Assembly (NCBI GenBank): GCA_036339465.1
Contig: JAYZAY010000058.1
Span: 1 to 32,041, forward strand
Reading direction: 5' to 3'
DNA length: 32,041 nucleotides
DNA from: Myxococcota bacterium
Lineage (GTDB): Bacteria > Myxococcota > XYA12-FULL-58-9 > JABJBS01
Every line of letters begins with the position of its first letter. Position 1 is the stretch's first letter. A program made the translations under genes and the position numbers. The notes below the pieces were generated by a model. The model saw only the letters and a list, made by a program, of their open reading frames with translations, was not told where the DNA came from and ran no database searches. Below, in pieces: positions 1 through 32,041 of the stretch.

Positions 1-141
1 ATTTTCATTTCTATAATGACGACAGACTTCACCAAGCGTTGAACTATCTCACGCCAGGCGAGGTCTATCATTCAAAGGATTTAGGGTCTGAATATTTCTT
101 AAATTAACCTCATTCTTGTCTTGAAAATGGGGTCCACTTCA
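1..141 (+). mobile_element. Right end of an IS3-family insertion sequence (transposase C-terminus plus right terminal inverted repeat)
   Basis: Frame 3..107 reads FHFYNDDRLHQALNYLTPGEVY...*, the YN..R.H..L.Y.TP integrase-core C-terminal motif of IS3 OrfB. It is followed by TGTCTTGAAAATGGGGTCCACTTCA ending in CA at 141, typical of IS3 right ends. The left part lies outside the window. Confidence 0.8.
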
Positions 142-335
142 AACCGAAAGAGATGGTTTTTCTTAATCTCTTGTGAATTTCGGTGTGTCGGCCGATTAAA
201 GCCTGATTTATAGCATACTCTATGCTTAGAGGTTGCCTAAATCGACGGTTGGCGCGAGAATGGAGAGAGATGATACCCAACAACCAACTTAACTAGGTAC
301 ATCTCAATACAAACTTGAAAAGAGGTGAAGATCCC

Positions 336-704
336 ATGGCGCAAATATTGGTGGTTGATGATTCCTTCGTGGTGCGAGAAGGAATCGTAAAAGCCTTACA
401 ACAACTCCAGGTCACCGTCGACACAGCAACCGATGGTGTTGATGCCCTTACAAAAATAAAAGCGGACTCAGAGCTACAAATGGTCATTACGGATGTTAAC
501 ATGCCAAATATGGACGGGCTCCAGCTCGCTAAACACATTCACAAAGAATTAAACAGTCGAAATCTAAAGGTGATCATGTGCACCACTGGAAACAGCCCTT
601 ATATAAAAAAATATGCAAAAGCAGCAGGCGTCCGTGGATGGATTGTTAAGCCCTTCGAACCAGATTTAGCGATTCCCGCTATCAAGAAACTTCTGGAACT
701 CTAA
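336..704 (+). CDS. CheY-like single-domain response regulator
   Basis: ILVVDDS, ITDVNMPNMDG (phosphoacceptor D), CTT and IVKPF motifs. ATG at 336 follows GAGGTG. Confidence 0.9.
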   Translation: MAQILVVDDSFVVREGIVKALQQLQVTVDTATDGVDALTKIKADSELQMVITDVNMPNMDGLQLAKHIHKELNSRNLKVIMCTTGNSPYIKKYAKAAGVRGWIVKPFEPDLAIPAIKKLLEL

Positions 705-1173
705 GAGTATCGTAAACTTCCCCCTAAGCTTCCTCCACCAATACGTTCATTTCCTCTTCTAAATCATACACAATGTCCGAATGGTCTTTCTCGTTCTAAA
801 ATCAAACTCCCCCAAAGGATTACGATTCCATGTGAGCCACAGAAAAAACGAGATTTAGGGACACAATCTAAGCTTGATGCTCTCACAAAGGGACGCCCCC
901 CCCCAAAAAAAAAAACGAGCCCCAATGGCCCTACAAACATAACCACCTCTTGGATTAGGAGGCTGTGGGTTTTCAGCAAGATCGCTTCAGTATTCAAAAC
1001 ACCCACGGCTAAACAGGCCCAATGATCATCGTCCTCATCCACTTCCGGCTCGCCGAGGCTTGTGTCGGAGCAAGGTTCGTGCCTGTTTTCTCAGCCTCCT
1101 TGATTCCAGTAGACCCTGTATTTGAGCGATGGTAGGGGACACAAACACTCTAACCACTGAGGTTTCACTCCCC

Positions 1174-1905
1174 TTAAAGAATTGACGTTAATTCCGTAAG
1201 GTGTTGGATGGTCGCGTCTGGCTCAACATCACCTGCACTTGGAAGGAATGTTTCAATGGAGATGAATTGCTGGGTCCAAATCGCCTGCATCCCCAGACGT
1301 TTGGCTCCCTGAATATCCGCAAGCCAATTGTCCCCCACATACAGCGATTCCTCAGGAGAAGCATCCAGCTCTTTCAGCATTGTTTCGAAGGGAATTGGAT
1401 GGGGTTTAACTCGACCGACATCGTCAGAAATGACCACCGTCCTAAAATAATCCATAAGATTAAGTTTCTTAATGCTGTCTCTCAAAGCCCTGCCACAGGG
1501 ATAATTTGATATCAACGCAAGGGTGTAACGGCTCCCCAATTCCTCTAGCAGGCTATCTAAATAATCGGGTTTAATAATACTATCCACAAAGGAGACATAA
1601 CGAACTTCCAAGAGACGCTCGAGTAATGCCTCACTGGGCTCGACCCCAAAAACTTCCTTCACTAACTCCTGGGTTATCTCTCGCAATTGGTTCTCATGGT
1701 AGCTGGGTGGGTTCCCCGCATAAGGTGCCATACGGTGCCGATGTCGCACATGAGCAACTGCTTCACCGTCGCAGGTTCCGAATTCCTCGGTCAGAGCGTC
1801 CATCAATGCCCTATCACAAAATTGGGCTTGGGTGGGACCGAACTCGATCAGAGTATTCCCATAATCAAAGACGAGAACGTCAGGGCTTTTGCTTAAGGCG
1901 GCCAT
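1174..1905 (-). CDS. HAD-superfamily hydrolase (subfamily IA)
   Basis: Motif I VFDYGNTL, motif II ISN, motif III KPHP, motif IV YVGDNWLADIQGA. Confidence 0.9.
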   Translation of the reverse strand: MAALSKSPDVLVFDYGNTLIEFGPTQAQFCDRALMDALTEEFGTCDGEAVAHVRHRHRMAPYAGNPPSYHENQLREITQELVKEVFGVEPSEALLERLLEVRYVSFVDSIIKPDYLDSLLEELGSRYTLALISNYPCGRALRDSIKKLNLMDYFRTVVISDDVGRVKPHPIPFETMLKELDASPEESLYVGDNWLADIQGAKRLGMQAIWTQQFISIETFLPSAGDVEPDATIQHLTELTSIL

Positions 1906-2017
1906 GGAGCAGCCTATTCCATAGGCTTACCGGATACGCAACCACTCCACCATGCATATAAAAATGAGCCCGAATTCCTGAAATCGGTTTATCGGTATAA
2001 ATCCTTTAGGTGAAAGA

Positions 2018-2345
2018 CCTATTATTTTTTTCCCCACCAAAGCAACGAAGAGAGCAAAATCAACAACATTGAAATTGGCGTGGATGCCTTTATCGGTAAG
2101 CCCTTCAACGAGCAAAGCTTGGGCCGCACGGTGCAAAACCAATCCTCCCCCAAATTCAGACTGAACGAAGCCGAAAAACGTTATCATAAGCAAACCGAAG
2201 CGGTTCTAAAACGATACTTACCTCCCTTGATTTGGTCGATCACATCACATTGGACGAAACGGATTTAGCACTAAGCGCCGGTGGCATCATTGACATCACC
2301 CTTTTTTGTAACCCCCAAGGCTTTGTGAGTTTAAGCGAGGAACTT
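2018..2345 (+). pseudogene. Decayed receiver-domain / class III adenylate-guanylate cyclase fragment
   Basis: Frameshifted pieces read PIIFF / SNEESKINNIEIGVDAFIGKPFNEQSL (receiver C-terminus), then EAVLKRYLPP / DLVDHI...ITLFCNPQGFVSLSEEL (start of a class III cyclase, normally LF.D..GF..LSE). No intact ORF. Confidence 0.55.
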
Positions 2346-2610
2346 TTTCTATCTCAAGGTCATTGGGAAAAAAGCGCCACTCTTTCGGGTTGTATCCTAA
2401 GGCTTCCAGAGGCCTAGGGCATCAATTGATTTCGCGATTCACCTCCACACACCCTATTCAAGGATATTCAAGAACATCTCGAGATAGGCTATATGGCCCG
2501 AAGTGACTGAGCCGTGACGGTTTCACTCAATCAATGGCCTTCCACCGTATTGAAAAGAAAGTGTCCAAGGTCGGGGCGAGAATCTCGGTGGTGACCAAAA
2601 ATCCTATGAC

Positions 2611-3519
2611 CTAGGTTGGGTAGTTTTCAATCCAGTGATTTGCAATATCAATGCGCCGACAAACCCAGATATCCTCGAAATCTTTGATATAATTAAAAAA
2701 CCTAATCAATCCTTGAACACGCCCAGGACGGGCTACCAAACGACAGTGGAGTCCCACCGACATCATCCGGGCTCGGGTTTCTCCCTCTGCGTACAAAACA
2801 TCAAATGTATCTTTAAGATAAGTGAAGAACTGATCCCCATGACTAAACCCCGATGCCGTCACAAATCGCATGTCATTGCATTCAAGCGTATAAGGAATCA
2901 CCAAATGATTTTTTCCTTCGCACTTCACCCAATAGGGGATTTCATCGGCATAGCTATCGGCATCGTAAAGAAAACCGCCTTCCTCCATAATCAAGCGTCT
3001 TGTATTAGGACTCGGCTTACCTTGATAAAATCCGAGTGGGCGTTCTCCCACCACCTCGGAATGAATCTCCACTGCTTTGCGAATATGCTCGCGCTCGTCT
3101 TCTTCCCTCATATTTTGGTAATCGATCCAGCGTAGGCCATGACTCGCGACTTCCCAGTCCGCGTCCACCATCGCTTGCACCGCTTCGGGATTCTTCTGCA
3201 ACGCCAAAGCCACACCGAAAACCGTGCATGGAAGTTGGTATTGGGTAAAAAGTCGATGCAGTCGCCAAAATCCAACCCGTGACCCATATTCATACATGGA
3301 TTCCATATTCATGTGCCGAGCATTTTCGTAGGGTTGCGCACCAATAATTTCACTCAGAAGCCATTCGGATTTTGAGTCACCATCGAGAATACAGTGCTCG
3401 CCTCCCTCTTCGTAATTCACCACAAACTGCAAAGCCACTCGAGCCTGCCCTGGCCAATTCGGATTGGGCGGATTATTCCCATAGCCCTTAAGCGCCCTTG
3501 GCATTCCATATTCACTCAC
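2611..3519 (-). CDS. puuE: Allantoinase PuuE (polysaccharide deacetylase family)
   Basis: PRALKGYG...WPGQARVALQFVVNYEEGGE, ESMYEYGSRVGFWRL, HGLRW, IPYTLECNDMRF and MMSVGLHCRLVARPGR motifs. GTG start at 3519 follows GGAGG. Confidence 0.88.
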   Translation of the reverse strand: MSEYGMPRALKGYGNNPPNPNWPGQARVALQFVVNYEEGGEHCILDGDSKSEWLLSEIIGAQPYENARHMNMESMYEYGSRVGFWRLHRLFTQYQLPCTVFGVALALQKNPEAVQAMVDADWEVASHGLRWIDYQNMREEDEREHIRKAVEIHSEVVGERPLGFYQGKPSPNTRRLIMEEGGFLYDADSYADEIPYWVKCEGKNHLVIPYTLECNDMRFVTASGFSHGDQFFTYLKDTFDVLYAEGETRARMMSVGLHCRLVARPGRVQGLIRFFNYIKDFEDIWVCRRIDIANHWIENYPT

Positions 3520-3610
3520 TGAATCCTCCCACAACGCTCTAGCGCCAAAGCCAAAGCCGAAGGTACCTATGTGCACCACGTTTTTCTGAGCCAAACACCG
3601 CAAGCAAACT

Positions 3611-4276
3611 TTACGACCTGGGCTCCAAGTCATTGATCCAGCCAAAAGCCACTCGCAAAAGTTCTACCTGGTTCTTTAAATCCAATTTCCGTTTAATGTG
3701 GGCAAGGTGCGCTTCCACAGTTTTCTTACTAATAAAGAGCCGTTCCGCTATTTCGCGAGCCCTCACACCGCGCCCCAGAAATTCAAAAACCTCCAATTCT
3801 CGATTACTTAAGCAGCTAAGGGGCGAATCTGGATTCTTTGACACACCAAACATACGCTTCACCAATTCATCGGATTGGCGTTTACTCAGGGCCACTTCGG
3901 CCCGCGAAATTTGGCGAATCGCTTCCACCAATTCTTCCAGCGGGGTATTTTTCATAAGATACCCATTGGCACCCGCCCTCAAAGCGCGCTGCGCAAATAT
4001 CTTTTCATCGTGAATTGAGAAAACCAATATCGGTAAATCGGGATATTCACCCCGCACTTGTTTTACCAATTCGAGTCCATTCATATCCCCCAGGGAAAGA
4101 CCGGTAACCAAGACATCCGTAGAACACTTTCCAAGGGCTTCCACCACGCCGCCGCCGCTGGCTGATTCTCCCGACACCGTTAAACCCCTTTGTTTTTCAA
4201 GAAAAACCGACAGCCCCATACGCACCACAGGATAACAATCCACCAGAAAAACACGCGTATCTTTAGATTCCTGCAT
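3611..4276 (-). CDS. NarL/LuxR-family response regulator with degenerate (pseudo-)receiver
   Basis: Receiver fold plus LuxR HTH (LSNRELEVFEFLGRG...IAERLFISKKTVEAHLAHIKRKL). The acidic pocket reads VDCYP and the phosphoacceptor position reads LVTGLSL. ATG at 4276 follows GGAGG. Confidence 0.88.
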   Translation of the reverse strand: MQESKDTRVFLVDCYPVVRMGLSVFLEKQRGLTVSGESASGGGVVEALGKCSTDVLVTGLSLGDMNGLELVKQVRGEYPDLPILVFSIHDEKIFAQRALRAGANGYLMKNTPLEELVEAIRQISRAEVALSKRQSDELVKRMFGVSKNPDSPLSCLSNRELEVFEFLGRGVRAREIAERLFISKKTVEAHLAHIKRKLDLKNQVELLRVAFGWINDLEPRS

Positions 4277-4602
4277 TAATTCATCCTCCAAACCAAGCGC
4301 CATTGAAGGTTATTTGCTCCCAAGATATGAACCATCCCAAAACGGACCAAATCTCGGCGACCATAGGACGGTGATTCTCCGAGCTTAAGTCAGTCACAAT
4401 GGAATTGCTAAGAGTCACCACAAGTCGGCCAGTGGCTTATATCGTTCTACGCCAAAACCCTAGTTTTTTTTACATATAATCCCATCTATCTGTGACCCAC
4501 CGGCTTAAATTAGTTGGAATTCCCAAAATCAGCAGTAAGCCTGACGTATCTTTGGGCCGAGAACTCACGCCGAAAGTGGCGATCCAAATGGAGGAAACAA
4601 CA

Positions 4603-5661
4603 ATGAAAAAGACGATTAAAGCTGAATATCTATGGCTCGATGGTGCCGCGCCAACTCAAGAACTTCGATCGAAAACTCGCGTGTTGCGCGTTCAGGACAA
4701 CAACTGTGAATTAGAACTCAATGATCTCCCTGATTGGGGATACGATGGTTCATCGACCTATCAAGCGACCGGTGGCGACTCAGACCTCACACTAAAACCC
4801 GTCTTTTTCACCAACGATCCCGTTCGCGGCGGTGACTCCCTCGTCGTTCTCTGCGAAGTCATGTACGCCGACGGTCGTCCCCACGAAACCAATTACCGTG
4901 CTCAACTTCGGGATGTTCTTAAGCGGGGTGGCGCGGCACAAAAAGCATGGTTTGGTTTTGAACAAGAGTACACATTCTTTCACCAGCAAAACCCATTGGG
5001 TTGGCCAAGCAACGGCTTTCCCGCACCACAAGGCCCCTTTTACTGCTCCGTCGGTGCTTCCGTTGCTTATGGTCGAAAAGTCGTCGAAAAACACACAGAT
5101 GCTTGCCTAGACGCAGGACTCCTTCTTTTTGGGACCAACGCTGAAGTCATGCCTGGCCAATGGGAATTTCAGATCGGATACCGAGGCGACGCCGAAGAAG
5201 AAATTGACCCACTCATTTGCGCTGACCACCTCTGGGTCGCTAGGTGGCTACTTCACCGAGTCGCTGAAGACCAAGAAATCACGGTCTCTTTCGAAAATAA
5301 GCCTATCAAAGGGGATTGGAACGGAGCGGGAATGCACACCAACTTCTCCACCGAAAACATGCGTGATTCGCGCACGGGGATGGGCGCCATTGAAAATGCA
5401 ATCGTTGGACTCGGAAATTTCCACAAAGAGCACATCGAAATTTACGGTGCTGGCTTGAATGAGCGCCTTACAGGACTTCACGAAACGTGTAACATCGATC
5501 AATTCCGTCATGGAGTCGCCGATCGAGGTGCTTCCATCCGCATCCCACGACACGTGGCACAGGTTGGTCACGGGTACATCGAAGACCGTCGCCCTGGCGC
5601 CAATGCCAATCCGTATCAGGTATGTAGCCGAATTCTTATGAGTATTTGCCACATCGACTGA
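4603..5661 (+). CDS. glnII: Glutamine synthetase type II (GSII)
   Basis: AEYLWLDG, LRSKTR, WGYDGSSTYQA, FGFEQEY, PQGPFYC, NAEVMPGQWEFQIG, GDWNGAGMHTNFST, RLTGLHET, RGASIRIP and YIEDRRP. The ~352 aa length is typical of GSII. GGAGG precedes ATG 4603. Confidence 0.95.
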   Translation: MKKTIKAEYLWLDGAAPTQELRSKTRVLRVQDNNCELELNDLPDWGYDGSSTYQATGGDSDLTLKPVFFTNDPVRGGDSLVVLCEVMYADGRPHETNYRAQLRDVLKRGGAAQKAWFGFEQEYTFFHQQNPLGWPSNGFPAPQGPFYCSVGASVAYGRKVVEKHTDACLDAGLLLFGTNAEVMPGQWEFQIGYRGDAEEEIDPLICADHLWVARWLLHRVAEDQEITVSFENKPIKGDWNGAGMHTNFSTENMRDSRTGMGAIENAIVGLGNFHKEHIEIYGAGLNERLTGLHETCNIDQFRHGVADRGASIRIPRHVAQVGHGYIEDRRPGANANPYQVCSRILMSICHID

Positions 5662-5681
5662 ACGTGAATTCACTGCTCGAC

Positions 5682-5715
5682 AAGGGGAGGGGAAACCTTG
5701 GTTCTCCTTCCCTTT
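5682..5715 (+). terminator. Stem-loop between glnII and the glutaminase gene (possible terminator, attenuator or RNA-stabilising hairpin)
   Basis: AAGGGGAGGGGAAACC-TT-GGTTCTCCTTCCCTTT imperfect inverted repeat about 20 nt after the glnII stop, with only a short U tract. Confidence 0.45.
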
Positions 5716-5774
5716 GGCAGCATCTTGTTTCCCTCTACTCACCGACCACAACTTCACCGATAGGTAATCTCATA

Positions 5775-7400
5775 ATGGAACTCAACAACCCCCAAGACAT
5801 CAACCCGAAAAAAGCACGAAAAAGCAGCAAAAAAGAAGCACTCCAGAAACCGGCAACCAACAAATCCCTCACGCTGACAGGCTTCGAACGAGAAAACGCT
5901 CTTTTCCATGCCTTGGATTCCAAGCAGATCGGCTATCTAACACGGGAGCAAATTCTCACCGGACTTGAACAAGCCGGTCTTCGCCTCGACGATCCTAGAC
6001 TCAAGGAAATCCAGGAAAGACTGGACGGATGCGTACCACCCAACGAAATAAAATTGGAAGCCTTCGCAACATGTATCGCGCCTTGTATCGGCTTGGTTGA
6101 ACAAGCTATCCAGGGGCGGTTGATTATCCCTGACTTCTCAGGTTTCTGTGAAAAAATAAAAACGATTTACGACAAGACAGCAACGTCCACTGGTGGTAAA
6201 GTCGCCGATTATATTCCTCAATTAGGACGGGTCGACCCGGAGCAATATGCAGTCTCTCTTTGCACCATCGATGGACAACGATTCTCCCTTGGGGAATCGA
6301 ACACTAAGTTTTGTGTACAATCCACTTGCAAACCCATCAATTATTGTTTGGCCCTCAACGAAAACCCCACCGAAATCGTTCATGAACATGTGGGGCGCGA
6401 GCCGAGTGGACGTGGATTTAATGAATTGGCTTTAAACCACAATGGTCGCCCCCACAATCCCATGATCAACGCTGGTGCCATTATGAGCTGTTCGCTTATC
6501 AAGCCGGAACTCAACGTTGCAGACCGATTTGATTACGTCATGGAACGCTGGGGAGCCTTGGCTGGTGGCAATAAACCGTCCTTTAGTAATTCTGTCTATC
6601 TATCAGAACGACAAACCGCAGACCGTAATTTCGCCCTGGGCTATTTTATGCGCGAAAACGAAGCCTTTCCCAAAGGCACGGAATTAATCGACATTCTCGA
6701 ATTCTATTTCCAATGCTGCTCCATTGAGCTCACCGCCGACATGATGTCAGTGATTGCCGCAACTCTCGCCAACGGTGGGGTTTGTCCTGTCACCGGTGAG
6801 CGGGTATTCGGCCCTGAGACCGTGCAAAATTGTCTCTCACTTATGTACTCCTGTGGCATGTATGACTTCTCCGGAGAATTCGCTTTCACCATCGGGTTAC
6901 CTGCCAAAAGCGGTGTATCCGGAGCCATGATGATCGTGGTGCCCAACGTCATGGGCTTGTGCACCTGGTCACCACGTCTCGACCGCCTCGGTAACAGCGT
7001 TCGTGGTATCGAGTTTTGTAAAGAACTCGTAGGAACCTTTAACTTCCATAACTACGACAATCTTACAGGGGTTTCCGATAAGATAGACCCACGCCTTCAG
7101 CCAACGACTTCTGAGGGTGAAACCATTACCGCGATGATTTGGGCCGCAAGTAAAGGTGATCTCACCGGAGTTCAGCAACTGATAGCTCGGGGCGCAAGTC
7201 TCGACAAACCCGATTACGACGGCCGAGCTCCTTTGCATCTGGCTGCGGCTGAAGGCCGCGCCGAAGTGGTTGAATTATTCATTCACCACGGCGCAAATCT
7301 CGGCCCTGTGGACCGATGGGGACAAACTCCCTTGGAAGATGCCAAACGAGGTGGACACAAAGGGATCGTCAGCATGCTTGAAAGAGCGATGAACAACTAA
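5775..7400 (+). CDS. glsA: Glutaminase with N-terminal EF-hand-like domain and C-terminal ankyrin repeats
   Basis: GKVADYIPQL, catalytic QSTCKP (SxxK), PHNPMINAGAI, CGMYDFSGEFAFTIGLPAKSGVSG, GNSVRG. N-terminal LFHALD...GLRLDDPRLKE. C-terminal ankyrin motifs WAASKGD, DYDGRAPLHLAAAEG, DRWGQTPLEDA. Confidence 0.93.
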   Translation: MELNNPQDINPKKARKSSKKEALQKPATNKSLTLTGFERENALFHALDSKQIGYLTREQILTGLEQAGLRLDDPRLKEIQERLDGCVPPNEIKLEAFATCIAPCIGLVEQAIQGRLIIPDFSGFCEKIKTIYDKTATSTGGKVADYIPQLGRVDPEQYAVSLCTIDGQRFSLGESNTKFCVQSTCKPINYCLALNENPTEIVHEHVGREPSGRGFNELALNHNGRPHNPMINAGAIMSCSLIKPELNVADRFDYVMERWGALAGGNKPSFSNSVYLSERQTADRNFALGYFMRENEAFPKGTELIDILEFYFQCCSIELTADMMSVIAATLANGGVCPVTGERVFGPETVQNCLSLMYSCGMYDFSGEFAFTIGLPAKSGVSGAMMIVVPNVMGLCTWSPRLDRLGNSVRGIEFCKELVGTFNFHNYDNLTGVSDKIDPRLQPTTSEGETITAMIWAASKGDLTGVQQLIARGASLDKPDYDGRAPLHLAAAEGRAEVVELFIHHGANLGPVDRWGQTPLEDAKRGGHKGIVSMLERAMNN

Positions 7401-7446
7401 AAGAAAATCAAGCGTTATATCCGCTTCATTTCTGCTCTAGTCCTCT

Positions 7447-7492
7447 GAGCTGAATCCCAAAATCAACACTCAAACTTTTTCAGCTCTTTTTT
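7447..7492 (+). terminator. Possible intrinsic terminator after the glutaminase gene
   Basis: GAGCTGAA ... TTCAGCTC followed by a T run. The loop is long, so this is a weak call. Confidence 0.3.
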
Positions 7493-7758
7493 CGGCCCCA
7501 CCGAAGCTTGCAGCCCTCTATGGCACTCGTGAATACTCTGTCTAGAAAACCCTTGATGCAAATAAGCCTATTTCCCGGAGAATTCCCCAAAACAAATTTG
7601 GATAGTACCGCGCCTAAACCCTTTCCACGATGGTTTTTATCTCAGCAACCACTGAGCAATGATCTGCTGGACCCATCTCCAAATTGACTTAAGAGCTTTA
7701 CCCCATTAACTTGGCCTTTCAACCAATGAGGTTCATACCCAACCCCCAGGAGGTTTTA

Positions 7759-8592
7759 GTGAATTTATCCATTGGAACAGTTTCCGGTTTTATTCTAGGC
7801 GTTGGGCTTTTCGTCTTTTCCATCGTGTCTAACACCGACAACTATTGGATGTTTATCAACCTGAGCAGCCTACTTTTGGTGATGGGGGGAACACTTGCAG
7901 CTATCTTTGTCTCATATCAAGAAAAGGACGTCATTCGCGCACTCAAGGAAGCAGCCATGATCCTCAAGCCATCCAATGTCAACAAACGCACCCTCTTTGA
8001 GGATGTGGAGTTGATCATTCAATGGTGCAACATTGTTCGAAAAGAAGGGCTCCACGCCCTTGAATCTCATCTTCAAGAAGCCCGGGAAGGGGATAGTTTT
8101 CTCTCCCATGGCGCTGAATTACTCCTGAAAAGTTATGAAAGTCAGGAACTGAGAACACTCTTGGAAAAAACCCTCGAAAATGCGCACCAACGAAATCTCC
8201 GCCCCGTCACCATCCTCAACCGCATGGCCCAAATATCACCTGCTTTTGGTATGGTAGGCACTTTAGTCGGGCTTGTGGTCATGCTCGACAGCCTCGGCGG
8301 TACCGTCGAAGCAATCGGTCAAGGATTGGCCTTGGCCCTGATCACCACGCTTTACGGCGTGCTACTCACCCAGCTCATCTACAAACCCGCATCCTCCAAG
8401 TTGATGGAGAAAGAGCAGCTCTTTCGTTTTCGCAATAAAATGATTATCGAGGCTTTGGTTATGCTCGACGAACAAGCCTCCCCCAGCCGAATGGAAGACC
8501 ATCTCAATAGTTATTTAGAACCCGATATGTATTTTAGAGTGGCTTCTCGTGATAGCTCGGGCAAACCCAAAATCGTAAGCGCAGCGGCTTAA
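7759..8592 (+). CDS. motA: MotA/PomA-family stator A subunit
   Basis: SLLLVMGGTLAA, VRKEGLHALE, SPAFGMVGTLVGLVVML and ALALITTLYG motifs. GTG start at 7759 follows AGGAGG. Confidence 0.9.
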   Translation: MNLSIGTVSGFILGVGLFVFSIVSNTDNYWMFINLSSLLLVMGGTLAAIFVSYQEKDVIRALKEAAMILKPSNVNKRTLFEDVELIIQWCNIVRKEGLHALESHLQEAREGDSFLSHGAELLLKSYESQELRTLLEKTLENAHQRNLRPVTILNRMAQISPAFGMVGTLVGLVVMLDSLGGTVEAIGQGLALALITTLYGVLLTQLIYKPASSKLMEKEQLFRFRNKMIIEALVMLDEQASPSRMEDHLNSYLEPDMYFRVASRDSSGKPKIVSAAA

Positions 8593-8601
8593 GAGAAAAT
8601 C

Positions 8602-9318
8602 ATGTCCGAATTCGACATATCGGAAAGCCATCCCGAAGAAGATGATGGAGAAAGTTGGCTTGCAACCTATGCAGATGCCATTACCCTCCTTATGGCATTT
8701 TTCGTGATACTCCTGGCCCGGAGTCAAGGAGGACTTCCCACCAATCAAGAACAAGTCGAGGCTGCAGAAGAAGTGGCCGCCCAGGAGAAAGACGCTGAAG
8801 AAAGAGGAGAAGCCTTACAGACCATGAAAGAAGCCATCGAATCCATGGCCAAAACCCATGCCGTTGAGGATGCTATCGATGTTACCCAAAACAATGAAAG
8901 CGTCATCATCGAAATGGCAGACAAGGGTTTTTTCGCCACCGGTTCCTGGCGTCTCAAACCCAAAGCGAGGGTCATATTGCGTTCGTTGGCACAAGTCATA
9001 GAAACCACAGAGCTTAATTATCCCTACCAACTTGAAGTTCAAGGTCATACCGACGATGTTCCCAATCGGAAAAGAGGGCGAAATTCAAATTGGGAACTCT
9101 CATCTCGTCGAGCCACCCATGTACTCAAAATGCTCGTAAAAGGTGGGATTAAAGAAGAAAATCTCAAGGCCGTGGGCTATGCCCATACCCGGCCCAAAAG
9201 GCCAAATCGCGATACAACGGGAAAACCCATCCCCCAAAATCGCTCGGCCAATCGCAGGGTGGTGCTTCTTCTTGAAGTTGAGAAAAGAGATAAAAAAACC
9301 GTCAATCAGGTTCTTTAA
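8602..9318 (+). CDS. motB: MotB/PomB-family stator B subunit with OmpA-like peptidoglycan-binding domain
   Basis: WLATYADAITLLMAFFVIL plug/TM motif with the essential Asp, plus VQGHTDD, NWELSSRRA and NRRV OmpA-like motifs. Starts 9 nt after motA. Confidence 0.9.
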   Translation: MSEFDISESHPEEDDGESWLATYADAITLLMAFFVILLARSQGGLPTNQEQVEAAEEVAAQEKDAEERGEALQTMKEAIESMAKTHAVEDAIDVTQNNESVIIEMADKGFFATGSWRLKPKARVILRSLAQVIETTELNYPYQLEVQGHTDDVPNRKRGRNSNWELSSRRATHVLKMLVKGGIKEENLKAVGYAHTRPKRPNRDTTGKPIPQNRSANRRVVLLLEVEKRDKKTVNQVL

Positions 9319-9358
9319 AGAGCACACTAGGACATAGAACCATTGGACCAAATCCGAG

Positions 9359-10756
9359 TTAAGCAGTCGCTTGCTCAATCAATAAGCCCTGGAGCTCAAT
9401 GTCTGAAATATCTCCCGCACCAACTAAGATTTCCCCTAGCTTTTTGGCCGTCTTCTTTTGTTCTTCGAGACGAAGCATCAACGTAGACTTATTAATCATC
9501 CCCTTACTCAAAGCCAGCTGTCCTATGCTCAAGGAACCGACATACCCATAGGCCTTCTCCGCATGGGCATTGAGATCGAGCCCAACACTCTCATCATCCT
9601 CACGGAGCGCCACAAAAAGTCCCGTTACTTTTAAACAAAGCACAGTGCCAACAGCCGCAAGTAAAATCGCCGCAAAAGTTCCCTCCAATTGAGGGATCAT
9701 GAGGCTGGCGTTGCCGTAGAGTAATCCATCGGTTCCGCCCGGATTAACCTGAGTGGTCGCAAATACGCCGGTGAGAATAGAACCAACGATACCGCCCATT
9801 CCATGACAAGCAAAAACGTCAAGGGAATCATCCAGTTTAGAGCCGCGGAGTATACGAAGAGTTCCGAAGCTAACCGCCGCGCCTATCGCACCCATGACAA
9901 TAGCACTCATGGGCGTGACAAAACCGGCAGCTGGGGTGATGGTCACCAAACCAACCACAGCCCCAATGGCAGAACCTGCTGCAGAAATGGTCTTGTTGAA
10001 GATTTTATCTAGGAGCGCCCAAGTCGTCAAAGCAGCGGAAGCAGCGAGGCTCGTGGTCACCAGAGCATTGCCGGCAATCGCATCAGCCGCTAGAGCGGAG
10101 CCTGAATTAAAGCCAAACCATCCGAACCAAAGTAGGGCTGCACCCAAGAGCACAAAGGGAATATTTTGAGGCTCGATGGAACGATGTTCTCTTTCCTTTC
10201 GAGGCCCGATGACCATGGCCGCCACCAGGGCTGACACACCGGCGCTGATATGAACCACTGTCCCACCGGCAAAATCGAGAGCTCCGGCTTGACTTAGCCA
10301 ACCACCTCCCCAAACCATATGACAGAGAGGAGCATAGACAACCAAGCTCCAGAGACAGATAAAAATCATATAAGCACTAAAGCGCATTCTCTCCACCACT
10401 GCGCCTGAAATTAGCGCCGGGGTAATGATGGCAAACATCATTTGGAAAGCCATGAAAAGAACATGAGGAATCGTGCTACCTTCCTGAGGCTCAATGCCCA
10501 CGTTTTGTAATCCGAGAAAAGAAAAATCACCGATAAAAGCATTGCCCGCTCCAAATGAGAGGCTATAGCCAATCACGGCCCACTGGATAGCAATGACCCC
10601 CAGAGCGACATAGCTCATCATAAGCGTATTGAGGATGTTCTTACGATGAACCAAGCCACCGTAGAAAAAAGCAAGCCCAGGAGTCATCAGCATCACCAAG
10701 GCGGTTGACGCCAAAATCCAAGCCGTATCCCCAGAATTGATCTGCTCTAGGTTCAT
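9359..10756 (-). CDS. amtB: Ammonium transporter (Amt) with fused C-terminal tandem MshEN-like module
   Basis: GDTAW, LMTPGLAFFYGGLV, FQMMFAIITPAL, DFAGGTVVH, LWFGWFGFN and DDSLDVFACHG (twin His). Carries an extra ~55 aa tail with two 24-aa xLGxxLxxxGxxxxxxLxxxLxxQ-like units. AGGAG RBS. Confidence 0.93.
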   Translation of the reverse strand: MNLEQINSGDTAWILASTALVMLMTPGLAFFYGGLVHRKNILNTLMMSYVALGVIAIQWAVIGYSLSFGAGNAFIGDFSFLGLQNVGIEPQEGSTIPHVLFMAFQMMFAIITPALISGAVVERMRFSAYMIFICLWSLVVYAPLCHMVWGGGWLSQAGALDFAGGTVVHISAGVSALVAAMVIGPRKEREHRSIEPQNIPFVLLGAALLWFGWFGFNSGSALAADAIAGNALVTTSLAASAALTTWALLDKIFNKTISAAGSAIGAVVGLVTITPAAGFVTPMSAIVMGAIGAAVSFGTLRILRGSKLDDSLDVFACHGMGGIVGSILTGVFATTQVNPGGTDGLLYGNASLMIPQLEGTFAAILLAAVGTVLCLKVTGLFVALREDDESVGLDLNAHAEKAYGYVGSLSIGQLALSKGMINKSTLMLRLEEQKKTAKKLGEILVGAGDISDIELQGLLIEQATA

Positions 10757-11074
10757 CTAGGTCTCCTTTTCTTTCGAATCCCAACGGACATCTACTCGTT
10801 ATCGAATGATGAATAAAGACGGACACATAGACAGAGACACGTAATTTGATTTAGGAATATGACTACTTAATCATTAGGTGAAAGTCCTATGTTTTCGCAG
10901 AAGCTAGAATATGGCCTGTTTGCGCGATTCGTTTGAAATCATTCTGATTATCGGACATTTATTATCTGACAATGGCTGTCAATTTGCAGGTTTCGGTTTT
11001 GCAACTATCGCCGTTTGGATCGCTACAGAAAGCGGAAAGAGATAAGCAGAAGAATTGGGCATAGAGGAAGAGAA

Positions 11075-11110
11075 ACCGGCTTGCAAAAAAGGGAAGGAAA
11101 GCAAGCCGGT
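11075..11110 (-). terminator. Hairpin, probable terminator of the metalloprotease operon
   Basis: ACCGGCTTGC ... GCAAGCCGGT perfect 10-bp inverted repeat 17 nt after the stop, followed by a pyrimidine run on the minus strand. Confidence 0.5.
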
Positions 11111-11127
11111 CCCGTGGAAAATCAACC

Positions 11128-14100
11128 TTACTGATAGATGTTCATATTGTAGAGGAAATCGAGCTTGTAACGAACTTCACTTAAGTAGTTATCAAGCTGA
11201 TTGTCCTGCAGCTGAGGTACGGTATCCTTAATGCTTTGGATAAAATCCGCCGCGATAGATGGGTCAACATTCCGACCGTTGATACTCTTGATGGTGTCAT
11301 AGCGATACGCCTCCCAAATAACACCCATTGCATCATCTTCCCACCTTACCACACGGCTTGGGTCTGGATATTCCCGGCCAAGATTGTCGCCCGCCTGGTG
11401 GAGGAAAAGGTAGTTATTCCAAGTTCGGTCATAAATGCTTCTTAGGTAAGACATGGCATACATGAATGCATACTGCATCTCGTAATCGGTACGATTGTTG
11501 TCAATCTTGGGTACCTTATCCCAGCCACCTCTTTGATTCGCTAACCGAGACATTTCGCTATTCTTTCCTTGTGCCTCCAGGATATCATTGATGATCCTAT
11601 CGGATGCCACCGCTTCACGTACCTGATCTCCTGAGCTCGCCACTGAACCCGTGGTCGATAAAGGCAGGTGCGCATAACGAGACGTATCATCCATAAGGAG
11701 AGACTTCAGGATTTCCACGGTTTCTGCTTTGAATGCATTGGCCAAAGACATAGAACTATAACGGTTGTTTACCTCACCAATCATAAACTGCTCTAGGTTG
11801 GTGCCAAATCCACTGAAAAGTGAAATGATAGCGGCCAGTTTGTTGTTGTAGAAACCATACCGACTGACCGTACTCCACTCATCCTTGGCGAGGGTATACT
11901 TACTATACCGAGGGTGAGCGCTATCGGAGTTGGTGAAGTTTGCGGCCGCGCCACCACGATTACTCTTATAAAGAACCGGAGTTTGGCCTTGGGTGCTCCA
12001 GGAGTGACTGCCTACGTCCGGCGTCATAATGGTGTTCACCACTTCGTTCATGGCATAGCCTGCCACGCTATAATAGTAGCCTAGCTGTCGATTATCAGAA
12101 GACAGTGCCTCATGGGCATCGTAGCCATAGATTTGACCAATATAGGAAGCGAGAAGGCCAGCTCGGGTCGCATACATGAAGTAGCGAGAAAAGAGGCCAC
12201 CAATCAAGCCACCATTAAAGCTGCTATAACCGGTCACCTTGCCCCGGGTGTAGTTGCTCATCCAATAGGCCTGACGAACCCGCTCACCATAGAGATAAGC
12301 AATCTCTACAGGAGAAGTTCCAACGTCCCATCGACTACAGTTTAAATTAAAACCATCGGCAAAGGTATCTGTGCAGAACTCATGCTTGTTGAGGTACTTG
12401 CTCCCACCTTGAGGATCTTGGTACATCTCTAAACCATATTGGTCGAATGAGACACGGTTGGCATCAAAGGGCGCATAAGACCGAGTCTGGACCTTCGCCA
12501 ATTGTCCCTGACGACTTTGCTCAAAAAGGGGATGGCCATTGTCATACATTTCAATATGATTGAAATACCCGAAACGAATGGCAGCCACGTCATAGGCCCC
12601 TAGACCATGGATATCGGAACCAAAGTTCGCACCGTAATCCATGATAGAGCTGTACTGATACTCTAGGCGAGCAGGAATGTCGTCCTCATTGGTAAGAACC
12701 GCATCCCAATAGCCCTTCATGCCATCGCCGGATTCACCCACAAAGACATCATCGGGGACGACTGGGGTTGAAACACCTGGTTGGATGTAGTTCATCTCAT
12801 CGGTGGAACCTGCAAAGTTGTGTCGAAGGCCGAGGTTATGACCCACTTCGTGAAGCTGAACGCCAATATAAATTGCGTCCCGTAGAGCCTTGAGGATTTT
12901 CTCATCGTTTGCAAGAACCTTCGCATCGTAGTCTGGATCACTCTTTGGAGGATAAGGATACTGACGCGCGATTCTAGCCGCAATATAACCCACGGTAGGA
13001 TCAAGGAATTCCTGCATGTAAACGGTTTGTTCACCGAGTTCCTGCAGGATTTGTTCTCTACCAAAAATTGCCTCCCCGGTGCCCGCCACACTGTTTTCAC
13101 GTAAATTGCGAAGCAGCTCTGCGGTTTTGCTGGCTGACATATTGGGGTCCACAAATCCTTCAAACGCTTCGTCATCAAATCCGTGGAATGCATGGTGATG
13201 CTTTTGAGCTTCCTTGGAAAGCTTGCTCGCCACGGAATCTCCCTTAAGGGCTTGATGCATATTCTGCTCGATTTCCTTAAGTTGGCGCTTCATTTCGAGT
13301 TTGTCGAGATTGCTATCGATTTCCTTGTTGAAAGCGTGCAGTTCAGAATCAACCGCTGGCATACGACCGGACATAGGCGAACGCTCTCGGCTAAACTGAT
13401 TGTCGAGAGAAGTTTGGAGACCCTTGAAGTACTCACCCTCTAGCCACTCCGTGCTGTCTTTGCTGTAAATCCCATTATAAAGTTTCACCATATCCAAAGC
13501 ACGTTTAGCGTAGCTGTTTAATCCCGCGTAGTAAGTCACTGCCCATGCATTGACGGTTTCACCTGTTCGCTGGTCGTGACTACCGGGACCGTAACCCAGT
13601 GGGTTAGAAGTTCCCGCAGGACGCGCAAGCTTAAGAAAGTTGTAACGAAGGTCGCCAAAGAGCTTAATTCCCAATCCCTTAGCTCGACAAACCTCAGGAG
13701 AGTTCTCGGTGACAGGATTGGCACAAACTGCGAAAGCCACTGTTTGTTCATGGGTCGGATAACCAACGTCTGTCAAAGCCTTCACAAAACCGGTGTTCCA
13801 AATTTGGCCTATTCGCTTGGCCGCGGGAATCATCTCTTCAGGATAATCTTCAGCCATAAAATACACGATGGGATCGAGCTCTCGCTCTTGAATCGGAATC
13901 AACACACCGTTTGCGTCGACGTTCTTTTTCCACATGTTGAAGCGATTGGCTCGGTAGTGACGGGTGGCCCAAGTGTCACCATCAAATTGGTCGTAGTTCT
14001 GAACTTCGGTCTGGAAAAAACCGTACCGGGAAAACACATCGACAAAGATGGGATCACCACGAGAATCGGTGATAAGTTCACCGAAGGCATCCCGCTGCGG

Positions 14101-14808
14101 TACCTGCGCTGGATGCTTCAGCTCTTGGTAGTCGTTGTTTGGATCGATTTTCAAAATCGACGTGAATACCGAAATCATGGAAGACGCACCCATTCCAATA
14201 ACGTGCTTAGTGGTCACATTGATGTGGTCCTCTTGAATATCGAGCAGATAGGGGTCGTCATCATTGGAGGCTTCAGTTTGTACCATGTGATTGGCGGTGG
14301 GCCCCAACATATCCGCAAGGCCAGTTTGGTTTCGAGACCAATCTACCAGCATTTGCTCTCGGTCATACCACTTACGCGATGACCCATCTTCATAAAGAAC
14401 GTTGTTTTCTTCACCGGTCTGGGAATCGTATTGACGGCGAACATCCATATGGCCCAGAATCGGATAACGCGCCACAATAAATTCCTCAGGCATGTCATCC
14501 TTATCGATATCATTTCGCCCCGGAGACATCTCATCCATATCAATGGCGATAAGTTCCTTTTCGCGAATTTCCCAGCGAATGCGTGAAAGTCCGGTGGCTG
14601 AACCAATAATAGCCCCGGTCAGGTAAGCACCAAAATAAGGAATATCGGTAACCATCTGACGATAGTACCATTCACCTTGAAAGAGGGACTTGTCGACAAT
14701 ATTTGGACGGGTCTGATCAATATCACCAAGGCGCTGCGTACAGCCCGGTGCTATCAATGCCACCGCCGCGACCAAAGCAATTATTTTAGTAAGTCTAGAA
14801 GCTCTCAT
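11128..14808 (-). CDS. Large zinc-dependent metalloprotease lipoprotein (met-zincin, EcxA-like)
   Basis: Lipoprotein signal ...LIAPGC, zinc motif HEVGHNLGLRHNF (HExxHxxGxxH), Met-turn SSIMDY, and LGAYDVAAIRFGY. Confidence 0.85.
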   Translation of the reverse strand: MRASRLTKIIALVAAVALIAPGCTQRLGDIDQTRPNIVDKSLFQGEWYYRQMVTDIPYFGAYLTGAIIGSATGLSRIRWEIREKELIAIDMDEMSPGRNDIDKDDMPEEFIVARYPILGHMDVRRQYDSQTGEENNVLYEDGSSRKWYDREQMLVDWSRNQTGLADMLGPTANHMVQTEASNDDDPYLLDIQEDHINVTTKHVIGMGASSMISVFTSILKIDPNNDYQELKHPAQVPQRDAFGELITDSRGDPIFVDVFSRYGFFQTEVQNYDQFDGDTWATRHYRANRFNMWKKNVDANGVLIPIQERELDPIVYFMAEDYPEEMIPAAKRIGQIWNTGFVKALTDVGYPTHEQTVAFAVCANPVTENSPEVCRAKGLGIKLFGDLRYNFLKLARPAGTSNPLGYGPGSHDQRTGETVNAWAVTYYAGLNSYAKRALDMVKLYNGIYSKDSTEWLEGEYFKGLQTSLDNQFSRERSPMSGRMPAVDSELHAFNKEIDSNLDKLEMKRQLKEIEQNMHQALKGDSVASKLSKEAQKHHHAFHGFDDEAFEGFVDPNMSASKTAELLRNLRENSVAGTGEAIFGREQILQELGEQTVYMQEFLDPTVGYIAARIARQYPYPPKSDPDYDAKVLANDEKILKALRDAIYIGVQLHEVGHNLGLRHNFAGSTDEMNYIQPGVSTPVVPDDVFVGESGDGMKGYWDAVLTNEDDIPARLEYQYSSIMDYGANFGSDIHGLGAYDVAAIRFGYFNHIEMYDNGHPLFEQSRQGQLAKVQTRSYAPFDANRVSFDQYGLEMYQDPQGGSKYLNKHEFCTDTFADGFNLNCSRWDVGTSPVEIAYLYGERVRQAYWMSNYTRGKVTGYSSFNGGLIGGLFSRYFMYATRAGLLASYIGQIYGYDAHEALSSDNRQLGYYYSVAGYAMNEVVNTIMTPDVGSHSWSTQGQTPVLYKSNRGGAAANFTNSDSAHPRYSKYTLAKDEWSTVSRYGFYNNKLAAIISLFSGFGTNLEQFMIGEVNNRYSSMSLANAFKAETVEILKSLLMDDTSRYAHLPLSTTGSVASSGDQVREAVASDRIINDILEAQGKNSEMSRLANQRGGWDKVPKIDNNRTDYEMQYAFMYAMSYLRSIYDRTWNNYLFLHQAGDNLGREYPDPSRVVRWEDDAMGVIWEAYRYDTIKSINGRNVDPSIAADFIQSIKDTVPQLQDNQLDNYLSEVRYKLDFLYNMNIYQ

Positions 14809-14841
14809 CGCTATCTACTCCAAAGGGTTGGGTGAGCGCCC

Positions 14842-15804
14842 TTATGCACCGTTGTTGAACGGGTCAAAGGAACCACTGATGTTAAAACTAAGTTCTGATG
14901 CGTTGTAGTAATCTGCAAACGGGTTGAAGAAAGGATTTCGAATGTCGCCTTTATTATCCAGCGGGTCATAACCATAAGCGTAACTCAGGCCAAGATTGAG
15001 CCAGTCTAGAGCGCTGTAGCCAACAGACATTCCGAAGGATGCGTAGTCTCGCCAGAAAGCATCGCCTGCATTGTTTTCGAAAGTGCGGCTTTTGATAAAG
15101 GTGTAACCAACAGAACCGGAAAAGCCCTCATGGCTCACACCAATCGAGCCACCCACACTCAAACTAAGAGGCGCTAAGAGTGAACCTTCTTGGCTCCTGT
15201 CACCATCGGGTTTATCGTTGTATCTAATGTGGGAATATTTGTAGAAGGCGTAGCTAAGGGAATTTGTCAGAGACACCGAAATTGGATTCCAAGACCATGT
15301 AAGCGGAGCACCGAACCTAAGGCGGCCTCGGCTGTTGGTGACCAAGCGACTCGACCGGCTAACGGGCAAGTAATATATCAGGGAAGGGGAGAGCGAGAAC
15401 CTATAGTCCTCGATTTCAAGTTCAGGCACTCGGGAAGTCGAAAGTCTCAGATACGTACCAGAATCGCTCCAAAAAACATGGCCCATTCCGCCGCCGGTCT
15501 TTGTGAAAAACTCACCCGAGCCAGCCACAGAGAGGGAGAATCGTTCCTCCTCCGTGAGCTTCGCACTCATTCCCAAGGAGATTGCGTGGGTCACGGCGGC
15601 TCGTTTTTCGCCCGGCATGAAATTGCTCATACCGAAAGAGTTTGTAAAGCTATAATTGAAGGTTAGAGACTCTGCCAAGGTGTTCCAGTAGGAGACGTCT
15701 GCGGGTGCTTCTTCGTTCGAAACCGTAGCGCTTTCAGAGGAGGAAGACTCATTCGGGGTCGCCGTCCCAACACTTATCAAAATAGAAATAACAATAAACT
15801 TCAT
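14842..15804 (-). CDS. Hypothetical secreted protein, probable outer-membrane beta-barrel
   Basis: Hydrophobic N-terminus and many alternating aromatic/hydrophobic strands (FNYSFTNSF, FSLSPSLIYY, FGMSVGYS, LNLGLSYAY, LSFNISGSF). Lies 33 nt upstream of the protease, with AAGGAAGG before the ATG. Confidence 0.6.
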   Translation of the reverse strand: MKFIVISILISVGTATPNESSSSESATVSNEEAPADVSYWNTLAESLTFNYSFTNSFGMSNFMPGEKRAAVTHAISLGMSAKLTEEERFSLSVAGSGEFFTKTGGGMGHVFWSDSGTYLRLSTSRVPELEIEDYRFSLSPSLIYYLPVSRSSRLVTNSRGRLRFGAPLTWSWNPISVSLTNSLSYAFYKYSHIRYNDKPDGDRSQEGSLLAPLSLSVGGSIGVSHEGFSGSVGYTFIKSRTFENNAGDAFWRDYASFGMSVGYSALDWLNLGLSYAYGYDPLDNKGDIRNPFFNPFADYYNASELSFNISGSFDPFNNGA

Positions 15805-16632
15805 TAAAACCTTCCTTACACGACCCGAAGAGCAATTAATATGCCACCATTAACTCCAATAAAAACAGGGCACATCAATAAATCCGGTTCGAGACTACGA
15901 ACCATTCATCATTCAGTCATTGTTGAAGTTTCAAAACTCGAACTTTTTAACCTGGAATTCTCTGAAAACCGATCATCACGGGCCTTTACACAAAGAGATG
16001 AAGGGTTCGGCCCCAACTTGAGAGACCAAACCCGAAATCACCGGTTCTAATTCACGAACTATTCACGACTTTGATAAATGAGACATTGAATGACTGGTTG
16101 CAATAACCGAGTCCAAAATCCATCAAAGCACCGCCCTTACACTCACGCTTAATCAACGTGCCCATGGGATAGCCGTTTTCGAAAAGCCTGAGGGCGGGTG
16201 AAAGGGTTTTCTTTGTCGGGATTGTTCACCCTAGAAAACAATCCTGAAATGCGTGACAATCGCCCGCTCAAACCACTTTAAGTCGGGAATTGTGAATCAG
16301 GTAAAATATGTCCACGAATCTCTGGGTCACAGTCGTTTAGCTGCTCTCATGAACCGCAATTCCCTGGTGCTCGTAAAGTGTGGGTCTTAGCGCCGAACCT
16401 CTCAATTCAAGGTCCGAGTCGAATAGGAATAGAACAATATCATGAGCCGCCGTATCCTCGGCCCTGAGCCCCCATAGGACTTTCCTCTTTTGGGTTTGAA
16501 ATCGAAATATGTAACGATTCTAACTTTGGAACCCACTACTCAGGGTTCGAGTGGATATCTAGTTCAACAAGCGCAGAGAACGGAAAATGAAAGAGGCAAG
16601 GGGAGAAAAGCACATGACGGTCCAAAACAGTC

Positions 16633-17454
16633 TTAATTATTTGCTTTTTCTTCGGCTGCTGGAGCCCCTGGGGCGGCCGGTTTTGCGGTCTCAGCTGCTT
16701 TTTCTGCTGCGGGAGCCGCTTTGTCGGCATCAGCAGTCGCTGCCGCAGTCACATCGTTGGTCTTAGGCTCGGTCGCCGCTGGTGGAATTTGCCATGAAAC
16801 AAACTTTCGATGTGCTTCTTGGGCATTTTGCGCTTCTCGAACCAGGCCAGTCAAAGTTTTGCGGGGCCAATTTTTCTGAATCAAATTGACCAGCCAACCG
16901 GGCAGCAGCCCCTTGGGGTCCGTATGAACTTCAACTTCTAACTTGGTCTTATTTTCACCGGGAATGGCTTTAAATCGATAATAGGTACCCATTGCGGAAG
17001 CCCGCACGCAGCAGTCATCTTCGGGACGATTCTCATTTTCAACCGAACGAATATGCGCAGTGAAAACACGGTTTTCATTGTCCATGTTGCCAGTCGCTTG
17101 TAAAACATAGTCCCGGTCTGAAATAGGGAAGGGAAGACCAAAACGAATCCAATAGGTCTTATCAAATTCCCCGCTTCGAACAATATCCTTAGAACTATGG
17201 AAACGGTCCACCCAAAGATTTCGGCGCGCGGAATCGAGAAAAATCGACATCACCATACTGATGGGAAGGTCAGCAATCATCTCACCACGAAATGCAAAGA
17301 TATTACTCTCTTTCACTTCTTTACGATGGGTAACAAAACCTTCATCTTCAGAAATCAATTCCCAGCCATCTTTGACCAAGTCCTCAGACGCATAAGAAGG
17401 AGTAGAAACCAAAAGGCCGAAAAGCGCCATGAACGCCATGAACTTCATTCGCAT
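16633..17454 (-). CDS. Secreted START-domain (lipid-binding) protein with Ala/Pro/Lys-rich C-terminal tail
   Basis: Signal peptide, GWELI, LPFPISDRDYV and HTDPKGLLPGWLVNL START motifs, and a low-complexity tail. Confidence 0.8.
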   Translation of the reverse strand: MRMKFMAFMALFGLLVSTPSYASEDLVKDGWELISEDEGFVTHRKEVKESNIFAFRGEMIADLPISMVMSIFLDSARRNLWVDRFHSSKDIVRSGEFDKTYWIRFGLPFPISDRDYVLQATGNMDNENRVFTAHIRSVENENRPEDDCCVRASAMGTYYRFKAIPGENKTKLEVEVHTDPKGLLPGWLVNLIQKNWPRKTLTGLVREAQNAQEAHRKFVSWQIPPAATEPKTNDVTAAATADADKAAPAAEKAAETAKPAAPGAPAAEEKANN

Positions 17455-17554
17455 AGTATATCTCCAAATAGCACAAAAGTGGGTAAGAGTGTGGCGCTAC
17501 GCGTAGCCAATAGGCACTGTCTTAGCAAGAAAATAAGGCGCAACCACGGCACTT

Positions 17555-18514
17555 TTAGGCGGCCGCGTGCCCAATCAGGCACTGCAGCTCTCGTTCTGCC
17601 ATAACCGCAATGGCATCCATCCCTGCAACAGAAAGCTTTGCCTCGACCTTACCATTGTAATTCGACGTCGAATTGATGTCGTAAGTGTATCGATTTCCCT
17701 CGGAATCTTCCACAAACTCAATGCCTGCGACTTCGATTTCGTGGGCCTTCATAAAGGCCAAATAGCGCTTCACCAAGGGGTCTTCAGCAGTGATTTCATG
17801 TCTCAATCTAAACTTCTCGTCTGCTGTTGCTTTGGAGTCGGGTGCTGGGCAAAAAGCATCACCGATTTCGCACGCATCTGCGGGACACAGTTCAAAACCA
17901 TCTTCAGTCGATGAACGAATGGCATAGAGGAACTGACCATCAACCATTTCAACCCGTGTTATAAAAGCCTCTGCGGGCTCAATATACTGCTGTAACAAGT
18001 TAATACCATCGGGAGAATCTTGAAAACTGCCTTCCTTTAGAAATTCGTCGAGCCCTTCGTGGGATCTAAAGAGCTGAACACCTAAGCCTTTCCCGCCTTG
18101 ATTATGCTTCGTGATAAAGGGTGGTTTCAAAACCCGAGAAGCCGTGCCCATGTCCTTGGTGCCCGTAACAGCGATGGTGCGAGGGGTGCGAATTCCAAAG
18201 GCCTCTAAAGCCGCATACTGATGAACTTTGCTGACTTCGAGACGAAAGGCCTGCGAACCATTGATGAGTCGGCAACCGGTGAAAGATTCGAGATAAGTAA
18301 GATACTCCTTCGCAAACCGCACGCCCGCTTGATGACCGCGGGTATGGGAGGAAGGGCTCATTCGATTGATATAAACCCCAGGCTTCGGTGTTTCACCGAA
18401 ATCCAAGACCCCACCATTCAGAAAGATCTCCTCAGTTTCGAGGTTCCGCTGCGCCAACGCTTTGCGAAGTGGTGGCATCCATTCTTCATTCTCATAGAGT
18501 ACATACACTTTCAT
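17555..18514 (-). CDS. RimK-like ATP-grasp ligase (alpha-L-glutamate ligase-related)
   Basis: INRMSPSSHTRGH, GIRTPRT, TKHNQGGKGLGVQLF, LLQQYI, TRVEMV, GIEF and YDINSTSNYN. Confidence 0.8.
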   Translation of the reverse strand: MKVYVLYENEEWMPPLRKALAQRNLETEEIFLNGGVLDFGETPKPGVYINRMSPSSHTRGHQAGVRFAKEYLTYLESFTGCRLINGSQAFRLEVSKVHQYAALEAFGIRTPRTIAVTGTKDMGTASRVLKPPFITKHNQGGKGLGVQLFRSHEGLDEFLKEGSFQDSPDGINLLQQYIEPAEAFITRVEMVDGQFLYAIRSSTEDGFELCPADACEIGDAFCPAPDSKATADEKFRLRHEITAEDPLVKRYLAFMKAHEIEVAGIEFVEDSEGNRYTYDINSTSNYNGKVEAKLSVAGMDAIAVMAERELQCLIGHAAA

Positions 18515-19429
18515 TTTTAGAATCCATTTTAAGTAATTAAACCAGAAGATTGGGCCAATCAATAAACATGACCAAATCTGTCATCAACCAAAGATGACCC
18601 CGGCTATCATGATTAACATCGGCAGGAAAGAAAAAAGTGCAATGAATGGCGCTAAGGATCCAGATTACAACTCATGGGTTGAACAATGATGCTATATGCG
18701 TTTCGAGCTATAGAGGGCATCGCCGATTTAAGGTGTAAAGTTAGGTGCCCGGTTTGCACCAAGTGCAATCAAGATCCATAGACAACGCTTTTATGTCCTG
18801 GGCTGGTCCGAAGCTTATCCGCCTCAGATTCCCTGAAGAGGGGAGGAATAGAGCCACATAAAAGGAGGCGCGCGTTCGATCTTGGGATTAACTTAAAGCC
18901 ACACCTAAGACCGCCAGGAGCACCGCCAGTTTTGGGGTTTGTATTTTGGGTTAGGGATTTTTGAGATGATCTTCAGGGGTTCGAGGGAATTTGGGAGGTG
19001 TTGGCTAAATCTTTAACGCTGCTGATTGAAGCGCAAATGACAGCCAAATTTAAGCAAGTCGCAGAGCCCCGCAAAAAACAAGTATCTCCCCAGAAAATAA
19101 CACCCCCACATTCCGAGTGCCGTCAAACGGGAAGTGGCCTTGCGCGACCATTTTCAGTGTCGCTTTGTGGGAAAATCTTGTCGGCAGGGGGGGGGGAACA
19201 GGGCCTGAAGTATCGCCACACCCAGAGAGGCAAAAAGCCCTTACAAACAGACAAAGACTTCTTGCCTCAAAAGATGGTTCTCCTTGAAAGGCAGTTTCAA
19301 GTTTTTTTGATGCCGTGGCGGGGCAAAGGGCTGAGTTTTGTTTTTTCTCTCTCAATATCCGCAGATATGAAACCAGAAATCGGGGAAATCAGGTTGACAC
19401 TTTGATTCTTCGGCCCCATACCCGAAACC

Positions 19430-19981
19430 ATGAATTGGGAAGATTGGTCACCGGAAGATGAAGAAGGGGGAATTGCCGAACGGGAGAGCGCCCGACTTCG
19501 ACGTGAAGCGACTCAATACGAGGAAAGATTAGCAGCCGCAACGCAGAAACTCGTGGAAATGAACCCCGAGGAGCTAGACCCACTTAATCTCCCCAACGAA
19601 TTGCAGGCTGCGATTTCTGTCGCCCGCCCCTTAAAACCCAGCAAGGCCCGCAATCGACAAATTCGACTTATCACCAAATTCTTCCGGAAATGGGAAGAAG
19701 CAGAGGGCACCGAAGCCCTGGAGAAAGTGGAGCGAAGCAATGAAAGCAAAGCCAACCAATTACGCGCCGTAGAACTCTGGAGAACCGCCCTGATGGAGCA
19801 TGGGGATGTGGCCCTAGGGGTATTGCTGTCCCACTCTCCCTCCGGCGACCGACAATATCTACGTCAACTCTGTCGAACCACCGCCAAAGCCAAAACCGAA
19901 ACGAAAAAACAGCGAGCCCATAAAGAACTCTTCCAAGCGCTTAAGAAATTAAATATCACCGAAGGTCCACCCCAATTCTAG
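19430..19981 (+). CDS. yjgA: Ribosome biogenesis factor YjgA/DarP (DUF615)
   Basis: KLVEM...L.LP.EL..AI..AR, ARNRQIRLITKFFR, ELWRTALMEHGD.AL, DRQYLRQL and KELFQAL. Confidence 0.75.
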   Translation: MNWEDWSPEDEEGGIAERESARLRREATQYEERLAAATQKLVEMNPEELDPLNLPNELQAAISVARPLKPSKARNRQIRLITKFFRKWEEAEGTEALEKVERSNESKANQLRAVELWRTALMEHGDVALGVLLSHSPSGDRQYLRQLCRTTAKAKTETKKQRAHKELFQALKKLNITEGPPQF

Positions 19982-20169
19982 GGCCTCATACTTAATGACA
20001 ACGACGTGAAAAACCTGTGATTCGTCACCACGCTTTGCCAATGGGGATCGTCGTAAGACAAGAACTGGGCATTGAATACTGGATGCTGAAACCCATCAAT
20101 ATGGATCCCGGGCCGAAGTACCAGTCCACAAGCGGATCCCATAGATGAGATACCAGTAGGGAGAGGGAA

Positions 20170-21795
20170 CTAACGCAGAAGACTTTGAATTTCCTCAAGC
20201 CCCCAATCCAATGTGTGATTGGTTTCGTAATTTTCCAAGGTTCGCTTCGCTTCGGTATCACTGCCCGTGCCGCAAGCATAATCGGCAAAATCAACCACAG
20301 CCTGGGTTCGTTGCATTAGTTGCCCTTCGGGCTTGAGAATTTCACTGAGTTTTTCAAATTGAACTTTCTGAGTAACGAGTTCCGCAGTTCCCAAGGGACG
20401 GTATTCGATTTCCAAAGTTGCGGGCTTATCCCAAGCTTCATCATCGCTCACCAAAAGGCGCGCGAGAAAGGTCAAATCATCGCCTTTGGCCAGGATGATA
20501 TTCTGGACGCGATTTTCACGGTCGGTGGATACTTCTTCTCCACTGAAAGACTCAAGGCGAATTCCGGGAGGAAAAGTCATGGCAATACTGATTTCATCCG
20601 CAGCCACTTCAACCATCTTCGAGAAATAATCACCAAACATCAACTCAACTTCGTCTAAGTTGGGCAGGAAGACATGAGCGCCTTTACCGGCATCGGTGAG
20701 TTGGTCCATACGCTCCCAATCGTAATCATAACCCACACCAAATCCAGAAAGATAAATGCCTTCCTGCTGCTCACGACGGGTTAGCCCTGCAAACCGCTCA
20801 ATATCGGTGTTGCCCACATTCGCACGGCCGTCTCCGAAAAGAAGAACCCGGTGAAGCATCCCCTCTTGATAATGTGCCTGCGCCAAACGATAAGCTTCAT
20901 TCAAACCCGCGAGCATATTGGTCGCTGAACCTGGTCGAAGCGCTTCAAATGCTTCCCGAATATCATTTTCGGATTCGCTGAATTCCTTATTTTCAAAGAT
21001 GACATGGGATGAGCTATCGAAAGTTACGAGAGTAAGGTGGTCACCTTCTTTTAGGTGCTGTAGCATCTTGACCAGAGCCTTTCGAACAAACTCGATTTTG
21101 TCTCCACTCATGGAACCAGAAACATCCACGCACATCACTAAATGCCAGTTGCGGCGGATATCGGTTGTGATTTGGTCGCCATTCATTTGAAAGAGCAAAT
21201 CAAAACCATCGTTGGATTCTGCTTCTGCGCAATCCTCGCCAACCTCACAATCCACTTGAGGTGCGGATTCGATTTCCCGTCGGGTGGCTTTCAAAGCCAA
21301 GCCAATACCCGAACTGTCGGCGCTCTCATAAGCCCATTCCTCTTGGTCATACAACGCCTTAGGCGCATCGTAGTAATTCACAAATTCGTGGGGCTTGAGA
21401 TTTCGATGCCCCACACTTCGATCCAATTTGTAGAATTGAGCCGAAGCCATACTCGTTGAATCATCGGGCGAAAATTGGATCCAAACCTCTTCGCCAGCCG
21501 TCGGATCATCTAGAGATTCCTCAGCGGAAGTCCCGTCGTCGTCAGATTCAGCAAATTCATCGGAACCGGTGGAATTGCCTATGGAGGGGGATGATTCAGT
21601 CGCAGAATCCTCCTGGCGAGGGCTGGAATTTCCAATATCGGCCGACGTCGCAGTATCAGTGGAGGAAGCCCCACCTGAGCCAGCATACGAACGACTCTCA
21701 GCTGCACTGTCGCTGCTAAGACTGTCGCTACATGCCAGCCCCCACAGCAAAACCAAAAATATCATGAACCCTTTAACGAATCTCATTCTCATCAC
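20170..21795 (-). CDS. VWA-domain lipoprotein (YfbK-like)
   Basis: Lipobox GLAC, Ser/Asp/Glu-rich linker, HEFVNYY, MIDAS DVSGSM, GSATNMLAGL, LFGDGRANVG and GFGVG. The true start may be ATG 21792 or 21786. Confidence 0.85.
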   Translation of the reverse strand: MMRMRFVKGFMIFLVLLWGLACSDSLSSDSAAESRSYAGSGGASSTDTATSADIGNSSPRQEDSATESSPSIGNSTGSDEFAESDDDGTSAEESLDDPTAGEEVWIQFSPDDSTSMASAQFYKLDRSVGHRNLKPHEFVNYYDAPKALYDQEEWAYESADSSGIGLALKATRREIESAPQVDCEVGEDCAEAESNDGFDLLFQMNGDQITTDIRRNWHLVMCVDVSGSMSGDKIEFVRKALVKMLQHLKEGDHLTLVTFDSSSHVIFENKEFSESENDIREAFEALRPGSATNMLAGLNEAYRLAQAHYQEGMLHRVLLFGDGRANVGNTDIERFAGLTRREQQEGIYLSGFGVGYDYDWERMDQLTDAGKGAHVFLPNLDEVELMFGDYFSKMVEVAADEISIAMTFPPGIRLESFSGEEVSTDRENRVQNIILAKGDDLTFLARLLVSDDEAWDKPATLEIEYRPLGTAELVTQKVQFEKLSEILKPEGQLMQRTQAVVDFADYACGTGSDTEAKRTLENYETNHTLDWGLEEIQSLLR

Positions 21796-21827
21796 TCCTG
21801 TGGAAGTAAACGTATGTCACCTGTACA

Positions 21828-21844
21828 AGCATATATCGCGCCAA
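21828..21844 (-). promoter_or_regulatory. Candidate sigma-54 (-24/-12) promoter of the VWA lipoprotein gene
   Basis: The minus strand reads TTGGCGCGATATATGCT (GG-N10-GC spacing) about 35 nt upstream of the start. Confidence 0.55.
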
Positions 21845-21859
21845 GTTTTCGACGAGAAT

Positions 21860-21942
21860 AATGATAATCTATTCAGTGAGTTATCATTTATCGTCCCCCG
21901 AGAAAAAGACTCAATTCGTTAACATTATCACGCAATGTTAAC
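21860..21942. promoter_or_regulatory. Two inverted repeats, candidate transcription-factor (enhancer) sites
   Basis: AATGATAA-N13-TTATCATT (21860-21888) and GTTAACATT-N7-AATGTTAAC (21918-21942), upstream of the sigma-54-like motif. Confidence 0.45.
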
Positions 21943-22055
21943 AAATGGACACAGGTAATTTTGGGGCTTGGCCCCAGGAGCACCGAGTCGATCCCAAGCC
22001 CAGGAAAGGACCGCAAAAGCTCCGGAGATGGCCATCAAGTTGGACATCCAAAAAA

Positions 22056-23156
22056 CTAGAATTGATGCAGCACGAATTTCACCCAGTGGGCTTCCACATA
22101 AGCCCCTAAAACCAGCATGAAGATGGCCACCCCCAACATCTTCAAAAACCGTTGACTCTCCTCCTTAAACCGAGGGGACATAAAATCGTGCCAGAGAAAT
22201 AGCCTCGAAAGTCCAATGGAGCCCATAGAACCGCCGATATAGGCCATGGTTTCCAGGGTTAGGTGGGGCAGAACTGCGATGAGAGCTTTAAGGCTGTACA
22301 TGAGTGGAGAGGCATCCACCATCCCCAAGCTCTGCTTGAAGAGGATGGTGAGGGTGAGTCCCCAGATACACGCATTCCAAGCGAGAATTAAAACCGCCGC
22401 GTAGGCACGATAGATAAAGGAGAGGACCCCCATGGTCATGAAAACACTGAAGTTGTGCACAAACACCGACGAAAATTGCCCAAAACGACGCTGCTCCAGA
22501 GTGCTCTTGTCGGATAAATTCGCCGATTCCAAGATGAAACCGAAAACCCGATGGAGGACCTCCTGTTCGATGGTAAGGGCAACCCCTACGAACGCCACTA
22601 AAATCCCCGCGAATAACGCGAAAATATCCACCAACTCATTCTTGAGATCCACGTCGGCCAAGACCACATTGAAACGGGTGGTCAAAGCGGCGGAAAAGAG
22701 AAAAAGGGCGATGAGTCCACTGTTTCGGAGTCCCACCACATAATGGACAAAAAGGAAACTGATCACCGTGATCAACAGCGCCTCGATAAACAATTGAAAA
22801 TGGCGCCCCCACCAATGATGTTTGAGGGGAGAAAGAAAAGCGTGGGATAAAAAGGTGGTTTCCTTTTTTGCCGCCACCGCCAAACAAGCCGAGAGTTGTG
22901 CTTCCGAAATATATCCCTGCTCCACCAAGACATCACCCAATTTCGCCCCGGTCTTCTTTTGGATCCCCAGGGCCGTCTCAATATCCTCTTCCCGGGTGCC
23001 GTAGAGCGCTTGAACCAAATGGCCCAAGGGCCGCCCAAATAATTCGTCGACCTTGCCGCCCTGCACTTCGGAGGCACTCGATCCCGAGGCCGGCGAAGCT
23101 GCTTGGAGAGATACCGGCTCAACCGCCTCGGCTATGGGTTCGCTTAATTCAGTCAT
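22056..23156 (-). CDS. SpoIIM-like integral membrane protein with N-terminal tandem MshEN-like module
   Basis: C-terminal multi-TM region with FVHNFSV, ILAWNA, LPHLTLETMAY and GAYVE (SpoIIM/DUF95 hallmarks). N-terminal PLGHLV...ALGIQ-KKTGA-KLGDVLVEQGYISEAQLSACL. Confidence 0.72.
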   Translation of the reverse strand: MTELSEPIAEAVEPVSLQAASPASGSSASEVQGGKVDELFGRPLGHLVQALYGTREEDIETALGIQKKTGAKLGDVLVEQGYISEAQLSACLAVAAKKETTFLSHAFLSPLKHHWWGRHFQLFIEALLITVISFLFVHYVVGLRNSGLIALFLFSAALTTRFNVVLADVDLKNELVDIFALFAGILVAFVGVALTIEQEVLHRVFGFILESANLSDKSTLEQRRFGQFSSVFVHNFSVFMTMGVLSFIYRAYAAVLILAWNACIWGLTLTILFKQSLGMVDASPLMYSLKALIAVLPHLTLETMAYIGGSMGSIGLSRLFLWHDFMSPRFKEESQRFLKMLGVAIFMLVLGAYVEAHWVKFVLHQF

Positions 23157-23620
23157 GGTGGGTTCTCCCCCAAGCTTAGTGGGCATCAAAGGGAAGGTCT
23201 AGTGCCCAAGAATATAGTGCCCCCAAAGGGTAGAGATAGTATCCACAGAGAAACGAAGTGCCTACCTTGATAAAGATCCGGAAAACATTCAATTTTCTAC
23301 GGAAGAAGAAACAGAAATAGCAGCTCTGGATACTAACCTGGCAACATTGAGCGAAAAAACCTTGAGCATCCCACCAAGTCAAGCGCCTTAAGTTCTTGTT
23401 CTTGGCAACCCATGGTGATGACCTATGGATTCTAAGCAACCGAGCTTTGTTGAAACTCAACATGACCAAAGGCACTTAGCTTGGGCCCACCCATAAACAA
23501 GCCTTTGAAGCGATTGGTTCCTTTGATGTGTCAGAGGAATATGACAACAACTTCCCAAACACTGGGGGGGGGTAACACCGATCTCAAAAACATCAATGGA
23601 AAAGTTCTAAAGCCAAGCCT

Positions 23621-24703
23621 TCAATAACGCGAAGAGTCCAAAAAACCAATGGGATTGCTTGGGTCTACACCTTCCATCAAGGGTTTGCTACGGTCTTGGT
23701 TGGTAATTTGATAAGTCATCCCCAACCAGTTATTAAACACGCTCTTGGCCGTATCCCCCCAGGCATTATCAATCTGCGACAAAATGGTCTCCTCAGGAAA
23801 ACCTTCCAAGGCCACAATATTCCTGGGTCCCGCGAGAAAATTATGATGAAAATCATTCAATAATTCCTGGCCCCTCAAATAAAAATAACCATCGGGAAGG
23901 GATGGTTAGTCCTCGCGAGGGTGCTCCAAAAAGCGACCAATCTCCCGTTTATATTCCTTAAGAAGACTGATGCGGTCATACTCGGGGTGCCCCTGAAAAT
24001 ACACAAAGCGAAAACCATCGGGACTCACCGCGAGATGGACACCAGCCACTTCACTCCCCACCAAGAGATGTAAACCTTTGCTCAACATAGATTCCGCCGA
24101 GATATCGTTCAATCGAGAATGAGGCACATCAAAACGCGTATTGATATTTCGAACCAGCGGATGAGTTAAGGATTGCAGCCGATGAGAAAAGACGCCCCAA
24201 CGTTTTTCAGCTAGGGGCTCCCGTTCCAAACCATAAAACTCGTAGACCGCAGCATGGGAGGCCAAACACGCACATAGGGTGGAGGTCACTTGGGATTTTG
24301 CAAAAGCCAACACCTCCTTAAGCTCATCCCAAAATGGCGCTTCCTCAAATGAGCTCGGTGGAACATTCGCTCCGGTAATAATCAATGCATCCAAACCCTA
24401 TTTCTTCAACTCGGCGAAGTCACGATAGTAACGGTCAATGTAGGACTGCGTGGCTGCACTCCGCTCAACCCCCTTCACCGTAAACCGGTGGACGTAAAAT
24501 TGCGCAATCTTATTACACCCCCCAATCAATCGCATAAATTGCCTCTCGGTCGCCTCAAGGGCCGCATCGGGCATCATATTCAACAAACCGACATGGAGTT
24601 CACGAATGTGCTGCTCATGGGCGCGACTTAGCCCCAATATCTCCTCGCCCTCGGACTCTAACCGAGAGAAAGAGGGAAGTTGTGAATGGGCGACTAAGGG
24701 CAT
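23621..24703 (-). pseudogene. metA: Homoserine O-succinyl/acetyltransferase (MetA family) interrupted by two in-frame stops
   Basis: One frame reads MPLVAH...IRELHVGLLNMMPDAALEATERQF...ELKK*GLDALIITGAN...LCACLASHA...PHSR...QGHPEYD...RED*PSLPDGYF...WGDTAKSVFNNWLG. TAG at 24398-24400 and TAA at 23906-23908. Confidence 0.85.
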
Positions 24704-25064
24704 TTCATTTCCTCAAATCAGCGAACTCGAAGTGTAATTAATGAGACCCTCGCCCTACTTTCCTCTGAAATCTAAACGGCGCCACTTCGAAAATTTTCCT
24801 GGTAGCAACCAACAATAACTAAGTGAACGCCTATCTCGCTCGAAATATCTGCTTATCGTAATCTAGTGGCACCAGGTAACCCTGTGGCAAAATGGACCAC
24901 CACCAATCGAAAACCAAAGACGAAACGCCGAATGATGGTTTCATAATTCGATGCTTTTGGTTTACTCTCGGATTTTCCATGATTTGTGACACTCTCAAAT
25001 ATGTCAATCGCGTCAAAGTCGTTTGGTGCCACAAACCGAACAAAAAAGACCACAAAAAAAACAA

Positions 25065-25090
25065 TTGACGTGCCGGGAAACGCCCCCAGT
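25065..25090 (+). promoter_or_regulatory. Possible heat-shock (sigma-32-like) promoter of hsp20
   Basis: TTGACG-N13-CCCCAGT resembles TTGAAA-N13/14-CCCCATNT. Partial match only. Confidence 0.25.
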
Positions 25091-25137
25091 CTAGTATTGC
25101 AGCGTATGTCGCAAAACAAAACAAAGGAGAAATCACT

Positions 25138-25566
25138 ATGTTAACCCTATTATCACAACCGCATCGCGGCTTGATTCATTTCACCAAAAACCTTGACGAT
25201 TTTCTTCGTGCCCCTACCATACAAACAGGCGCGCTCTCATTTAGCCCCCCCGTCGAAGTAGAGGAGCTTGATGATAAATTTATTCTCCAGGCCGATTTAC
25301 CCGGTATCGACGAGAACAATCTCGACATCAATGTGAATGAAGGCACCTTGACCCTCTCGGGTGAGCGGACCGCGAGCGAATCAAAAGAAGGGCGAAATTA
25401 CGTCTTCCGAGAACGACAATTCGGGAAATTCACGCGCTCATTCCGACTGGGCAATGCCGTGGACGAAGCCAAAATCGTAGCCTCATTCGACCGCGGGGTC
25501 CTCACCATCGAAATACCCAAACGCGAACAAGCTCAAAAAAGGCGGATCCCAATTACCATCCATTAA
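25138..25566 (+). CDS. Hsp20/alpha-crystallin small heat-shock protein
   Basis: PPVEVEE...ADLPGID...LTLSGER...RERQFGKFTRSFRL...ASFDRGVLTIEIPK and a C-terminal IPI motif. AAGGAG RBS. Confidence 0.93.
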   Translation: MLTLLSQPHRGLIHFTKNLDDFLRAPTIQTGALSFSPPVEVEELDDKFILQADLPGIDENNLDINVNEGTLTLSGERTASESKEGRNYVFRERQFGKFTRSFRLGNAVDEAKIVASFDRGVLTIEIPKREQAQKRRIPITIH

Positions 25567-25573
25567 CCCCCAT

Positions 25574-25611
25574 CCCAGCGCCTTTCATACCCGAATGGGA
25601 AAGGCGCTGGG
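25574..25611 (+). terminator. GC-rich hairpin after hsp20
   Basis: CCCAGCGCCTTTC ... GAAAGGCGCTGGG perfect 13-bp stem 7 nt after the stop, with no clear U tract. Confidence 0.55.
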
Positions 25612-25797
25612 GCAGCGAAAATATCTAATTTTTGCACTAGCCCTCCTAGGATTTTGTCCCTATGCGTGGCCCGAAACCGGGGAGCTGGAAGACGGAGTCG
25701 TCGGTGTGAGGTAATCGAATTTTCTCACGCAAAAACTTACTCCCTGGGGAAACAGACTACGCCATGGGCAATTCCCATCTACGAGGACAACCGAGCA

Positions 25798-26445
25798 ATG
25801 CACCAATTAGACAAGCAAAAGACATTCTTTCCGAACAAACACCCCTGGATAACCGGATGCTTCCTGGGAATCATCATGGTGTTTACCTCCGGCGTGGGGA
25901 TTGCCTCCCCCCCGACTCAATCCTCGCTCCCCTTGGTAAACGTTGGGCAAAACTCGAGCGTCGATACAAACAATCACGTCAATATTAGAATCGGCGTCAC
26001 CAGCGCCAGTACCAACCGGCGACCCGAGATCTGCCTCGAAGCGAGAGTATGGGGAGATTTCAGCGTCGAAGCTTGCGGTACGGGTTCCGGGATCCTCCAC
26101 AAAGACCTCGGCTCGGAAATCGCTCATTTCCGAGCCAAATGGGCCACCCAAAAATGGGTCTTAGAGCACTCAACTCTACACTCCCAATTGGGCGTCGGTT
26201 TTGCCGAGCTCCAAATCGGCGAAGACGAAAGTGGCTTTGCCTTCGGTTCCGCCCCCCGCGGCATCGAAACCGCCGGCCCAGAAATCTCCGCCTCCGTCCA
26301 ATGGTGGTTCCCCCTCGGCGCCGGCATCGAGTTGGGCGTTGACACCACACTGGGCGCCGCCTATTTCCATCACGCCCCCAAACTCAAAAAACCACACTAC
26401 CCATTGATCCCCTTTATCGATGTCAGTGCCGGAGTAGGGTGGTAA
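25798..26445 (+). CDS. Hypothetical secreted protein, possible small outer-membrane beta-barrel
   Basis: Hydrophobic signal-like segment, amphipathic strands and an aromatic C-terminus (DVSAGVGW). Start codon uncertain. Confidence 0.55.
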   Translation: MHQLDKQKTFFPNKHPWITGCFLGIIMVFTSGVGIASPPTQSSLPLVNVGQNSSVDTNNHVNIRIGVTSASTNRRPEICLEARVWGDFSVEACGTGSGILHKDLGSEIAHFRAKWATQKWVLEHSTLHSQLGVGFAELQIGEDESGFAFGSAPRGIETAGPEISASVQWWFPLGAGIELGVDTTLGAAYFHHAPKLKKPHYPLIPFIDVSAGVGW

Positions 26446-26602
26446 CATTGGCCTAAATCGGCTGGAAAAAACCAAAATCCCAAGAAAAAAACCCCTAATC
26501 ATGCACCAAATACTTTCGCTTCCCGCCCAATCCGAGTACGGTCGAGCGCCCCGCCACGGTGGCCTGGGCTATTTTGAAGCCAATTTGTTTGAAGGAAATA
26601 CC

Positions 26603-27664
26603 ATGAGAACCTTGAAATCTACTGTCCTCGTCACTTGCGTCGCCTTGGTTTGGGCCTGTAATCCAGCCCAAAAACAAGTCGGTCAACCCGCCCAAGCAGC
26701 TAACCCATCCGGAGATACCGTTGTCGCTGAAGTGACCAGCAAAAAAATCACCCTCGCCGAAGTGGATAAAACCATCACACGCGAACTCGATGAGCTAGAA
26801 GAAAAACGCTACGAACTTCGAGAAAAAGCCATCCAGAATATGGTTTTGGAAGAGCTCCTAACCCAAGAAGCCAAGAAACTCAGCCTTGCGGATCCAGACG
26901 CGGTGGTCAAAAAGCAACTTGAAGGAAAAAAAGCGCCCACCGATGAAGAAATCAAGGCGTTCTTCGAAACACGCGTCAAGCCCCAAGTAGGCCCCACCGC
27001 CACCCTCGAAAAGTTCAGAGAACGCATCGTGGGTTTCCTAGGCGCCGAAGCCGACAAGAAAATCCTCGACGGCTACTTCACGGGCCTCAAGGCGGCAGCC
27101 AACATCAAGATTACCCTCACCAAGCCTGATCGACCTCGGGTTGAAATCGCCAAAAGCGGACCCTCCAAAGGGCAAGCCAATGCCCCTATCACCATCGTCG
27201 AATTTGCAGATTTCGAATGTCCTTATTGCTCACAAATGGGAAGCCGACTCAGCAAAGTGGTCGATACTTATCCGGGCAAAGTTCAAGTGTTCTACAAGCA
27301 TTTCCCACTTGCCTTTCATAAGAATGCCCGCAAAGCCGCCGAAGCTTCTCTTTGCGCCGATGAGCAAAAAGCCTTCTGGAAATTTCACGACGTGCTCTAC
27401 GCCAATCAAAGAGGCCTCGGCGACGACAAGTACGCGGACTTTGCCAAGGAAGCCGGTCTCGATGAAGCCAGTTTTCAAGCCTGCATGAGTTCCGGTAAAT
27501 TCAAAAAACAGGTGGAAGCCGACTACCAAGAAGGCAAAAAAATCGGGGTTCAAGGTACGCCGTCTGTCTATATCAATGGCCTCCTTACCAAAAAGTTGGA
27601 GCCTGAGCAGCTAATCACCGCAGTTGCCGACGAGCTCAAAAAACTCGAAACAGCTGCGAAATAA
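26603..27664 (+). CDS. DsbA/thioredoxin-family oxidoreductase lipoprotein with N-terminal SurA-like helical domain
   Basis: Lipobox VWAC, VVAEV..KKITLAEVD, APITIVEFADFECPYC, KHFPL and GVQGTPS (cis-Pro loop). GAAGGA precedes ATG 26603. Confidence 0.88.
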   Translation: MRTLKSTVLVTCVALVWACNPAQKQVGQPAQAANPSGDTVVAEVTSKKITLAEVDKTITRELDELEEKRYELREKAIQNMVLEELLTQEAKKLSLADPDAVVKKQLEGKKAPTDEEIKAFFETRVKPQVGPTATLEKFRERIVGFLGAEADKKILDGYFTGLKAAANIKITLTKPDRPRVEIAKSGPSKGQANAPITIVEFADFECPYCSQMGSRLSKVVDTYPGKVQVFYKHFPLAFHKNARKAAEASLCADEQKAFWKFHDVLYANQRGLGDDKYADFAKEAGLDEASFQACMSSGKFKKQVEADYQEGKKIGVQGTPSVYINGLLTKKLEPEQLITAVADELKKLETAAK

Positions 27665-27812
27665 TCTTCTAAGCTTATCCCCTTAGGGCCTACCGTGCAT
27701 CGAATGGCAGGCCCCCTTTGAGATCCCCCAAAAATACCCCGAAATAATAGACTCGCATCCAACGTGGCATGTACCGTCTACCCTTGTCCAATGAAGCACC
27801 GGCCAAAAATAT

Positions 27813-28490
27813 TTAGGTTTCTTTAAATCCCTCGACGAGCTCCAAAAAAGCGGCCTTCACTTCTTTATGAGCCTCTCTGAAACCTATGGCGACATCGTCA
27901 AGTTTGGGGTTGGGGCAGAAACCGGAATTCTCCTTCCACAACCCGAACAGATTGAACATCTCCTAATGAAACATGCCAAGAACAACACCAAAGACACCCC
28001 AGGCTTTGCGGTCCTTAAAACCATCCTAGGAGAGGGACTGGTCACCAGTGAAGGGCCCCTGTGGAAACGGCAACGAAAAATCATTTAGCCCGCCTTCCAC
28101 CACAAACGGATCCAAGTCTTTCTAGATGGAATGACTCAAGCCACCAGCGTTATGTTCCCCACTGGATACCACCTCCCCATAACCACCGTCTCAAGCATAT
28201 TGTCCAAAATCTCAACCAACTCATTGTACCCCTGATTCAACAAACAAAAGCGCGAAGGGGAGGGCGGCAACGACCTTCTCTCTATGCTGCTCGGAGCAAA
28301 GAATGAATCCGGTCAGGGATGAACGAGCCACCAGTCAGGAATGAAGTCATGGCCATGTTCTTGGCGGGGCACGAAACCACCTCCAATACCCGGGCTTGGA
28401 CCTGGCTCTTACTCTCTCGACACCCCTCCATCGAACGAGCCATGTTCCACGAGGTCCAAAACGTGTAGGATGGCCGCATTCCCACTATGC
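27813..28490 (+). pseudogene. Cytochrome P450 pseudogene (fragmentary)
   Basis: TYGDIVKF...LGEGLVTSEGPLWKRQRKII*PAFH, then in shifted frames NDLLSMLL and [16 protein letters not shown]...LLSRHP...EVQNV*DGRIPT. It has stops, frameshifts and an internal deletion, and I saw no ExxR or heme-Cys motif. Confidence 0.85.
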
Positions 28491-28755
28491 GCCCAACCCG
28501 CCGCCCCTAACACCAAAACGAGACATCAACTTTTGGGCCTCGAAATCACGTTTTGATAGATCAACAATCCGCGACCCATCCCAATCCTTGCCTTGTAGAC
28601 AGTCCCCCCCAAGAAGCATCCACATGTGAGGCAAGCGAGTTAATCCAACCCCATTTCACCGCGCTTGACCCCACCATTTTGGTTTGCCGCGCCCCCAAAA
28701 GCATGGCTATACTTACTTTGGGTGATCAACCGAAAAGAACCCCTGAGTCGAGCGC

Positions 28756-31700
28756 ATGAGATCCATGATTTTTCAACATTTTATCTCGTCTTCATCACCA
28801 AAGCGGACCTTCTTGGTGGGATTTGCCCTCTCTTTGATTTTGCAAGTGGCGAGTTGTGACGAAGCCGAAGTAAGAGACAGCGCGGGACTCGTCGCAGGGC
28901 AAGATATCAGTGGCAGTGGCAGTGGCGGTAACAGTGGTGGTACCGAGCCTGGCCCCGGATCAAAGGAACTCGATTGCAATGGCACCGAGAACGGAACGGC
29001 GTACATCGATCAATGCGGAAAATGCGTGGAAGGAACCACCGAGACACTGCCCTGCAAACAAGATTGTGACGATGTATGGGGTGGCCAAGCCCGAAAAGAT
29101 ATGTGTGGACAATGCGCGGGAGCAACCACAGGAAGAGTAGCCTGTGCTAGGGATTGCGCCGGAATATGGGGCGGTATCGCTGCAGAGGATGCCTGCGGTT
29201 TGTGCGCAGGGGGAACCACAAATCGTGTGCATGTAACCGATATAGCCCTTTGTGATGAACAATGCCCTCCACCAAGATTCCTGGACAATTGTGGTAATTG
29301 CGACGCGGATCCCACCAACGACTGCCGCAAAGACCCCTGCGGTATTTGGGGAGGGACCGGTTATTTTGATGAATGCTACGTGTGCGACGATGATCCCCAA
29401 AATGACAATGAATACACCGGTGACCCCAATGGCTCTGGAAACCCCGTCATACCATTGGAGATTTGCCCTCAGGATTGTGCGGACAAATACCTCGGCGATG
29501 CCTTCCTAGATACATGCAACCAGTGTATTGCCAGTGGAGAACTCCCCACGGTAAGAGATTGCGCTGGAAATTGTCCGATTTTGAGCACAGGCTTACCCAA
29601 CAACGAATACGGCGCAAGCGTAGCGGGACAACTCTGCAACCATGAATGTGTTGGTAAATGTGACAAAACACCAGAAAATGAGCTTCAATGTAAAGGGAAC
29701 ATGGCCGGGCAATACTGCATCACCACTTGTAACAACGCGGTTAAACTCGTTCAAACCCCATCTATGAGCCAATGGGAAATGGACCGGTGCGGCGTTTGTG
29801 ATGGCGATCCCACCAATGACAATCAATTTGTCGGTGATAGCGCCGGCAATGCGACCACTAAGCTCTGTATGGATTGTCAGGGCGTTACCGGCGGACACGC
29901 CTATCTCGACGCGTGCAACGTTTGTGTGGAAGGCAGCACCGGAAAACAGCCCTGTATCAAAGATTGTAATGGCGATTGGGGCGGCGAAGCGTATGTCGAT
30001 GACCAGTGCCCCCATCCCGAAGGGGATCCTCAATGCTGCGTGGGTGGTGAATCCGGCCGCCTCTCCTACGCTCCAGACTGCTTCGGGGAAGTTGGTGGTA
30101 GTGCATACGACGATCCGTTCTGCCCCGGCCAATGCATCGGTGGTGCCACGGGAAAAACCGCATGTATGCTGGATTGTAACGGAGATTGGGGCGGCACGGC
30201 TTTGGTGGATGCCTGTGGAATATGTGCCGGCGGCAACACCACTCGAGTCTTTATTGACGACGGGGCCGATTGCGCACCATGCAGCGCCCCAAACACCTTA
30301 GATAAATGTGGAAATTGCGACGACGACCCCACCAATAACTGCGCTCAAGATGAATGTGGCATTTGGGGAGGCGGGGGGGGCACAGACATCTGCGGTGTGT
30401 GCGACGATGACAGCTCCAACGACAATCAATACTTAACAAGCGGACTACCCTGTCTGCTGGACTGTTTTGGTAACCCCAACGGAGGAGCCGAACGCGATGC
30501 CTGTGGCCTGTGCGCCGGCGGCAACACAGGGCAAACCCCACAATCAGATGCTCGCCTCTGCCAATGCCCTGGCCAGCCCGGAACCATCAAGGACTGCGCC
30601 GGGGTCTGCGGAGGAAACGCCTATTGCGCATCTTGCAGTGACACACGCACCTGTAATTCAAACCCTGCCCTTCCAAGTGGCTACAACATCGAGGGCAATA
30701 CCGTACCCGACTGGTATTGCGGTGATGGGTCCTATTGTTTCAGAGAAATCGATAATCACGGTGTACTCGCCGATGAGTTCACCCCCTATGGGTTTGAATG
30801 TAAATCCGAGAGAACTTTAGAAAGTCTAGATGGGATCTTTGACCAATGCGGAACATGCCAAACGGACTGGAATCAAGCTTGCTTTAATGGCTGTAGCCCT
30901 GACCAAAATTGGGACAACTGCGGAAACTGCTGGAATAGTGAGCAAGCCGCACCAGTGTGTGTGCAAGATTGCTTTGGTCTTTGGGGTGGAGAAGCTTACA
31001 TGTCAGAATGTAAGCAAGGTGAAACCTGCTCCACAACCGCAGGCACGCCCGTTTCATTCTCCCAGGCCTGCGTGGGCGGAAATACTGGCCTTTGGTATTA
31101 CAAATTCTTATGCCGCGATAACCCATCACAAAACAGCTCAGATTGCATCAATGGCGCCTGCAGCAAATACTTCGACATGTGCGGAAGCTGCGGAAGCGAT
31201 AGCACCGATGAGTGTAAGCAGGATTGTTTGGGCATATGGGGAGGCGAAGCCATTCAAGACCCTTGCGGCAATTGTTCGGGTGGAACCACCGGCATTGAGC
31301 CCTGTGACAAGGATTGTAACGGAGATTGGCGCGGCACGGCTTTGGTGGATGCCTGTGAAATATGTGCTGGCGGCAACACAGGCCGCGAGCCTTGTAAACA
31401 GGATTGTAGGGGTGTGTGGGGTGGATTGCACCAAATTCGAACCTGCACGATTGTGGACACCGGTACCACGCCCTCCCTTTGCATGCCTCAAAAGAAAATC
31501 CCAGTCGAAGAAACAACCTCCAACATCGATTGCACCGAAACAGAAATAACCAACGCCCCTACAGACAATAGCTATACATGCGAAGTTATATGCCCAGACC
31601 CATCGAGTGATTGCTTCTGGTGGAATTCCAACGGTGAGTGCGAATATAAGGCAGTCTGTCCTAACGGTGAGCAGATGGATTGTCGTGGTATCTGCGTCGT

Positions 31701-31773
31701 GGGTTCGCCGACTTATAATTTCGATGACTGCGATATTTGTGATGACGATGCTACAAATGACTGCCAATTGTAG
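28756..31773 (+). CDS. Large Cys/Gly/Asp-rich repeat protein, probable surface lipoprotein
   Basis: Hydrophobic segment ending VASC. About 16 DCxGxWGGxAxxDxCGxCxGGxT-like repeats interleaved with DxCGxCDxDPTNDC-like repeats. Confidence 0.8.
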   Translation: MRSMIFQHFISSSSPKRTFLVGFALSLILQVASCDEAEVRDSAGLVAGQDISGSGSGGNSGGTEPGPGSKELDCNGTENGTAYIDQCGKCVEGTTETLPCKQDCDDVWGGQARKDMCGQCAGATTGRVACARDCAGIWGGIAAEDACGLCAGGTTNRVHVTDIALCDEQCPPPRFLDNCGNCDADPTNDCRKDPCGIWGGTGYFDECYVCDDDPQNDNEYTGDPNGSGNPVIPLEICPQDCADKYLGDAFLDTCNQCIASGELPTVRDCAGNCPILSTGLPNNEYGASVAGQLCNHECVGKCDKTPENELQCKGNMAGQYCITTCNNAVKLVQTPSMSQWEMDRCGVCDGDPTNDNQFVGDSAGNATTKLCMDCQGVTGGHAYLDACNVCVEGSTGKQPCIKDCNGDWGGEAYVDDQCPHPEGDPQCCVGGESGRLSYAPDCFGEVGGSAYDDPFCPGQCIGGATGKTACMLDCNGDWGGTALVDACGICAGGNTTRVFIDDGADCAPCSAPNTLDKCGNCDDDPTNNCAQDECGIWGGGGGTDICGVCDDDSSNDNQYLTSGLPCLLDCFGNPNGGAERDACGLCAGGNTGQTPQSDARLCQCPGQPGTIKDCAGVCGGNAYCASCSDTRTCNSNPALPSGYNIEGNTVPDWYCGDGSYCFREIDNHGVLADEFTPYGFECKSERTLESLDGIFDQCGTCQTDWNQACFNGCSPDQNWDNCGNCWNSEQAAPVCVQDCFGLWGGEAYMSECKQGETCSTTAGTPVSFSQACVGGNTGLWYYKFLCRDNPSQNSSDCINGACSKYFDMCGSCGSDSTDECKQDCLGIWGGEAIQDPCGNCSGGTTGIEPCDKDCNGDWRGTALVDACEICAGGNTGREPCKQDCRGVWGGLHQIRTCTIVDTGTTPSLCMPQKKIPVEETTSNIDCTETEITNAPTDNSYTCEVICPDPSSDCFWWNSNGECEYKAVCPNGEQMDCRGICVVGSPTYNFDDCDICDDDATNDCQL
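30171..31379 (+). repeat. 69-bp near-identical direct repeat inside the Cys-rich gene (30171-30239 and 31311-31379)
   Basis: GGATTGTAACGGAGATTGG(G/C)GCGGCACGGCTTTGGTGGATGCCTGTG(G/A)AATATGTGC(C/T)GGCGGCAACAC: 3 mismatches, copies 1140 bp apart. Confidence 0.9.
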
Positions 31774-31855
31774 TTGCCTTTGTGAAACCGGTAGGCCCTC
31801 CTGCTAAGCGACTAAGAGTTAGTGAGAAGAGTTTTACTGCGAAGTTACTAAGTTG

Positions 31856-32041
31856 CTAAGTACGCTGCTTATTTAGTGCTTCTTAGTGCTCTTAGTGCTT
31901 TCTACTAAGTACGCTGCTTATTTAGTGCTTTATTTAGTGCTTATTTAGTGCTTCTTAGTGCTCTTAGTGCTTTCTACTAAGTACGCTGCTTATTTAGTGC
32001 TTTTAGTGCTTCTAAGTACGCTGCTTATTTAGTGCTTTCTT
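31856..32041. repeat. Satellite-like compound tandem repeat running off the window end
   Basis: Four exact copies of CTAAGTACGCTGCTTATTTAGTGCTT (31856, 31905, 31977, 32012), separated by variable numbers of TTAGTGCT subunits (11 TTAGTGCT copies in total). Confidence 0.9.

Follow-up and report, generated by a model that had tools for sequence, protein, structure and literature searches.

An ammonium transporter with a C-terminal MshEN domain, a predicted c-di-GMP receptor, in an uncultured family of marine myxobacteria

The window analyzed here, a stretch of 32,041 nucleotides from a Myxococcota bacterium, encodes an ammonium transporter (P0001) whose C-terminal tail is, by its sequence, one 53-residue MshEN_N domain with two half-motifs that form a single predicted c-di-GMP site. 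The tail likely binds c-di-GMP, and the chances that P0001 is an ammonium channel tuned by c-di-GMP through this domain appear roughly balanced. The fusion is limited, as far as searched, to one uncultured marine myxobacterial family. The initial annotation did not know it as a characterised system, and no description of an Amt-MshEN fusion was found in the literature searched.

The fusion gene and its transporter domain

The gene and the parts that precede the tail are as follows.
9359..10756, minus strand, amt-MshEN fusion gene (P0001), open reading frame of 465 aa with PF00909 and NF053729 matches
10763..10768, minus strand, ribosome-binding site AAGGAG, read from the sequence upstream of the ATG start
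9548..10723, minus strand, Amt domain, residues 12-403, from PF00909 and the model compared with Af-Amt1 (2B2F)
9548..9604, minus strand, C-terminal regulatory region with Arg385, ExxGxD (Glu389-Asp394), His398, Glu400 and Tyr403, motif intact in P0001
9530..9547, minus strand, 6-residue linker from Tyr403 to the MshEN motif, low model confidence

Residues 12-403 match PF00909 with an E value of 2e-117 (392.7 bits, cut-off 23.2), TIGR00836 matches P0001 with 420.4 bits (cut-off 343.3), and the predicted model fits 2B2F with an rmsd of 1.6 A across 403 columns. A complete Amt with the Phe gate and twin His intact had been claimed from the sequence, and this description holds (Phe108/Phe216 and His169/His318). 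Trp149/Ser220 and Asp161 complete the pore set, and the pore residues are invariant across all fused members. Asp313, which we take to be the position of the GlnK Arg47 contact, is also intact, and Tyr32 is the state of assimilatory Amts. P0001 is thus, on its residues, an assimilatory-type Amt-family ammonium transporter that is predicted to transport.

Arg385, Glu389, Gly392, Asp394 and Tyr403 are all present in the C-terminal regulatory region of P0001, and the ICL3 His, kept in 48 of 48 unfused controls, is replaced by Gln197. PMC4852598 describes a regulatory role of the C-terminal region in Amts and the inactivation of E. coli AmtB and plant AMT1;1 by mutation of the ExxGxD Gly. This Gly is retained in 101 of 111 unfused homologues and replaced in 10 of the 11 fused sequences, P0001 being the one that keeps it among the fused members examined. 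The closest tail-less relatives also lack it, so its replacement does not depend on the tail. The linker has six residues in 10/11 fused sequences and is likely flexible, as judged from the full model (pLDDT about 61).

Single contigs in runs X1, X2, X3 and X4 bridge the junction. The X1 contig (9187-10358) and the X3 contig (9015-10145) come from different studies; each covers the junction together with the entire tail, and the tail shows no difference in either. At 9812-9869, a cluster of six bases disagrees with the contigs of four runs. From an RNA run, X20 (oligo-dT, share 0.06), came a 251-base contig that lies on the amt gene with 1 difference and another of 174 bases that lies on glnII; these are not counted as evidence of expression, because DNA carry-over is possible.

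The MshEN tail

The tail is composed of three parts.
9458..9529, minus strand, MshEN half-motif I, Ser410-Gln433, from the sequence and the tail alignment
9443..9457, minus strand, 5-residue spacer between the half-motifs, from the tail alignment
9371..9442, minus strand, MshEN half-motif II, Lys439-Gln462, from the sequence and the tail alignment

Positions 9529-9371 encode Ser410-Gln462 as 24 + 5 + 24 residues, identical to the string quoted in the initial annotation, and P0001 ends 3 residues past the motif. The tail had been called a tandem MshEN-like module; two 24-residue units are indeed present, but together they make up one MshEN_N, each forming half of it, and are not tandem domains. 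Both units have Gly at position 3, Gln at position 24 and the Leu clusters. Half-motif I has Ser410 in the place of Arg9 and Ala415 at a core position, and retains Ile411, Gly412, Gly419, Leu426, Leu430 and Gln433. Half-motif II has Lys439 in the place of Arg38 and Asp449 at a hydrophobic core position, and retains Leu440, Gly441, Gly448, Leu455, Leu459 and Gln462. At position 1, Lys439 fits the extended consensus of Arg/Lys/Leu (PMC11731258) and Ser410 does not. The remaining 10 fused sequences have a spacer of seven residues, like that of Thermus thermophilus PilF GSPII-C.

The profile NF053729 (MshE-related c-di-GMP motif) matches the isolated tail with an E value of 1.9e-9 and 37.1 bits, just below the curated cut-off of 38 bits, and the whole of P0001 with 31.7 bits. 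All 11 fused clusters are matched at 25.7-45.3 bits (three above the cut-off and eight below). A Pfam search of P0001 gave no match on the tail, and PF05157 is absent from the Pfam listings of all fusions, which may be why the architecture goes unnoticed. When the tail was shuffled 200,000 times, a relaxed motif pattern matched once; this control is lenient, the pattern having been written after the family was seen. The top matches of a PDB sequence search with the tail were PilF and VcMshE (5HTL).

The full model shows the tail as four helices with pLDDT 93-98. For the model of the tail, the first Foldseek match was c-di-GMP-bound MshE, at 0.8 A over 54 columns (E 0.026), followed by PilF GSPII-B (0.9 A); GSPII-A, at 1.9 A, and Xanthomonas PilB, at 2.8 A, both non-binding, came lower. 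VIA-align of the tail against 5HTL gave Z 11.0 and rmsd 1.3 with 58 aligned (best unrelated row, Z 6.5). The Atlas model neighbours of the tail include MshEN clusters; a feature-based Atlas search gave no usable match. The modeled four-helix bundle superposes on MshEN_N, a match to be expected of any MshEN homologue, binding or not. The MshEN identity first proposed from the spacing of the motif is supported by profile, PDB sequence search and structural matches, and the HMM scan and structure prediction suggested at that stage both pointed to MshEN, the former with a score just short of the cut-off.

An alignment of 11 tails from 10 clusters has a mean identity of 37%. The columns of MshE Gly11, Gly18, Leu29, Gln32 and Gly40 are invariant, those of Leu39, Leu54 and Leu58 hold in 10/11 tails (the exception being Ile), and that of Gln61 has Gln in 8/11. 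The conserved columns are residues whose mutation cost MshE 9- to >70-fold in affinity (PMC5013675 Suppl. Table 1). The motif I Arg is absent from all 11 tails; six begin motif I with Pro, and four begin both motifs with Pro, a combination that was not found tested in the literature searched. P0002, near-identical to P0001, has Gln433Lys, perhaps as a true variant and perhaps through an error.

Several reports bear on what a binder tolerates. PilF GSPII-B has Lys/Leu at the Arg places and a KD of 6 nM (PMC11731258), Aeromonas CheA has Met/Lys and a KD of 2.6 uM, and E. coli NfrB, whose motif I begins with Pro, has a Kd of about 1 uM (PMC8669469). For binding, an isolated MshEN_N does not need the C-terminal subdomain (0.35 uM). 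Because tested binders carry Lys, Leu or Pro there, the missing Arg is not disqualifying; the initial caveat on Ser and Lys at these places is correct as observed and loses weight. Ser at an Arg place abolished residual binding in rebuilt PilF GSPII-A, although in motif II of an already weakened construct, and a perfect MshEN consensus may still fail to bind (PMC12002112). Of the two likely causes named for the loss of binding by a Deinococcus PilB domain, one is Phe48Lys; Asp449 is at the same position. Ser410 and Asp449 are therefore probably unfavourable for c-di-GMP binding in P0001. Non-binders such as XpsE have lost ligand-contacting Gly/Gln residues.

Distribution and evolution

A search for the domain architecture found Amt-MshEN homologues in 11 clusters at 90% identity; besides P0001, they represent two other genera and 10 further clusters. 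The fused proteins are 54-61% identical overall and their tails 37%. Among 401 genomes of the phylum, with 13 candidates per genome scored, the fusion is present in at least three, all of one family (f1), and was not found outside it. No independent fusion was found among 158 Amt loci listed from genome and metagenome collections, where the home-made MshEN profile missed the G002 fusion at the domain level and is thus not very sensitive, or among the 24 matches of a junction-profile search in which the best 8000 candidates were scored.

The four closest relatives of the P0001 Amt (64-71% identity) stop 8 residues past the Tyr and have no tail. The trees are quick trees, and a clade of the fused sequences alone is rejected (p-AU 0.0007), which implies one loss or two gains of the tail. 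The P0001 tail scores higher against unrelated MshEN domains, which were chosen as its best matches, than against sister tails. Equal spacing from Tyr403 favours a single origin, as far as the sequences indicate. The tail is truncated in P0160, and an apparent frameshift cuts it in P0280 and P0313. Absence of the tail from close homologues had been named in advance as a sign of a chimera or artefact. The nearest relatives do lack it, but the cause is evolution, and the fusion is real, being conserved across clusters and bridged by independent contigs.

Genomic neighborhood and PII proteins

Three genes lie near the fusion gene in the window.
3611..4303, minus strand, NarL/LuxR-type response regulator, with a like regulator in the G001 and G002 clusters
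4603..5661, plus strand, glutamine synthetase II-like gene (glnII), NF041605 451 bits (cut-off 500), conserved neighbor
5646..7400, plus strand, glutaminase with EF-hand and ankyrin repeats, from profile matches, conserved neighbor

Genomic context covers 3 of the 11 fused clusters (G000, G001 and G002), and glnII, the glutaminase and the NarL-type regulator adjoin the fusion in all three. The similar glutaminase ORFs after glnII in G001 and G002 were read by eye. The G002 cluster also has a NarQ/UhpB-type kinase. In G003, an unfused Amt of another clade adjoins glnII, so the neighborhood does not require the tail. No convincing upstream motif is common to the three genomes, and no good sigma-54 site precedes the fused gene.

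The initial annotation noted that no PII gene is adjacent, and none was found beside the fusion in the three genomes with context. Among the unfused Amt loci listed with enough flank, 55/95 have PII within 1 kb and 40/95 do not. The source genome has two PII matches, on contigs C13 and C96 and none on the fusion contig, together with GlnD, and it also has a conventional amt-glnK pair beside glutamate synthase. PII proteins are able to act in trans. The further suggestion that a second messenger acts instead of GlnK is unproven, given the two PII proteins and the GlnD that the genome encodes; lack of an adjoining PII is also common at unfused loci. The same genome has 12 GGDEF domains (9 with intact GG[DE]EF), 2 EAL domains and 24 NF053729 matches, and many of its MshEN-like motifs are degenerate.

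Proposed mechanism and alternative explanations

In the proposed mechanism, c-di-GMP would be held at the cytoplasmic C-terminus by the backbone amides of Gly412/Gly441, by Gln433/Gln462 and by the clusters Ile411-Leu455-Leu459 and Leu426-Leu430-Leu440, with Lys439 stacking on one guanine. Binding would shift the adjoining C-terminal regulatory region and so open or close the channel. Coupling of tail and transport is inferred because the domain begins six residues past Tyr403, where the region responsible for gating in plant and fungal Amts ends. Activation rather than closure is a guess with a slight lean, made because MshE and NfrB need ligand binding to function and because contacts that stabilize the open state are weakened in the family. 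A cell would then have two ammonium routes, amt-glnK beside glutamate synthase and the fused channel beside glnII and glutaminase, the latter tied to the motile/sessile signal. In its fuller form, a c-di-GMP-gated channel in which MshEN has replaced GlnK as the gating element and works by way of a remodelled C-terminal region, the proposal is less likely than not.

A somewhat unlikely alternative is that the tail folds as MshEN_N without physiological c-di-GMP binding and serves for protein docking or as a steric block against GlnK. There is precedent in the non-binding N-terminal domain of Xanthomonas PilB, which binds a PilZ protein, and the PilB-PilZ complex 7LKM is a structural neighbor of the tail (Z 8.3, rmsd 3.0). 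The loss of the motif I Arg in every tail, Ser410 and Asp449 in P0001, the variable Gln61, the eight clusters below the NF053729 cut-off, the degenerate motifs of the genome and the lack of an adjoining PII in 3/3 genomes point the same way. However, the ligand-contacting glycines and the motif I Gln, which non-binders like XpsE have lost, are invariant at 37% identity, the tail model is nearer to ligand-bound binders than to non-binders, and Asp313 is retained.

It is less probable that c-di-GMP is bound without gating of the pore, P0001 being a transceptor or scaffold that recruits a partner such as GSII, the glutaminase or the NarL-type system under joint control by ammonium flux and c-di-GMP. 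The cluster of glnII, glutaminase and regulator kept in 3/3 genomes, the NarQ/UhpB-type kinase of G002, the predicted flexibility of the linker, the conventional amt-glnK as a second system and the reuse of Amt scaffolds in signalling (PMC11152129) are consistent with this reading. The unfused Amt beside glnII in G003, the absence of an output domain and the missing ammonium-receptor signature N1/N2, QX6EX15NX2D[F/T]X54-60TX2[S/T] (PMC11152129), which is absent in 9/9 full-length fusions, argue against it.

That the tail is a tolerated passenger from an MshEN-rich lineage, decaying without function, is quite improbable. The tail-less nearest relatives, the truncated P0160 and frameshifted P0280 and P0313, the 24 motif matches in the genome and the lower identity of the tails (37% against 54-61% for whole proteins) would fit decay. 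Against it, the tail is in frame with fixed spacing from Tyr403 in 10/11 sequences and keeps five invariant motif columns in proteins of 54-61% identity. An assembly chimera or read-through artefact, which the 102 contigs of the assembly and the clustered differing bases might have suggested, is refuted by the X1 and X3 contigs with their identical tail and by the recurrence of the architecture in other genera and clusters.

Comparison with known systems

The MshEN_N of Vibrio cholerae MshE (5HTL) and T. thermophilus PilF GSPII-B/C (PMC5013675, PMC11731258) share with the P0001 tail the two 24-residue half-motifs and the four-helix bundle. The Gly and Gln of each half-motif are kept, as are the Leu clusters, and the tail models within 0.8-0.9 A of the ligand-bound structures. 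It differs in its place at the C-terminus of a transporter, in lacking the MshEN_C subdomain, in Ser/Lys for both Arg, and in Ala415 and Asp449 in the core. Wang et al. 2016 have listed MshEN architectures (PMC5013675 Suppl. Table 4) that comprise ATPases, glycosyltransferases and signalling proteins, with no transporter and no Amt fusion. E. coli NfrB (PMC8669469) likewise resides in the membrane and ends in an MshEN domain that is interpreted as an allosteric switch, and it has a Pro-start motif I. NfrB, however, is an inner-membrane glycosyltransferase with a full MshEN domain shown to bind, whereas P0001 is a channel for which binding is predicted. If the proposal is true, a nutrient channel joins the list of MshEN effectors. 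The fusions also offer a natural series (Ser/Lys, Pro/Pro, Leu/Arg and Leu/Pro starts, spacers of 5 and 7, and tail-less sisters) that probes how far MshEN motifs can degenerate without losing the ability to bind. Occurrence in one uncultured marine family limits the reach of the finding.

Sd-Amt1 (Amt-HAMP-diguanylate cyclase) and Ks-Amt5 (Amt-histidine kinase) also carry a C-terminally fused signalling domain (PMC11152129); the text supplements of that paper contain none of the terms "MshEN", "T2SSE" or "GSPII". As with P0001, the genome has a separate amt-glnK pair too, and an Amt is linked to c-di-GMP. P0001 has no fused catalytic transducer (kinase or cyclase), and its Amt is nearer to Af-Amt1/AmtB (E 2e-96) than to ammonium receptors (E 2e-39). 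In Sd-Amt1 ammonium leads to the production of c-di-GMP; the P0001 tail is the opposite, a predicted receptor without catalytic output. AmtB-GlnK of E. coli and the CTR-gated Mep2 and plant AMT1 (PMC10433425, PMC4852598) have the same channel fold and pore residues as P0001, and regulation is expected at the cytoplasmic face and C-terminal region in all of them. P0001 differs in having no linked glnK and in that a second-messenger domain fused to the channel, instead of a PII trimer or phosphorylation site, is the candidate for its regulation.

Known Amt gating is by PII proteins in bacteria and by phosphorylation of the C-terminal region in eukaryotes. A c-di-GMP receptor fused at the C-terminal region would be a third mode of Amt regulation. 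If true, this new mode in the family would mirror Sd-Amt1 in reverse and would wire nitrogen uptake directly to the motile/sessile second messenger. KtrAB, KimA and OpuA are K+ or osmolyte transporters regulated by c-di-AMP through RCK_C or CBS domains. They differ from P0001 in nucleotide, domain, transporter family and substrate; the principle shared with the proposal for P0001 is direct action of a cyclic dinucleotide on a transporter by way of a domain attached to it.

Fused Gene and Predicted Fold of Its Tail

The window encodes a fusion of two known modules, an ammonium transporter (Amt) and a C-terminal MshEN_N domain, which is real and conserved and so far restricted to one marine family.

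9359–10756, minus strand: amt-MshEN fusion ORF, 465 residues

The Amt domain occupies residues 12–403 (PF00909, E 2e-117; TIGR00836 exceeds its cut-off), and alignment with Af-Amt1 and E. coli AmtB showed that Trp149, Ser220, Phe108, Phe216, His169, His318, and Asp161 are all present. The initial annotation had placed a tandem MshEN-like module at 9529–9371; these positions are Ser410–Gln462 of the minus-strand ORF, and the 24+5+24 string matches exactly. NF053729, the NCBIfam profile of the MshE-related c-di-GMP motif, matches the tail just below its cut-off of 38 bits (E 1.9e-9; 37.1 bits for the tail alone, 31.7 when the full protein is scanned), and Pfam has no match there; "tandem" should read as one MshEN_N domain with one predicted site, not two.

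A sequence search of the PDB with the tail gave T. thermophilus PilF and V. cholerae MshE as best matches. AlphaFold2 (64 sequences) predicted four helices (411–417, 423–435, 440–446, and 452–464; pLDDT 93–98) preceded by a low-confidence linker (pLDDT about 61). A separate 85-residue tail model (pLDDT about 80–85 across the domain) was used for a Foldseek search, which ranked c-di-GMP-bound MshE first (0.8 A, 54 columns, E 0.026), followed by PilF GSPII-B (0.9 A), the non-binding GSPII-A (1.9 A), and Xanthomonas PilB (2.8 A). VIA-align gave Z 11.0, rmsd 1.3, and 58 aligned positions, the top five rows all being MshEN/GSPII domains, with Z 6.5 for the highest-ranked unrelated row; since Z below about 13 can reflect a common arrangement in helical bundles, the fold call rests on profile, sequence, and structure searches all pointing the same way. 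The structure prediction proposed initially places the modelled tail closest to MshEN_N.

Authenticity, Distribution, and Descent

Contigs from different studies, one of run X1 (9187–10358) and one of run X3 (9015–10145), each cover the junction and the whole tail with zero tail mismatches, and contigs of X2 and X4 likewise bridge the junction. The chimera or assembly artefact first considered as a source of the fusion is ruled out by these single contigs from two studies. Runs holding at least one fifth of the window are labelled marine or seawater metagenome, one having no label, and source names on relatives are "Myxococcota" or "Deltaproteobacteria". Six clustered bases at 9812–9869, on which the contigs of four runs agree mutually and differ from the window assembly, are either a patch of strain difference or a local error of assembly; they lie within the Amt domain, outside the tail.

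The fusion occurs in three of the six genomes of the family (G000, the genome of the window, and G001 and G002), in three genera, the other three being 74–88% complete. It was found in none of the 16 remaining genomes of the class, and no full junction match was found elsewhere among 401 phylum genomes (best 13 candidates per genome). With protein searches the fused total rises to 59 member sequences in 11 clusters (90% identity); full-length fused proteins are 54–61% identical to the window protein, and NF053729 matches all 11 clusters, three above cut-off. Absence of the tail from close homologues, named initially as a refuting sign, applies to four tail-less sisters. Trees of the Amt part unite fused and tail-less proteins in a single branch (support 96 when three tail-less rows are included, 94 with four), the window protein is sister of the four tail-less Amts (support 99), and the quick tree rejects a clade of fused proteins alone (p-AU 0.0007). 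A history in which the tail was gained once and lost once would be the simplest, a second gain being the alternative. The tail-less P0161, P0163, P0164, and P0260/P0328 lack the Gly and Glu of ExxGxD, the motif of the Amt C-terminal regulatory region, and keep all pore residues; they are natural tests of how essential ExxGxD is.

Predicted c-di-GMP Site

Eleven tails from 10 clusters (mean identity 37%) were aligned. The columns of MshE Gly11, Gly18, Leu29, Gln32, and Gly40 are invariant, and those of Leu39, Leu54, and Leu58 are kept in 10 tails; Gln61 is Gln in 7/11, or 8/11 after swapping the truncated P0004 for P0330. A supplement of PMC5013675 lists losses of binding for MshE mutants at these site positions from 9-fold (Q32A) to total (G11L). 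Position 1 of motif I is Pro in six tails, Leu in four, Ser in one, and Arg in none, and position 1 of motif II is Arg in 3/11. Ser and Lys do replace Arg in the window protein, as initially cautioned. This is not disqualifying, because PilF GSPII-B has a KD of 6 nM with Lys and Leu at position 1 (PMC11731258), Aeromonas CheA, which has Met and Lys there, binds c-di-GMP at 2.6 uM (PMC5013675), and E. coli NfrB, in which Pro opens motif I, binds at about 1 uM (PMC8669469). In PilF GSPII-C, which binds as well, motif II opens with Pro, and the PDB alignment shows a spacer two residues longer, as in the other 10 tails.

The window copy carries two unfavourable residues, Ser410 and Asp449. Ser410 could cap the first tail helix; in a rebuilt GSPII-A, Ser at the first position abolished the binding that was left (PMC12002112), and Asp449 occupies the Phe48Lys position of a non-binding Deinococcus domain (PMC5013675). 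A near-identical record carries Gln433Lys. Overall, the fused-tail family probably binds c-di-GMP, and for the window copy, binding at physiological levels has an even or slightly better chance. The c-di-GMP signalling machinery is present in G000, which encodes 12 GGDEF domains (nine with intact motif), two EAL domains, and 24 NF053729 matches.

Gene Neighbourhood and GlnK

5646–7400, plus strand: glutaminase with EF-hand_14 and ankyrin repeats, directly after glnII
7711–9318, plus strand: MotA/PomA-like and MotB-like pair between glutaminase and amt, convergent with amt
11128–14808, minus strand: 1226-aa protein upstream of amt, with lipoprotein-like N-terminus and Met-zincin motif (PF16313)
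22056–23189, minus strand: SpoIIM-family membrane protein (PF01944), the second MshEN-like protein of the window, with N-terminal NF053729 match
23906–24703, minus strand: homoserine O-succinyltransferase (PF04204) match, profile positions 100–255 only, in a 162-aa ORF, with a 101-aa ORF upstream

In all three genomes the fusion clusters with glnII, glutaminase, and a NarL-type regulator, and no PII gene lies in the cluster, as initially stated for the window; the G002 gene is split over two contig ends, whose flanks were read separately. Replacement of GlnK by a second messenger, also proposed, does not follow, as G000 encodes GlnD and two PII genes, one on contig C96 and one on C13 directly after a second amt of another subtype, preceded by ORFs read as glutamate synthase. 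Among the matches listed, PII lies within 1 kb at 55/95 unfused Amt loci whose flanks each reach 1.3 kb or more (63/158 loci with short flanks being left out); absence of an adjacent PII is therefore common. GlnK may act in trans on the fused Amt. Asp313, the contact of GlnK Arg47, is kept in it.

In a pattern scan, the amt-glnK pair on C13 (L136:9916–10314) was preceded, at a distance of about 70 bases, by a sigma-54-like -24/-12 element, and nothing similar was found ahead of the fused amt. G003, which belongs to another genus of the family, has an Amt from a different clade, unfused, next to glnII (C304:1828–4299), and family genomes carry 1–3 glnII-like genes each. Glutaminase also follows glnII at L132:3656–5350 and L133:4636–6240, and the pairing appears conserved in three genera; the EF-hand_14/ankyrin architecture is familiar from animal glutaminases. 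The Mot-like pair has no counterpart at the corresponding place in G001 or G002. A 101-aa ORF ends 4 bases upstream of the PF04204 ORF, the two possibly being a split gene. The SpoIIM-family protein scores 45.5 bits, above the NF053729 cut-off, with Pro opening motif I, Lys opening motif II, and no Gln at the end of motif II; this architecture is missing from the table of Wang et al. (PMC5013675).

Transporter or Sensor

The N1/N2 ammonium-receptor signature (as described in PMC11152129) is found in none of nine full-length fusions, residue 32 is the Tyr of assimilatory Amts, and the fused protein has no catalytic output domain; from its sequence it therefore reads as a channel bearing an input domain. 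The MshEN domain begins six residues past Tyr403 in 10/11 fused sequences. In fungal and plant Amts, contact of the C-terminal region with cytoplasmic loops has been proposed to set open versus closed states, and E. coli AmtB and plant AMT1;1 become inactive when their ExxGxD glycine is mutated (both in PMC4852598). This glycine is replaced in 10/11 fused proteins and kept in 101/111 unfused homologues (three of the 111 unparsed), counts that come from related sequences and not independent events. Because of this relatedness, and because the glycine is missing from the four tail-less sisters as well, its replacement is only a hint of coupling to the tail. The window protein retains it, and its loop-3 His, the partner of the terminal Tyr, is Gln (His in 48/48 controls). 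A c-di-GMP-tuned ammonium channel is the likeliest reading, with an even chance; the main rival, a docking or blocking module blind to any ligand, is rather unlikely.

The fusion is apparently undescribed. A literature search found no description of an MshEN-ammonium transporter fusion, the architecture table of Wang et al. lists no transporter and its supplements lack the word "ammonium" (PMC5013675), and term searches of two reviews (PMC10433425, PMC10710835) returned no c-di-GMP control of Amt. Sd-Amt1 has the reverse arrangement of the fused Amt, whose tail is a predicted input domain. An analogy for cyclic dinucleotide control of transport is provided by c-di-AMP-regulated transporters.
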